Shown: positions 1 to 64,000 of the stretch, one piece after another
Numbering within the stretch: position 1 is the first letter of the stretch
How the letters are laid out: each line of letters begins with the position of its first letter
Origin: Candidatus Aenigmatarchaeota archaeon
Lineage (GTDB): Archaea > Aenigmatarchaeota > Aenigmatarchaeia > CG10238-14 > SpSt-28
DNA length: 64,000 bases
Reading direction: 5' to 3'
Assembly: GCA_038733315.1 (NCBI GenBank)
Contig: JAVYPJ010000002.1
Span: forward strand, 84,571-148,570
The notes under the pieces: generated by a model
The model's input: only the letters and a program-made list of their open reading frames with translations
Told to the model about the DNA's origin: nothing
Database searches by the model: none
Position numbers and translations under genes: made by a program

Positions 1-94
1 GAATTATTCCAAGAAAGCCTAAAATAATTACTAAAGCAACAGCAGCTACAATTACTATTATAAGCATAGATATAGAGATTTCGGCACCCTTCAT
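1..94 (-). CDS. Small pilin-like / class III signal peptide protein (5' part only, runs off window; not in ORF track)
   Basis: Manual translation of the reverse strand from ATG at 94: MKG|AEISISMLIIVIVAAVALVIILGFLGII. Basic-Gly cleavage motif followed by a long hydrophobic helix. Confidence 0.7.
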   Translation of the reverse strand, partial: MKGAEISISMLIIVIVAAVALVIILGFLGII

Positions 95-138
95 AATACA
101 AATATTTAGGGTTATGAATATATATTTTTTGTTTTCGA

Positions 139-273
139 TTATACTATACCGAACATTCTGAAAAATTGAAAAAACTGTTCCTTTATAATACCAGAAAGAA
201 TGAATAATATTAACAAAATCGCAATCGCAGTTATAACTACTATTAAAACCTTAGTGGAAATTTTTATAGACAT
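139..273 (-). CDS. Small single-TM protein, 44 aa (not in ORF track)
   Basis: Manual translation MSIKISTKVLIVVITAIAILLILFILSGIIKEQFFQFFRMFGIV*. The ATG lies 3 nt after the upstream stop. Confidence 0.6.
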   Translation of the reverse strand: MSIKISTKVLIVVITAIAILLILFILSGIIKEQFFQFFRMFGIV

Positions 274-276
274 TTT

Positions 277-432
277 TTACGAAATTTTTGGACCAAACGG
301 AAATTTTAGATTTGAAATAAATTCCCAGATTTGTTTTAGAAAATCCCATTTTTTAGCGATTGCTAGAACAAAAAGTATAATAGCGATAAAAAGTATTATA
401 ATACCAAGTGCTAACCAAAGCTCGTCTTCCAT
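277..432 (-). CDS. Small single-TM protein, 51 aa (not in ORF track)
   Basis: Manual translation MEDELWLALGIIILFIAIILFVLAIAKKWDFLKQIWEFISNLKFPFGPKIS*. The ATG lies 1 nt after the upstream stop. Confidence 0.6.
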   Translation of the reverse strand: MEDELWLALGIIILFIAIILFVLAIAKKWDFLKQIWEFISNLKFPFGPKIS

Positions 433-433
433 T

Positions 434-616
434 TTATCTATTTGCGTTTCCCTTTGTTAATATCTCAAACCACTTAGTAACATTCAGAATATCTTTTATG
501 CCAGAAGTACCTTGCTCCCTAGACATATTTACAAAGAAAAGTATTATTATTAGAGCAGCGACAGCTACAATTATTATAATTAATGTTTCTATTGACAGAT
601 TTAGCCCACACTTCAT
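434..616 (-). CDS. Small pilin-like / class III signal peptide protein, 60 aa
   Basis: Internal ATG of track ORF 434..667 gives MKCG|LNLSIETLIIIIVAVAALIIILFF: cleavage-like motif plus hydrophobic helix. Confidence 0.65.
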   Translation of the reverse strand: MKCGLNLSIETLIIIIVAVAALIIILFFVNMSREQGTSGIKDILNVTKWFEILTKGNANR

Positions 617-813
617 AATTTTATACCTTTTTAAATAAATAAAAATATTTGATTTTAAAATATACACTTTTCTATAGAAAACAATAAGTTAAATGAAGAT
701 AGAAAAACTTATTATAGGGGGTTGGATTCTTTCTTGGCTAATGGTACTTTGAAGTCTATTCGACTTCTAAATAAATAATATAAAAACTCAAATATATAAA
801 TTTCGATAAAATA

Positions 814-1965
814 ATGGATACAATAATAAAATCCGCACTCCAAAGAGCACTTGAAGAAGAAAATCCAAATCTAAAAATAGCTTCAAAAGTTTCTAGCGGT
901 TTAATCAGAAAAGATCTAGATTATTTTCAAATAGCAAAAGAACAGTTTGGTGTAGATGTTAAAAAAGCGAAAATCGTTGCTGTTGGTGTTGGAGGTGCAG
1001 GCTGCAATACAGTTACTAGATTACATGAATTAGGTGTTTATGGTGCTAATACTGTAGCATTAAATACAGATGCAAAACACTTGGCAGTAACTAAGGCCGA
1101 TAAAAGAATTTTAATAGGTAAAGAATTAACAAAAGGTTTGGGTTGTGGAGGTATTCCAGAAATAGGTAGAAAGGCTGCTGAAGAAAGTAGAAACGAAATT
1201 AAAGAAGCTATAGAGGGAGCAGATATGGTATTCGTATTAGCAGGCATGGGAAAAGGTACAGGTACTGGAGCAGCTCCGGTAGTTGCAGAAATAGCAAAAT
1301 CGATGGGAGCATTAGTTATTGGAGTTGTTGAGATGCCATTTAGTGCAGAGGGTTCAAGGAGATTTAAAGCCGAAGAAGGATTAGCTAGACTAAGAGAGCA
1401 TGCCGATACTGTTATTGTTATTGAAAATGATAGATTGTTAAAATATGCAGGAAACTTAAATTTACAACAAGCTTTTGCGGTTGCAGACGAATTGGTTGCT
1501 AATATGATAAAAGGTATTACAGAAACAATTACATTACCGAGCTTAATTAACTTAGACTATGCTGATGTAAGAAGTGTAATGAGTACTGGCGGTGGGGTTG
1601 CTGCATTAGGAATTGCTGAAAGTTCTTCAAGCGATAGAGCAAGAGATTCTGTAATGAAAGCACTACAAAATCCATTAATAGATGTTGATTATACAGGAGC
1701 TGCTGGAGCATTAGTTCACGTAACTGGTGGAGAAGATTTGAAATTAGAGGAAGTACATCAAATAATGCATCATGTATATTCTCAATTGGATCCAAGTGCA
1801 ACAGTGTTTATTGGAGCAAGAATAATGCCAGAATACGAAGGAAGAATACAAGTTATTACAATAGTTACTGGAGTAAAATCTCCATATATTTTAGGAAGAG
1901 TTTCTGTTGAAAGAACTTTAACAAAAGAAACAAGCTCTCTACTAGGTATAGATATACTCAAATAA
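814..1965 (+). CDS. ftsZ: Cell division protein FtsZ
   Basis: GVGGAGCN, NTDAKHL, tubulin signature GMGKGTGTGAAP, T7 loop NLDYADV. Confidence 0.98.
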   Translation: MDTIIKSALQRALEEENPNLKIASKVSSGLIRKDLDYFQIAKEQFGVDVKKAKIVAVGVGGAGCNTVTRLHELGVYGANTVALNTDAKHLAVTKADKRILIGKELTKGLGCGGIPEIGRKAAEESRNEIKEAIEGADMVFVLAGMGKGTGTGAAPVVAEIAKSMGALVIGVVEMPFSAEGSRRFKAEEGLARLREHADTVIVIENDRLLKYAGNLNLQQAFAVADELVANMIKGITETITLPSLINLDYADVRSVMSTGGGVAALGIAESSSSDRARDSVMKALQNPLIDVDYTGAAGALVHVTGGEDLKLEEVHQIMHHVYSQLDPSATVFIGARIMPEYEGRIQVITIVTGVKSPYILGRVSVERTLTKETSSLLGIDILK

Positions 1966-1978
1966 TCCCTTCCTTTTT

Positions 1979-2302
1979 TTATTTTTTAAGATATTCTAAT
2001 AAATTTTTTGAAATTTCTTTTTCCAAATCTTTTTTCTTATTTTTAAGATATTTGTTGAACAGAAGCCAATTCTTATATGCTAATTTATCTTCTTTTTTTA
2101 ATAAATCTAGTATAATCTTAGTTAGCTCTTTAGTTGTTATTTCTTTTTTATTCTTTTCTAAAATTTTTCCAAGCGTCATATAGGCAATTTTTCTAGAAGT
2201 TTCAATATCAGCTCCACTTCTTAAAATGCTAACAACAATCTTTTCTATTACAAAATCTTCTATTCTTCCATCTTTCTTTTTAACTTTTATGTTAAAATTC
2301 AT
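1979..2302 (-). CDS. Stand-alone ATP-cone domain protein
   Basis: N-terminal VKKKDGRIEDFVIEKIVVSI matches the ATP-cone pattern (VxKRDGxxExFxxxKI); the helical region includes EITTKEL. Confidence 0.8.
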   Translation of the reverse strand: MNFNIKVKKKDGRIEDFVIEKIVVSILRSGADIETSRKIAYMTLGKILEKNKKEITTKELTKIILDLLKKEDKLAYKNWLLFNKYLKNKKKDLEKEISKNLLEYLKK

Positions 2303-2347
2303 AAAATTATTATTTTTGCTATAAATATATAGGTTTGGGAATATTTT

Positions 2348-2887
2348 ATGGATAAAAAATCGATAATAAACTTCCTTTTGATTTTTATCTCAACTTCTTT
2401 ATTTCTAATTTCCATTGGAATGTTTATTCTCTCGTTTCTTACTCTATTTAATTTCTTTAACTCCAATATAAACTTTTTTAAAAATTTTCAACAAAAAGAC
2501 AACGCTTTGAACGAAGTTACTCTTTATAATCCTGGACCAATGAATATTAAAGAGCTAAGTATTAATTCAAAAATTTACTTTCTAAATAAAAGCTATGATT
2601 TTCTAAGGTTTAATTCTGCAATTGCTGCAAAAGAAGAGAAAAAAATTGCTTTAGAGGTTTTGAATAAAAGTCTTATAGAGGATGAAATTAAAAATTATTT
2701 TTTAGAAGTGTTTAACGAATATAAAGATATTGAATATGCTAAGAATAAAATATTAAACGAAATTAGAAAAGGTGTTTTAATTAGCGAAATAAACGTAAGC
2801 TTAGAAGATTTGTTAAAAATAGATTTAATGTTTGAAATTGGGTTATACGATTTAATAAAAATTGGAAGCGAAGGTAATATAATATGA
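2348..2887 (+). CDS. Hypothetical membrane-anchored protein
   Basis: 179-aa ORF with an N-terminal TM helix; overlaps the next gene (ATGA). Confidence 0.65.
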   Translation: MDKKSIINFLLIFISTSLFLISIGMFILSFLTLFNFFNSNINFFKNFQQKDNALNEVTLYNPGPMNIKELSINSKIYFLNKSYDFLRFNSAIAAKEEKKIALEVLNKSLIEDEIKNYFLEVFNEYKDIEYAKNKILNEIRKGVLISEINVSLEDLLKIDLMFEIGLYDLIKIGSEGNII

Positions 2888-3354
2888 AAGTCTTAAACCT
2901 AATTAAGTGCATTTTTTTATTTTTATTGAATTTTATTCTCTTTTCATTACCTTTTCTGATAGTTATTCTCGAAAATTATAACATGTTTAATTGCGAATTT
3001 TATGTTTTAAATCCCTGCAAATCTATTTACAACTTTTACGGTTTTAATATAGTTTTTTTATTATTTTTCTTAGGAATCCTGATTTCTATTTTTGCATTTC
3101 TTTCAAACTTCTTAGAGAAAAGGATAGCATCTTATTTTTCTGTTAGCTATTCAGTTTTTGTTTTAATTTTTTTAATTTTTGTATTCAATTTTGGAAAGTT
3201 CGAAATAAATTTTGGTAATGAAGCTCAAATTCCAATTAATTTTAACAAAACAAAAATTTCTGTTGATTTTAAAATTCCATTTTATATTTTAGTTCTAAGT
3301 TCTGTAGTTGACATAATGAGAAGAATTGTTGTAAACTTTGTTTTTAAGAGCTAA
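2884..3354 (+). CDS. Hypothetical multi-pass membrane protein
   Basis: 156 aa, about 4 hydrophobic segments, translationally coupled to the upstream ORF. Confidence 0.65.
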   Translation: MKVLNLIKCIFLFLLNFILFSLPFLIVILENYNMFNCEFYVLNPCKSIYNFYGFNIVFLLFFLGILISIFAFLSNFLEKRIASYFSVSYSVFVLIFLIFVFNFGKFEINFGNEAQIPINFNKTKISVDFKIPFYILVLSSVVDIMRRIVVNFVFKS

Positions 3355-4325
3355 GGAGATAATTCTCATAAGTAACGCTTCGATGTATCATTTCTAATGC
3401 GTCATGATAGAAGGATTCAAGTTCTATACATCTGGTTTTTATATTTTTCTCTTTGAGATATTTAGCAATTTTTTCAGCGTGTGATTTACCACATATAACT
3501 ACTAATCTTTTATTATTAACTTCTTCTACTTTTTTAGCAATTTGTTCCGCCATATATTTTTCTCTTTCGCTGCTTATTCCTTCTAATTTTTGATAAATAT
3601 CGATTATTTTTGTACGATGCAATTCATTTTCATAATCCATTTTGACTCGATACTCATTAAGATGTTTTTTTATCAATTCTTTACTATCAATATGTTCTAC
3701 TTTGACCTTATTCTTTTTTATATATTCAAATAGTGGAAGTTTTACATATATAGGTAGAATTTTTTGATGTACTTCTGAGTTAGAATACTCGTTAATTAAT
3801 TCTAAAAGTCCCGCCTTTTTTAAATCATCAACGTGTTTATATTTTTCTTTCTTCTAATAAATATTTTTCTAATTCTCGATTAAAATTTATAAGATTTTCA
3901 AAATCTCCATATAAATCTACGAATGGTATAGAATTTGGAGACAATTTTGTATAGTATTTTTTATTAAATTCTTTTAGAAATTCTTCTGTTTCCTTTTTAC
4001 AATTTTTTTGATCTTCGCCAATGTAGTTTTTAACTTTCTTAAAAAAATTTATTATTTTACATTCTTCGAAAAATCTTTGTATCTCTTCGTACTTTTCTAT
4101 TATTTTGTTTATATCGTTGTCTTTATCTTTCGGACCCTCTAATAAAACGCAGTTTGGCTTCCATTTTTCACAAATGTATTTTTCTAATTTTCCGTGAAGA
4201 GGATCTGTATGGTTTTCACCAACCACTATTACTTCAGTATTTTTATCTAATGCTGCTCTAATTGCCTCACTAAATTTAATGTATGCTTCATATAGTTTTT
4301 CACAAAACTCTTTTTTAGATATCAT
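3344..4325 (-). pseudogene. TraB/ChaN/EreA-like (GE-H motif) protein split by one +1 frameshift
   Basis: The N-part has VIVVGENHTD...VLLEGP and the C-part has RLVVICGKSHAEKI. The 3344..3676 frame stays open upstream to about 3850 (KYKHVDDLKKAGLLELINEY...KLPLFEYIKK). Removing one A in GAAAGAAAAATA (about 3840-3851) fuses the two ORFs into about 326 aa. Confidence 0.7.
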
Positions 4326-4419
4326 AATTATAAGAAACTTTTGGTTCAGAAATGTTTTTTAATGATTAACATAAATGAAAAATTTTTTATAAACATAAGG
4401 AGATTAGTTATTTCTTTAT

Positions 4420-4493
4420 GGGCCCGTAGCTCAGTATGGTAGAGCGACCGGCTCTTAACCGGTAGGTCGCGGGTTCGAATCCCGCCGGGCCCA
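4420..4493 (+). tRNA. tRNA-Lys(CUU)
   Basis: GGGCCCG/CGGGCCC acceptor stem, ACCGG-CT CTT AA-CCGGT anticodon arm, GTTCGAATC T-loop. Confidence 0.97.
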
Positions 4494-4496
4494 AAA

Positions 4497-5117
4497 CTAT
4501 TTTAACTCAACAAAAGCAACTTCACTTATTAACTCTTTTCTTATTCTATTTCTTTCTTTCACAATCTTATAAAGCCTTTGAGAAAAATTTTCTATTAGTG
4601 GCACTACTAAAATACCATTATTTTTTAATTGCTCAATCCAATCCTTAGAAATTTCCTTACAAGCAGCGCTTATAGCTATTTTATCAAATGGCGCAAACTC
4701 TTTAAGTCCATATTTTCCATCTCTCAAAAAAATTTTACATTTATCCAAATAACCAATTCTTTCTAAGTTACTTTTTCCAAATTCAAAGACCTCTTTATTT
4801 ATTTCAACTCCATAGACCTCTCTTTTAGTTATTTCATGTGCATATGCTAACAATATTCCAGAACCAAAACCTATTTCTAAGAATTTATCATTTTCTTTTA
4901 ACTCTAGTGCTTCTAAATAAATTGCGTGCATATGTGGTGCAGAAATAGTAGCGTCTTTATTTATTGGCAGCGGAACATCTAAATAGGCTTGATTTTTAAA
5001 TTCATCCCTTACAAAAAATTTTCTATCAATCTTTAAAAACGCGTTTTTAACTTCCTTTCTTTTTATAAATCCATTTTTTTCTAAGTTCTCTACCAATTCT
5101 TCTAAGCTTTTACCCAT
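4497..5117 (-). CDS. pcm: Protein-L-isoaspartate O-methyltransferase
   Basis: IDRKFFV, AYLDVPLPI, TISAPHMHA, LEIGFGSG, APFDKI motifs. Confidence 0.93.
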   Translation of the reverse strand: MGKSLEELVENLEKNGFIKRKEVKNAFLKIDRKFFVRDEFKNQAYLDVPLPINKDATISAPHMHAIYLEALELKENDKFLEIGFGSGILLAYAHEITKREVYGVEINKEVFEFGKSNLERIGYLDKCKIFLRDGKYGLKEFAPFDKIAISAACKEISKDWIEQLKNNGILVVPLIENFSQRLYKIVKERNRIRKELISEVAFVELK

Positions 5118-5138
5118 AAATTAATTACGAAATTCAAG

Positions 5139-6869
5139 CTAAACAATGTTCCATTCTTTTAGCAACTCTTTTTCTTCTTCACTTAAATACTCGAAATATT
5201 TTTTCAAATAATCTATATCTCTTGGATTTAAATCTGAAATTAAAACATCATCTTCATTAATACTCCTTCCAATAGTTACGTTTTGAATGCTAATCGCAAT
5301 CTTTTCGCCTTTCGTAGCAAATTCTATACTTCTGTTTTCTTTTTGAATATCGTTTACAACACCAACTTCTTTGCCATCGATTCTTTTTAGTTTTGTTCCT
5401 CTAAATAATCTTCCTTTTAAAACCTCTACTCCACAGATTGCAGGATCGCTTCTTCTAAATATACAACCTTTTATAAGTCTAATAACTACAGGCCTATTAA
5501 TTTTTGATAATTCATACTTAGCTTCATTTTTCTTCCTCTCTTCTAAATAATTTTTTATATCTTCAATTATTCTATATATAACATTTCCTTTAAATACCTT
5601 AACATTTTTCTGTTTTAGAATATTTTCATCTTCTTCGTTTATATCAACATTAAATAAAACTATAATTTTAAATTTTTCGTCTTTAATCAAATCTAAATCC
5701 AATAAATCTTCTTTTTTTATTTTTCCTACGCCAGTTTTTTTGATTGGTATTTTTTCTTTTTCAAACATGTTTATTAATGCTTCTAAGCTACCTAAGGTAT
5801 CTGCCTTAATTATTACTCCATCTCCTTCATTCTTAAAAATAACGCTTTCAAACGTAAGCTTCAATTCTTTTTTAAACCTTTCTAAATCTTTTTCATCCTT
5901 AGCAACTCTAAACTCGCTACCAGCAATAGCATTTTCTAAATTTTCAGCAAAAATCCTTATTCCAGCAGATGCTATCACTTCATTTACATATTCGAAATCT
6001 TTTTCGTACTTTATATCTCTTAACTCCTTTGGTAGCATTATAAGTTTTACCTTAGTTACTATTGGCTCAGAAGATGCAATTACTATACTATCTCCTTTTT
6101 TTAACTTTCCATCATAAAGTATACAATCCGCTACAATTCCTAATCCTTTTTGCTCTCTTAGCTCTAAGATTATTCCTTTAGATTCCTTTGAAATAAACAG
6201 TTTTTCTTTTAAGAATGTTTGAGAAACGCCACAAAGAACTAATAGAAGCTCTGCTAATCCTTCTTTTGTTTTTGCAGATATCGGAATTATTGGAACTTGA
6301 TTTTTAAAGTCTGTAACTCTATCAAATCTTTCTGAATTAAACCCAAATTCATACAATTTAGCAACTATTTCATACAATTTTTTATCTAATTCTAATATAG
6401 TTTGTTGTTTTTGTATTTTTAAACTTTCTAAAAAAGATAAAGAATTAGAATTTTTCCAATCTGGCAATCTATCTATTTTGTTTAGAGCAACTAAGAAAGG
6501 AATTTTGAAATCTTTAAGAATATTTAAGCACTCTTCAGTTTGCTCCCTTATGCCTTCTATAACATCTATAACTAAAATTACAATATCTGAAATATTTCCT
6601 CCTCGCTTCCTTAAGTGAGAAAAGGCAGCATGTCCAGGAGTATCAATTAATAGAATTCCATTAAATTTAATTTCGAATTTAAAATTTTTTAAAAGATTTC
6701 CACATATCTTTTCAATAATATTTTTTGGTATGTATGTGGATGAAATGTGCTGTGTAATTTGTCCAGGTTCTTTTAATGCAATAGTAGAATTTCTTATAGC
6801 ATCAGCTAAAGAAGTTTTTCCATGGTCTACATGACCCATTAATGCTATAATTGGAGCCCTTAATTCCAT
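5139..6869 (-). CDS. infB: Translation initiation factor aIF5B (IF-2)
   Basis: LRAPIIALMGHVDHGKTS, GQITQHI, DTPGHAAF, NKID, KADTLGSLEAL, CIFRRSDPAICGVEV. Confidence 0.97.
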   Translation of the reverse strand: MELRAPIIALMGHVDHGKTSLADAIRNSTIALKEPGQITQHISSTYIPKNIIEKICGNLLKNFKFEIKFNGILLIDTPGHAAFSHLRKRGGNISDIVILVIDVIEGIREQTEECLNILKDFKIPFLVALNKIDRLPDWKNSNSLSFLESLKIQKQQTILELDKKLYEIVAKLYEFGFNSERFDRVTDFKNQVPIIPISAKTKEGLAELLLVLCGVSQTFLKEKLFISKESKGIILELREQKGLGIVADCILYDGKLKKGDSIVIASSEPIVTKVKLIMLPKELRDIKYEKDFEYVNEVIASAGIRIFAENLENAIAGSEFRVAKDEKDLERFKKELKLTFESVIFKNEGDGVIIKADTLGSLEALINMFEKEKIPIKKTGVGKIKKEDLLDLDLIKDEKFKIIVLFNVDINEEDENILKQKNVKVFKGNVIYRIIEDIKNYLEERKKNEAKYELSKINRPVVIRLIKGCIFRRSDPAICGVEVLKGRLFRGTKLKRIDGKEVGVVNDIQKENRSIEFATKGEKIAISIQNVTIGRSINEDDVLISDLNPRDIDYLKKYFEYLSEEEKELLKEWNIV

Positions 6870-6882
6870 AAAAAAGAAGAGT

Positions 6883-7914
6883 CTATAATTTAAGTTTTGC
6901 GATAAATTTACTACCTTTTATTCCTTTTACTCTTTTAATTTCTATTAATCCTTTTTTAGCTAAATCTTCCATCAAATAGTTAAAAGTTCTTTTTTTAATT
7001 CCAAATTTTTTGCTTATCTCTTCAAAAATTTCCGATGTATACTTTTCACCGCTTTTTAAAATTTCTAATATTTCTTTTTGCCTTTCATCTATTTTTACTT
7101 CATTTATTTTTTCTATTTTACTTTCAAAGTTTTTAACAACTTTTTTTACAATTTCAAGAGAAAGTTTGTCTTTATTTTCATCAATAATAATTTCTAAAGC
7201 TTTTCTAATAATCCTTAAAATTACTCTAACATCACTTCCATTATTATATGCTAAATTCGCTATTAATGTTATAGCAGCCTTATCGTAGTTATTCTTAAAT
7301 ATTGGTTTAATTCTCTCTTCCGCAATAATTTTTAATTGCTCGAATGTATATGGCTTAAATTCTAAATCGTCGAAAACAAAAGAGCTTAGAACTCTTTTAT
7401 CCAATTGCAATATAAAATCTTTTGAATTTGAGATTAAGATTAAATATGGAGAATAATCAAAAAATGATGTAGATCTAGAAAAAGTATACAAAAATTCGTT
7501 TAAATCTTTTAGTTTATCTATCTCATCTATACAAATTACTAATTTTATGTTATTATTTTTTGAATGTGTCATTATTTTTTCTAATATTTCCTCGTTTGAT
7601 AATCCTTTAAATGTAATACCGATTTTTAACTCTTCCGCAATTTTTATTAGTAATGAATTAAGGCTATTGTGAATGAAAGAATTAATATATACGTATTTTA
7701 TTCTATGCGGTTGAAAATTTTTAAATACATATTTTACGCACGCAGTTTTTCCTAAACCACTACCTCCAAATATTAATAAGTTTGTAGGCCTTAAATTTTT
7801 CGCATATTTTTCTATCTTTTCCTTAATAACTATTATTTGATTATCTCTAAACGGCAACCTTTCTGGAATATAGCTTTCATCAAGAAAAGTAAATAAATCC
7901 TCTACGAACTGCAT
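6883..7914 (-). CDS. cdc6: Orc1/Cdc6-family AAA+ ATPase with C-terminal winged helix
   Basis: YIPERLPFRDNQI, Walker A GGSGLGKT, Walker B ICIDEID, RVLSSF, FKPYTFEQL, sensor-2-like SDVRVIL. Confidence 0.9.
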   Translation of the reverse strand: MQFVEDLFTFLDESYIPERLPFRDNQIIVIKEKIEKYAKNLRPTNLLIFGGSGLGKTACVKYVFKNFQPHRIKYVYINSFIHNSLNSLLIKIAEELKIGITFKGLSNEEILEKIMTHSKNNNIKLVICIDEIDKLKDLNEFLYTFSRSTSFFDYSPYLILISNSKDFILQLDKRVLSSFVFDDLEFKPYTFEQLKIIAEERIKPIFKNNYDKAAITLIANLAYNNGSDVRVILRIIRKALEIIIDENKDKLSLEIVKKVVKNFESKIEKINEVKIDERQKEILEILKSGEKYTSEIFEEISKKFGIKKRTFNYLMEDLAKKGLIEIKRVKGIKGSKFIAKLKL

Positions 7915-7920
7915 ATTTTT

Positions 7921-9051
7921 CTATCTAGTTATTTTTATTTCTTTCATTTCCTCTAAATATTTCTTTCCCGGGCCTTCTAAAAAATACTTTCTTGCTGGGG
8001 ATAATATTTCAATTAAATAATTTGCTACAGAATTCTTTAAGTCTAGAGGATGAATTTTTCCTTCTATATAATCTTTTTCCAAATCTTTAAAATTATTATA
8101 ACATCTCTTCTCTTTTGTTTTAATGTTTATTACTTCAAAAATTTTTTCAGCCCTCTCTAAATAAGGCCATATAATATATTTTAAAAGGTCAAATATAGGA
8201 TTAAGCTCTATTTCTCTAAGCGGACAATACGCTTCTCTTATTTTTCTTTTAATCTCTTCTTCTGTATCGTGAATAAATATGGCACTATTCGGCTTAGATT
8301 TAGACATCTTTATCTCTATTATTCCCTCTTCAAAAAGCTCTCTATTTCCTATTCTTTTAGCTTCAAGAATTTTTCTTCTTTGCTCTTCAGTTATGTGCAT
8401 ACCCATTAAGAGATGATGATGAATAGCAATAGGTTTATATCCAAATTCTTTACATACCTCTAAAGCTATAACATGAGCTTTACGTTGATCCATACCTCCA
8501 TGTGGAAGGTTTACTTTTAATCCGAATATATCAGCAACTTGCATAGGAACATATAATAATTGTGCAAAATCTACATTTTCACCCTCTCTTCTTCCCATTA
8601 TAGTAACACTTCTTTTAACTCTTGACAAACTTAAGTTCATTGAAACTTTGATTAAATCGTCGAAATATTCTAATCCAAGCTTTTCATACAGTTCAGAACC
8701 CATAATAAAATTACATTTATTCGCATCTCCTCCAACACTCTGTAGAGACAATTTGAGAGCTTCTTTGAAATAGCCTCCAGCGACTTTTCTAATAGTATCT
8801 AAATCTCCCCCAAGCTTTTTATTTATAAAAGAATGATAATCAGCTAAAAATATGTTTGTTTCTATTCCAGCTTGTTGAAAATCGGCAACTTTTTGCATAC
8901 ATAATAAACCAGTTCCTAAGTGAACATATCCCGAAATTTCATAACCAATATAATGCTTTAATTTTACACCATTTTCAATATATTCTTTTAACCTTTCTTC
9001 AGTTAAAATTTCTTCAGTCGGAATTTTCTTTATTAATTCTAATCTTTCCAT
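7921..9051 (-). CDS. tyrS: Tyrosyl-tRNA synthetase, copy A
   Basis: [15 protein letters not shown] (HIGH-like), [31 protein letters not shown]. Confidence 0.93.
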
Positions 9052-9120
9052 AAATATTTTTTATATTTTCAGATTAATGACAGCCTATGCATTTAAATTT
9101 TTTTCTAGTAAGCTAATTTT
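9052..9120. promoter_or_regulatory. 69-bp bidirectional promoter region between the two tyrS genes
   Basis: Divergent ATGs at 9051 and 9121. AT-rich, with TATA-like TTTATATT and TTTAAATT elements. Confidence 0.5.
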
Positions 9121-18225: not shown

Positions 18226-18642
18226 CTATATATTGCACTTTTTAATAAATTCGTAAGCTTCTCTTAAATTCTTCTTATCCTCTTCATATGTAAGTAGCTT
18301 TAGTGCATCTTCAAGATTTAACCACTTAAAATCTTTGTGTTCCCAAGAGATTTTTACATTTTTTGTTTTTGCTCTTGCTAAAAAGAAAATTGCTTTTTTC
18401 TTTACTAATCTTTTGTTAAGCCAATAAGAATATTCATATTCTCTAATAAAACCTGGAATAAATTCTACATCTAGATTAGTTTCTTCTTTTATTTCTCTTC
18501 TAGCTGCCTCGATTTCACTTTCTTTTTCTTCTTTTTCACCCTTAGGAAATCCCCAATAGTTTGGATATTTTAGAAGCAAGAATTCTATTTTTTCATTATC
18601 TTTATAGAAAACTATTGCCCCACAAGAAGTTTTAATTTTCAT
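18226..18642 (-). CDS. NUDIX hydrolase (Ap4A-hydrolase-like)
   Basis: Nudix box GFPKGEKEEKESEIEAARREIKEETNL; SWEH. Confidence 0.93.
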   Translation of the reverse strand: MKIKTSCGAIVFYKDNEKIEFLLLKYPNYWGFPKGEKEEKESEIEAARREIKEETNLDVEFIPGFIREYEYSYWLNKRLVKKKAIFFLARAKTKNVKISWEHKDFKWLNLEDALKLLTYEEDKKNLREAYEFIKKCNI

Positions 18643-18652
18643 AATTTATTAT

Positions 18653-19231
18653 ATGAGCGATACTATAGTTATCTTTGATCTTGATGGAACATTAGTGGAA
18701 GAATCAAAATACATAGAGATATATAAAAAGGTTTTTGAAGAAGCCTGTAAAATATATTCTGAGAAAAATAATTCTGTTTTTGATTTTAATTGCTGGCCAA
18801 AAACTCTTTCATGCGAGGAATTTAGAGAACTATTTAAAAAATTGTACTCGAAGGAAATAGAAAGCGTGGATTTTTCAAAAAATCGAAAAAGAATTTCTGA
18901 AATAATAGGTTTTCTTGCTATACTTTATGGAAATATTCCAGAAAAATTTTATGTGGTATCTGCTAATCCCTGTTCGGATAAAATTTTAAAAAAAATCAAT
19001 TTTCCCAAGGCAAATATAGTTTCTATATTTGATGAAATTCATAAAGAACTCATAGAGACAATCGAAGAATATTATGAAAAATATATAGAAATTAAAGCGA
19101 AAAAACTTCAGGAAATTAAAAACAGTAATAAAAATAAAAAATTTGTTTATGTTGGAGATACAGAGTATGATGAAAGAATAGCTAATATAGTTGGTTTTGA
19201 TTTCATTAATATAAAAAATTTTTTCAAATGA
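18653..19231 (+). CDS. HAD-superfamily hydrolase
   Basis: IFDLDGTL motif I; YVGDTEYD motif IV. Confidence 0.88.
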   Translation: MSDTIVIFDLDGTLVEESKYIEIYKKVFEEACKIYSEKNNSVFDFNCWPKTLSCEEFRELFKKLYSKEIESVDFSKNRKRISEIIGFLAILYGNIPEKFYVVSANPCSDKILKKINFPKANIVSIFDEIHKELIETIEEYYEKYIEIKAKKLQEIKNSNKNKKFVYVGDTEYDERIANIVGFDFINIKNFFK

Positions 19232-19371
19232 TTTGTAGGAACTTAAATAATTACTATTTTCTGTTTGAGTTCAAAAGCAAAAATAAAAATAATACCTAAG
19301 AATGCATGAAAAATAGAAATTCAGCATTGAGGAAAATCTCTTTTGTTTAGAAGTGCTATAGTTTTTATAGA

Positions 19372-20199
19372 TTAAAACTCATATCCAAGATTTTCTAAAA
19401 TTCTTTTCATTTTTAAGCTGTCTTGCTCTAAAATCGGACTTTCAGAAATTATTGTAATATTTTCAATCTTTTTTTCGATTAGAGTTTTTGCCAAATCTTT
19501 AAAGTTAGGATGGGAATTCAGATTAACATGTATATCAACAAATTTTTTCGTTTTTAAATTAAATTTAACGTTTGAAAAATGCGTATGATAATATTCGAAT
19601 TTTGTAGTTTCAAAAATTTTTTCGAAATCAATTTTTCCATCATTAAACACAAATATATGAGCAAAATCGATACAAATACCAAATTGTTTATGGCTTATCC
19701 TCTCTTTAAGCTCTAGTAAAGTTTCAAGATCTGCGAACTGAGATTTTTTTGCCATGGTTTCATAAAGCAGCATAGAATTTTTTATTTTCAAACTTTTCAT
19801 TTTATTTAAAAGCTCTATTGTTATTTCCTCCATCTTATTTATAGCATCTTCTTTACTTAACTCTCCATAATATGCCGCATGAACTACAACAAACTTAGCA
19901 TTCATTATTTCTGCAAGCTTTAAACATTTTAATATTAGTTGTTTACTTTTCTCTATGGTTTCCTTACTTTTACTAAGAAGATTAATGAAATATGGAGCAT
20001 GTATACTTAATTCTACATCTAAATCTTTCGCAATATTACCAACTTCTATAGCTTCGTTTTCATCTAAATAAATTTTTCTAACAAACTCTATTTCCATAGC
20101 GTTTAAGCCTAAATTCTTAACTTCTTTTATACCTTCTATTGTACTTCTTCTTTTCGAATCCAGTGTTGTAGGTAAACCTGCTGGACCTAATCTTATCAT
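19372..20199 (-). CDS. nfo: Endonuclease IV (AP endonuclease family 2, TIM barrel)
   Basis: RLGPAGLP, AMEIEFV, SIHAPYFINL, VVHAAYY, YETMAK, CIDFAH, HTHFS, ISESP. Confidence 0.92.
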   Translation of the reverse strand: MIRLGPAGLPTTLDSKRRSTIEGIKEVKNLGLNAMEIEFVRKIYLDENEAIEVGNIAKDLDVELSIHAPYFINLLSKSKETIEKSKQLILKCLKLAEIMNAKFVVVHAAYYGELSKEDAINKMEEITIELLNKMKSLKIKNSMLLYETMAKKSQFADLETLLELKERISHKQFGICIDFAHIFVFNDGKIDFEKIFETTKFEYYHTHFSNVKFNLKTKKFVDIHVNLNSHPNFKDLAKTLIEKKIENITIISESPILEQDSLKMKRILENLGYEF

Positions 20200-20203
20200 A
20201 GTT

Positions 20204-20821
20204 TTATTTATAGATTTTTTTCATATTGTCTAAGAAGCTAATCAAAAATCTTATAGTTGCTAAATCAAACTCTTCTAGGTTTTTGCCTGTGATTTCAACA
20301 AAATTAACATTATGCACTTTTATATATGTTTCATTAGATATAAGATAAGACCTTAAAAATATGTAATATGTTTCATTACTTAATTTTAACTCTTCTACGC
20401 TATATTTAATGTGTTCAACGTTGGTAACCAAATTAAATTCACTATACTTATTTAACTCAAACTCTAAAACTCTTTTCACCTTATAAAAAATTTCAAGCGC
20501 TTCTATGGCAGTAGCAGAATTATCATCACTTTCAAAGATTATGAATGTAAGATTTTTATAATATCCAGTAGAAAGTAGAAAGGTGGAAATCGATAGAGAA
20601 TCTTCATTTGGTAGGATACTAATTTTATAGGATAAATCTATTGGTCTTCTGAACTGAATAAGATATCCTTTATAATCATAGTAAAATCTTTTTTGATATT
20701 CGAAGTTAAAACTTTTAATAATAAGGTATACTGCTAGCGATACTGATATAATAGAAACTATAAAAACGAGTAAATATAAGTTTATTCTTATTTTAATTTT
20801 TTTGACGGATTTTTTTCCCAT
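20204..20821 (-). CDS. Hypothetical membrane-anchored protein
   Basis: Basic N-terminus, single TM helix, soluble C-domain. Confidence 0.7.
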   Translation of the reverse strand: MGKKSVKKIKIRINLYLLVFIVSIISVSLAVYLIIKSFNFEYQKRFYYDYKGYLIQFRRPIDLSYKISILPNEDSLSISTFLLSTGYYKNLTFIIFESDDNSATAIEALEIFYKVKRVLEFELNKYSEFNLVTNVEHIKYSVEELKLSNETYYIFLRSYLISNETYIKVHNVNFVEITGKNLEEFDLATIRFLISFLDNMKKIYK

Positions 20822-20830
20822 AAATTAAGA

Positions 20831-21442
20831 TTAATTAATGAAGAAATTATTAGAATGATAAGGCAAAAGGTTTATTTCAGGTACCAATTTTAAACTATTG
20901 TTCGGAGTTTTCATTCCATTATTATAGAAATGTTCATCATCCTCATATTCTTGAAACGAATTTATGAAAATTTCAATTTTATTCTTATATAATTCTACAA
21001 GAAGCCAAAAGCCGTTTGTAAAGTTTTCAACCGTTTCTCTATTTCTATCTAGGGATATAGAAGTGACATAAAATGGGTGTAAACCTTCAAAAAAATAATT
21101 TTTTATGTTACCATTTTCGTCAAATAAATATAATTCTTCTTTCATATATACGCAATCTATTAAAAGGAAGGAACAATCCTTAGTGTTATAAAAAATTAAT
21201 CGCAAAACATTAACGTTTTCGTCACATCTGTTTTCTAATTCAATTCCATACTGGTTTTTTATAGAGTAGTTCGATAATTTTTTATATCCAAAAAAATTTA
21301 AAATTCTTTCTAGTGAATTTTTTCCTATAAACTTAAGAATTTCATAGTCTTCGCTCATTACTGGTAGTACGACTAATGGAAATTTTTCATTACAGTGTTC
21401 GAACAATTTATATTCTAAATTTTCATACATATCAGAGTTCAT
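20831..21442 (-). CDS. Hypothetical protein
   Basis: 203-aa ORF co-oriented with the scpA/smc run. Confidence 0.6.
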   Translation of the reverse strand: MNSDMYENLEYKLFEHCNEKFPLVVLPVMSEDYEILKFIGKNSLERILNFFGYKKLSNYSIKNQYGIELENRCDENVNVLRLIFYNTKDCSFLLIDCVYMKEELYLFDENGNIKNYFFEGLHPFYVTSISLDRNRETVENFTNGFWLLVELYKNKIEIFINSFQEYEDDEHFYNNGMKTPNNSLKLVPEINLLPYHSNNFFIN

Positions 21443-21464
21443 TATTATAAAAAACCGAAAAAAC

Positions 21465-22142
21465 TTATATTTTTTTCAAATATATGCTGATTTCACTAAA
21501 AGGTTCTCGTTGTTCTGTTCTAATTTTCTTTTGCATTTCTAAGTGTAAAACAGAGTAAAATTTAATGTATATTTCTTTCCAATCTCTATTCTCAAGAATT
21601 TCCCTAAATAAGACATTTTCTTTTTCTTTTATCAAATTCAAAATTTTTTGAAATACATTTTCAACAATTTTTTCTATATCTATCTCCTCAAAATAACTTC
21701 TAATTTTTTCCTCATTTTCTTTTCTTTTCCTAAATCTCTTTTCTTTCTTCTCCTTTAATTCTAAGACTTTTCTTAGCGAGATGATTAATTCATCTAGAGT
21801 CACTTGAGAAATAGGTAATCTTTTAATTGGTGGGGATATTTCTAGGTTGCTAATATCTATTTGAGGTAAATCTAAAATCTCTCTAATTTTTTCTTGAACC
21901 TCCTGTTCTTTTGGAAATAATAAATCGACTTTCAATTTTAATAAAAATACTGCAATATATAAAACTTTTGCTGGAATTCTAAAGTCTAAATCTTTAGCAA
22001 TATTAACATATTCTAAAAACTTATCACACAGTTTTATAAGGTCTATATCATAAGGATTTAAATTTTCAAACTCTATAATGTAATAAAGTAGTTTTTCCCA
22101 ATCTCCTCTTTCTATTATCTCAAAAATACTAAGAGGCTGCAT
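21465..22142 (-). CDS. scpA: Segregation/condensation protein A (kleisin)
   Basis: NPYDIDLIKLCDKFL and AVFLLKLKVDLL N-domain; C-terminal KFYSVLHLE...IRTEQREPFSEI; overlaps smc. Confidence 0.92.
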   Translation of the reverse strand: MQPLSIFEIIERGDWEKLLYYIIEFENLNPYDIDLIKLCDKFLEYVNIAKDLDFRIPAKVLYIAVFLLKLKVDLLFPKEQEVQEKIREILDLPQIDISNLEISPPIKRLPISQVTLDELIISLRKVLELKEKKEKRFRKRKENEEKIRSYFEEIDIEKIVENVFQKILNLIKEKENVLFREILENRDWKEIYIKFYSVLHLEMQKKIRTEQREPFSEISIYLKKI

Positions 22143-24582
22143 CGTTTACCTTTAAACTTAGAATTTTTGATTCTCCATCTTCTAAGGTAACTCCATATAA
22201 AGTATCTGCGTATTTTACAGTTATATCATTATGAGTTATTATTATTATTTGGGTGTTTTTTGACAGTTCTTTCAAAAGATTTGCAATTTTTTCTGAATTA
22301 ATTTTATCTAAGGCTGCATCTATTTCGTCCATGGAATAAAAAACGCATGGTCTTATCATTTGCAACGACATTAAAAATAATATAGCTACTAATGTTTTTT
22401 CTCCTCCAGATAAACTATCTAAATCAACATAACCTTTATCTGGAAACTTTACTTCTATTAATAATCCGCTATCTAAGTTATTAGCATCTTCTAATTCTAT
22501 TTTAGCTTGTCCGCCTATAAGCTTATTAAAAAGATAATTAAACCTTTCTGAAACCATATTCATTGTTGAGAAAAACTTTTCCCTTCTTTTGTTCTCTATT
22601 TCACTTATAGTTGCAATAACCTTATCCTTTTCTGCTCTTACTTTATCGAACTTTTCTTTTAACGTTTCAAAATCAATCCTTATTTTTTCAAAATCTTCGA
22701 TAGCTTTAAAGTTTATAGACCCTAACGATTTTATTTCAAAAGAAATTTTATCTTGCATTATTGTTAATTTTTCGACATCCTCATCTATAAAATCTTGTAC
22801 ATCTCTAAATTCTTCTAACTCGGTTAAATATTTTTCTTTTTCAGCTTCAAGCCTGGCAATTTTTATTTTATTATTTGCTATTTTGTTCTGTAAATTCAGC
22901 TTTTCATCAAAAAGTTTTTTTCTTTCCCTTCTCAACTTTTCTAACTCCTTTTCATCTATTTCAATAGAAACGTCTATTTCTATAGGCTTAATTTTTCTTA
23001 GTTTGTTTTCAATTTCCCCTATTTCTAATTCTAAAACTTTATTCTCTTCTTCCAACTTTTTAATAATTTCTCTGTATTTCTCTATTTCTTTTTCTTTTCC
23101 AAAATCTGTAAAAACTTTTCTAACTACATAACCACCGCTAACAACTCCACTTCTTTCAATTAAATCTCCATCTAAGGTCACCATTCTAATCTTTCCTATT
23201 CCAACTTTTTTCCCAACATCCAAATCTCTAATCACTAGCGTATTTCCAAAAACAAATTCAAATGCAGCTTCAAATTTTTTATCAAAATTTATTAAATCGC
23301 TTGCTATTCCAATAACTCCATCTATTTCCAAAAATTTTTCTTCTAATCTTTTATAGCTTAGTTTGTCTAGTGGCAAAAAAGTGGCTCTTCCAATTCTCTC
23401 TTTTTTTAAATATTCTATACAATTTTTAGCGACATCAAAGTTTTCTACTACAATATCAAATAAATGGTTTGCTGCAGCAACTTCTATAGCCAATTGATAT
23501 TCTTCTGGAACTTTCATTAGATTATATATAGTTCCATAAACTCCACTTAATCCTAAATTAAGAATCTCTTTTACGGCTATTGGCATATCTCTTTCAGACT
23601 TTATGCTTTCTAAGCTGTGAATTAAGTTTAACAACCTTTCTATCTCTTTTTTATTATATTCATATTTAGCTTTCTTTATTTCCAATTCGACTTTTAAATT
23701 ACTCTCTTCCTCTTTTTTAGCTATGTTTTTAAAATTTTTAAGTATTTTGTTTATTTCCTCCTCTTTTTTATTTATTTCTTCATCTATTTTTGAAATCTTT
23801 TCAGCCATTTCTTGAACAAATCTTTCCATCTCTTCTATCTGTTTTTTAATGTCGTTTATTTGTCTATCTATTTCTTCGCTTTTTTTAATGAGTAATGATT
23901 TTTTTACAACTTTCAATTCTTTTTCTAACTCTTTATACTTAAGAGCTATATTTCTTTGTTCTTCTAACTCTTTATATTTTTTATATTTTTCGGTTATAAC
24001 TAATTCTAATTCTTTTAACCTTTGTTCTATTTTTTCTAAGTCTTGCATAGCTTTTTCCTTTTTTTGATTATATTCATAAATACCAGAAAGTTGATCAATA
24101 ATCTCTCTTCTTTCACTTTCACTCATTTCTACTATTCTTGTAACGTCGCCCTGTAAAATAATGTTATAGCCATCGGGCCTTAAATTAGCAAAACTCAAAA
24201 TTTCTAAAACTCTTTCTCTGGTTTCTGTTTTATCATTAATTTTATATATAGTATGGCCTTTTCTGTTAACTTTTCTAGTTATTATTACTTCGTCACTATC
24301 TATTGGAAATTTTCTATCGGTATTATCGAAAATAATTGAAACAGAAGCTACTTCAGCAGGTTTTTTATTTTCATTACCTCTAAATATAAGCTCACTTAAT
24401 TTATCGGCTCTCATTTGTTTCGCTGAAATTTTTCCTAAGACGAAACATATAGCATCTATAATGTTAGATTTTCCACTTCCATTTGGACCTACTATAACGT
24501 TTAAACCATTAACAAACGGAATAACAGTTTTTCTGTTAAAACTCTTAAATCCTTGCAACACAATTTTTTTAATGTAAACCAT
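22129..24582 (-). CDS. smc: Chromosome segregation protein SMC (short, 817 aa)
   Basis: GFKSF, GPNGSGKSN, Q-loop ILQGDV, hinge GVYGTI...GRATFLPLD...VTLDGD, LSGGEK signature, MDEIDAALD. Confidence 0.96.
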   Translation of the reverse strand: MVYIKKIVLQGFKSFNRKTVIPFVNGLNVIVGPNGSGKSNIIDAICFVLGKISAKQMRADKLSELIFRGNENKKPAEVASVSIIFDNTDRKFPIDSDEVIITRKVNRKGHTIYKINDKTETRERVLEILSFANLRPDGYNIILQGDVTRIVEMSESERREIIDQLSGIYEYNQKKEKAMQDLEKIEQRLKELELVITEKYKKYKELEEQRNIALKYKELEKELKVVKKSLLIKKSEEIDRQINDIKKQIEEMERFVQEMAEKISKIDEEINKKEEEINKILKNFKNIAKKEEESNLKVELEIKKAKYEYNKKEIERLLNLIHSLESIKSERDMPIAVKEILNLGLSGVYGTIYNLMKVPEEYQLAIEVAAANHLFDIVVENFDVAKNCIEYLKKERIGRATFLPLDKLSYKRLEEKFLEIDGVIGIASDLINFDKKFEAAFEFVFGNTLVIRDLDVGKKVGIGKIRMVTLDGDLIERSGVVSGGYVVRKVFTDFGKEKEIEKYREIIKKLEEENKVLELEIGEIENKLRKIKPIEIDVSIEIDEKELEKLRRERKKLFDEKLNLQNKIANNKIKIARLEAEKEKYLTELEEFRDVQDFIDEDVEKLTIMQDKISFEIKSLGSINFKAIEDFEKIRIDFETLKEKFDKVRAEKDKVIATISEIENKRREKFFSTMNMVSERFNYLFNKLIGGQAKIELEDANNLDSGLLIEVKFPDKGYVDLDSLSGGEKTLVAILFLMSLQMIRPCVFYSMDEIDAALDKINSEKIANLLKELSKNTQIIIITHNDITVKYADTLYGVTLEDGESKILSLKVNDAAS

Positions 24583-24644
24583 AATTAATATACATTAAGG
24601 TTAAAAATTAAATAAAATTTAAAAAGCTATTCTAAATTTTTAAA

Positions 24645-25130
24645 ATGAGAGAAAAAAACTGTGTAATACTAGCTTTTGAAAAACTTTTTAGTTTTTTGAA
24701 TATTATAGAAGTAAACTTACCTGAGGTTTTGGAAAAAGAATTATATGAAAAAAGATTTATTAGCGAAAAGGAAGTTATAGATATAGTTAACAAGTTAAAA
24801 AACGTTTTGTCGCAATATAATTTATCTATTGATATTTATCGCCTATACAATGATAAGGAAATTATTTCTTATTTTTCAAAAAAAGAAATTGAAAAAGAAA
24901 AGAAACAACAAAAAGAAAGGGCATACGAAATATTAAATGAAAACTTTGGCATTTTATTGTTAGATGGAGATGATAATGGTCATGCATACATCTTTTATAA
25001 GACAGAAAATATGAAACCTCACGAAATTATTATTATTGATCCAAGAAAAGAAAAAGCTGAAAAGGTTGAAATCGAAAAGATTTATAAAAGAATAGATTAC
25101 ATTATCTTCTTAAGCAAAATTCTTAGTTAG
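24645..25130 (+). CDS. Hypothetical protein
   Basis: 161-aa ORF divergent from smc. Confidence 0.6.
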   Translation: MREKNCVILAFEKLFSFLNIIEVNLPEVLEKELYEKRFISEKEVIDIVNKLKNVLSQYNLSIDIYRLYNDKEIISYFSKKEIEKEKKQQKERAYEILNENFGILLLDGDDNGHAYIFYKTENMKPHEIIIIDPRKEKAEKVEIEKIYKRIDYIIFLSKILS

Positions 25131-25967
25131 CTTACAAAAGGCACAAATCTCTTGATTAGTAACTTCTTTACAAATCTTGCATTCTCTAAACTCTTCTTTA
25201 ACTATTTTTTTATAATACTTTTTATTAAAATTTACTAAACCCTTAAGAAAATTGATATTAAAATTTTTAAAATTTTTTTCGTTAAAATTCAAAAATTCAA
25301 AAATCTTTGAATCCTCGTTTTTAGCTAAGTAGCAGCAGTATTTTGGTGAATATGGACAGCTAATACTTGTTATTGGTATTTTTTTTATTTCACAATATTT
25401 TTTATTTTCATCTGGAATTGCAAATATGAGTGGTCTAATTTTTGTTAGTTGTTTTGGGTGTTCACTTTTTAGTTTTGGCAAAATTTTAAAATTCCAGTCA
25501 AAATTGCTATGGATAATATTTTTGTAGTAATTTATAAGAAAATCAAATGCATGATGCCCTGTAGCAAGTTTTGTAGCTCCCAACTCTCTAGGAATTTTAT
25601 TCATCAAATATCTTTTTACTAATCCGCATATTGAACATATAGGTCTTTTAGTTATTTTAGAAATTTTTAAGATATCAAGATTAAATTCCTTCTTAACATC
25701 AGTAACAAAAAGTTCTACTTTAATAACATTCGCAATTTTTTCAACATCTTTTTGCAATTCGTAAGAATATCCAAAACCTAAATTAATATGGTATGCATAT
25801 ATTTCAGCACTAATATTTTTTTCTTCGATGTATTCTTTTAGCAAAGATAAAGCAGCGGAACTATCTTTTCCTCCACTTATAGCAACAAAAACTTTATCTT
25901 TTTCCTCTATTAACTTAAATTTTTCTATGGTTCTAAAAATTTTTCGCTTATAATCGTTAATTTCCAT
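25110..25967 (-). CDS. TtuA/TtcA/Ncs6-family tRNA thiolation protein
   Basis: PP-loop AISGGKDS, CSICG, ATGHH, IRPL, CPY, C-terminal CKIC...CAFC zinc finger. Confidence 0.9.
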   Translation of the reverse strand: MEINDYKRKIFRTIEKFKLIEEKDKVFVAISGGKDSSAALSLLKEYIEEKNISAEIYAYHINLGFGYSYELQKDVEKIANVIKVELFVTDVKKEFNLDILKISKITKRPICSICGLVKRYLMNKIPRELGATKLATGHHAFDFLINYYKNIIHSNFDWNFKILPKLKSEHPKQLTKIRPLIFAIPDENKKYCEIKKIPITSISCPYSPKYCCYLAKNEDSKIFEFLNFNEKNFKNFNINFLKGLVNFNKKYYKKIVKEEFRECKICKEVTNQEICAFCKLTKNFA

Positions 25968-26032
25968 AATTAAACTCTAAAAATTTGAAATTTCATTATC
26001 TTTAAATATATTTTTCATTTCGAAAAAATAGT

Positions 26033-26779
26033 ATGAAGGAAATTCCAATAACTTTTAAAGTTAATAACGAGCAAATAGTTGGCATTTTGCACTTATCAAA
26101 AGAAAATTCTCCAATAATAATTATTTGTCATGGACTAGCCTCTAATAAACTAGGCCCATATTCTTTTTTTGTTAATGTAGCAAGGGAGCTTGCAAAAAAC
26201 GGCTTTTCAGTTTTAAGATTTGATTTTAGAGGTTGTGGAGATTCCGAAGGTAATGAGCAAACAATAACATCTATGTTAGAAGATTTAGATGCTGCGATAA
26301 ATTTTATAGAAGGTTTAAATGAAGTTGATGCAAAAAGATTATGCGTTATTGGCCATTCCTTAGGAGCTTATATATCTTTTTTAAAGGCAGTTTTTGATAA
26401 AAGAATAAAATACTTAGTTTCTTGGATGGGAAGAGTTTCTAGCGCAAAAGATTTCTTTAGTAAGGTTTTTTTTGAAGAACTAGAAAGAAAAAAATATTTT
26501 ATAGGAAGAGGATTATTAATAACTAAAAAAATGCTAGAAGAGGATTTAAAATATAATTTATTAGAGCTAGCGAAAAATATAGAGGCGAAAGCTTTATTGA
26601 TATATGGCGAGCTAGACGATATGGTTCCGCCATCAGAGGGCTTAAAGCTAAAAGAAGTGTTAAAAGAAAAGGCGGAATTAACTATATTAAAAGATTTAGA
26701 CCATTTTTTTAATAAGGGAGCCAATACAGAAGTAATTAAAATAACTATGGATTGGCTTAAGAAAAACCTTTCTAAATAA
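26033..26779 (+). CDS. Alpha/beta-hydrolase
   Basis: CHGL, RFDFRGCGDSEG, nucleophile GHSLG, D-D-MV, DH triad motifs. Confidence 0.92.
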   Translation: MKEIPITFKVNNEQIVGILHLSKENSPIIIICHGLASNKLGPYSFFVNVARELAKNGFSVLRFDFRGCGDSEGNEQTITSMLEDLDAAINFIEGLNEVDAKRLCVIGHSLGAYISFLKAVFDKRIKYLVSWMGRVSSAKDFFSKVFFEELERKKYFIGRGLLITKKMLEEDLKYNLLELAKNIEAKALLIYGELDDMVPPSEGLKLKEVLKEKAELTILKDLDHFFNKGANTEVIKITMDWLKKNLSK

Positions 26780-26780
26780 T

Positions 26781-26852
26781 GGGCCGGTAGCTCAGAGGAA
26801 GAGCGCCCGCCTTGCAAGCGGGAGGCCCGGGGTTCGAATCCCCGCCGGTCCA
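26781..26852 (+). tRNA. tRNA-Ala(UGC)
   Basis: GGGCCGG/CCGGTCC acceptor with G3:U70, CCCGC-CT TGC AA-GCGGG anticodon arm. Confidence 0.97.
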
Positions 26853-26925
26853 GATTTTAATTTTTAAGTTAGTAATATCCACTCTAAAACCTTAAGCTAA
26901 GCAAATAAATTAAAAAATTATCAGC

Positions 26926-27023
26926 TGGGCCCGCTGGGATTTGAACCCAGGACCTCCCGCTCTCTTAGATAATAGAGCGTCGCCATATAAGGCGGGCGCT
27001 CCACCAGACTAAGCTACGGGCCC
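26926..27023 (-). tRNA. tRNA-Ile(UAU) with 24-nt intron at 37/38 (26962..26985)
   Basis: Reverse strand: GGGCCCG acceptor, CCCGC/GCGGG stem, CT TAT A. BHB central helix CUUA pairs perfectly with intron UAAG, which fixes the anticodon register. Confidence 0.92.
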
Positions 27024-27078
27024 ATGTTGTCTTATAATTAATGTTTATCCTTAAATTAATATTTTTTATAAATTTTAA

Positions 27079-28275
27079 ATGAAGATTGGTTTCATTTCTG
27101 ATTTGCACTTGGGTTTTGGAAGAGAAAGCGAGATATTTAATGATATTTTTCAAATATCTGAAAAAATAATATTAGAGCTTTCTGAGAGTTGTGATGTAGT
27201 TTTTATTGTTGGAGACCTTTTTGATGAAAAAAATCCTAACAATGAAATAATATTAAAATTGATTCAAATCTTTAAAAAAGTTAGGAAAAGGGATAAAAAA
27301 ATAAGATTTAAAATTAATGAAGAAAGTTTTGAAGAAAGTGCGCCTATATTTTTTGCAATTCATGGAAATCATGATAGAAAATTTAAAGATGAAACTTCTA
27401 TATATAAAATTTTTGAGGAAATAGGAATATTTCATTACATTTCCTTAGGAAAGATTTTAATAGAGAGTGATCAAAAAATCTGTATTTATGCAATGTCTAA
27501 TGTTCCTGAAAGATATGCAAAAAATGTTCTTTTCGAAAAGCTTGCTCCCAAAATAGAAAAGGATTACTTTAATATTTTAGTGTTACATCAGAATATTTAT
27601 CCCTATGTATATTCTATTGAAGATAGTAGCTTAAAGATAAGCGATTTACCAAAAAACTTCAATTTAATAGTTAATGGTCATATACATATAAGAAATGTTG
27701 AGAAAACTGGAAATACAACTCTTCTAATTCTCGGAAGTCCAGTAATAACTAAATTGCATGAAAGAGAAATAAATGAGAGAAGAGGCTATAACATTGTAGA
27801 AATATATGATAAAGAAAACTTTGATATAATTTTTCAAGAAATAGAACTACCAAGAAAATATTATTTAATAGAAATTGATTCAGAAAAAATTAATTTAGAG
27901 GATTTAGAAAAAAATATTAGCGAAAAAATAAATAAAAACAAAGAAAAACCAGTAATAAAGATAAAATTGTTAGGAAAGGCAGAAATTGATGAGAAAGTAA
28001 TAAAAAACATTTTGCAAAAATATGAAGATAAAGCAATTTTAAGGATAGAAAATCTAATAGAATCAGAAAGAGCATCTGAAATAATTAAAAATATTGAAAT
28101 TATTAAAGAAAGAAAAAGCATAGATGAAATCATTATTTCAACAATTTTAGAAAGGTTAAAACAAAAAAATTTTTCTAACTCTTTCGATTTTCAAAAACTA
28201 ATAGAGCTCTTTGAAGATGGTGATGTAGATACTTTAATAGATATAATAACAAAAACGCAGAAAACTCTTATATAA
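27079..28275 (+). CDS. mre11: DNA double-strand break repair nuclease Mre11
   Basis: SDLHLG, VGDLFD, HGNHD, VLHQ, NGHIH; adjacent to rad50. Confidence 0.93.
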   Translation: MKIGFISDLHLGFGRESEIFNDIFQISEKIILELSESCDVVFIVGDLFDEKNPNNEIILKLIQIFKKVRKRDKKIRFKINEESFEESAPIFFAIHGNHDRKFKDETSIYKIFEEIGIFHYISLGKILIESDQKICIYAMSNVPERYAKNVLFEKLAPKIEKDYFNILVLHQNIYPYVYSIEDSSLKISDLPKNFNLIVNGHIHIRNVEKTGNTTLLILGSPVITKLHEREINERRGYNIVEIYDKENFDIIFQEIELPRKYYLIEIDSEKINLEDLEKNISEKINKNKEKPVIKIKLLGKAEIDEKVIKNILQKYEDKAILRIENLIESERASEIIKNIEIIKERKSIDEIIISTILERLKQKNFSNSFDFQKLIELFEDGDVDTLIDIITKTQKTLI

Positions 28276-28276
28276 A

Positions 28277-30625
28277 ATGATCGAAGAAATCTATTTAGAA
28301 AACTGGAAATCTCACGAAAAGTCTCATATAATTTTTGATAAAATAAACTTAATAATCGGAAGAATGGGTAGCGGAAAAACCTCTATTACAGATGCGATTT
28401 CTTTTACTCTTTTTGGAACATTTTCAGATTTGGTTTCGAAGAAAATGAAATTAGAAGATGTTATAATGAAAAAACCAAGAGAAAAAAAAATTGCAAAAGT
28501 TATTTTAAAATGTAAAATTCTTGGAAAGAATTTTGAAATTCATAGATATATAGAAAAAGATAAAGGTAGCTATGCTGAGATAAAAGATGAAAACAATAGA
28601 GTTATTCGCTCCGGAACTACTGATGTTAACGAGTTTATTAAAAAAATGTTAAAAATGGATTATCAAACATTTATAAACGTTGCTTACTCCGAACAAAATA
28701 AAATAGAGTTTTTTTTGAATTTAGAGAGAGGTGAAAGAAAAGTAAGGTTTGATCAAATGATAGGTATAGAGAGATTGGAAAGGATTAGAAAAACATGTAT
28801 AAGCTTAAAGAATAGATTAACAGACATTCATAAAGAAAAAGAAAATCTTCTTTCTAAGCTAATTTTGGAAGATTTGGATAAAAATATAAAAGATATTCTG
28901 AACAAAATAAAAGAATTAGAAAATAAAAATTTAGAATTAGAAAATGTAAGAATAAATACTATAGAAGAGATAGAAGATGTAAAAAAGAAATGTGAAGAGG
29001 GCAAAAAAGTAGAAAATGAAGTTAAAGAAATAGAAAAGAAAATTATAAACATTTCTACAAAAATAGAAGAAAATAAAAAATTTCTAAACGATTTACAAAA
29101 AGAGATAGGTAGTATTAGCAAAGAGATTATAGAGGAAGAAATTTTGGAAATAGATAAGAAAATACAGAGTTTAAAGAGCGAAATTTACGAGTTTGATAAT
29201 ATTACCAAAAAATTAAAAGAAGAAAAGGAATCTTTATCTAAAAAATTATTAGAGCATAAGCAGCTAATGGAAAGGAAAGCTCAAATAGAAAAAAAGTTAA
29301 ATGAGCTTTCAAACATAGAAAAAGATTTTGAAGAAGTTAATAATTTAATTGAAGAGGATAAAGTTAAGCTAAGAAATCTTGATTCTAAATTAATTGGTTT
29401 AAGGCTTGAGCTAGAGAAAGAAAAAAAATTAGTTGAAATACTTAGCGAAAAATTTAGCTTATGTCCTATTTGTGAAAGTGAAATAGGAGATGAAAAAAGG
29501 GAAAGAATTTTAAAAAAACATAAAGAGATTATTAGCGAATGTATAAAAAACATAGAGGCTATAGAGGATGAAATAGAAACGATAGAAAAAAATATAGAAA
29601 TAAATGAAAAAAAGAAAGAAAATTTATCAAAACTATTTTTTAGCAAAAAATCTTTAGAAGAGGAATTAAAAAGTATTAGCGATTTAAAAGAAGAAATAAT
29701 AGAAGAATTTAGTAAAAAGATTGCTGAGCTAGAAAATGAAATAAAAAAAAGAGAAGAAATTATTAATCTTAAGAGAGAAGAGATTATAGCCTTAGAATAC
29801 TCTAAGAAAGATAAAATTAGTAAAAAAGATAAACTCAATAAAAAATTTTTGTTAGAAAAAGAAATTGAAACTCTTTCAGAAGATTTAAAAAAATTGAATG
29901 ATAGGCTTAGTTACTTAACTTCTAATGAGAACTACAAAAAATTAAAAGAGCATGAAAACGAATTAAAAAGGTTAGAAATATATTTAGAGAAGATAAATTC
30001 TGAAATACAAAATAATAAAAAAATGATAGATTTGTTAGCTGAAAGAAAAAGAGAAATAGAAAAAAGAATTGAAATTAGAGAAAAGATGAAAAAAGAGAAA
30101 GAATATTTAGAAAGGGTTATAAACGATTTAAGCATTTTGGAGATTTGTGTTAAAGAAACTCAGCTAATAGTTAGAAGTAGTCTAATAGACGCGATAAACT
30201 ACTATTTATCTATGTATTGGAGAAAGATATATCCTTACCAAGATTATATAGATGCAAGATTTATAGCTACAGAGGACGATTATATATTACAAGTAAAAGA
30301 TTCCTTAGGAAGATGGGTAGAGCTAGATAAAGTAGCATCTGGTGGAGAAAGAACATTAGCTGCGATTTGTTTAAGAATAGCATTTTCAAAAGTTTTAAAT
30401 CCAATATTGAATATTATTATATTTGACGAGCCTACTCATAACTTAGATGAAGAGGCTATAATAAAATTTGCAAAAATTATTAATGAGAGTTTTGCAGAGA
30501 TTTTTAATCAAGTATTTATAATAACACATGATGAAAGATTCAAAAGCTTAGTAAGTGGTAACATAATAAAAGTAGAAAGAAATAAAATAGATGATTTGCC
30601 TTCAAAAGTAATTTTTGAAGAATGA
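28277..30625 (+). CDS. rad50: DNA double-strand break repair ATPase Rad50
   Basis: NWKSH, GRMGSGKTS, zinc hook CPIC, SGGER, FDEPTHNLD, ITHD. Confidence 0.95.
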   Translation: MIEEIYLENWKSHEKSHIIFDKINLIIGRMGSGKTSITDAISFTLFGTFSDLVSKKMKLEDVIMKKPREKKIAKVILKCKILGKNFEIHRYIEKDKGSYAEIKDENNRVIRSGTTDVNEFIKKMLKMDYQTFINVAYSEQNKIEFFLNLERGERKVRFDQMIGIERLERIRKTCISLKNRLTDIHKEKENLLSKLILEDLDKNIKDILNKIKELENKNLELENVRINTIEEIEDVKKKCEEGKKVENEVKEIEKKIINISTKIEENKKFLNDLQKEIGSISKEIIEEEILEIDKKIQSLKSEIYEFDNITKKLKEEKESLSKKLLEHKQLMERKAQIEKKLNELSNIEKDFEEVNNLIEEDKVKLRNLDSKLIGLRLELEKEKKLVEILSEKFSLCPICESEIGDEKRERILKKHKEIISECIKNIEAIEDEIETIEKNIEINEKKKENLSKLFFSKKSLEEELKSISDLKEEIIEEFSKKIAELENEIKKREEIINLKREEIIALEYSKKDKISKKDKLNKKFLLEKEIETLSEDLKKLNDRLSYLTSNENYKKLKEHENELKRLEIYLEKINSEIQNNKKMIDLLAERKREIEKRIEIREKMKKEKEYLERVINDLSILEICVKETQLIVRSSLIDAINYYLSMYWRKIYPYQDYIDARFIATEDDYILQVKDSLGRWVELDKVASGGERTLAAICLRIAFSKVLNPILNIIIFDEPTHNLDEEAIIKFAKIINESFAEIFNQVFIITHDERFKSLVSGNIIKVERNKIDDLPSKVIFEE

Positions 30626-31311
30626 GATTTGTAAAAAACTTTGCTTGCGTTTTTTTAAAAGATATTTCTTCTATAGTGATAGGGGATTTGCATATAGGTT
30701 TTGAAATAGAATTGATAAAACAAGGTATAAACGTAGCTCTAATGGATAAAATAATTACCGATTTAGAAGTTTGTAAGAAAAAAACTAAAGCTAAAAACAT
30801 TATTCTTCTAGGGGATGTAAAGCATTCCATAGGGTTTCCTAAGAGTAGGCTTGAAATAAAAAATCTAATAAAATTTTTTGATTTTTTAAAGGATAGTTTT
30901 GAAAAAATATATGTAGTTAAGGGAAATCATGATGGTAGGCTAGAAGAAATTATAAAAGACGAAAGAATAAAAATATATTCTTCTCGCGGATTCTTTTTAT
31001 CTAAATATGGCTTTTTCCATGGAAATTCGTATCCAATTAAAAATGTTATAAGCTCTAGAATATTATTCTGCTCTCATGTGCATTCAAAATATTTTTTGCC
31101 AAAGGATAAAAGAATTTTTGAAGTAAGAGTTTATTTAATCTTTAAAGTAAAGAAAGAGATTAATAGAAGTGGAAAAATTGTAGTTATACCACCATTTTCT
31201 TCAATAATTTCAGGTAAAGATGTAGAGGAGTGTATAAACGAAAGTATAATAAGCAATATTGTAGAGAATAGCTCTATTGAAATATTAACAATTGATGGAA
31301 TAAAAATTTAA
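30622..31311 (+). CDS. Metallophosphoesterase (MJ0037/PdeM-like)
   Basis: GDLHIGFE, LGDVKH, KGNHDG, FHG, SHVH, PPFS. Confidence 0.85.
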   Translation: MRFVKNFACVFLKDISSIVIGDLHIGFEIELIKQGINVALMDKIITDLEVCKKKTKAKNIILLGDVKHSIGFPKSRLEIKNLIKFFDFLKDSFEKIYVVKGNHDGRLEEIIKDERIKIYSSRGFFLSKYGFFHGNSYPIKNVISSRILFCSHVHSKYFLPKDKRIFEVRVYLIFKVKKEINRSGKIVVIPPFSSIISGKDVEECINESIISNIVENSSIEILTIDGIKI

Positions 31312-31353
31312 ATATATTTTAAATTCATACGAATAATATTTTTATAATAAACC

Positions 31354-31462
31354 GGGCCCGTAGCTCAGTATGGTAGAGCGGCGGGCTTTTAGTTTTAAAC
31401 TAAAAGCTCTGATATAAAATGAAGAAACCCGTAGGTCGCGGGTTCAAATCCCGCCGGGCCCA
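31354..31462 (+). tRNA. tRNA-Lys(UUU) with 35-nt intron at 37/38 (31392..31426)
   Basis: Body nearly identical to tRNA-Lys(CUU); GCGGG/CCCGT stem; BHB helix CUUU pairs with GAAG. Confidence 0.92.
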
Positions 31463-31486
31463 AAAAATTAATTAAAATTCGAAAAA

Positions 31487-32350
31487 TTAGATTTTTGTTC
31501 TAATCTCTATGATATCTTTATCTTCTAGCTTAAAGTTTAGCCCAGCTCTTATTTCTTTTTCTCCTCTAACTACTATACAAAATTTAAACGTTTCTAACAT
31601 TTTTTTATCAATTTCTTTTATTGCATCTTCAACGGTAGAACCTCTTTTAAGAATTAAAGCCCTTTCACTAATTTCTTTGCCCGGTGGTTTAGTGAATATT
31701 CTTATTTTATTTAGAGAATTCCAAATTTTGGTAAAAAGCTTATCATAACAATTTATAGAGTATTCTATATCGCTAACCTTCTTATCTTTTATAACTTCAT
31801 TTAAAGCTAATATTAAATTATTTAAACTATATTTTTCTTTTATTTTATTAAATACTTCTATTTGAGTTTCTATTTCAATTGCGTTAGAAATCAAAAAAAT
31901 ATTTGCATCGGAAATTCTTGGAATCCACATATGTTGTGGAAGAAATAATGAAGGGATTTCAACTATTTGAAAATCTATACCTTCGAAAATAAACATTCCA
32001 CTTTTTGGCTCTTTTGTTTCATATTCTTTTTCTGTACTCTCTAAATTTGTTCCACATAATCTATTTAGCCAATAGCTTTTTCCAGAGTTAGTAGTTCCAA
32101 GTAGAGAAACCAAAATACTCCCAGTTTTTTTAAAAAAAGAATATCCACCAGCTTTCTTACTTTTTTTCTCTAAAGCAGCTTTTAACTTAGATAACCTTTT
32201 CCTTAAATCAGCTAACAAATTTTCAGTTCCTTTATGTCTAGGTGTTACAGAAATAAGTTTTTCAAGCCAATAAATTTTTTCTTCCAAAGTTTTTGCATCC
32301 AAGTATTTTCTTTCTGTAGCATACCATTCAGCCGGTAAGTTAGCGGGCAT
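31487..32350 (-). CDS. DRG/OBG-family GTPase with TGS domain (short, degenerate G3/G4)
   Basis: MPANL...TPRHKGTENLLADLRKRLS DRG N-terminus, G1 GTTNSGKS, C-terminal IRIFTKPPG...LEDKDIIEI TGS domain. Confidence 0.88.
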   Translation of the reverse strand: MPANLPAEWYATERKYLDAKTLEEKIYWLEKLISVTPRHKGTENLLADLRKRLSKLKAALEKKSKKAGGYSFFKKTGSILVSLLGTTNSGKSYWLNRLCGTNLESTEKEYETKEPKSGMFIFEGIDFQIVEIPSLFLPQHMWIPRISDANIFLISNAIEIETQIEVFNKIKEKYSLNNLILALNEVIKDKKVSDIEYSINCYDKLFTKIWNSLNKIRIFTKPPGKEISERALILKRGSTVEDAIKEIDKKMLETFKFCIVVRGEKEIRAGLNFKLEDKDIIEIRTKI

Positions 32351-32379
32351 AATTAAAGATAAAAACGATATAAAAAATT

Positions 32380-32613
32380 ATGAAACTAAAAATGGAAATA
32401 GATCTTAAAGATGAAAAAATCTCGAATAAAATTTTTAATTCTATATATCCAGACCTAAAGAAAGAAAAGATGTGTTTGGATGGGAGTAAAATAGTGTATG
32501 AAATAGAGGACGAAAACTTTTCTCATATTCTTGCTTCCTGTACATCTATATTAAAGCTAATAAACGAGGCTATAAAGATAGAAAGAAATCTTGAGGAAAA
32601 AAAGTTAAAATAG
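32380..32613 (+). CDS. pcc1: KEOPS complex subunit Pcc1
   Basis: 77 aa; KIFNSIYPD...IVYEIEDENFSHILASCTSILKLI pattern. Confidence 0.75.
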   Translation: MKLKMEIDLKDEKISNKIFNSIYPDLKKEKMCLDGSKIVYEIEDENFSHILASCTSILKLINEAIKIERNLEEKKLK

Positions 32614-33379
32614 TGAGCTGAAATAATTTTTCAAGGATTAGAAGAACTAAAACAAATAGAAATGTTGGAGCATATCTTACACCCTCTTTTATATAAACAT
32701 ATCTTACACCTTTTTTCTTTAGTTCCATAATTTCTTTTTTAGTTATCCCTCTCCATGTTTTGAAATCGTATAATACATCACCTTCTTTAAGCTCAGTTAT
32801 AGAAACTCTTTTAATCATAAGTTTTTTTACATAGTTTAGAAAGGGTATAGAAAGATAAAGAAATATTAAGAATGAAAATAGAAATTCAACAAATTTCATA
32901 GATTGGATAAAGTATAAAGAAATAAACAAGAGGTATAAAGATGAAATCATAGAAAGTATAGATATAGCTGGCATTTTTTCATTTCTTTTAGAAACTATAA
33001 CAAAAATAAGTGAAAAGATAAATATAAAAATTATTCCTGTAGAAAACGTAATTAAAATCCAATTAATAATTTCAAAAAAGTTTCTAAATACATTCAACAA
33101 ACCTAAGGATAAGAGTAGAAAAGAATCACCCATACCCCATTGGCCAGTAAAATACAACAAAAAACCTATTCCACCAAAAGCTATTAAATTAATAGCTAAA
33201 TTTTTTAAAATATTTGTATCTTGATAATAAAAAAATTGAAGTATGTTTATTGCTAAAAGAATTGATATAAAGAAATAAACTTCCATATCTTTAATTTCTG
33301 TAGTTTTAATATCATCAATACTGGCCTTTGTAAAAAATATTTTTGTTACTATTATTTTTGATAAATCAAAAAAGTCCAT
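32570..33379 (-). CDS. Prepilin/prearchaellin peptidase (A24)
   Basis: ASIDDIKTTEI (first Asp), WGMGDS (GxGD), C-terminal GVRYAPTF; multi-TM. Confidence 0.88.
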   Translation of the reverse strand: MDFFDLSKIIVTKIFFTKASIDDIKTTEIKDMEVYFFISILLAINILQFFYYQDTNILKNLAINLIAFGGIGFLLYFTGQWGMGDSFLLLSLGLLNVFRNFFEIINWILITFSTGIIFIFIFSLIFVIVSKRNEKMPAISILSMISSLYLLFISLYFIQSMKFVEFLFSFLIFLYLSIPFLNYVKKLMIKRVSITELKEGDVLYDFKTWRGITKKEIMELKKKGVRYVYIKEGVRYAPTFLFVLVLLILEKLFQLTILTFFPQDFFLSL

Positions 33380-33411
33380 AAGTTAATATTAATGATATTT
33401 GGTATATTATT

Positions 33412-35241
33412 ATGTTAAGATTTCTGGCAAGAGATTTAAACCTTAATTTAGAGGATTTAGAAATAAAGGATAAGTATGGAGATATTAGCTTTAACATTTT
33501 TAAAATTTCAAAGAAATATAGTATTAATTCGGAAATTATTGAGAAAGAGCTTGAAAAAAATATTAAAAGTTCTATTTATATAAAGAAAGTTGAAAAGATT
33601 AATGGGTTTATAAATTTATACCTAAATTGGCCAAAAGTTTTAACAAAGTTTTTAAAAGAAAAAATAGTTGAAGAAAAAATTATAGCTAACAAAATTCTTG
33701 TAGAACATACTAGTGCTAATCCAAACAAAGCTTTGCACGTAGGTCATTTAAGAAATGCGTGCTTAGGCGATAGTATATATAGATTTTTGAAAAAACTCGG
33801 AAATAAAGTATACGTTGCAAATTATATAGACGATACCGGATCACAAATGGCAGAGCTTTTAATAGCTTTTAGATATTTGAATAAAAATATTGAAACAGAA
33901 GAAAAATTTGATTTATATTGCGGGAAAATTTATGCTGAAGTAAATAAGTTATTAGAAACGGATGAAAATATAAAAAAGTTAAAGAGTGTTATAATAAAAG
34001 ATTTAGAAAGAAAAAACTCTTTTATTTCGGAATTTAATAGAGAAATTGTTAATAAAGTTGTGTTATCGCAGCTAGAAACTTTATGGTATTTAGATATATA
34101 TTTCGATTTTTTAAATAAAGAAAGCGATATTTTAAATTTCGGCTTATGGAATGAAACTTTTGAAAGGCTTAGCAAAGTGGGAAAAATAGAATTTATAGAA
34201 GGCGGAGAAGAAATCGATAAGTTAGATGAATATTCAACTTCTATGACTAAAAGAAAAGTAGGAACATATGTTATAAAGTCAAAATCTACCGATTTAGTTT
34301 TAGTAAAAAGCGATGGAACTCTTACATATTTGGCAAAGGATATTGCTTACGCTCTTTGGAAGCATGGAATTCTATCTAAGAATTTTTTGTTTTCTGAATT
34401 TGTTAAACAACCAAATGGAAAAATTCTATATCAAACATACGAATTAGGAAGAAAGATAGAGGATTTTGAAAATTTCGATTTAACTATTAATATTATCGGT
34501 AGAGAGCAAGCAGAAAATCAGTATGTAATAGAGAAACTCATTAACGAATTTTCAAAAAATAAAAAATACGTATATTATTCCTACGGTTTAGTATTTTTAT
34601 CTAAGAATGCATTAAAAGAGCTTGGAATAAACTTAGAAGAGGAAAAAAGCTTTTTAAAAATGAGCGGTAGAAAAGGATTAGTAATAAATGTTGACGATTT
34701 AATTAAAAAATTTGAAGAAAAGGTCGAGAAAAATCTTAAAGATAGAGGTATTCAAAATAAAGATTTAGTTAGAAAGATTGTTAAGAGTTGTTTGAGATAT
34801 GAAATGATAAAATTAGATAGAAACAAAGATTTAATTTTTGACTTTGAAAATGCTATGAAAATAGATGGGAATTCTGCACTATATCTTATGTATACATATG
34901 CAAGAATAAACTCTATAATAAAAAAACTAGAAGAAAAGAATGATTTAGAAATTAATGAGTTTGATTGTGAGTTGGAAGAATATGAGTTGAGTTTAGCTAA
35001 ACATATTTTAATGTTAGATTCCATTATAAACTCCTCTTTAAAGAATTTGGAGATAAATCAAATCGCGAATTACTGCTATGAGTTAGCTAAAAATTTTAAC
35101 ATTTTCTATGAAAAATGCAGAATAGTTGATGAAAAGGATAGGAATAAAAAAGAGTTAAGGAAATGTTTACTATTTTTAACAAAAAATATATTTGATTTTC
35201 TTTTTGAGGTTATAGGCATAGAGAAGGTCGAAAGGATTTAA
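33412..35241 (+). CDS. argS: Arginyl-tRNA synthetase
   Basis: VEHTSANPNKALHVGHLRN, KSDGTLTYLAKDIAY, MSGRKG, YLMYTYAR, ERI C-terminus. Confidence 0.96.
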   Translation: MLRFLARDLNLNLEDLEIKDKYGDISFNIFKISKKYSINSEIIEKELEKNIKSSIYIKKVEKINGFINLYLNWPKVLTKFLKEKIVEEKIIANKILVEHTSANPNKALHVGHLRNACLGDSIYRFLKKLGNKVYVANYIDDTGSQMAELLIAFRYLNKNIETEEKFDLYCGKIYAEVNKLLETDENIKKLKSVIIKDLERKNSFISEFNREIVNKVVLSQLETLWYLDIYFDFLNKESDILNFGLWNETFERLSKVGKIEFIEGGEEIDKLDEYSTSMTKRKVGTYVIKSKSTDLVLVKSDGTLTYLAKDIAYALWKHGILSKNFLFSEFVKQPNGKILYQTYELGRKIEDFENFDLTINIIGREQAENQYVIEKLINEFSKNKKYVYYSYGLVFLSKNALKELGINLEEEKSFLKMSGRKGLVINVDDLIKKFEEKVEKNLKDRGIQNKDLVRKIVKSCLRYEMIKLDRNKDLIFDFENAMKIDGNSALYLMYTYARINSIIKKLEEKNDLEINEFDCELEEYELSLAKHILMLDSIINSSLKNLEINQIANYCYELAKNFNIFYEKCRIVDEKDRNKKELRKCLLFLTKNIFDFLFEVIGIEKVERI

Positions 35242-35266
35242 ATTTTTAATTAATGAATTAAATACT

Positions 35267-35728
35267 ATGCTGCTATCTGTTATAAGGCTAAGGAGTGGGA
35301 TAAAAGCTGGGAAAGAAATAAAAGATACTTTAATGCTTTTGAATTTAAGATATATAAATTCTTGTGTATTGGTTGAGGATAACAAATCTATATTAGGAAT
35401 GTTAAAAAAAGTAAAAGATTATGTTTGCTATGGAGAGATAGATAAAGATGTATTAACACTTTTGCTAAAAAAAAGACTAAGAAAAATTGGGGATAGGAAA
35501 GTTGAACTCGAAGATTTAAAAAAATATGGCATAAACTCTTTCGAAGAATTGGCTGAAATCCTATATACAGGAAAAAAGAGTTTAAAAAATTTTAAAGAAT
35601 TCAAAAAAGTTTTTAGGTTGCATCCACCAAAAGGCGGTTTTAAGAAAAGTAAAAAATTAGAATATCCAAAGGGAATTTTAGGATATGTCGGAAAAGAAAT
35701 TAATGAAGTACTGAAAAGAATGATATAA
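35267..35728 (+). CDS. rpl30: 50S ribosomal protein L30 (uL30)
   Basis: VIRLRS...DTLMLLNL...GMLKKVKDYVCYGE...FRLHPPKGG. Confidence 0.95.
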   Translation: MLLSVIRLRSGIKAGKEIKDTLMLLNLRYINSCVLVEDNKSILGMLKKVKDYVCYGEIDKDVLTLLLKKRLRKIGDRKVELEDLKKYGINSFEELAEILYTGKKSLKNFKEFKKVFRLHPPKGGFKKSKKLEYPKGILGYVGKEINEVLKRMI

Positions 35729-36235
35729 ATGAAGATTTTTATTAGCGGTTTGCCTAGATGCGGAAAAACAACTTTAATAAAAAAGATTTTTGAAAGTTAT
35801 AAGGATAGAATTTTAATCAGCGGATTTTATACTGAGGAAATTTTGAATTCTATGAATGAGAGAATTGGTTTTAGAATTTTTTCTATTGATTTAAATAAAG
35901 AATTTTTATTTGCATCCAAATTAGAAAAATCAAACATAAAATACGCTGGATATAATCTTTTTCTTGAAAATTTAGAAAAAGTATTAAATTCGATAAAACT
36001 CGATTCGAATTTAATTTTAATAGATGAAATAGGTAAAATGGAAATGCTTAGTAAGAGGTTCGAAGAATTTGTTTTTAAAATTTTAAATTCTAACATTAAT
36101 CTAATAGCTACTTTACATAGAGCTTATTTTTATAAATTTTCAAAATGCGGAAAAGTTTTTTGGTTAGAAAAAGCAAACTGGCAAAAAATATATGATGAAA
36201 TTTTAAAGATTATTCAAAATACTTTTTTACGTTAA
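35729..36235 (+). CDS. Nucleoside-triphosphatase (THEP1/NTPase_1)
   Basis: SGLPRCGKTT, GFYTEE, RIGF, IDEIGKME, IATLH. Confidence 0.92.
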   Translation: MKIFISGLPRCGKTTLIKKIFESYKDRILISGFYTEEILNSMNERIGFRIFSIDLNKEFLFASKLEKSNIKYAGYNLFLENLEKVLNSIKLDSNLILIDEIGKMEMLSKRFEEFVFKILNSNINLIATLHRAYFYKFSKCGKVFWLEKANWQKIYDEILKIIQNTFLR

Positions 36236-36267
36236 ACTTATGTTATTAATTTATTATGTATTTTAAT

Positions 36268-36341
36268 GGGCGGGTAGCTTAGCCTGGTGGAGCGCCCGGC
36301 TGATAACCGGGAGGTCGGGAGTTCAAATCTCCCCCCGCCCA
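36268..36341 (+). tRNA. tRNA-Ile(GAU)
   Basis: GGGCGGG/CCCGCCC acceptor, CCCGG-CT GAT AA-CCGGG anticodon arm. Confidence 0.97.
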
Positions 36342-36342
36342 A

Positions 36343-36705
36343 CTATATAAACAAAGAAAGCTTAGCCGAGAAAAACCTTAGATATATTTTTCTTATTCTA
36401 GTGAATTTTCCCTTTACAAAACAGTTAACACTAATGAATTTTATTTCAAAGTTCCTTTTTATAAAGGATACTAAGTTTAAATATATTGCACTTATCTTGG
36501 TATAAAACCATAAAAAGATTATCGCAGATACGACCATAGTAATTCCTATGTTAATTGGTAACAAAATCTGTTTTATGTCCAATCTTAGCGTGGCTGATAT
36601 TAGAGTTCCGAAAAACACAAGAACATCCAAAACAGTGCTATAAATTGCTAAATCTATCATAATCTTTTTGGCAAGGTTTTTATTTTGCAAAATTTCAAAT
36701 ATCAT
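36343..36705 (-). CDS. Hypothetical membrane protein
   Basis: 120 aa with 2 TM segments. Confidence 0.55.
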   Translation of the reverse strand: MIFEILQNKNLAKKIMIDLAIYSTVLDVLVFFGTLISATLRLDIKQILLPINIGITMVVSAIIFLWFYTKISAIYLNLVSFIKRNFEIKFISVNCFVKGKFTRIRKIYLRFFSAKLSLFI

Positions 36706-36739
36706 ATTTTAAAATGTGCAAACTCTCTTATAAAGATTT

Positions 36740-38113
36740 CTATGAAATTTTGATTTTTTCAGCTATTCTTTCAACTATTTGTTTTAATTCTTCAAATCTT
36801 TTTTCACTCTTAGATTCATAAGCAATAGAAATTTTAGGTTCTGTATTAGATGGTCTTACAGTAATCCAACTGTCTTTATCTATCCAAATTTTAACTCCAT
36901 CTATAGTTTCTGGTTTATAATCCTTAAACTCTTCTTTTAATTCCTCAACTATTTTGAATTTTAACTCTTCCTTAGTTTCTATTCTTTTAGTTTCATAATA
37001 ATAGCTAGGAACATCTTTTACTATTTCGGAAACTTTTTTATTTGTTTTAGAAAGAAACTCCAAAATTTTTAAAGTTATAAAGATAGTATCATCAAGATAG
37101 AAATTTTCTTTTACATAAAAATGGTAAGAGATTTCAGCACCTAAGAAAGCTTTGTTTTTAAACATTTCTCTTTGAATATAACATCTGCCAACTTTTGATA
37201 CTATAGGCTTAGCTCCAAATTTCTTAATCTCTTCTATAGCCGCTAAGGAGCTCAAAACTTCTATAACTACTTTTTTGTTTTTCATTTTTTTGCCATAGCT
37301 ATGCATTAGTAGGGATAGAATTTGGTGGGAAGAAAGGACATTCCCCTTTTCATCAACTATAACAACTCTATCCGCATCTCCATCATATGCAAATCCAATA
37401 TCTGCTTTTTCTGTTAAAATTTTTTCTACTAGTTTGGATAGATTTTCCTTTTTTGGCTCTGGCGATCTATTTGGAAAGTTTCCATCGAATCTACAATAAA
37501 GCTCTATTACATTACCTTTATTAAACATTTTTACAATTTTTGGAGCTAATTCGCTAGCAGCACCGTTACCAGCGTCTATTAAAACTTTAAGATTGCTTTC
37601 AAAACAAAACTTATCTTTAAGATATTTTATGTACAACTCCTCTATATTTATTTTTTGAACATTTCCAATTCTGCTAGTTTTTTTAAAGTTTTTACTTATA
37701 AAAATTTCTTTAACTTTTGACAGACCATAATCTAATCCAAGCTCTAAGCCCTTATCGTTAATTATAAAACCATTCCATTCTTTTGGATTATGAGAAGCAG
37801 TTATAGTAACACCAAATCTGCAATTAAGTAGTATTACCGCTAGATTGCATAGCGGCGTTGGATTAATTCCAATATCTATTACATTCATTCCACTCTCAAC
37901 TAAGCCTTTAATAAGTGAGTTTTTAAGACTTTCACTACTAATCCTTACATCACTATTTATTACCACTTTCTTATTTCTACAACAAAAATAGCTTGATAGA
38001 GCTTTTCCTAGTTCATAAGCAAAATCTTCATTTATTTCGTTCGGATATATTCCTCTAATATCATAAGCTCTAAATATTTTTGAGTATATCTGATTTTCCA
38101 TAAAATATTGCAA
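36740..38113 (-). CDS. Phosphomannomutase/phosphoglucomutase
   Basis: FRAYDIRG, TASHNP, DGDADR, GAEISYH, RPSNTEP. Confidence 0.95.
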   Translation of the reverse strand: MQYFMENQIYSKIFRAYDIRGIYPNEINEDFAYELGKALSSYFCCRNKKVVINSDVRISSESLKNSLIKGLVESGMNVIDIGINPTPLCNLAVILLNCRFGVTITASHNPKEWNGFIINDKGLELGLDYGLSKVKEIFISKNFKKTSRIGNVQKINIEELYIKYLKDKFCFESNLKVLIDAGNGAASELAPKIVKMFNKGNVIELYCRFDGNFPNRSPEPKKENLSKLVEKILTEKADIGFAYDGDADRVVIVDEKGNVLSSHQILSLLMHSYGKKMKNKKVVIEVLSSLAAIEEIKKFGAKPIVSKVGRCYIQREMFKNKAFLGAEISYHFYVKENFYLDDTIFITLKILEFLSKTNKKVSEIVKDVPSYYYETKRIETKEELKFKIVEELKEEFKDYKPETIDGVKIWIDKDSWITVRPSNTEPKISIAYESKSEKRFEELKQIVERIAEKIKIS

Positions 38114-38136
38114 TATAAATTAACTTTTTAATTTTT

Positions 38137-39408
38137 ATGGAAAAAAAGGTTTATACAATAGAATTTTTCTTAGACGTTGCTTCACAATTCATAGTACCAT
38201 TTGTAACTTTTTATGCAATTTATTTGGGTTTTTCTAACATTTTTATAGGCATCTTTAATGCAATGCTAAGTGTATCTTATGTATTAACTTTTTTTATATC
38301 TTTATTTTTAATAAATTCTCAAATAATAAAAAGAGTATTTTCTATTTCTTTATTAATTTGGGGTATTTCTTTTGTAATGCTTTATTATTCATTTTCAGAA
38401 ACACTCTTTTTAATTTCAATTTTTTTAAGAACAATTTCTAGTTCGATAATTTCTGCTTGCTATACTTGGCTTATCTCTAAGATTTTTAGAAAAAACACCT
38501 TTGAAAAAATTTCAAATTTATCTATAATTTACACTTCTATAACTTTGTTCGCTACAATATTTTCTGGAATACTAATTAAAGAGTATGGATATTTTCAGTT
38601 TATTTTCTATATACCTTTAATTTTTTCTATCTTTTCGATAATAGTTCTAGAAAAAATAAAAATAGTAGATAAGGATAAGAACTATAGCGTAAATAAAAAT
38701 CCATTAGATTATATAAAAGGAAACATTTTACAGAACTTTATTGACAAAAAATTAAAGAACTATGCTATATCTCTTTTTACATTTTATTTTTCTGTAGGAA
38801 TTGCCTCTTCATTTTTTCCAGTTTTTCTAAAGAAGGTTTTGGGTTTATCTGAATTCGAATGGGCGTTAATTACTTGCGTTGAAATGATATCGTTTTTATT
38901 GTTTTTTTCAGCTATAAAGAATGTTAAAAAAACTTTTAGTATTTTAACTTTGTTTGGTGTTTCAACTTTTATAATTTCTTTAATACCTTTAGTTTGGATA
39001 GTAAGCAAAAATCTTATAGTTATAATTCTTTTCAGCTTTTTCTCTGGAATCGCATGGCAACTTTTTTCTATACTCCATTTAACTTACGTTTCTAAAAACT
39101 TTGGAATAATTAATAAAATAAGTTTTTTAAATGTTTTTATAGGATTAGGTTTAATGCTTGGAAATTTGATTGGCGGAATTATTTCTGAAATAAATTTAGA
39201 ATATGTTTTTTATATTTCTTTTGTCTTTAGATTTTTTTCATCATATTTATTCACATCCTTTATAAGTAGAAGAACAATTTCTATTTCTGATATATACAAA
39301 AACGTCTTTATTTCACTAGATTTCTTTGCTTATTTACTAAAGGAATTTGCAATTCAGTTTAAATCCTTGGCCCCCTATAATCACAAAAAGGACACTCATA
39401 AATCTTAA
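38137..39408 (+). CDS. MFS transporter
   Basis: About 12 TM segments in two 6-helix halves, 423 aa. Confidence 0.8.
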   Translation: MEKKVYTIEFFLDVASQFIVPFVTFYAIYLGFSNIFIGIFNAMLSVSYVLTFFISLFLINSQIIKRVFSISLLIWGISFVMLYYSFSETLFLISIFLRTISSSIISACYTWLISKIFRKNTFEKISNLSIIYTSITLFATIFSGILIKEYGYFQFIFYIPLIFSIFSIIVLEKIKIVDKDKNYSVNKNPLDYIKGNILQNFIDKKLKNYAISLFTFYFSVGIASSFFPVFLKKVLGLSEFEWALITCVEMISFLLFFSAIKNVKKTFSILTLFGVSTFIISLIPLVWIVSKNLIVIILFSFFSGIAWQLFSILHLTYVSKNFGIINKISFLNVFIGLGLMLGNLIGGIISEINLEYVFYISFVFRFFSSYLFTSFISRRTISISDIYKNVFISLDFFAYLLKEFAIQFKSLAPYNHKKDTHKS

Positions 39409-39517
39409 TTACTACGCTAGATTTTTCATTTTGCGAAAATAGTTCGAACTTAACTCTTGCATTTTTACCACACTTTGGACATTTATCGAAAACTGGGATT
39501 TCATTAAGCAAAGCCAT
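39359..39517 (-). CDS. Small zinc-ribbon protein, 52 aa
   Basis: MALLNEIPVFDKCPKCG...YECPFCDY; two CxxC motifs; likely start at ATG 39517. Confidence 0.7.
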   Translation of the reverse strand: MALLNEIPVFDKCPKCGKNARVKFELFSQNEKSSVVIKIYECPFCDYRGPRI

Positions 39518-39542
39518 ATAAATATTAAGATATAAAAAATTT

Positions 39543-40862
39543 ATGCTTAGCATAAGGTTGCTCAGATCTAATAAGGAATTAATAATAGAAAATTTGAAGA
39601 AGAGGAATCAAGAGGAACTAATTTCCTTAGTAGACGAATGTTTGAGATTAGATAATGAGTGGAGAAGAGTAATTAAAGAACTTAACGATTTAAGAAAAAA
39701 ACTGAACGAATTAAGCAAAGAGTATGCAAATAAAGGCGATGAAAAATTAATAGAAGAGGCTAATAGGATAAAAGATGAGATAGAAAAATTAGAAAAAATG
39801 CAAAATGAATTGATTAATAAAAGAGATGAAATTCTTCAAAATTTACCAAATTTAATTCATGAAAGTGTTCCATATGGTAAGGATGAAAGAGATAACGTAC
39901 CTATAAAATATTATGGAGTTCCAAAAGTTAAAAAAAGTAAAGAAAATGAATTTGAAGAGAATTTCCCAAACTTAAATTACACAATTTCTGAGCTTGAAAT
40001 ACCAATTCATGCAGATTTAATGGAAAATTATAAATTAATAGATACATTAAGAGCTTCCAAGGTAAGCGGTTCTAGATTTTATTATTTAAAAAATCAAATA
40101 GTAATACTTAACTTATCCTTAATTAGATACGGTATAGACTTTTTAATAGAGAAAGGTTTTACGATAATGCAAACACCATTCTTAGTTAGAGAATTTGTAA
40201 TGAATGGAGCTACACAAAAAAAATTATATCAGGAAGATGCGTATAAAATAAGCGAAGAAGATTTGTGGCTAATTCCAACTAGTGAATTCTCTATTCTAGG
40301 CTATCATGCAAACGAGATATTAGAAGAAAAAGAATTACCTTTAAAATACGCCGGCTTAAGTAGTTGTTTCAGAAAAGAGGCTGGTTCGCATGGGAAAGAT
40401 ACTAAGGGTATTTTTAGGGTGCATCAATTCGAAAAGGTGGAGCAATTCATTTTTTGCAAGCCAGAAGAAAGTTGGGAAATGCATGAATATCTAATAAAAA
40501 ATGTAGAGGAATTTTACCAATCCTTAGAAATTCCTTATAGAATAGTTAATATTTGTAGCGGAGATTTAGGACCTATAGCCGCTAAAAAATATGATTTAGA
40601 GGCATGGTTTCCTGGTCAAAACAGTTTTAGAGAATTGGTTAGCTGCTCAAATTGTTTGGATTATCAAGCAAGAAGAGTTAATATAAGATTTAGAAGAAAG
40701 AATGGAGAAGTAGAATTTGTTCATACACTTAATTCAACATTAGTCGCTACAGAGAGAACTATATGCGCTATTTTCGAAAATTTCTTTGACGGAAAAGGAA
40801 TAGAAATACCTAAAAAACTAGTAAAGTATACAGGATTTGATTATATAAATCTTTGTGAATGA
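39543..40862 (+). CDS. serS: Seryl-tRNA synthetase
   Basis: LPNL, SGSRFYYL, LIPTSE, CFRKEAG, FRVHQFEKVE, ELVSCSNC, HTLNST, TERT. Confidence 0.97.
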   Translation: MLSIRLLRSNKELIIENLKKRNQEELISLVDECLRLDNEWRRVIKELNDLRKKLNELSKEYANKGDEKLIEEANRIKDEIEKLEKMQNELINKRDEILQNLPNLIHESVPYGKDERDNVPIKYYGVPKVKKSKENEFEENFPNLNYTISELEIPIHADLMENYKLIDTLRASKVSGSRFYYLKNQIVILNLSLIRYGIDFLIEKGFTIMQTPFLVREFVMNGATQKKLYQEDAYKISEEDLWLIPTSEFSILGYHANEILEEKELPLKYAGLSSCFRKEAGSHGKDTKGIFRVHQFEKVEQFIFCKPEESWEMHEYLIKNVEEFYQSLEIPYRIVNICSGDLGPIAAKKYDLEAWFPGQNSFRELVSCSNCLDYQARRVNIRFRRKNGEVEFVHTLNSTLVATERTICAIFENFFDGKGIEIPKKLVKYTGFDYINLCE

Positions 40863-41482
40863 GAGCATTTATATTTGTTTCTCATGGATATACTACGTAT
40901 AAAATTAAAGATTTTTATAAAGCCGGTAGATTAGATATTGCAATCCATTCAATAATTCATGCTTTTTTTATTTCTAATGGACTAAGAAAAGATGTGGAGT
41001 TTAACTTGCTTTTATATGGTCGTCCAAAACCGCCAATTAGAATTAAAATGGTTTCAAACATTAAAACTCCATGGAGCAAAAAAGATATAGAATCTCTAAT
41101 AAAAATCTCTTTGTGGAAGTTTTATAAAAAAGGTGAAAAGCCTATAGAGAGTTTGAAGGGAGTTTATGTAGATAGAAGTGGCTTAAAAGAAACCTTAGAA
41201 GAATACAAGAATAAAGACTTTAAAATATTTTTGTTAGACATTAGCGGAAAGCCTATAGAAGATGTAGAGATTTGTAAAAATGCTGTGTTTGTTCTTGGAG
41301 ATTTCTTAGGTTTAAAAAAGGAGCACTTTAAAATAGCAGAAATGTATAAAGACGATATAATTTCTCTCGGAAAAATTCCATACTTTTCTTCTCAATGTAT
41401 TTTTCTTCTCAATTATTTTTATGACAAAAAATTTGGGTGCGAATTTTGGGATACAAAAGATAGATTTAAAGCAAATATATGA
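40859..41482 (+). CDS. trmY: tRNA (pseudouridine54-N1)-methyltransferase
   Basis: AGRLDI, AFFISNGLRKDV, FVLGDFLG, ISLG...SSQCI SPOUT motifs. Confidence 0.88.
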   Translation: MRAFIFVSHGYTTYKIKDFYKAGRLDIAIHSIIHAFFISNGLRKDVEFNLLLYGRPKPPIRIKMVSNIKTPWSKKDIESLIKISLWKFYKKGEKPIESLKGVYVDRSGLKETLEEYKNKDFKIFLLDISGKPIEDVEICKNAVFVLGDFLGLKKEHFKIAEMYKDDIISLGKIPYFSSQCIFLLNYFYDKKFGCEFWDTKDRFKANI

Positions 41483-41487
41483 AAAAG

Positions 41488-41973
41488 TTATATGTTATAG
41501 AAGCTATACTCTTTACTCTCTAAATTTAGTATGCAAAAGCTAGGCTTTCCAAAATAACCTAAAATTTCTCCGGGATTAATAGCTAGGGTTTTACTCGATT
41601 CAATAACTTCTTTCTTATGAGAATGGCCGAAAAATACAAAATCGTATTTATTCGTTAGCGTAACAGCTTTTCCTACAAAATCGAAGTGAGTAATGAAAAT
41701 TTTTTTGTTGTTTATTTTAACTTCTCCAAAATAATTAAAGTATTTAGCATTTTTTGGCATATGTTTTATTAGAGATAATTTATCACCATCGTTATTTCCA
41801 AAGACTACAAAAAGTTTATTTACTTCTAGATTTTTAAAAAGCTCTATTGAAAATGGAGAGCATATGTCTCCACAAAAGAATGCATAATCTATCTTTATTT
41901 TGTTTAAGAGCCTTATCAGCTTTAATATATTTTCAGTATTGTCATGAGTATCGCTAAAAATAGCAACTTTCAT
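41488..41973 (-). CDS. YfcE/MJ0936-family metallophosphoesterase
   Basis: SDTHDN, CGD, GNND, ITH, GHSH, INPGE. Confidence 0.92.
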   Translation of the reverse strand: MKVAIFSDTHDNTENILKLIRLLNKIKIDYAFFCGDICSPFSIELFKNLEVNKLFVVFGNNDGDKLSLIKHMPKNAKYFNYFGEVKINNKKIFITHFDFVGKAVTLTNKYDFVFFGHSHKKEVIESSKTLAINPGEILGYFGKPSFCILNLESKEYSFYNI

Positions 41974-42491
41974 GAAGAAGAGACAACAATTTTATAGCCC
42001 TTTGGTAACTTAGATGCAGCAATTCTGAGAGCCTCTTTACCTAAGTTCAAAAATTCTTTTTTTATTCTTAAAAGAATTATAGTCTCGCCTTTAAATAATT
42101 GAACTGCCCTACCTATTGGCCTACCGAAAGCGTTTCTCATACCTTGACTATATCTGTCAGCTCCAGCACCCATAGCTATCGGATGCTCCCTTAATATATG
42201 ATGTGGATATTTAAGGATTTTAAGATAATAGTTTAGAGGGCCTATTCTTTTTTCTAGGTATTTATTACACAGAATTCTAGCCGATTCTAATGCGTTATCT
42301 CTTACTTGCACATCTTCCTTAGCTATTAATTTTAATTCTATGTAATCTGTTATACTTTTATTTCCTCTTTCAAATTCTCTAACTTTTGTTGGTGGTGCGC
42401 CAGCAATGTAGTTTTTGTTTTTAACTTTATACGAAATCCTAGTATATGGTCTTTCTATTCTTCTAAAACACCTTCCTGGTCTTAGTGCCAT
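41970..42491 (-). CDS. rpl10e: 50S ribosomal protein L10e (uL16)
   Basis: MALRPGRCFR, QVRDNALESAR, YPHHILREH, GADRYSQGMRNAFGRP. Confidence 0.97.
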   Translation of the reverse strand: MALRPGRCFRRIERPYTRISYKVKNKNYIAGAPPTKVREFERGNKSITDYIELKLIAKEDVQVRDNALESARILCNKYLEKRIGPLNYYLKILKYPHHILREHPIAMGAGADRYSQGMRNAFGRPIGRAVQLFKGETIILLRIKKEFLNLGKEALRIAASKLPKGYKIVVSSS

Positions 42492-42598
42492 AATTTATTA
42501 GAACTTATATAATTTATAGTTTTTTGAGTTTTGGGCATAAACTCTCAATATTATATAAGAGTAAAAGTGATATATATTTTTTAAAACAATATTTTTTC

Positions 42599-42775
42599 AT
42601 GGCAGAGAAAAGATCTCTTGTGGTAAGAAGTGCAGTAAGAGAGGTTGTAAAGGACATGAGAATAAGCGATAGTTTTTTTGAAGCCTTAGATAAAGAGGTA
42701 GAGAGTTTAATAAAAAAAGCAATGCAAAGAGCAAAAGCTAATGGAAGATCAACATTAAGAGATAGCGATGTTTAA
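42599..42775 (+). CDS. Short histone-fold protein, 58 aa
   Basis: MAEKRSLVVRSAVREVVKDMRISDSFFEALDKEVESLIKKAMQRAKANGRSTLRDSDV; RIS L1 loop and A-x-x-x-G-R-x-T-x-x-x-x-D L2 motif. True start is ATG 42599. Confidence 0.9.
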   Translation: MAEKRSLVVRSAVREVVKDMRISDSFFEALDKEVESLIKKAMQRAKANGRSTLRDSDV

Positions 42776-43950
42776 ATCCCAAACAATTTATCTATAAAAC
42801 TCTTCCTTTCCTCTTCTTTTCCATATTTTTCCCAAAAATCTTTTATTTTTTCTTTTAATTTAATTTTTTCGATTTCGTCCTTTGTATTAGGAACGTTTGC
42901 AGAATTTCCTACTCCTACTATTATAGCTTTTTTATTAACATCTTCTAAACTTTCTTTTATTTTTTCTATAACGTTATTCACATTGTTAAGTATTTTTGGA
43001 TTCATTATTTGAATGGCTTCTTCTGGGCTCATCTTTACTAGTATTGCATCGAGTTTTATATCTTTTTTTGCTGCAACTTCCTCGATGTTAAATTTTTCTA
43101 CACCAATTCCACCTATAGCAACTCCAACACCATCTGATACGCTTCCTGATTCTTCTTCTTCTAACTTAGAAGCGGCGTCTATGGTAATAATCTTTTCAAC
43201 GTTTTTTTCTTTTTTTAGCAACTCATTCAAGACTTTGTGAATTTTTCCTAATCTACCGCCAGGTCCCTTAGCTCTAACTAAAATAACGTCTTTACCGAAG
43301 AGTCTTTTTTTTACAACAATACATTCATAAACTTCATTAATTTTATCCCCTCTTTCTATAAGATTAGAAATAACTAGTGGTCCTATGCCATCCCCTATAG
43401 GCAAGTTGTTTAATATAGTTTCAAAACCTTTTTCGTATGACCTGAATACTCTATCTATTATAGGCAGCTGAAACTGTATAAGTAAAGCAAGCTGGAGGTT
43501 TTTATATTTTCTGATAGTGCCTCTATAATGTTCTAAAACTTTTTTTATGTAATGTTTTACCATTAAGATTTGAAATAATAGCTTATAATTTTTTATTTTT
43601 TCCAAATCTTTTTCGTTAGAAATTTTTTCTATATGCTTTTCTATTTTTTCATCGCTTTGCTCTATTATAAAATCTAATTTATTAACTATGCCATATGGAT
43701 CTAAACTCGTTGGCTCTATTACAGAGAAATCTAGTTTTTCAAAGATTTTGTTAGCTGGCATTTTCGGATTTATTAATCTTAAAAATTTTCTTTTTGAGTT
43801 TTCTATTGAAATATAATATTTTTCGATTGCAGAGTTAAGAAAATATAGCGATTGAGCTATTACTATCTTTGGATAAAATATGGACATAACAATAATAAGT
43901 AGCATAAACAAAATCCAATAAATATCTATTGCTAAAACGCCAATTATCAT
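42772..43950 (-). CDS. DUF1512-family archaeal membrane-anchored protein
   Basis: PIGDGIGPLV, RAKGPGGRLG, ITIDAASKLEEE, GVGVAIGG, GVGNS. Confidence 0.8.
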   Translation of the reverse strand: MIIGVLAIDIYWILFMLLIIVMSIFYPKIVIAQSLYFLNSAIEKYYISIENSKRKFLRLINPKMPANKIFEKLDFSVIEPTSLDPYGIVNKLDFIIEQSDEKIEKHIEKISNEKDLEKIKNYKLLFQILMVKHYIKKVLEHYRGTIRKYKNLQLALLIQFQLPIIDRVFRSYEKGFETILNNLPIGDGIGPLVISNLIERGDKINEVYECIVVKKRLFGKDVILVRAKGPGGRLGKIHKVLNELLKKEKNVEKIITIDAASKLEEEESGSVSDGVGVAIGGIGVEKFNIEEVAAKKDIKLDAILVKMSPEEAIQIMNPKILNNVNNVIEKIKESLEDVNKKAIIVGVGNSANVPNTKDEIEKIKLKEKIKDFWEKYGKEEERKSFIDKLFGI

Positions 43951-43986
43951 ACATATTTTTATACTTTAAAGATTTATAAATACTTT

Positions 43987-44640
43987 ATGAAGGGATTTAT
44001 AAAGCAGTTCGTACTTTTATTTGGCATAGTGCTAATAACATATTTATTATTATTTTCTAAAAATCCCGTTTCTAACTATTTTCAAAGCTCTTTTAGCGGT
44101 TTATTTTCTCTTATTTTTCCTAAGGAAGAAAAGACAATTTTCTTTGAAATTCAGCTAGAAAGTAATTCACAGCTTGAAATTAAAGGAATTTTCGATGTAG
44201 ATATACATGGCACAATTAAAGAATTTAACATAGAGAAAATCTCTATGCAAAAAGAGTCTAAAAACATTTCTATGACAAGTTTGAAATGTGTAGATAGTTG
44301 CTTTCTCAAAAAATACGAAGAAACTTCTGAATTTTCTGGAAAACTTTCTGTTTTAAACTTAGATGATATTAAATTTTCTGGCTTAGAAAATTCTAACGTA
44401 AAGCTTCAGATGGAAAAAACAAAAGAAATAAAAATATTCCCGACTTCAAAATCCTTAGAAATTTGTTTATCAAACGCAAAGATAACTATTTCTTACGGAA
44501 CTCATAAAGTTGAGCAAACAATTTATAGCGATTGTGTATATTTAGATGGGATAAGCAAAGTTATATTTAATATAACTTTGGATAAGAGCATAATAAGCGG
44601 ATACGTTAGTAGTTTTAAGTCAACATTCCTTAATATTTAA
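43987..44640 (+). CDS. Hypothetical secreted/membrane-anchored protein
   Basis: N-terminal hydrophobic helix followed by a beta-rich domain. Confidence 0.65.
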   Translation: MKGFIKQFVLLFGIVLITYLLLFSKNPVSNYFQSSFSGLFSLIFPKEEKTIFFEIQLESNSQLEIKGIFDVDIHGTIKEFNIEKISMQKESKNISMTSLKCVDSCFLKKYEETSEFSGKLSVLNLDDIKFSGLENSNVKLQMEKTKEIKIFPTSKSLEICLSNAKITISYGTHKVEQTIYSDCVYLDGISKVIFNITLDKSIISGYVSSFKSTFLNI

Positions 44641-44642
44641 AT

Positions 44643-44942
44643 ATGGAAGAGAAAAAAACAGATGAAGATATTCTAGAACTTCCTGAAAAAACAGAAGAGA
44701 AAAAGGATGTGATAAAAGTGGAAAAAGTCATAGATATAAGAGATGTGGAAAGGGTAGTAAAAAAAGTTTTACAAAAAAGAATAGTTATAGCAAGTTTAAA
44801 AGAAATTAAAAATATATCGGATTATCAAAACGTAATTAAAGAGTTTAAAAGATTTTCCAATCTTTATAAACTAAACTCTCTTTTGATAGATGAAAACCAC
44901 CTTTTAATGACATCTAAGGATGTAATAATAGAAAAACTTTAA
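44643..44942 (+). CDS. Divergent SepF-like protein
   Basis: Aligns by eye with 12499..12843 (V.K..D..D...V...IVI.S..E.KN...I.E....T.....IE). Confidence 0.6.
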   Translation: MEEKKTDEDILELPEKTEEKKDVIKVEKVIDIRDVERVVKKVLQKRIVIASLKEIKNISDYQNVIKEFKRFSNLYKLNSLLIDENHLLMTSKDVIIEKL

Positions 44943-44993
44943 GTTTTTTTATAAAACTTTTAAAAATTTAAATATTATTGTAACTATTATTTA

Positions 44994-46367
44994 ATGGTAA
45001 ATATAAAGGTGGAAATGGCGTTAGAAAAAGAGTATCCATTAATAGAAATTATAGCCGATGAAAGGTTTGGGAAAGATTTTTTAAAGGGATTTAATTTTAA
45101 AATAGTTGAGGAGGAAAAGGGAAAACAAATAATATATGTTAGCTTATTGAAAAACGAAATGAAATTAGCTAGCAAAATAATAGAAATAATAAATTTTCTA
45201 AAAATAGATAAGGTTTGCATAGATGTTTCAATACTAAGCACTAATATAAAAAAAGAAAATTTCGTAGAAAGTCTATACTTATCTTCTTATGAATTTACAA
45301 CATATAAAACAAAGAAGGATGAAAGAAAGGTGATAATAAAAGTTTATGGGATTGATAGAGTAGCACTTTCAAAAACAAAAATACTTTCTAAGGCAGTTTA
45401 TATTGCTAGAGATTTGGGTAATGAACCATCTAACAAATTATATCCGCAGGCTTTTGTAGAAAGAGTTTACGAAATATTTGAAGATAGTCCAGATATTTAT
45501 ATAGAGTCTTTAAATGAAATCGATTTAGAAAGAGAAAAATTAGAAGGTATTTTATCTGTAGGAAATTCTTCTAAGAACAAACCTAGACTATTAATTCTGA
45601 AATATTTTAGAGCAGAGGATAGGAATCAAAAACCTATTCTATTGGTTGGTAAGGGCATATGCTTTGATGCTGGCGGAATTAATGTAAAACCTGCTGAATA
45701 TATGGTTGATATGTATGCAGATAAAAGTGGTGCTGCGGTGGTTGTTGGAATATTATATGCAGTTTCAAAATTGGGCTTACCAATAAATATTGTTGCAACC
45801 ATACCTTTAGCAGAAAATGTTATTAGCGAAAGCTCTATTAAACAGAGCGATATAATAAGGATAGGGGATAAAAATGTAGAAATAGTTCATACAGACGCAG
45901 AAGGTAGATTATTAATAGCCGATGCTATTCAGTATGGGATAAAGAAATTTAATCCAATATTAATAATCGATATAGCGACTTTAACTGGTGCTCAAATAGT
46001 TGCTTTGGGCTATAAAATAGCAGCTTTATTTTCTAACGATACCGAAATGTCTAAGAAAATGTTTGAGGTTAGTAAGAGAAAAAGAGAATATGTTTGGAAA
46101 ATGCCAATTCCGAATTTTTATAGAGAATTGATTAAGAGTGAAAGAGCTGATATAGTTAACATTAAATCACCATCTTCTAGAGATGCTGGTAGCATTGTTG
46201 GCGCATTATTTATTAAAGAGTTCGTAAAAGATAAAAAATGGATTCATTTAGACGTTGCAGGACCAGCAATCTCTCCAAAAAAGGATGGATGGATTAATAA
46301 AGGATCTACAGGTTTTGGAGTAAGATTAATTACAGAATTTTTATTAGAGATTTCAAAATCGATTTAA
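44994..46367 (+). CDS. pepA: Leucyl aminopeptidase (M17)
   Basis: VGKGICFDAGG, DKSGAA, AEN, TDAEGRL, DIATLTGA, HLDVAG. Confidence 0.95.
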   Translation: MVNIKVEMALEKEYPLIEIIADERFGKDFLKGFNFKIVEEEKGKQIIYVSLLKNEMKLASKIIEIINFLKIDKVCIDVSILSTNIKKENFVESLYLSSYEFTTYKTKKDERKVIIKVYGIDRVALSKTKILSKAVYIARDLGNEPSNKLYPQAFVERVYEIFEDSPDIYIESLNEIDLEREKLEGILSVGNSSKNKPRLLILKYFRAEDRNQKPILLVGKGICFDAGGINVKPAEYMVDMYADKSGAAVVVGILYAVSKLGLPINIVATIPLAENVISESSIKQSDIIRIGDKNVEIVHTDAEGRLLIADAIQYGIKKFNPILIIDIATLTGAQIVALGYKIAALFSNDTEMSKKMFEVSKRKREYVWKMPIPNFYRELIKSERADIVNIKSPSSRDAGSIVGALFIKEFVKDKKWIHLDVAGPAISPKKDGWINKGSTGFGVRLITEFLLEISKSI

Positions 46368-46390
46368 ATAAACTCATAGAACAATTTCTT

Positions 46391-48220
46391 ATGGAGCAAG
46401 ATGTATTAAAGCAAATAGAGATGGCTGAAAAGATTTGCTTAGATACATCTATAGTTATTGATAAGTTTTTGAGTAAGAATCTTGATAAATTTAAAAATTT
46501 GAAAAAAATAATAATTCCAATTCCAACCCTAGACGAACTGCAAAACCAAGCTTCTAAGGGTAGAAAAGAGGGTTTTATAGGACTAAACGAAATTAAAGAA
46601 ATTAGAGAAAAAGTCTTGGATAAAAAAATTTCTATAGAATTTTCTGGAGAAAGACCAAGCTTAGAGGATATTAAATTGGCTAGAAGCGGAAGAATAGATA
46701 GTTTAATAAGGGAAATTGCGAAAAAAGAGGATGCGTACTTATTAACTGCAGATTTTGTTCAGAGCTTAGTTGCTGAGGCAGAAGGAGTAAAAGTAATATA
46801 TATAGCACCTCAAATATTTGTAAAAGAAAAATTAAAGTTCGAAGAATTTTTTGATAATGAAACTTTAAGCATACATCTAAAAGAAAAAGTAATACCTTTT
46901 GCTAAAAGAGGCAAACCAGGAAATTGGAAATTAGTAAAATTAGCAGAAAATCCTTTATCTAAGGAAGAAATTGAGGAAATTATTAGAGAAATAGTTGAGT
47001 TCGCTAGAAGAGATGAAAACTCATATTTCGAAATAGTTAGAGAGGGTAGCATGGTAATACAAATGAAAAATTATAGAATTGCTATAGCTATGCCGCCCTT
47101 TTCAGATGGATATGAAGTTACAGTAGTTAGGCCAATAGTAAAATTAAGGTTAGAAGATTATAAACCAACTAAAAGATTATTAGAAAGGTTAGAAAAAAAG
47201 GCAGAGGGTATAATAATTTGTGGGCCTCCTGGATCTGGTAAATCTACTTTTTGCAGCTCTTTAATAGAGTTTTATCTTAATATGGGAAAAATAGTTAAAA
47301 CCTTAGAAAGTCCAAGAGATTTGCAAGTTCCTGAAGAAGTTACTCAATATGGTCCGTTAGAGAATTCTTTTGAAAAAACAGCAGATATATTGTTATTAGT
47401 TAGGCCAGATTATGTTGCTTTTGATGAAATAAGAAAAACAAAGGATTTCGAAATTTTTGCAGATTTAAGGTTAGCTGGAATTGGAATGATTGGAGTAGTG
47501 CATGCAAGCGAAGCTATAGATGCTATTCAAAGATTTTTAAGCAGATATGAATTAGGAATGCTACCGCATATAGTTGATACAATAATTTTTATAAAAGATG
47601 GAGAGATTAAAAAAATTTTAACCTTAGAAATAAAAGTTAAAGTTCCTACAGGAATGACTGAAGAAGATTTAGCTAGGCCTGTTGTTGAAGTAAGGGATTT
47701 TGAAAGCGGTAAGCTTGAATATGAAATTTATACTTTTGGAGAAGAGAATGTTGTAGTTCCTATAAAAGAAGAAAAGAAAAGTGCAATCTACGAATTAGCA
47801 AAACAAAAAATTATGGATGTTATTAGGAAGTTTGATGAAAGGGCAGAGATAGAGTTTATAAGCGAAAACAGAGTTTTAATAAGGGTAGATAATGAAAATC
47901 TGCCAAAGATTATTGGAAAAGAAGGCAGTAGGATTAAAAAAATTGAAGAAATGTTAGGAATTTCCATAGATGTAGAACCAAAAATCCCTTCACTAGGAAA
48001 GAAAGTAGATTTCTTAATATCTGAAAGCGGAAATTCTCTTATATTCAGATTTTTGCAAAAACTATCTGGAAAAAATGTAAAGTTTTATGTAAATGATAAG
48101 TTTTTGTTCTCGGCAAATGTTGGCAAAGATAATACAATAAGATTAAATAAGAATAATGAGTTTGGTGAAATGTTAATGAAAGCTATTATTAAGAAGGAAA
48201 AAATAGAAGCCTTTGTTTAA
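46391..48220 (+). CDS. PIN-domain ATPase with KH domain (PINA/MJ1533-like)
   Basis: LDTSI PIN, GPPGSGKST, ESPRDL, FDEIR, GVVHA, KVPTGM, KH IIGKEG. Confidence 0.92.
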   Translation: MEQDVLKQIEMAEKICLDTSIVIDKFLSKNLDKFKNLKKIIIPIPTLDELQNQASKGRKEGFIGLNEIKEIREKVLDKKISIEFSGERPSLEDIKLARSGRIDSLIREIAKKEDAYLLTADFVQSLVAEAEGVKVIYIAPQIFVKEKLKFEEFFDNETLSIHLKEKVIPFAKRGKPGNWKLVKLAENPLSKEEIEEIIREIVEFARRDENSYFEIVREGSMVIQMKNYRIAIAMPPFSDGYEVTVVRPIVKLRLEDYKPTKRLLERLEKKAEGIIICGPPGSGKSTFCSSLIEFYLNMGKIVKTLESPRDLQVPEEVTQYGPLENSFEKTADILLLVRPDYVAFDEIRKTKDFEIFADLRLAGIGMIGVVHASEAIDAIQRFLSRYELGMLPHIVDTIIFIKDGEIKKILTLEIKVKVPTGMTEEDLARPVVEVRDFESGKLEYEIYTFGEENVVVPIKEEKKSAIYELAKQKIMDVIRKFDERAEIEFISENRVLIRVDNENLPKIIGKEGSRIKKIEEMLGISIDVEPKIPSLGKKVDFLISESGNSLIFRFLQKLSGKNVKFYVNDKFLFSANVGKDNTIRLNKNNEFGEMLMKAIIKKEKIEAFV

Positions 48221-48226
48221 AAGTTT

Positions 48227-49468
48227 TTAAATATAACCTCTAATTTTTGCCGATTTGTAAAGCCTCTCCATAGCAATAGATATTGCAGCTTCTCTAAGAT
48301 TATTTAAATTTTCCTCTTCAAATTTTTTATAAACATTTTCGAACGAATTTTTTAAAATTTTCTCCAACTCTTTTTTATTTTTTTCTTCATCCCAAATATA
48401 CCAGCTTATGTTTTGAATCCATTCTAAGTAAGAAGCAATTACTCCGCCTGAGTTTGCTAATATATCTGGCACTATAGTAATACCTTTTTTACTTAATTCT
48501 AATTCAGCTTCTTGCTGTGTTGGATTATTCGCACCTTCAACTATTATTTTTGCATTTATTCTGTTAAAGTTTTTATCCGTAATTATATTTTCTATTGAAG
48601 CTGGTATAAGTATATCGCAATTTACATACAGCGAAAAATTGGTATCTTCGATTTTCTTTGCGTTTTTATACTCTATAATTTTTCCACATTTTTCTTTTAT
48701 CTTAATAATTTCATTTATTTTTAAACCGTTTTCATCATAAATAGTTCCAGAACTATCAGAAATAGAAACAATCTTTGCACCAAATCTTTCTAGCCAATAC
48801 GCAGCCCATTTACCAACGTTACCAAAGCCATGAATGGAAATAGCTTTATTTTCAATTCCATCGAGCAATTTTTCTGAAATTAGTTTAGAGATAAAGGCAA
48901 CTCCATAGCCTGTCGAATACTCTCTTATTGGATTTCCAAAAAGATCCATAGGTTTAGAAGTAAACGCAGCAAAAGTGTTATAACCTTCGATTTTACTTAA
49001 CTCATCTACCATCCAGGCCATTATTTGTGAGTTTGTTCCTAAGTCTGGTGCAGGTATATCTATCTCATTTCCAATAATTAATCGAATAGCTCTAACATAT
49101 TCTCTGCTTAATTTTTCTAGTTCTTCTGAATTTAACTCCTTTGGATTAACCTTTATAGCTCCCTTAGCACCTCCATAAGGTAAGTTAGCTAGGCTATTTT
49201 TTAATGTCATTATCATTGCAAGAGCAATATCATCCTCTAGAGTTACATTTTCGTAAAATCTTATGCCTCCTTTATATGGCCCTAAAAAATTGTTGTGTTG
49301 CACTCTATAAGCTTCAAAAATTTTTAACCCTTTAGAAGTTTTAATCGGTAAGTGAGTTATTAAAACTCTTTGAGGTTTAATTATTAATTCTTCGAATTCT
49401 TTCGGATAGTTGTTTAATTCTATCCCTCTTCTATATATTTTTACTACGTTATTTAACATAGAACTCAT
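48227..49468 (-). CDS. gdhA: Glutamate dehydrogenase (Glu/Leu/Phe/Val family)
   Basis: GPYKGGIRF, PYGGAKG, DIPAPD, GFGNVG, EGAN, PDILANSGGV. Confidence 0.95.
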   Translation of the reverse strand: MSSMLNNVVKIYRRGIELNNYPKEFEELIIKPQRVLITHLPIKTSKGLKIFEAYRVQHNNFLGPYKGGIRFYENVTLEDDIALAMIMTLKNSLANLPYGGAKGAIKVNPKELNSEELEKLSREYVRAIRLIIGNEIDIPAPDLGTNSQIMAWMVDELSKIEGYNTFAAFTSKPMDLFGNPIREYSTGYGVAFISKLISEKLLDGIENKAISIHGFGNVGKWAAYWLERFGAKIVSISDSSGTIYDENGLKINEIIKIKEKCGKIIEYKNAKKIEDTNFSLYVNCDILIPASIENIITDKNFNRINAKIIVEGANNPTQQEAELELSKKGITIVPDILANSGGVIASYLEWIQNISWYIWDEEKNKKELEKILKNSFENVYKKFEEENLNNLREAAISIAMERLYKSAKIRGYI

Positions 49469-49712
49469 AATATTTCTTCTCTTTAAATAAATCTTTAATA
49501 AGTTTCGAGATCAGAATTTCAACAGTTTTTTACTAGGGTTTCCAAAATAACCTTATGAATATTAATAAACCAATCTTTCACATAACGTTTAATTTATAAT
49601 CTCTTTGTGTGTTTACTCATAAAAAATTCGAATTTCACTCTCTGGATTTTCTTATGATTCAATTTTTATAGTAAACATAGAATTCATAAAAGATAGTATC
49701 AAAAATTATTTT

Positions 49713-52247
49713 ATGGATTTGCCTAAAAAAGTTATAAAAAGGGAAAACTATTCGCAAGATTTTAAAACAGAAAAGATTGAAAATGCAATCAAAAGGGCTT
49801 TAATTGCGAGCAATAAATTTGATGAAAATTTATTAAAAAATTTAACAAATCAAGCATTAAATAAAATATCTCAAAAATTTAAAGATAAATATCCGCATGT
49901 AGAAGAAATTCAAGATATTATAGAGCAAGTCTTAATAGAAAATAATCTATACGAAACTTCTAAGGCCTTTATTTTATATAGAAAAGAAAGAGAAAAAATA
50001 AGAGAAGAAAAGAAAAAAATACTAAATAAAGAATTCTTAGATGAAATCGATAAAAGGTTTTCTGTTAATGCATTAAGAGTTCTTTCATCTAGATATTTAT
50101 TAAGGGATGAAAATGGTAAAATTATAGAATCGCCAAAGCAATTATTTGAAAGGGTTGCTGCATTAGTTGTAATATCGGACATACTTTATGATGAAAAAAT
50201 TTTCGATAAAGATGGCAAACAAAAAATTCATGAATATGAAGAGTTCGATGTTAAAAATTTCGAAGGAAAGATATCCCTAGCAAAAAAAGTTTTTTGGAAT
50301 AAATATCATTTAGAAAGAATGAAGGCTTTATACGATGAATTAAATTCTCAGCAAAAAATGAAAGTTCGTTGGAGTGAGTTTTTAAAAATGCTAGAAAATG
50401 GAGAATTTGATAAATATTACGAAAATTTTTTAGAGTATTTTAATCTAATGGCATATAAAAAATTTTTTCCAAACTCTCCTACACTATTTAATGCAGCAAC
50501 AAAATTGGGAATGTTAAGTGCATGTTTTGTTTTAGATGTTGAGGATAGTATAGAAAGTATAATGGATCTTTCAAAAAACATAGGTATAATATTTAAAGCT
50601 GGTGGTGGTGTTGGGGTGAATTATTCTAAAATAAGACCAGAGGGCGATATTATAAGAAGTACCTTTGGTATTGCTAGTGGCCCAATTTCTTTTATGAGAC
50701 TTATAGATAATTTAACTAATATAATTAAAAGTGGTGGAAAAAGAAGAGGGGCAAATATGGGAATATTAGAAATATGGCATCCAGACATAGAGAAATTTAT
50801 TTCCTCAAAGAATAATGAAGGTTTTTTAGAAAATTTTAACATTTCTGTTTTAATTAATGAAAGGTTTATTAAAGCTTTTGAAAATAATGAAGAATTTGAG
50901 TTAATTAATCCTAGAGACGGAAAGGTTTGGAAAAGGATTAATGCAAGGGATTTGTTTATGGAAATTGCAAAAAATGCATGGAATTCTGCAGAGCCTGGAG
51001 TACTTTTTTTAGAAAATATTAATAAGTATAACGTAATGAAAGAATCTTATGGATTAATCAAAGCAACAAATCCTTGTGGAGAGGTTCCACAATATCCTTA
51101 TGAAAGCTGCAACTTAGGTTCAATAAATTTATACGCATTTATTAAAAGAGAAAATGATAAAACTTATTTTGATTGGAATGAATTTATTCAAACAATTAAA
51201 ATTGCAACTAGATTTTTAGATAATGTTATTGATGTAAACAACTTTCCTTTAAAAGAAATTGGAGAAAAAACAAAAAAGCTGAGAAGAATTGGCTTAGGAA
51301 TAATGGGGTTAGCTGAAACTTTGTTTGCACTAAAAATTAGATATAATAGCGAAGAGGGTTTTGAGTTTATGAGAAAAATTGGAGAAACCTTAGCTTATTA
51401 CGCTACTTTAACTTCAATTGAATTAGCAGAAAAAAGAGGAAGTTATCCAGAATTTGAAAAAAGCTTACATTCTAAAGGATTCCTAGGATTTAGAGGTGTA
51501 TATGAATTAGAAAAAACATATTATGATTGGAATGAAATAAAAGAAAAAGTAAAAAGCGGAATTAGAAATGTTGCGGTAATTAGTATTGCTCCTACTGGCA
51601 CTATTTCTATGATTGCGGACACTTCAGCTGGTATTGAGCCACAATTTTCTTTAGTTTTTGAAAAGGAAGTTAGCATAGGAAAATTTTATTACATTGATTA
51701 CGAATTAGAAATGCAATTAAAAGAGAGAGGATTATATAAAGAGGAAATAATTAAAAAAATTTCGGAAAGTGGAAGCATTCAAAGTATTGAAGAAATTCCG
51801 AATGATATGAAAGAATACTTTGTTATTGCTTACGAAATTCCTTGGCAAGATCACTTAAGAGCTCAATACGAATTTAGTTTTTGGGTTGATAATGGAATAA
51901 GTAAAACTATAAATATGCCTTTCGAAACTTCTTGGAAAGATGTTTTAAACGCTTTTTATTCTGCTTATAAGCTGGGATTAAAAGGGGTAACAATATTTAG
52001 AGAGGGTTCAAGAATCCCTGTTTATAAGTTTATGCATTCAATCAAAAAAATTTTTTATAATGAAAAAACATTAGAAATGCTAAAATCGTTTAGTGTAGAA
52101 GTAAAATCATTAGAAGAAAAAGATTTTTCGAAAAAAATTGAAAACAAAATTTTTAGATGCCCAAATTGTGGGAGTAATCTAATTGTTTTTAGAGAAAATT
52201 GCTTAAATTGCCTAGAGTGTAGTTGGAATACATGCTTGTTGGGATAA
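49713..52247 (+). CDS. nrdJ: Class II (adenosylcobalamin-dependent) ribonucleotide reductase with N-terminal ATP cone and C-terminal Zn ribbon
   Basis: [52 protein letters not shown]...CLEC. Confidence 0.95.
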
Positions 52248-52265
52248 AAAGTAAAAGGTCTAGTA

Positions 52266-53276
52266 TTAGATAGGAATTGCCATGCAAATGTTGTTAATAC
52301 ACTTTATTCTTAAATTACCGGCAATACCGCTACAAAAATCTGGACATTGTCTTGATGTATCGATAAATCTCTTATTTCCGATAGCACATTTACCTGTTTC
52401 TCTATCAACTCCACATGCACAGTCTTCATCTAATTGACAATACATTTTCATTGCTTCTGGAGGAAGACCAGGAATTTCTGAAGTTTCTCCGCTACAAGCT
52501 TTAAGGTCGTTATCAGTAAAATTTGGAAGTCCACCATCCATTCCAAAATCAGTTAAATTAATTACTCTTCTATAATCTCCAATCGTCTCACTATTCATAA
52601 CAAGATAAGTTGGAACTTCTCCTGAGAGCCAAAGCTCATTAACAATTTTATTACCTTCGAAAGTAGTTTCCCTTCTAAATTTATATACTTCGATTTGTTT
52701 TCCAGATTCTAAGGTTATTTTTCCTTTACCTATAAAATTCCATTCAGAGGTTTTAACGATGTATTCATTTTCCAAATTTTTCCTAGAGAATTCTTCATAA
52801 GGTATACCACTAATACTCGTTGGCAGTTGTTTTAGACAGAGTGTTGGGGTTTTTTCTTTTTTAATTAGATAAACCGTCTCACTATTTTCCGGGCTAAATA
52901 GGATTGCAAAAGAGTAACCTTCAATGGCACTTCCCTCTTTTCCATCTAGCTCAATCCCAACGTATTCTTTACCCTCGATTGGAAGAGAAATAAGTTTAAC
53001 TAATAACTTACCTGTTACTTGGGTTTCGCTTTTTCTTTGAATTATTATACTATAGCCCTCTATTTTATACTCTGCCCAGGCACCTTTTTTAAAGCCAATT
53101 CCTTTAATTTTAATAGTATTTTCTGGTGTTATAGTGCCAATATCTTTTTCAGATATTTCCTTTTCAGTTAATTGCTCCTCAGTTTTTTGAATGCTTCCCG
53201 TAAACAAAAAAGTCGCCCCAATTAATATCGCAACGGTTACTCCAATTAAAGCAAGGATTAAAAAGACATTAGTCAT
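52266..53276 (-). CDS. Membrane-anchored secreted protein with C-terminal Cys-rich domain
   Basis: N-terminal TM; C-terminal CQLDEDCACG...CAIG...CPDFCSG...KCINNIC. Confidence 0.75.
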   Translation of the reverse strand: MTNVFLILALIGVTVAILIGATFLFTGSIQKTEEQLTEKEISEKDIGTITPENTIKIKGIGFKKGAWAEYKIEGYSIIIQRKSETQVTGKLLVKLISLPIEGKEYVGIELDGKEGSAIEGYSFAILFSPENSETVYLIKKEKTPTLCLKQLPTSISGIPYEEFSRKNLENEYIVKTSEWNFIGKGKITLESGKQIEVYKFRRETTFEGNKIVNELWLSGEVPTYLVMNSETIGDYRRVINLTDFGMDGGLPNFTDNDLKACSGETSEIPGLPPEAMKMYCQLDEDCACGVDRETGKCAIGNKRFIDTSRQCPDFCSGIAGNLRIKCINNICMAIPI

Positions 53277-53319
53277 AGATTAATAGTGTATTGAAAAAGT
53301 ATAAATATTTATTTAAACT

Positions 53320-53586
53320 TATTTTAAAACATACTTTTACGATGTAAGGTAAGATTTTTTGATAATAAAAAAAGGTGTTTTTATGCCAAGAGAAACTATT
53401 TTATCCTATGAAAAAATACAGAATGTGTATGTAGATCAAGATTTATTTGATAGAATTTTTAATTTATATGATGTTCATCTTTCAACAATAGGTCGCGTTT
53501 TACAAATGGAGCTGCACATAGATGGCATTTCAAAGGAAACTGCTGAAAGATTGAAAAGTTTTTTGTTAGGAAGAGTAAGGATTTAA
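53320..53586 (+). pseudogene. Truncated bacterial-PH (bPH_2)-like gene remnant
   Basis: YFKTYFYDVR*DFLIIKKGVF...YEKIQNVYVDQDLFDRIFNLYDVHLST; in-frame TAA at 53350-53352; no N-terminal TM region. Confidence 0.6.
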
Positions 53587-53858
53587 AAACTAATGCTAGA
53601 GTCAAAATTTGTAAATTAGGGGGAGGGGGAATAGAAGGATAGTAAAAAATAGAATAGTGATAGATTTAATGTTGGTTTTTTTTTCAGAAGGTGGCGAAAT
53701 ATGGATATATGGTGATTATAAAAGAATACATAAACATTGCAAAGCAAAGGTTTATCATAAGGGAAAACTTATCGAGACAGTTTAATTGACACTTTGAAAA
53801 TCAAAATACTCTGAGTTATTAAATTTTTCTGAATTTCTTGATAATTTAAATTTTATAA

Positions 53859-53942
53859 GCAGGGGTGGCCGAGCGGTCAAAGGCGGCAGGCTCAGAACCT
53901 GCTGGCTTAGTGCCTTCGTGGGTTCGAATCCCACCCCCTGCA
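53859..53942 (+). tRNA. tRNA-Leu(CAG)
   Basis: GCAGGGG/CCCCTGC acceptor, GCAGG-CT CAG AA-CCTGC, long variable arm, A73. Confidence 0.97.
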
Positions 53943-54048
53943 AACATGTTTCTCAAAATTTAAACTTTAAAAAATTTAAGTATAACAATGTTATAAATTT
54001 TATGATACAGCTAATAAAAATCAAAAAAATTAAAAAGTCTATAGTAAA

Positions 54049-55215
54049 ATGGCAAGAATAATGAAAGTTTATATGGATTATGCATCTACAACACCGATAG
54101 ATCCAAGAGTTTTAGAAGCTATGTTACCATTTCTAAAAAAGAAATTTGGAAATACTATGAGCTTACATTCTTTTGGAAGAGAGGCTAAAAAAGCTTTGGA
54201 AGATTCAAGAGAAGTTATAGCTAATTTAATGAATGCAAAACCAAATGAAGTAATTTTTACATCTAGCGCAACAGAAGCTAATAACATGGCTATAAAAGGA
54301 ATAGCTTTTGCAAATAAAGATAAAGGAAATCATATAATAATTTCTTCGATAGAACATCACTGCGTTTTAGAATCAACAAAATGGTTAGAAAAATTTGGTT
54401 TCAAAGTAGATTATTTGCCTGTTGATAAATATGGGTTTGTTGATTTAGAAAAGTTAGAAAATCTAATTAGAAAGGAAACCATTTTAGTATCAGTTATGCA
54501 TGCTAATAACGAAATTGGTACAATAGAACCAATTAAAGAAATAGGAAAAATCTGTAGAGAAAATGAGATATATTTTCATTCCGATGCTGCACAAAGTTTT
54601 GGAAAAATCGAAGTTAATGTTAAAAAATTTAATGTGGATCTTTTAACTGTAAGTTCTCATAAAATGTATGGGCCTAAGGGTGCAGCAGCTTTATATATAA
54701 GGGAAGGTACAAAAATAGAGCCATTATTACATGGCGGCGGACATGAATCTGGTTTAAGATCTTCTACAGTTAATATTCCAGCTATTGTTGGTTTTGCCGA
54801 AGCAGCAAGAATAGCTAAAAAAGAAATGAAAAAAGAATCAGCAAGATTAACAAAATTAAGAGATAAGTTAATAAGGGGTGTTTTAGAGAGCATAGAAGAT
54901 TCTCATTTGAATGGACATCCAAAAAAAAGATTACCAAATAATGCAAATTTTTGGTTTGCTGGAGTTGAGGGAGAAGCTTTGGTTTCATTACTAGATTTCT
55001 ATGGTGTTGCAGCATCTACAGGATCAGCTTGTTCATTCTCTTCATTAGAACCAAGTCATGTACTTTTAGCAATTGGGTTGAAACCTCATGAAGCTCATGG
55101 AAGTTTAAGATTAAGCTTAGGAAGATGGACTACTAAGGAAGAAGTTAATTACGTTTTAGAAGTTTTACCAAAGGCTATAAGCAGATTAAGAAAAATTTCT
55201 ATTTTCAAGAAGTAA
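54049..55215 (+). CDS. iscS: Cysteine desulfurase IscS/NifS
   Basis: YMDYASTTP, SATEANN, PLP lysine SSHKMYGPKG, catalytic STGSACS. Confidence 0.96.
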   Translation: MARIMKVYMDYASTTPIDPRVLEAMLPFLKKKFGNTMSLHSFGREAKKALEDSREVIANLMNAKPNEVIFTSSATEANNMAIKGIAFANKDKGNHIIISSIEHHCVLESTKWLEKFGFKVDYLPVDKYGFVDLEKLENLIRKETILVSVMHANNEIGTIEPIKEIGKICRENEIYFHSDAAQSFGKIEVNVKKFNVDLLTVSSHKMYGPKGAAALYIREGTKIEPLLHGGGHESGLRSSTVNIPAIVGFAEAARIAKKEMKKESARLTKLRDKLIRGVLESIEDSHLNGHPKKRLPNNANFWFAGVEGEALVSLLDFYGVAASTGSACSFSSLEPSHVLLAIGLKPHEAHGSLRLSLGRWTTKEEVNYVLEVLPKAISRLRKISIFKK

Positions 55216-55220
55216 TTTTT

Positions 55221-55700
55221 ATGGAGTTGTATTCTAAAGAAATAATGAAGCATTTTAAAAATCCGAAGAATGTGGGTAGAATTAAAAATGCAGATGGAAT
55301 TGGTGAAGCAGGAAATTTAGTTTGCGGAGATATAATGAGAATATATATTAAAGTTAGTGAAAAAAACAATAAAAAAGTAATAAAAGACATAAAGTTTGAA
55401 ACTTTTGGTTGTGTTGTTGCAATTGCAAACACTAGTTTACTAACCACCTTAGTTAAAGGAAAGACCATAGAAGAAGCGCTAAGCATTAAAAAAGAAGATT
55501 TAATTAAAAAGTTAGGTAAAGTTCCGCCAATTAAAATTCATTGCTCTGTTTTAGCTATCGATGCTTTGAAAGAAGCTATTTATGATTATTTAAAAAAACA
55601 GAACTTACCAATTCCTAAGGAATTAGAAGAAGATCATAAAAGGATTGTTAAAGCAAAGGAAAAGATAAAAAATTATGCGAATAGTAGAATTAAATTTTAA
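55221..55700 (+). CDS. iscU: Fe-S scaffold IscU/NifU N-terminal type
   Basis: HFKNPKNVG, GNLVCGD, FGC, KIHCSVLA. Confidence 0.95.
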   Translation: MELYSKEIMKHFKNPKNVGRIKNADGIGEAGNLVCGDIMRIYIKVSEKNNKKVIKDIKFETFGCVVAIANTSLLTTLVKGKTIEEALSIKKEDLIKKLGKVPPIKIHCSVLAIDALKEAIYDYLKKQNLPIPKELEEDHKRIVKAKEKIKNYANSRIKF

Positions 55701-55721
55701 ATCAATCTCATTTAAATTATT

Positions 55722-56081
55722 ATGATTGATATATTATCTATAAGAATTGGCTTTCATATAATAACCATAATTTTAGCTATTTTTGGAGCCTATATTTCAT
55801 ACAAGATTTATAATAATCTTAGCAAGAAGCCTAAGGAATCTTTAATATTAGCTTTCGGTCTTCCTATTAAAGAAGTTAAGCTAGAAACAAAACTTAAGAT
55901 TATTTTTTATCTTTGTATGTGTTTAGCTGCATTTTATTATATTTTGGAAAAAATATATCCAGAAGTATTTTACTTTGTAGTTTTGAGGGGAGTACTTTCT
56001 TTACTCTTTGCCATAGGAGTTATCTATGTTTTCACTAGATGGTATATTAGACTAGAAAAAATAGGAAAAGAATGGAAATAA
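55722..56081 (+). CDS. Hypothetical membrane protein (paralog 1)
   Basis: 119 aa, 3 TM segments. Confidence 0.65.
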   Translation: MIDILSIRIGFHIITIILAIFGAYISYKIYNNLSKKPKESLILAFGLPIKEVKLETKLKIIFYLCMCLAAFYYILEKIYPEVFYFVVLRGVLSLLFAIGVIYVFTRWYIRLEKIGKEWK

Positions 56082-56422
56082 CAATATTCACTTTTAAAAT
56101 ATTTTTTGGATTTATAACATTTGCTATTTTTGCATTTGGCAGCTATTTTGCAATAAGATTCTATAAAAACTTGAATAAAAACGAAAAAGCCGTTTTAATG
56201 CAATTTTACTTAGACAAAGAAGTACAAAAAAGTCTTAAAATCCTATCACTTACAGCAATAATATTTTGCATAGGTTTAGTATTCGATATAATAGGCGCAA
56301 TGTTTAACATTGAAATTTATGAAAATTTAGGTAAGATATTGTTGTTACCAATGTTTTTGGGCTTCTTAAAATTTTCTAAGGCGTTATATATCTCTTCTAA
56401 AAAAATTCTACAAAAAGCTTAA
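56072..56422 (+). CDS. Hypothetical membrane protein (paralog 2)
   Basis: 116 aa, 3 TM segments; overlaps and resembles the previous gene. Confidence 0.65.
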   Translation: MEITIFTFKIFFGFITFAIFAFGSYFAIRFYKNLNKNEKAVLMQFYLDKEVQKSLKILSLTAIIFCIGLVFDIIGAMFNIEIYENLGKILLLPMFLGFLKFSKALYISSKKILQKA

Positions 56423-56428
56423 AGGGCA

Positions 56429-56560
56429 TTATTCTTCAATTTCTCTTTTGAACCTTTTTAGAGTGTTAATTATTTTTGTTTCTTCAACCTTTAAAAATTT
56501 AAAAATTCTTTTCAAAATGTTATATTTTTTCGAAAGCAATTCTATTTCTTTCTCTTCCAT
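56429..56560 (-). CDS. Small 43-aa helical ORF overlapping the alaS 3' end (not in ORF track)
   Basis: Manual translation MEEKEIELLSKKYNILKRIFKFLKVEETKIINTLKRFKREIEE*; fills the gap exactly. Confidence 0.45.
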   Translation of the reverse strand: MEEKEIELLSKKYNILKRIFKFLKVEETKIINTLKRFKREIEE

Positions 56561-58839
56561 GTTTCAAATAGCTCCTTAACTTTTTCGAAAACTTCTTCAT
56601 AAGAGCAGTTTAAAAACTCACAGATTTCATCTAAAATCTTTTCTCTATCTTTCAAAAATTTTATAGCAGCATTTCCAGCTACAAACTCTATTCTAATAAC
56701 ATCATCCGAAATTTTCTTAGTAGAAATAATTTTAATAAGTTCAACATCTTTTGTATTATTTCCATGTGTACCGCTACATGCCTCTACATCTATTTCATTA
56801 ATCTTTACTATTCTTACCGTTTTTTCTGGAATATATCCTCCTTGATAAATTCTAAATCCATATTTTTTCTCAGCTTCATTTCTATCTAAAAATTCTTTTT
56901 CAATAGGTAAACCATTTCTAACTATTTCATTTGCTATACTTTCTATTTTTTCTATTTGCTCGTCGCTAAGACTTTCAAAATGAGTAATATCAATTCTAGC
57001 TTTATCAAAATCTTTTTCTGCTCCTGCTTGCCATACATGCTTACCTAAGACATTTCTAGCCGATGCCAAAATTATATGTGCTGCGTCGTGGTGTATTGTT
57101 AATTGTTTTCTTCTTTCAACATCTATTTTACATTTTACTATAGAATTTTCTTTTAGATTTTTAGCATTTTCAACCCTATGAAGTATATGTTTACCAATCT
57201 TTATAACCTCTATAACTCTACAATCTTCTATATATCCCAAATCACATTTTTGACCACCTTGCTCTGGGAAAAATGCAGTTCTATCCAAAATTACATAATC
57301 ATCGATAATTTTAAGAACCTTAGCATCAAATTCAAATATATCACTATAATACATTTCTATAGTATTTGGAATTTCTTTTATATCTATTTTCTTTTCTTCC
57401 AAGTTTTTAGATTCAACCTTCTTTTTAATTTCTTCAACAAAGCTTTTTTCAATTTTTATTCCGAATTCCTCTTCCAAAAATTCAGGTCTAACTCCAAAGC
57501 TTTCATACAAAAGTTTAAAATCTTCCTTATCTAAGCTCTTCTTTTTTGACAATATTTTAGAAACAATCTTAAATGCATTAGCTTTTGCTTTTTCATATTT
57601 ACTTTTTTCAACTTCGATAACTTTTTGTATAACATCTATGCTTTCTTTTAGAGTTTCATCAAAGTATTCTAATTGCTTAGAGAATATTTCAAAGATTTTA
57701 ATCAAGTCGAAAGAAAAGTTCAGATTAGAATAATATTTTAACATTTTTCTAAGTATTATTCTTAAGTTATATCCACCACCTACATTGCTCGGTAATGCAC
57801 CATCGTTTATAGCTAATAAAAGTGCTCTACTAAAATCGCATATTCTGAAAATAGAGGAATATAAGTTAAGCTTATTTTTTATTTCTTCTTTTTCTAACCC
57901 TATTTTTTCAGAAACTTTTTTCAAAAATTCTTCTTCACTTATTTCTGTTAAGTCGTAATATCCAGATAAAGAATAAAAATCAAACATAAAAATTTCATCA
58001 AATTTTATACCTTCTTTTTCTAAAATAAAATTAATTGCTGGCTCGAAAGTTATTAAATAGCTATTTGGTTTTCCAGTTAGCAACCAAGGAAATCTTTCTA
58101 ATCCTGCACCCATATCTACAAGTCTTTTTGGCAATTTTCTAAAGGAATCTCCATAAAATTCGAATTCTGTAAAAACAGCATTGCCTAATTCTAATCCCCT
58201 AACAAAATATTCTAAGCTATATCCAAAAGCTTGAGAGCCAATCCAAACATCTTCTATAAAGGTTATTTCCAAGGGATTAACTTTAAATTCTTTTGTTAAT
58301 AATTCAAAATCAAGCCTTATTGTTTCATCTTTCCAATATCCGTTTTGTTCTGGAATAGTATGTTGACCTATCATTACAAAACTTACATAATGCCTTCCAG
58401 TAACCCCAACATTTTCTAAATCATTAAATCTTAAGCAAAATTGAGGAATTATTAGCCTATTTGCTGGCAATTCGAAATCTATATTTCCATTAACTTTTCT
58501 ATAAAAATCTACAACGCTTGCAACAACGAAATATAAATCTGGAAACCATCTTGCAACTATAGGATATCTTTTAATACTTTCATGTCCATTTTTTACAAAG
58601 AATTTTTCAATTCTTTTCCATGCAGAAACATAATCAACATCTTCTATTTTTTTGCCAATAAAGGAGTAACCATCGCAGCTTGAATCTCCGCAAGTTTTTC
58701 TGTTTGAATCCAAAGTCCAAAAAGCTTTTCCACATTTAGAGCAGACTTTTCTTTCAAAACCATTTTCTTTAAAAAAATTTAAATCATAAAAATCTTTCCA
58801 ATTCTTAGAAAAATATTTTCTAAGCTCGTCTTTATTCAT
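56542..58839 (-). CDS. alaS: Alanyl-tRNA synthetase (archaeal type; C-Ala domain absent)
   Basis: CSKC/CGDSSC, YPIVARW, CLRFNDLENVG, GLELGN, DMGAGLER, editing HHDAAH...EACSGTH; ends at FETWKRKK. Confidence 0.95.
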   Translation of the reverse strand: MNKDELRKYFSKNWKDFYDLNFFKENGFERKVCSKCGKAFWTLDSNRKTCGDSSCDGYSFIGKKIEDVDYVSAWKRIEKFFVKNGHESIKRYPIVARWFPDLYFVVASVVDFYRKVNGNIDFELPANRLIIPQFCLRFNDLENVGVTGRHYVSFVMIGQHTIPEQNGYWKDETIRLDFELLTKEFKVNPLEITFIEDVWIGSQAFGYSLEYFVRGLELGNAVFTEFEFYGDSFRKLPKRLVDMGAGLERFPWLLTGKPNSYLITFEPAINFILEKEGIKFDEIFMFDFYSLSGYYDLTEISEEEFLKKVSEKIGLEKEEIKNKLNLYSSIFRICDFSRALLLAINDGALPSNVGGGYNLRIILRKMLKYYSNLNFSFDLIKIFEIFSKQLEYFDETLKESIDVIQKVIEVEKSKYEKAKANAFKIVSKILSKKKSLDKEDFKLLYESFGVRPEFLEEEFGIKIEKSFVEEIKKKVESKNLEEKKIDIKEIPNTIEMYYSDIFEFDAKVLKIIDDYVILDRTAFFPEQGGQKCDLGYIEDCRVIEVIKIGKHILHRVENAKNLKENSIVKCKIDVERRKQLTIHHDAAHIILASARNVLGKHVWQAGAEKDFDKARIDITHFESLSDEQIEKIESIANEIVRNGLPIEKEFLDRNEAEKKYGFRIYQGGYIPEKTVRIVKINEIDVEACSGTHGNNTKDVELIKIISTKKISDDVIRIEFVAGNAAIKFLKDREKILDEICEFLNCSYEEVFEKVKELFETWKRKK

Positions 58840-58870
58840 AAAAAATAATAAAATTAAAATAAAAATGCTA

Positions 58871-59225
58871 TTATAGATAGTTTTTTAGATTCTCATCTAT
58901 GTATTTACTAAAAATTCCATATACTTTCTTACTGAAGTTAATTTTGTCTTCTTCATTTATTTTTAAATTCTCTGTATAAATTTCCATTTTGCTATCTTTT
59001 TTCGAATACTTTCCTAAAAAAATCATTTTGCGATTCGGCTCTATTTCTATCACTACACCAAAAGAAAAAACTTTTCCATAAATCTCCGGCTTTAGGAAAA
59101 CATTTATTTGATATTTTTTTAATCCTGCTAGCTCCTCCTCTAAATCAACCTTTACATTTTCTTTTATTTCTTCGCATTTATACAAATATTTCTTCCCACT
59201 CTTTTGTAGTTATTTTGTTATTCAT
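58871..59225 (-). pseudogene. Hypothetical protein gene with one extra base near the 5' end
   Basis: ATG at 59225 reads MNNKITTKEWEEIFV*. Deleting one T in ATATTTGTAT joins it to the 104-aa frame (...WEEILYKCEEIKEN). Span 355 = 3n+1. Confidence 0.5.
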
Positions 59226-59324
59226 AAAAAGTAGTTAATGCCAGTATAGATATATTTTTTAATGATAAACATTTATGTTAAAATCGAGAAAATTTAACTA
59301 AATATTATTTAAAAAACTATTATT

Positions 59325-60239
59325 ATGACGTTGAAAAAAGTTTTAGATATTTCAATAGACGATTTGAAAAAATTTAACTTTATATTCGAAAATATTGGCG
59401 GATTTCAAGCTAGAAATCTTTATATAGCTGCAGAGATTTTAAAAGAATTTATATTTGATAAAAAAACGACTAAAATTCTAACTTTTACAGGAAACTTAGT
59501 TTCTACAGGCTTAAGAGGGATATTTAGAGATTTAATTAAAGAAAAATATTTTGATTTGGTAATAACTACTTGCGGAACTTTAGATCACGACATAGCAAAA
59601 ACACTCGGAAATTATTACCAAGGATTTTTTGAGTTAGACGATAAAGAATTAAGAAAGAACGAATATCATAGATTAGGAAATGTTTTAGTACCTATGAAAA
59701 ACTATGGAATAGCGATAGAAAAGTTTATTCAAAGTTTATCAGAGGAAATTTATAAGGAAAAAAAAGAGATTTCGAGTTATGAACTTTGCTGGAAAATAGG
59801 TGAGAAATTGAACGAAAGTTCTATTCTTTTCTGGGCGAATAGAAACAAAATTCCAATAGTAGTTCCTGGAATTTTTGATGGCGCGGTTGGCTATCAGTTT
59901 TGGTTATTTACCCAAAAACATAGAGATTTTATAATAAACGTTGCCTTAGATGAAGATTTGATTAGCGACATTGTTTGGAAAAGTGAAAAATTAGCAGGTT
60001 TAATTATTGGTGGAGGTATTTCTAAGCATCATGCAATTTGGCACGCTCAATTCAAAAATGGCTTAGACTATGCTATATACATATCTACAGCAATAGAAGA
60101 AGATGGTAGTTTAAGCGGCGCAAAAACAAGGGAGGCAATAAGCTGGAATAAAATAAAGGAAAATGCAAAGCATATTAATGTTTTCTGCGACGCAACAATA
60201 GCTCTACCGATTCTATTGAAAATAGCCTTAGAAAAATAG
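59325..60239 (+). CDS. dys: Deoxyhypusine synthase
   Basis: TFTGNLVSTGLR, TTCGTLDHD, HRLGNVLVP, GGGISKHH, DGSLSGAKTREAISW, DATI. Confidence 0.96.
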   Translation: MTLKKVLDISIDDLKKFNFIFENIGGFQARNLYIAAEILKEFIFDKKTTKILTFTGNLVSTGLRGIFRDLIKEKYFDLVITTCGTLDHDIAKTLGNYYQGFFELDDKELRKNEYHRLGNVLVPMKNYGIAIEKFIQSLSEEIYKEKKEISSYELCWKIGEKLNESSILFWANRNKIPIVVPGIFDGAVGYQFWLFTQKHRDFIINVALDEDLISDIVWKSEKLAGLIIGGGISKHHAIWHAQFKNGLDYAIYISTAIEEDGSLSGAKTREAISWNKIKENAKHINVFCDATIALPILLKIALEK

Positions 60240-60280
60240 AAACTTTTTGAAATTATTTAAAGCTTTATTCTTAAAATATT

Positions 60281-60451
60281 ATGGCAATAAGACATATAAC
60301 AAAGAAAATAAAATTAGGTAAAATTGCTAAGAAATCTAAAAACGCTCCTATTTGGGCAAGCATTAAGAAATATGGTTTAAAAAGAGCTAGATCGAGAAGG
60401 ATTAGACCTTATATAGAAACAAACTGGAGAAGAAAAAGAATTAAAACATAG
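60281..60451 (+). CDS. rpl39e: 50S ribosomal protein L39e (not in ORF track)
   Basis: Manual translation MAIRHITKKIKLGKIAKKSKNAPIWASIKKYGLKRARSRRIRPYIETNWRRKRIKT*; P-x-W and terminal WRR motifs. Confidence 0.88.
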   Translation: MAIRHITKKIKLGKIAKKSKNAPIWASIKKYGLKRARSRRIRPYIETNWRRKRIKT

Positions 60452-60456
60452 TTTTT

Positions 60457-61056
60457 ATGAAGAGGTATGTTATAGTTTTTGATTTAGATGGCACTATAAT
60501 TTATAGTGTAGAATATCATTCTATAGCATTTAAAAATGCAGTAAAAAAGTTAGGTTATAAAAATTATAATCAATTATATAAAAGATTTAAAAAGTTGGTT
60601 GGAATGCCCATAGAAGAAATATTAAAAATTTTAATTCCCGGAATTAATAAAGAAGAAGTTAAGAGAATAGAAAAGCTAAAAACTGAATATTTTTTAAAAA
60701 ACTTAAAGCAAATAAAATTAAACAAAAGACTAATAGAAATTATAAAGAAGGTAAGAGCCAGGGGAATAAAAACAGCTATATTTACTTCCACTTCAAAAAA
60801 ATTAACCAAAATTATTCTTAAAAAATTTAAAATATACCAATATTTCGATTACTTAGTATGCAAAGAAGATGTTAAAAAACATAAACCAAATGCAGAAGGT
60901 CTTATAAAGATAATGAAAAAATTTAATACAAAAAACATAATTTACATAGGCGATTCAAAATTTGATAAAATCGCTGCAAAAAAAGCTAAAATAAGATATA
61001 TTGATGTTAGGAAAGTTAGTATAGAAAAAATATATAAAACTTTAGGTATTGATTAA
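60457..61056 (+). CDS. HAD phosphatase (beta-PGM/Gph-like)
   Basis: FDLDGT, FTS, HKPNAE, IGDS. Confidence 0.9.
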   Translation: MKRYVIVFDLDGTIIYSVEYHSIAFKNAVKKLGYKNYNQLYKRFKKLVGMPIEEILKILIPGINKEEVKRIEKLKTEYFLKNLKQIKLNKRLIEIIKKVRARGIKTAIFTSTSKKLTKIILKKFKIYQYFDYLVCKEDVKKHKPNAEGLIKIMKKFNTKNIIYIGDSKFDKIAAKKAKIRYIDVRKVSIEKIYKTLGID

Positions 61057-61062
61057 TTTAGT

Positions 61063-61398
61063 ATGGCAAAAACAAAAATAAACAATATAGGAATAGAAGG
61101 AGTTGAACCTCCAAAAAAAATGTGTAAAGATATTAGATGCCCTTGGCATGGTCATATAAAGATTAGAGGAAAAACTCTAGAAGGAATTGTAATTTCAACA
61201 AAAATGAGTAAAACAATAACAATAAGAAGAGATTACGTAGTTTACATTCCTAAATACGAAAGATTTATGAGAAAAATAAGCAAAATAAAAGCACATTTAT
61301 CAGATTGTATAGAGGTTAAAGAAGGAGATAAAGTTTTAATAGGAGAGACGAGACCAACATCAAAAACTAAGAGTTTCGTAGTTATTGCCAAAATATGA
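61063..61398 (+). CDS. rps17: 30S ribosomal protein S17 (uS17)
   Basis: [30 protein letters not shown]. Confidence 0.96.
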
Positions 61399-61793
61399 AA
61401 GGAATAACATCTAAGGTAACAAAGGCTTTGAATGTTGGTGCTAAACTAATATGTGCTGATAATAGCGGTGCAAGAATTTTGAAGATAATTTCTGTTAGAG
61501 GATATAAAGGTAAAAGAAAGAGGTATCCAAAGGCCGGATTGGCTGATATGGTTAAGGTTAGCGTAGTTGAAGGAACACCACAAGTCAAAAAACAAGTTTT
61601 TTGGGCCGTTATAGTTAGACAGAAAAAAGAGGTTAGAAGAGCAAGCGGTTTAAGGGTAAAATTTGAAGATAATGCCGCGGTTATAGTTAATGATTTGGGA
61701 GAACCAAAGGGGACAGAAATTAGAGGACCAATAGCTAAGGAAGTTGTTGAAAGGTTCAGCGCAATTGGAAAAATAGCTTCTCAAGTTGTTTAA
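61395..61793 (+). CDS. rpl14: 50S ribosomal protein L14 (uL14)
   Basis: [30 protein letters not shown]. Confidence 0.97.
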
Positions 61794-61799
61794 TCATTT

Positions 61800-62849
61800 A
61801 TGAAAAGATGTAAAAAATGGTTAGAATGGGGAGAATATTCAGTACTTTTTGAAAATCCGTTTAAATCATTTTTCACAATATTAAACAAAAAAAGATTAGT
61901 AGGGGAATATCCAAAACTTCTTAATTTTTTTATAACATGGAAATGTAATTTGAGATGTAGGTTATGTAACATATGGAAACTTAAAGATAAAACTGAGATA
62001 CCACCAAAAAAAGTTTCTGAAATTTTTTCTCAAAAAACACTAAAAAAATTAAAATTAGTTAAAATTAGCGGTGGAGAACCTACGCTACATTCAAATTTTT
62101 TAGATATAATAAAAATTATTAAAAGCAGCTTACCAAAAACGTTAATAGTAGTTAGTACTAATGGCTTTCCATTTCAAAGAGTAAAGGGAATAATTGAAAA
62201 AAGTATAGAAATAAATCCAGAAATAATATTTTCTATTTCCATAGATGGGATTGGAAAAACTCATGATAATATGAGAGGTATAGAAAACAGTTTTTCTGAA
62301 ATAATGAAAACAATAAAATTTTTGAAGAATATAGAGGAAAAAACTAAGAATGTGAATCTAAGATTAAGCTTTACTATTTCTCCATGGAATTATAGAGATT
62401 TGGAAAAGGTAATTTTTTTAGCTAAAAGATTAAATACGTATATTGGAATTAGATTTTTTCAAACAAGTAAGCATATGTATGGAAACAACACAGCTTTAAG
62501 AGAATTGTACATAGATAAAAACTTGTTATTTTACGTTAACAAAACTCTAAGAAAACTTGGCTTAAATACTTTTCAGAAAAACATTGTTTTTAATTTAGTT
62601 TTTAAAAGAAAATTAATTTGCACAGCATTTACAAATTCTCTATGTATAACACCAGATGCATATGTTAAGTATTGCATCTATTCCGAAAAACTTTTTATGG
62701 CTAATAAGCTCGACGAATTATGGAACTCCAAACAATCTAAAATTATACGAAAAAAGATGTATAATTGCAATTTTTGCTGGACTGATTGTCAATCTATTCC
62801 AGATATTATATCTCTGCCCTATTTATTAAAGATTGGTAAACTTTATTAA
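61800..62849 (+). CDS. Radical SAM protein with SPASM/twitch-like C-terminus
   Basis: CNLRCRLC, SGGEP, STNG, SIDG; C-terminal CTAF...YC...CNFCWTDC. Confidence 0.9.
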   Translation: MKRCKKWLEWGEYSVLFENPFKSFFTILNKKRLVGEYPKLLNFFITWKCNLRCRLCNIWKLKDKTEIPPKKVSEIFSQKTLKKLKLVKISGGEPTLHSNFLDIIKIIKSSLPKTLIVVSTNGFPFQRVKGIIEKSIEINPEIIFSISIDGIGKTHDNMRGIENSFSEIMKTIKFLKNIEEKTKNVNLRLSFTISPWNYRDLEKVIFLAKRLNTYIGIRFFQTSKHMYGNNTALRELYIDKNLLFYVNKTLRKLGLNTFQKNIVFNLVFKRKLICTAFTNSLCITPDAYVKYCIYSEKLFMANKLDELWNSKQSKIIRKKMYNCNFCWTDCQSIPDIISLPYLLKIGKLY

Positions 62850-63534
62850 TTAAGTCTTTAACATAGTCTTTATCTTTTTCTTCTAATCCAAAAAAACTAA
62901 TAAATATCTCTGAAACCTTTTCTTTATTTTCATGTATTATCATTTCTTTTAATTTTTCATTCAAGGAATCTTCTAATTTTTCATCTATACCACTTATTTC
63001 AACTAAGGTAAAGTATTTCATAATTTCTTCAAAAAGGTTTGAATTCATATACTTAAGTTCTTCGAGCATTTCCTTTCTTATTTTATCTCTTTTTTCGTTA
63101 TAAACTATTTTATCTTTTCCATAATCTATTGGGCAAGAGATGATGTGAAAAAATAATTCTTTTTCATTTTTTAAATTATATTTTTTCATAAACTCGCTAA
63201 CTTCGTTAAAATTTTTTGCAAACCATTCTCCATAAATTACATAAATTTTATTATATTGCCTTTCTAGAACGCTTGGGATTCTTATTAACGATGAAAAATC
63301 ACTAAGGGAAAGCTTAAGAATATATACATATAACACATTCTTCCAATCATTTTTTTCAATCCCATTTTCTAAAAGAAGTTTAAATATATTTTTAATTTCT
63401 TCAGCGTCTTTAGCTCCTTCGATTTTTCTGAAAATCTCCTCTACTTTTTCCCGTATTTTCGGTGTTACGATTTTTTCTTTATCATTTTCTATAATTTTTT
63501 TAAAGATTTCTCGATGTAATTTTGAAACCACCAT
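62806..63534 (-). CDS. Hypothetical protein
   Basis: 242-aa helical, charged ORF. Confidence 0.65.
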   Translation of the reverse strand: MVVSKLHREIFKKIIENDKEKIVTPKIREKVEEIFRKIEGAKDAEEIKNIFKLLLENGIEKNDWKNVLYVYILKLSLSDFSSLIRIPSVLERQYNKIYVIYGEWFAKNFNEVSEFMKKYNLKNEKELFFHIISCPIDYGKDKIVYNEKRDKIRKEMLEELKYMNSNLFEEIMKYFTLVEISGIDEKLEDSLNEKLKEMIIHENKEKVSEIFISFFGLEEKDKDYVKDLINKVYQSLINRAEI

Positions 63535-63580
63535 TAAAATCTGTATTTTTTAGATTTAAATTTTTTGTCCACGAATAATT

Positions 63581-64000
63581 ATGAAAGCTTATGATTTAAA
63601 ATCGAATACCTTTACACTTTTTAACGATAGTGAAAATTTACACTCCTTATTAAAAAGAGAATTTATGCTAAGTGATGAAGATGTTGATGTAGTAGCGAAA
63701 GAAATACATAAGACATTGAAAAGTTTTAAAAAAAGCGATAGAGCAAAATCATCTAAAATTATATTAGAAATTCTTAACTATGTTAAAAAATTTCGCTTAA
63801 TCGGAAATAGTGCCGCTAAAGCCTTATGCATACTTCTATGTAATTATAGAAAAAAGAGAAAGTTTGTACCAATACAATATGCTACATTAAAGTTTCTCAT
63901 AGATGAAGGAAATCTTAGATATAGTATAGTAAACGATATAATTGGGGGGTTTATCGAAGTTTATGTAGGCGGAAATAAACGATACGAAATATCTACAAAA
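63581..64000 (+). CDS. Hypothetical protein (runs off window; not in ORF track)
   Basis: Open frame from ATG 63581 (MKAYDLKSNTFTLFND...) to the window end. Confidence 0.6.
   Translation, partial: MKAYDLKSNTFTLFNDSENLHSLLKREFMLSDEDVDVVAKEIHKTLKSFKKSDRAKSSKIILEILNYVKKFRLIGNSAAKALCILLCNYRKKRKFVPIQYATLKFLIDEGNLRYSIVNDIIGGFIEVYVGGNKRYEISTK

What the first reader, a model, noticed from the sequence alone, without database searches (positions are those of the whole stretch)
26926..27023. tRNA-Ile(UAU) intron repeats the same self-complementary architecture with a different sequence
Seen (minus strand): intron T-GGCG-A-CGCTCT-ATTATC-TAAG-AG. GGCG is the reverse complement of exon CGCC (29-32) and CGCTCT of AGAGCG spanning the 3' splice site. 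The layout matches the Thr intron, but each segment tracks its own exon (natural covariation), which makes chance unlikely. Inference: a shared, selected structural rule or a common intron-generating mechanism, which I do not recognise as described.
Basis: partly seen in the sequence, partly recalled or inferred. Interest (0 to 1): 0.68.

Follow-up and report, generated by a model that had tools for sequence, protein, structure and literature searches.

The report
Self-antisense intron in archaeal tRNA-Ile(UAU)
The 24-base intron of this archaeal tRNA-Ile(UAU) gene is an ordinary splicing-endonuclease intron, but its first half is also an antisense copy of the tRNA's own positions 21-32, and this pairing is kept by compensating mutations across DPANN archaea, so the unspliced tRNA probably has a second, non-cloverleaf shape.

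Summary
Window 26926-27023 (-) is tRNA-Ile(UAU) with a 24-nt intron at 37/38, TGGCGACGCTCTATTATCTAAGAG.

- **TAAG** is the standard central helix of the bulge-helix-bulge (BHB) splice motif. This part is known.
- **GGCG:CGCC** (intron i2-5 with exon 32-29, "helix A") is real and selected. In 36 orthologues it pairs in 92% of cells, with changes on both sides at 3 of 4 pairs. There are 24 G:U cells and no A:C cells. No shuffle or permutation reaches the observed value.
- **CGCTCT**: The conserved partner is GGAGCG, exon 21-26 (the 3' strand of the D stem plus G26, "helix B"). It is perfect in 16 of 38 tRNA-Ile(UAU) introns and in 0 of 66 other introns.

Together these helices form a long hairpin that excludes the D stem, the anticodon stem and the BHB. 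It is predicted to be 10.7-15 kcal/mol more stable than the spliceable fold.

The feature is not a general rule of BHB introns. It is specific to tRNA-Ile(UAU), plus this genome's tRNA-Thr(UGU). Its function is inferred only: most likely a conformational gate on splicing or anticodon modification. I found no published description. There is no RNA evidence.

The parts
26926..27023 (-). tRNA-Ile(UAU) gene with intron. 5' exon 27023-26986, intron 26985-26962, 3' exon 26961-26926. Anticodon UAU at 26989-26987.
   Evidence: Rfam RF00005, 60.4 bits. ARAGORN in intron mode gives Ile(tat) i(40,24). Cloverleaf parsed by hand.
26962..26985 (-). 24-nt intron UGGCGACGCUCUAUUAUCUAAGAG at position 37/38.
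   Evidence: Splice sites are placed by BHB geometry, not by RNA data: there were no reads in 3 metatranscriptomes.
26964..26967 (-). Intron strand UAAG (i19-22) of the BHB central helix H. It pairs with C32 U33 U34 A35 (26991-26988). The bulges are U36 A37 U(i1) and A(i23) G(i24) A38.
   Evidence: The same register gives H in all three intron tRNAs of the window. H has >=3 of 4 pairs in 104 of 115 collected introns.
26981..26984 (-). Helix A, intron strand GGCG (i2-i5).
   Evidence: Pairs with exon 32-29. 35/36, 33/36, 35/36 and 30/36 sequences are paired, with both-side changes at 3 of 4 pairs. RNAalifold predicts exactly this helix.
26991..26994 (-). Helix A, exon strand CGCC (nt 29-32: the 5' strand of the anticodon stem plus C32).
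26970..26979 (-). Helix B, intron strand. The core is CGCUCU (i7-12, 26979-26974), extended in this gene to i16.
   Evidence: The MFE structure pairs it with exon linear nt 18-27. The core is 6/6 complementary to nt 26-21 in 16/38 Ile introns and 0/66 others.
26997..27006 (-). Helix B, exon strand. The core is GGAGCG (nt 21-26, the D-stem 3' strand plus G26, 27002-26997), extended into the D loop.
27009..27013 (-). CUUAG (nt 11-15 of the D arm), the same letters as nt 32-35. In the MFE fold it pairs with intron CUAAG (26968-26964), 'helix C'.
   Evidence: The GCUU D stem is found in 15/35 Ile pre-tRNAs and 8/63 others.
26958..26963 (-). AGAGCG across the 3' splice site (i23, i24, 38-41).
   Evidence: Complementary here and energetically possible at -44.3 kcal/mol, but not conserved in orthologues.
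14781..14874 (+). tRNA-Thr(UGU) with a 22-nt intron at 14817-14838, UGGCACUGCUUGCUAUCGAGCA, with the same architecture. Helix A GGCA:UGCC is 4/4. UGCUU pairs with nt 26-22 (5/6). CUGCUUGCU also forms a 9-bp hairpin with AGCAAGCAG over the 3' splice site.

Best explanation
This is a canonical archaeal 37/38 BHB intron in the AUA-decoding tRNA-Ile(UAU). On top of the splice motif it carries a second, conserved structure.

**The structure.** Intron nt 2-5 pair with nt 32-29, which is the 5' strand of the anticodon stem plus C32. In about half of the family, including this gene, intron nt 7-12 pair with nt 26-21, which is G26 plus the 3' strand of the D stem. In this gene the pairing runs on, so nearly the whole intron is antisense to exon nt 11-32. 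The result is a long imperfect hairpin with the anticodon in its 6-nt loop. This hairpin cannot coexist with the D stem, the anticodon stem or the BHB.

**Shown.** The pairing exists. It is kept by compensatory and G:U-tolerant substitutions across DPANN lineages. It is specific to tRNA-Ile(UAU), plus this genome's tRNA-Thr(UGU). Nearest-neighbour energies put it well below the spliceable fold.

**Inferred.** Its strands are transcribed before the 3' exon, so the pre-tRNA is born in this hairpin. It must be refolded into cloverleaf plus BHB before the splicing endonuclease can cut. The hairpin would therefore act as a conformational gate or placeholder on maturation of this tRNA. A plausible link is to modification of the UAU anticodon or of G26, which has to be right before the tRNA is released.
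For: - **Helix A conservation.** 92.4% of cells pair, against 12-55% with slid partners. 0/500 shuffles reach the observed pairing or covariation score. Three of 4 pairs show changes on both sides. RNAalifold predicts the same helix.
- **Independent stem variants are matched by the intron.** CCCGC goes with GGCG, GCCGU with GACG, GCCGA with GUCG, CUGCU with GAGU, and Thr CCUGC with GGCA.
- **Permutation.** 0/20000 permutations of introns among orthologues reach the observed total. There are 27 intron clusters at 70% identity among 39 sequences.
- **RNA-level selection.** Helix A has 24 G:U cells and 0 A:C cells. Where nt 31 is U, i3 (A or G) is independent of nt 39 (A or G), so i3 is a pairing partner and not a copy.
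- **Helix B.** 6/6 in 16/38 Ile introns and 0/66 others. Shuffled introns reach >=5/6 in 10% of cases, against 45% observed. U is found at i7 in the helix-B members where nt 26 is A (L011, L025), and A at i12 where nt 21 is U (L030).
- **Energetics.** The MFE of the window pre-tRNA is the long hairpin at -50.0 kcal/mol, z = -4.2. BHB-constrained folds give -39.3, or -34.9 with the proper D stem as well. The hairpin stays the MFE from 37 to 80 C.
- **Across the family.** P(helix A) is 0.62 and P(anticodon stem) is 0.22 in Ile pre-tRNAs. In other intron tRNAs these are 0.02 and 0.60.
- **Specificity.** Every other anticodon family is at shuffle level.
Against: - There is no RNA evidence at all: no reads in three metatranscriptomes of the same study. 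Neither the splice sites nor the alternative fold has been observed.
- Nearest-neighbour energies ignore tRNA tertiary contacts, Mg2+, modifications and proteins. Even control pre-tRNAs score about 2.5-3 kcal/mol worse in the BHB form.
- Helix B is absent in about half of the family. Some of those members instead pair the intron with the 3' exon (L159 12 bp, L229 and L195 8 bp), so only helix A is universal.
- i2 and i3 also serve the short BHB helix h', which may explain part of their conservation. It does not explain i4 and i5.
[quoted passage not shown] I could not obtain that substrate's sequence.
- The gating function is inference. Covariation cannot tell a cis role from a trans role of the excised intron.
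Confidence: 0.55

Rival explanations
1. Two adjacent hairpins replace the anticodon stem: 29-32 with i2-5, and i7-12 with i23-24 plus 38-41 across the 3' splice site. This would be a rule shared by 37/38 introns.
For: Both hairpins exist in this gene and, more strongly, in Thr, where the second is 9 bp and belongs to the MFE. For Ile this fold scores -44.3 kcal/mol, still better than the BHB fold. A minority of orthologues have long intron:3'-exon helices (L159 12 bp, L229 8, L195 8, L240 7).
Against: Junction pairing of i7-12 is at background level: 3.1/6 in Ile and 2.7/6 in others. The CGCUCU motif recurs in L028, L035 and L056, where the 3' junction does not match but exon AGAGCG does. The D-strand fold is 5.7 kcal/mol better in this gene. 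There is no enrichment in 66 non-Ile introns.
Confidence: 0.12
2. The hairpin is a platform for intron-dependent modification. It displays U34, A35, U36 and A37 unpaired in a 6-nt loop on a long stem for an anticodon-modifying enzyme. This would parallel the intron-dependent pseudouridines 34 and 36 of eukaryotic tRNA-Ile(UAU).
For: The feature is restricted to tRNA-Ile(UAU), the tRNA whose U34 must not read AUG. In eukaryotes the intron of this same tRNA is required for pseudouridines 34 and 36 (PMC9602550, PMC6582322). In the BHB fold U34 and A35 are base-paired, while in the hairpin they are free. The known cultured archaea with tRNA-Ile(UAU) carry an intron in it (PMC6000648).
Against: No archaeal enzyme or modification of UAU tRNA-Ile is known to me, and none was tested. 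The loop has 6 nt with a C32:G pair, which is not an anticodon-loop mimic. This does not explain why Thr(UGU) has the feature only in this genome.
Confidence: 0.15
3. The excised intron, linear or circularised, acts in trans as an antisense RNA on tRNA-Ile or its precursor at nt 21-32.
For: Covariation between intron and exon is equally expected for a trans duplex. Complementarity spans 10-19 nt. Archaeal BHB introns are commonly circularised and stable (established knowledge).
Against: A 24-nt RNA would have to invade a folded, modified tRNA. There are no expression data. The cis hairpin forms first and is entropically favoured.
Confidence: 0.06
4. The feature is a non-adaptive relic or by-product. 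The intron arose as an inverted duplication of exon nt 11-32, or is kept palindromic by templated (quasi-palindrome) mutation, with no RNA function.
For: In this gene almost the whole intron is antisense to the adjacent 5' exon, 19 bp in three blocks, which is what a snap-back duplication would give.
Against: Orthologous introns are diverged (27 clusters at 70% identity) yet keep the pairing. There are 24 G:U and 0 A:C cells. In particular there is no C:A at 47 exon-C positions, although G-to-A would be the favoured mutation in AT-rich genomes. DNA-level correction would yield Watson-Crick pairs only.
Confidence: 0.07
5. Chance complementarity in a short GC-rich intron.
For: A single 4-mer plus 6-mer match in one 24-nt intron is not rare on its own: shuffled introns reach >=5/6 for helix B in 10% of cases.
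Against: Orthologue conservation, permutation and shuffle tests all argue against it.
Confidence: 0.02

Closest known systems
Canonical archaeal hBHBh' tRNA intron at position 37/38, cut by the EndA splicing endonuclease and joined by RtcB
   Same: Position 37/38. A 4-bp helix between nt 32-35 and intron UAAG. Two 3-nt bulges carrying the splice sites. The anticodon stem serves as h, and there is a short h' (G2:C18, G3:U17).
   Different: The intron additionally encodes a conserved antisense to exon nt 21-32 that competes with h and with the D stem. 66 other BHB introns lack this.
Eukaryotic tRNA-Ile(UAU) intron, required for Pus1-dependent pseudouridines 34 and 36 (PMC9602550, PMC6582322)
   Same: Same tRNA species and same intron position. 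The intron is apparently obligatory wherever the UAU anticodon is used. It gives a functional reason for an intron in exactly this tRNA.
   Different: In eukaryotes the relevant structure is the anticodon-intron helix. No pairing of the intron with the D-stem strand or nt 29-32 is described. Archaeal modification of this tRNA is unknown.
Haloferax volcanii pre-tRNA-Trp intron, a box C/D guide that pairs with its own exons to direct 2'-O-methylation of C34 and U39 (from my own knowledge, not tested here)
   Same: An archaeal 37/38 intron with 10-12-nt stretches complementary to its own exons, kept for a function in the precursor.
   Different: The Ile and Thr introns are 22-24 nt and have no C, D, C' or D' boxes (no CUGA or UGAUGA). 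The neighbouring Lys(UUU) intron does have D'/C'-like boxes; see Noticed in passing.
Intron transposition between tRNA genes in Thermoproteales (Fujishima 2010, cited in PMC4033280)
   Same: Similar introns in tRNAs of different specificity within one genome, here Ile(UAU) and Thr(UGU).
   Different: Sequence identity between the two introns (9 of 12-13 compared positions with the best Ile intron) is not above that of some unrelated introns. Homology is therefore not shown. The helix-A letters are adapted to each host exon.
Double-hairpin alternative fold of tRNA (Tanaka and Kikuchi 2001, cited in PMC4695843 and PMC4390854)
   Same: It proposes non-cloverleaf hairpin folds of tRNA halves and discusses a role for the intron.
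   Different: That model pairs acceptor-stem bases (1-8) with nt 26-34, and 66-73 with 39-47. Here the partners are intron nt 2-12 with exon nt 21-32.

Membership tests
Archaeal BHB (hBHBh') tRNA intron | Intron interrupts a tRNA at the canonical 37/38 position. | tested here: met
   Cloverleaf parse. Rfam tRNA hit spanning both exons. ARAGORN in intron mode.
Archaeal BHB (hBHBh') tRNA intron | A 4-bp central helix flanked by two 3-nt bulges on opposite strands, each with a splice site after its second nucleotide. | tested here: met
   C32 U33 U34 A35 pairs with U19 A20 A21 G22. The bulges are U36 A37|U1 and A23 G24|A38. The same register holds in Thr and Lys and in 104 of 115 collected introns.
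Archaeal BHB (hBHBh') tRNA intron | Flanking helices h (exon) and h' (intron) of at least 2 bp. | tested here: met
   h is CCCGC:GCGGG. h' is only G2:C18 and G3:U17. The family typically has 2 bp.
Archaeal BHB (hBHBh') tRNA intron | Actually excised by EndA and the exons ligated. | not testable with these tools
   No reads from this locus in 3 metatranscriptomes. No spliced joint was seen.
Box C/D guide intron (tRNA-Trp type) | Box C/C' (RUGAUGA) and box D/D' (CUGA) flanking the exon-complementary guide. | tested here: not met
   The 24-nt Ile intron and the 22-nt Thr intron contain neither CUGA nor UGAUGA-like boxes.
   In 66 introns of 11 other anticodon families helix A scores 1.64/4, against 1.53 for shuffles. 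Helix B is 6/6 in 0 of 66. Long intron:exon runs reach p<0.05 in 5-7% of them.
Conserved alternative hairpin of pre-tRNA-Ile(UAU) (proposed here) | i2-5 pair with nt 32-29, with compensatory change. | tested here: met
   GGCG:CGCC in the window. 92.4% of cells are paired across 36 sequences.
Conserved alternative hairpin of pre-tRNA-Ile(UAU) (proposed here) | i7-12 pair with nt 26-21. | tested here: met
   CGCUCU:GGAGCG is 6/6 in the window. It is present in 16 of 38 family members only.
Conserved alternative hairpin of pre-tRNA-Ile(UAU) (proposed here) | The hairpin forms in the RNA. | not testable with these tools
   There are only thermodynamic predictions.
Transposed or shared intron (Thermoproteales type) | Intron sequences of different tRNAs are significantly similar. 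| tested here: inconclusive
   The Thr intron matches the best Ile intron at 9 of 12-13 compared positions, the same as two unrelated introns.

The most novel reading that the evidence does not exclude
The tRNA-Ile(UAU) intron of DPANN archaea is a built-in antisense switch. It holds the precursor of the only AUA-decoding tRNA in a non-cloverleaf hairpin until a modification or remodelling step (for example at G26 or the anticodon) releases it into the BHB fold. Splicing would then be a checkpoint that keeps an unmodified UAU anticodon, which could misread AUG, out of translation.
Probability: 0.2. Interest if true: 0.75.

Novelty: new variant of a known kind. Interest (0 to 1): 0.55.

Why it matters
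Why tRNA introns persist is a long-standing open question, and for archaea the only clear functional case is the box C/D guide in the tRNA-Trp intron. Here an intron family carries a second structure, supported by covariation, that is mutually exclusive with the spliceable fold. It occurs in exactly the tRNA whose intron is also obligatory and functional in eukaryotes. If the alternative hairpin forms, archaeal pre-tRNA splicing can be conformationally gated. That makes a concrete hypothesis testable with transcripts, recombinant EndA and compensatory mutants. Practically, it also explains why tRNA finders mis-call these genes.

Tried and rejected
- **Helix A as the central helix of an alternative BHB or BHL motif.** The predicted cuts would fall after nt 34 and after i7, not at the splice sites that give a valid tRNA. 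Rejected.
- **A pseudoknot combining helix A with H.** It is topologically possible but does not reproduce BHB geometry. Not pursued.
- **i3-5 as a copy of nt 39-41 (duplication or gene conversion).** Rejected. With U31, i3 and nt 39 vary independently, and i2 pairs with C32 one register off any symmetric mimic.
- **Tandem-duplication reading (intron i6 onward as a degenerate copy of exon 28-37).** Considered from the Thr and Ile sequences, then dropped. The similarity follows from both segments pairing with the same partner.
- **Box C/D guide for Ile and Thr.** No boxes are present.
- **RNA evidence.** Three metatranscriptomes from the same hot-spring study gave zero reads.
- **Marck and Grosjean 2003.** Not held.
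- **Thr orthologues.** Only 3 others were found and none has the architecture. Contigs of co-occurring organisms show an intron-less Thr(UGU) and unrelated introns.
- **Identity test for Thr/Ile intron homology.** Inconclusive.
- **ARAGORN intron mode on the 120 genome loci.** Gave many false introns in bacterial class II tRNAs, so I parsed introns with my own rules instead.

Full report
**What is at the coordinates**

Window 26926-27023 (minus strand) is a tRNA (Rfam RF00005, 60.4 bits). Read as a cloverleaf it is tRNA-Ile with anticodon UAU. A 24-nt intron, UGGCGACGCUCUAUUAUCUAAGAG, sits between nt 37 and 38. In window coordinates the 5' exon is 27023-26986, the intron 26985-26962 and the 3' exon 26961-26926.

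ARAGORN without intron search mis-calls it as His. With introns allowed it gives Ile(tat) with a 24-nt intron. The window has 25-32% G+C and comes from an organism found in hot-spring metagenomes.

Two more tRNAs in the window have 37/38 introns:
- Thr(UGU), 14781-14874, with a 22-nt intron.
- Lys(UUU), 31354-31462, with a 35-nt intron. Rfam finds it and ARAGORN's default mode does not.

**The known part**

In all three genes the four intron bases at n-5 to n-2 (UAAG, CGAG, GAAG) pair with nt 32-35. This leaves nt 36, 37 and i1 as one 3-nt bulge, and i(n-1), i(n) and nt 38 as the other.

That is the standard bulge-helix-bulge splice motif of archaeal introns (established knowledge; described in PMC4090602 and PMC12397907). 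The anticodon stem serves as helix h. In Ile, a minimal h' is formed by G2:C18 and G3:U17.

**The rest of the observation**

GGCG (i2-5) is indeed the reverse complement of CGCC (nt 29-32). CGCUCU (i7-12) is indeed the reverse complement of AGAGCG across the 3' splice site.

However, CGCUCU is equally complementary to GGAGCG at nt 21-26, which is the 3' strand of the D stem plus G26. The minimum-free-energy fold uses that partner. It has three blocks:
- 4 bp: i2-5 with nt 32-29.
- 10 bp: the intron with exon linear nt 18-27.
- 5 bp: CUAAG with D-arm CUUAG.

In total 19 bp make almost the whole intron antisense to exon nt 11-32. The fold scores -50.0 kcal/mol with z = -4.2.

**Orthologues**

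One scan of GTDB species genomes for CTTATA, a gap and then the T arm gave 21 archaeal tRNA-Ile(UAU) genes with introns. They come from Woese-, Pace-, Nano-, Micr-, Iain- and Aenigmatarchaeota MAGs, plus a few MAGs labelled as methanogens.

A general-anticodon scan of metagenome and viral contigs brought the set to 104 distinct 37/38-intron pre-tRNAs with an intact anticodon stem and at least 3 of 4 pairs in helix H. Of these, 38 are Ile(UAU) and 66 belong to 11 other anticodon families.

**Helix A (i2-5 with nt 32-29)**

| Measure | Result |
|---|---|
| Mean pairs in Ile(UAU) introns | 3.68 of 4 |
| Mean pairs in other introns | 1.64 of 4 (shuffles 1.5-1.7) |
| Sequences paired at the four positions, 36-sequence alignment | 35, 33, 35 and 30 of 36 |
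| Positions with changes on both sides | 3 of 4 |
| Cells paired | 92.4%, against 12-55% with slid partners |
| Shuffles reaching the observed value | 0 of 500 |
| Permutations of introns among orthologues reaching the observed total | 0 of 20000 |

RNAalifold predicts exactly this helix. Variant anticodon stems are matched by their own introns: CCCGC with GGCG, GCCGU with GACG, GCCGA with GUCG, CUGCU with GAGU, and Thr CCUGC with GGCA.

Two results point to selection on the RNA rather than to a DNA-level process:
- The helix contains 24 G:U cells and no A:C cell. There is no C:A at 47 exon-C positions.
- Where nt 31 is U, i3 (A or G) varies independently of nt 39 (A or G). The intron base is therefore a partner of nt 31, not a copy of nt 39.

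The BHB helix h' is typically only 2 bp in this family. It can account for i2 and i3 but not for i4 and i5.

**Helix B (i7-12 with nt 26-21)**

It is perfect (6/6) in 16 of 38 Ile introns and in 0 of 66 others. Shuffled introns reach at least 5/6 in 10% of cases, against 45% observed. The exon strand (RGAGCR) hardly varies, so the evidence is mainly a conserved YGYUYY motif. In the helix-B members where the exon does vary the pair is kept: A26 with U7 (L011, L025) and U21 with A12 (L030).

Pairing of i7-12 with the 3' junction averages 3.1/6 in Ile and 2.7/6 in others. The CGCUCU motif recurs in L028, L035 and L056, whose junctions do not match it.

A minority of orthologues do pair the intron body with the 3' exon instead: L159 with 12 bp, L229 and L195 with 8 bp.

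**Energetics**

For the window Ile pre-tRNA at 37 C:

| Fold | Energy (kcal/mol) |
|---|---|
| Long hairpin (helices A and B) | -50.0 |
| Anticodon stem plus H enforced | -39.3 |
| Proper cloverleaf plus BHB | -34.9 |

The hairpin stays the MFE from 37 to 80 C. Across the family, P(helix A) is 0.62 and P(anticodon stem) is 0.22. In the other intron tRNAs these are 0.02 and 0.60.

These numbers ignore tertiary structure, modifications and proteins. Control pre-tRNAs also score 2.5-3 kcal/mol worse in the BHB form.

**Scope**

The architecture is not a property of BHB introns in general. Every other anticodon family is at shuffle level. The Lys intron of this window, and the Val and Glu introns of a Woesearchaeote that has the Ile feature (L098), do not show it.

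The only non-Ile intron with helix A 4/4 and helix B at least 5/6 is this window's Thr(UGU). Three other Thr(UGU) introns lack it. Co-occurring organisms even carry an intron-less Thr(UGU) with the same 5' half. Whether the Thr intron is homologous to the Ile intron or convergent could not be settled.

**Mechanism**

*Shown:* a conserved, covarying, family-specific pairing that is mutually exclusive with the D stem, the anticodon stem and the BHB.

*Inferred:* both strands of the hairpin are transcribed before the 3' exon, and the hairpin is predicted to be more stable. The precursor should therefore start in this fold and must be remodelled before the endonuclease can act. That would make it a conformational gate or placeholder.

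The restriction to tRNA-Ile(UAU) suggests a link to anticodon or G26 modification, but nothing here tests that. Three facts make the link attractive:
- An unmodified U34 in this tRNA could read AUG.
- Its intron is required for pseudouridines 34 and 36 in eukaryotes (PMC9602550, PMC6582322).
- It carries an intron in the two cultured archaea that have it (PMC6000648).

They are listed with their evidence in the rival explanations.

[quoted passage not shown] Any gate is therefore kinetic rather than absolute. I could not obtain that sequence to check it for helix A.

**Novelty and limits**

Full-text searches and the reviews I read describe the following, but not this pairing:
- BHB and BHL motifs.
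- Intron transposition.
- Split tRNAs.
- The box C/D tRNA-Trp intron.
- The double-hairpin model, which has different partners.

The key 2003 BHB survey is not held, so prior mention cannot be excluded.

There is no RNA evidence: three metatranscriptomes gave no reads. The tests are not tree-aware.

Noticed in passing
window 31392-31426 (+), intron of tRNA-Lys(UUU) 31354-31462: The 35-nt Lys intron has CUAAAAGC (i9-16), complementary to exon G31-A37 plus i1. It is followed after one base by CUGA (31409-31412) and then, 7 nt later, by UGAAGA. That order (guide, box D'-like, loop, box C'-like) matches the internal half of an archaeal box C/D sRNA. The 5th base upstream of CUGA pairs with U34, the wobble base. 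A metagenomic Lys(UUU) intron (L225) shares AAAAGCUUUGA...AGAUGA with the same N+5 register. This may be a minimal cis guide for 2'-O-methylation of U34.
   Followed up: partly
window 26926-27023, 14781-14875, 31354-31462: ARAGORN in default mode calls the Ile(UAU) gene His(atg), calls the Thr(UGU) gene '???' with a 4-base anticodon, and misses Lys(UUU) entirely. In intron mode it calls Thr as Ala(agc) and Lys as a stop-anticodon tRNA (tta). Annotation pipelines would probably mis-assign these genes.
   Followed up: yes
window 27009-27013 (-), D arm nt 11-15; loci: The D stem is GCUU (a U13-G22 wobble) in 15/35 Ile(UAU) pre-tRNAs but in 8/63 other intron tRNAs. This makes nt 11-14 (CUUA) identical to nt 32-35, so the BHB strand UAAG can also pair with the D arm, as it does in the MFE fold.
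   Followed up: partly
window 26950-27000, contigs of runs X2 and X8: A co-occurring relative in the same hot springs has a diverged tRNA-Ile(UAU) intron, AGACCGAGUUCCGCACAUCUAAGAG. Its anticodon-stem pair 31:39 changed from C:G to U:A, and i3 changed from G to A. This is a three-way compensation. i5 (C) is mismatched with C29 there. The sequence was reconstructed from listed differences, so exon changes outside the list may be missing.
   Followed up: partly
window 14816/14817, contigs of runs X1 and X4: Some contigs match the Thr(UGU) 5' exon and then continue directly with AGCAGGAGGUCGAGGGUUCGAAUCC. This is an intron-less Thr(UGU) with the same anticodon stem in another organism of the community. 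Other contigs carry unrelated introns at the same site. Intron presence in this tRNA is therefore variable among neighbours.
   Followed up: no
window 26926-27023 and 36268-36341: The genome has both tRNA-Ile(GAU) and tRNA-Ile(UAU). Among 167 cultured archaeal genomes, the UAU species was reported only in Nanoarchaeum and Korarchaeum (PMC6000648). It implies that AUA is read without the agmatidine-CAU system. All three intron-bearing tRNAs of the window have U34-N-U36 anticodons (UAU, UGU, UUU).
   Followed up: no
window 26925-27023, contigs of X2 and X8 (section 5): A joint that 'goes back 99' (27023 to 26925, with one T between) appears in one contig each of two runs. It would correspond to two tRNA-like copies head to tail in a related genome, or to an assembly loop through conserved tRNA ends.
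   Followed up: no

Follow-up and report, generated by a model that had tools for sequence, protein, structure and literature searches.

Introduction

In box C/D RNAs, methylation falls on the nucleotide that pairs with guide position 5, counted upstream from box D or D'. A guide of this class resides in the intron of the euryarchaeal pre-tRNA-Trp, as described for Haloferax volcanii and for Pyrococcus sR50 (Clouet-d'Orval et al. 2001, as described in PMC4090602 and PMC7994747). The Trp intron is a full sRNA with boxes C, D', C' and D and with guides for C34 and U39. Separate sRNAs of Pyrococcus target nucleotide 34 of tRNA-Leu with the anticodons CAA and UAA, of tRNA-Met, and of tRNA-Trp (PMC7994747). 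Um34 is present in the tRNA-Gln(UUG) of Sulfolobus, and 2'-O-methylated wobble bases occur in the tRNAs of thermophilic archaea (PMC7668247). In Nanoarchaeum equitans, the elongator tRNA-Met has a 66-nt intron with a C/D-like stable RNA that contains one box C-like element and one box D, for which the accessible part of the report proposes neither a target register nor a family (Randau 2012, PMC3491384). Half-mer, or hemi, box C/D RNPs showed weak activity at high salt only, which was not site-specific, and a second motif restored the specificity (Hardin and Batey 2006, PMC1635284).

The long-standing question of why introns persist in the tRNA genes of archaea has received few concrete answers. 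Here we describe a tRNA-Lys(UUU) gene whose intron sequence suggests a job. The gene lies in a window of 64,000 nt, which is the whole stretch of DNA analysed. The intron feature is best read as a variant of the guide known from the pre-tRNA-Trp intron. Like that guide, it is intron-borne, pairs with its own anticodon loop, places nucleotide 34 fifth from a D-type box, and forms a guide pairing that cannot coexist with the fold of the splice site; in this genome, the intron of Trp(CCA) is itself a member of the single-kink-loop family. It differs from the full sRNA described for pre-tRNA-Trp in having one guide and one D'/C' kink-loop within 23-46 nt, and the design is found across up to nine tRNA species instead of in Trp alone. 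The N. equitans intron likewise comes from a DPANN archaeon and from a tRNA other than Trp, but it is longer and was described for a single tRNA. The trans-acting sRNAs of Pyrococcus and Sulfolobus have the same targets and register, but they are encoded by separate genes with a full bipartite architecture, whereas the guide here is part of its substrate. The engineered half-mer RNPs share one kink motif and one guide with the Lys intron, but they are artificial. In the open-access literature, we found no account of short single-kink-loop guides across many tRNA species.

Results and Discussion

The tRNA-Lys(UUU) gene and its intron

The host genome has a size of 733 kb and a G+C content of 27-28%, and its nearest relatives are hot-spring MAGs of Candidatus Aenigmatarchaeota. 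The anticodon arm of tRNA-Lys(UUU) was parsed into the stem GCGGG/CCCGT and the loop CUUUUA|A, which is interrupted by the intron (Table 1). An Rfam scan of the window returned only tRNAs, and the intron matched no sRNA family.

Table 1. Coordinates of the features discussed in the text. Numbers without a contig prefix refer to the 64,000-nt window; C1-C4 are contigs of the same genome, and the window lies on C2. In the text, G000 is the window's own genome, the other G-numbers are genomes of relatives, and L-numbers are loci fetched from relatives.
Feature	Coordinates	Strand	Evidence and remarks
tRNA-Lys(UUU), one canonical intron	31354-31462	+	Rfam RF00005 65.2 bits; ARAGORN intron mode; exon/intron parse
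5' exon, tRNA nt 1-37	31354-31391	+	parse
Intron, 35 nt, site 37/38; houses guide, D', loop, C'	31392-31426	+	parse; same parts in relatives' orthologous introns
3' exon, tRNA nt 38-73	31427-31462	+	parse
Anticodon UUU	31388-31390	+	parse; wobble U34 = base 31388
Palindrome (target strand, TTA, guide element)	31385-31407		sequence
Target strand GCTTTTAGTT, nt 31-37 + intron nt 1-3	31385-31394	+	10 bp with 31398-31407
Guide (antisense) element AACTAAAAGC, guide positions 11 to 2 upstream of D'	31398-31407	+	position 5 pairs U34
Box D'-like CTGA	31409-31412	+	single T (31408) between guide and D'
Loop of kink-loop, TATAAA, 6 nt	31413-31418	+	sequence
Box C'-like ATGAAGA	31419-31425	+	tandem G.A/A.G with D', then A-U, then G-C to D' position 1
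BHB central-helix intron strand GAAG	31421-31424	+	pairs CTTT 31386-31389; entirely within C'
tRNA-Thr(UGU), 22-nt intron without guide/kink-loop design (comparator)	14781-14875	+	Rfam, ARAGORN, parse
tRNA-Ile(UAU), 24-nt intron without guide/kink-loop design (comparator)	26924-27024	-	Rfam, ARAGORN, parse
tRNA-Lys(CUU), intronless (comparator)	4419-4494	+	ARAGORN; near-identical to Lys(UUU) outside anticodon arm
tRNA-Ile(GAU), intronless	36267-36343		separate gene from Ile(UAU)
tRNA-Arg(UCU), intronless	C2:168861-168936		genome-wide census
tRNA-Ser(CGA), 55-nt intron	C1:372329-372469
Stand-alone C/D sRNA, 16S rRNA double guide	C1:209712-209760	+	both guides match 16S rRNA C2:190261-191733
Stand-alone C/D sRNA, ATGATGA-12-TTGA-CTAA-ATGATAA-12-CTGA	C2:59116-59165	-	D guide pairs pre-tRNA-Ser(UGA)
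Fibrillarin and Nop5, adjacent genes	C1:73470-74767		269.6 bits; Nop 149 bits
L7Ae	C1:173521-173799		97.8 bits
EndA, single 397-aa protein, two catalytic-domain matches	C2:44240-45433	-	full-length similar to PDB 4fz2, E = 2.9e-80
PP-loop ATPase (ATP_bind_3)	25374-25895	-	36 bits; just upstream of tRNA-Ala/tRNA-Ile(UAU) pair
Elp3	C1:191168-192679		559.6 bits; ~1 kb downstream of tRNA-Gln(UUG)

The sequence GCTTTTAGTT-TTA-AACTAAAAGC is a palindrome that gives a 10-bp hairpin with a 3-nt loop. As an earlier note on this DNA had stated, it buries nucleotides 31-37, including the anticodon, and the same pairing is found in the minimum-free-energy fold of the anticodon arm and intron (-13.8 kcal/mol, z = -3.06 compared with dinucleotide shuffles). 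The note had also proposed that the hairpin competes with the helix of the splice site. The BHB at 37/38 consists of the central helix CUUU/GAAG, with three Watson-Crick pairs and one G.U pair, the bulges UA|G and AA|A, and a weak outer helix. The hairpin excludes this central helix, and a fold that keeps the BHB core reaches at best -5.6 kcal/mol. Because of this energy difference, the competition is, as calculated, real and strongly one-sided in naked RNA.

The 10-bp duplex covers guide positions 2-11, which is the form of an archaeal C/D guide of about 10-12 nt with the target at position 5. Downstream of it, the K-loop motif CUGA-6 nt-AUGAAGA has the tandem G.A pairs and the non-canonical stem of an archaeal internal C'/D' motif. 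A terminal K-turn of box C (RUGAUGA) and box D (CUGA), as in an archaeal C/D sRNA, was also searched for, but the 35-nt Lys intron contains no second box pair.

Perfect 10-bp hairpins are not rare in this DNA, with three counted in the window and 3.1 expected from Markov-1 simulations. Therefore, the case for a function rests on placement and comparison, and not on the palindrome alone. What stands above chance at the level of sequence is the exact placement on the anticodon loop, the fixed register to a box motif, and the reappearance in further tRNAs and genomes together with compensatory changes.

Introns among the tRNAs of the genome

In the whole genome, ARAGORN reported 49 tRNA genes and Rfam gave 47 matches. 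Fifteen intron-bearing tRNAs were identified by the ARAGORN intron mode and exon/intron parsing, independently of the motif described here. Within the window, tRNA-Thr(UGU), tRNA-Ile(UAU), and tRNA-Lys(UUU) have introns, and tRNA-Lys(CUU), tRNA-Ser(GGA), tRNA-Ala(UGC), tRNA-Ile(GAU), and tRNA-Leu(CAG) have none, as the earlier note had listed. From these three carriers it had concluded that introns are restricted to UNU tRNAs and are kept for a modification of U34 together with a t6A37-type one; an extended form of this reading has both coordinated by the hairpin. The genome-wide census contradicts the restriction: UGU, UAU, and UUU are the only UNU carriers among the 15, and the other 12 are Ala(CGC), Leu(CAA), Leu(UAA), Gln(UUG), Glu(UUC), Trp(CCA), Met(CAU), Cys(GCA), Tyr(GUA), Ser(UGA) in two genes, one of which is on C3, and Ser(CGA). 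The tRNA-Arg(UCU), for which an intron had been predicted, is intronless, which is the outcome that the note itself had set against its rule. Thr(UGU) and Ile(UAU) are not parallel cases to Lys(UUU), because both introns are without the guide and kink-loop design. The link to a modification at wobble position 34 survives from that proposal and its t6A37 part does not, because G37 is found in most tRNAs with the hairpin design. Taken as a whole, the UNU explanation is highly improbable, and the pattern that holds in the sequences is a design carried by the tRNAs that decode NNR codons in split codon boxes and, in addition, by Ser(UGA). In both Ile(UAU) and Thr(UGU), the intron starts with TGGC.

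One layout is common to eight of the 15 introns, namely those of Lys(UUU), Gln(UUG), Glu(UUC), Leu(UAA), Leu(CAA), Trp(CCA), Met(CAU), and the Ser(UGA) gene on C3. A variable spacer is followed by the complement of the tRNA's own nucleotides 31-36/37, which often continues into the start of the intron. A single nucleotide, in most cases U, separates this complement from a D'-like YUGA (CAGA in Trp), and after a loop of 3-7 nt there is a C'-like RUGANN(A), from which a short stretch with AA at its end leads to the 3' splice site. In all eight introns, guide position 2 pairs with nucleotide 31, so that position 5 pairs with the wobble nucleotide 34. Pairing of nucleotides 34-36 with guide positions 5-7 is found in 8/8 cognate combinations compared with 5/56 non-cognate ones. 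The long intron of the Ser(UGA) gene on C1 was considered as a further member, but its five-pair, wobble-rich match was judged spurious.

The 55-nt intron of tRNA-Ser(CGA) resembles a fuller C/D RNA (AUGAUAA-12 nt-CUGA-AAAUA-AUGAUGA...), and its D' guide has no match to the anticodon loop of its own tRNA. Contigs C3 and C4 carry extra tRNA genes for Ser(UGA), Ile(GAU), and Lys(CUU) and an odd Pro(AGG), whose sequences differ from the copies on C1 and C2; they probably reflect a second strain or contamination (estimated contamination 4.2%).

Conservation, register, and covariation in related genomes

Relatives were searched by BLAST with the tRNA-Lys(UUU) gene and with a covariance model of the anticodon arm and intron, which was seeded with the Lys orthologues and four paralogues. 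The BLAST search found Lys(UUU) orthologues with an intron throughout the genus and the family and also in further families of the order. In their introns the guide, D', and C' are kept while the spacer and loop drift, and the D'/C' pairs co-vary (CTGA/ATGAAG, TTGA/ATGAAA, TCGA/ATGAGA, and TTGA/ATGATA). With the covariance model, 35 of 41 genomes, among them the genome of the window, gave 1-9 copies, and the Trp intron, which is absent from the seed, was recovered. The whole-genome model search scored only about 150 preliminary candidates, and it missed the introns of Glu and of Ser(UGA) on C3, both of which were found by a direct locus search. The Lys(UUU) genes of several relatives (loci L033-L035, L037-L040, L042, L044, L047, and L049, including genera g2, g4, g7, and g9) have an apparent second, non-canonical intron at about nucleotide 30/31 in the 5' strand of the anticodon stem; within it, the anticodon loop is copied as a GCTTTT-like sequence, and the guide intron at 37/38 is also present.

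A set of 104 introns was parsed, consisting of those of this genome and of the relatives' loci fetched after the 41-genome search, with Ser(UGA) on C1 left out. The carriers are Leu(CAA) 26, Gln(UUG) 21, Met(CAU) 19, Lys(UUU) 13, Trp(CCA) 10, Leu(UAA) 7, Glu(UUC) 6, Ser(UGA) 1, and Arg(UCU) 1, and the counts in relatives are selected for the design, because the model used to gather these introns has the hairpin and the neighbouring D' built in. Two censuses are free of this selection, with the design in 8 of the 15 introns of this genome and in 8 of the 12 of the same-genus genome G003. In G035, the design was present in 7 of about 19 introns in a partial parse, with many of the remainder at non-canonical sites. 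An Arg(UCU) intron with the design occurs in G003 (locus L061), G035, G021, and G009, of which those of G003, G035, and G009 were read by eye.

The register is constant: guide position 5 pairs with nucleotide 34 in all 104 introns, and the guide duplex sequesters nucleotides 32-35 in every one of them. The cognate anticodon is fully paired in 101 introns, compared with 5.4% of the non-cognate combinations. In the model-based alignment, 97.9% of the cells are paired compared with 28-49% when the partners are slid, and 314 double-sided changes were counted compared with 103 in shuffles. Among the 98 distinct aligned sequences, the column of nucleotide 34 and guide position 5 contains UA in 51 and CG in 47, with none unpaired. 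The seed alignment of the Lys orthologues and four paralogues is good up to D' but not over C', and the pairs of the kink-loop were therefore counted with our own parser. A MAFFT alignment of the eight paralogous introns, in which the guide and boxes were misplaced, was not used.

The box D' sequences of the 104 introns are UUGA (81), CUGA (17), UCGA (5), and CAGA (1), and the loop of the kink-loop is 1-9 nt long. The tandem GA/GA is invariant. Next to it, D' position 1 pairs with C' position 6 in 102 introns (U:A 66, U:G 19, and C:G 17). A G at C' position 6 accompanies C at D' position 1 in 17/18 introns and U in 19/86 (Fisher p = 9e-9, relatedness not corrected). When D' position 2 is C, C' position 5 is G in 5/5 introns, and when it is U, the opposite base is U, A, or G. 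The nucleotide preceding D' pairs with the one following C' in 90/104. At the level of sequence, the D'/C' pair is thus the non-canonical stem of a C/D K-turn that is closed by a short loop. The overlap between the BHB strand and C' is variable: it amounts to 4 nt in 16 introns, is partial in 45, and is absent from 43, and the strand is fully inside C' in Lys, Trp, and Ser.

These comparisons bear on two alternative explanations. A functionless palindrome that arose by chance in AT-rich DNA would fit the number of 10-bp hairpins in the window, but it does not account for the position on the anticodon, the compensatory changes across nine anticodons, or the conservation in the genomes searched, and we regard its likelihood as negligible. 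The intron may instead act mainly after its excision, as a linear or circularised mini guide that works in trans, with the mature tRNA or further RNAs as its targets. Introns and C/D sRNAs of archaea are able to form stable circles, and the Haloferax Trp intron is able to act in trans, as cited in PMC4090602 and PMC7994747. However, three of the ten Lys(UUU) pairs use intron nucleotides, leaving 7 bp with the spliced tRNA, and the guide duplex extends into the intron in 41/104 introns. On balance, an action after excision appears quite improbable.

Stand-alone C/D sRNAs and protein partners

A strict four-box pattern identified only two stand-alone C/D sRNA genes in the genome and none in shuffled genomes. 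Their internal motifs, CUGA/AUGAAGA and UUGA/AUGAUAA, are the same variants as those of the introns. The sRNA on C1 is a typical double guide for 16S rRNA, with one exact match and one match with a single mismatch at sites about 130 nt apart. The D guide of the sRNA on C2 forms 10 contiguous base pairs with pre-tRNA-Ser(UGA), from nucleotide 31 to intron nucleotide 3, with position 5 on U34, and the targeted precursor has a 64-nt intron without the mini design. This pairing predicts that the organism addresses the wobble nucleotide 34 of an intron-containing precursor in trans, with the same geometry as the cis hairpin of Lys. We found no target for the D' guide of this sRNA. In a scan for trans guides against every other tRNA, including Arg(UCU), only the Ser(UGA) sRNA was convincing, and the other matches lay in unrelated sequence. 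Because the Arg(UCU) gene here is intronless and no trans guide for its product was detected, the modification, if real, would be dispensable there or made otherwise.

The genes for fibrillarin, full-length Nop5, L7Ae, and EndA are all present in the genome, which supports a guide function. Nop5 aligns end to end with the Pyrococcus furiosus Nop5, including the coiled coil, with a short deletion near the tip. A loss of the coiled coil to suit half-size guides was considered and discarded, because the coiled coil is kept. The EndA in Table 1 is similar over its full length to PDB 4fz2, the broad-specificity epsilon2 enzyme of ARMAN-2. The epsilon2-type (three-unit) EndA of ultrasmall archaea has been described in PMC3239211. 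A three-unit EndA would tolerate the relaxed BHBs found here, such as those with an A.C mismatch at nucleotide 34 in the C34 tRNAs.

The hairpin and an L7Ae-type kink-loop could also form a maturation device (an anticodon mask, a folding chaperone, or a splicing timer) that puts no methyl group on nucleotide 34. Such a device is consistent with a hairpin conformer that exceeds the BHB conformer in stability by about 8 kcal/mol, with the overlap of C' and the BHB strand, and with the lack of specificity of single-motif C/D complexes in vitro (PMC1635284). However, it leaves unexplained the one-nucleotide spacing to D' that puts nucleotide 34 at guide position 5 in 104/104 introns and the full C/D sRNA that lies in the same register on U34 of another pre-tRNA. 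It also leaves unexplained why the carriers are the classic Nm34 tRNAs (PMC7994747, PMC7668247). We therefore consider a pure maturation device unlikely.

A probable guide for methylation of the wobble nucleotide

With a probability of roughly 0.7, we interpret the Lys(UUU) intron as a minimal cis-acting guide of the box C/D type with a single kink-loop, which would direct the formation of Nm34 and would also order methylation before splicing. In the proposed pathway, ten intron nucleotides would pair with the tRNA's own nucleotides 31-37 and the first three intron bases. The D'-like CUGA and the C'-like AUGAAGA, with the 6-nt loop between them, would then fold into a kink-loop that L7Ae should bind. 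L7Ae would recruit Nop5 and fibrillarin for the 2'-O-methylation of the nucleotide opposite guide position 5, which is U34. After release of the particle, nucleotides 32-35 would pair with the 3' end of the intron to form the BHB, which could be cleaved by the epsilon2-type EndA. Methylation would precede splicing because the guide duplex holds nucleotides 32-35 and because C' of Lys is the BHB strand. The anatomy, register, covariation, conservation, and presence of the proteins are seen in the sequences, and the binding of L7Ae, the methyl transfer, the order of events, and the way in which a single-kink guide would reach its site specificity are inferred.

By analogy, the carrier set matches the known guided Nm34 targets Leu(CAA), Leu(UAA), Met, Trp, and Gln(UUG). 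The main difficulty for a guide function is that there is one kink motif and no terminal C/D pair, and single-motif complexes perform poorly in vitro (PMC1635284). In many members of the family, the guide duplex is short (6-7 bp). Judging from its sequence, moreover, Nop5 keeps its coiled coil, so that nothing points to an enzyme adapted to act as a monomer. Two pre-tRNAs on one Nop5 dimer might restore the two-fold arrangement and the specificity.

There is about an even chance that this interpretation extends beyond Lys(UUU). Natural single-kink-loop C/D guides would then be a lineage-wide trait of Aenigmatarchaeota and neighbouring DPANN archaea, residing in the introns of up to nine tRNA species, installing Nm34 in cis, and gating splicing. 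The same even odds cover the proposed set as part of this extension, which comprises Lys, Gln, Glu, Arg(UCU), Leu(UAA), Leu(CAA), Trp, and Met, as NNR decoders of split boxes, and Ser(UGA). If true, introns would gain a selectable function, which is to aim methylation at the tRNA's own wobble base and to block splicing until it is done. They would also be natural half-size C/D guides, and the bipartite C/D architecture, which has been thought obligatory, would be dispensable in nature. If the guides work, the model of how the RNP measures its target would need revision, because in vitro work required a second kink motif for specificity (PMC1635284).

Ribose methylation as a replacement for lost wobble enzymes was considered and rejected, because genes for Elp3 and a PP-loop ATPase are present (Table 1). 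Other wobble-uridine chemistry is thus probably present in the genome, and ribose methylation would supplement rather than replace it.

Annotation of tRNA genes

Introns of this kind have a practical consequence for annotation, because they make ARAGORN miscall the anticodons of several tRNAs. Without the intron mode, the program overlooks tRNA-Lys(UUU), and with the intron mode it calls tRNA-Stop(tta). In the same genome, the intron mode gives tRNA-Stop(tta) for Gln(UUG), Ser(tga) for Glu(UUC), and Ala(agc) for Thr(UGU). The miscalls arise because the guide hairpin misleads the placement of the intron, and automatic annotations of genomes with such introns will be wrong. Among the isoleucine tRNAs, Ile(UAU) is present beside a separate Ile(GAU), and the decoding of AUA apparently does not involve an agmatidine-type CAU tRNA.
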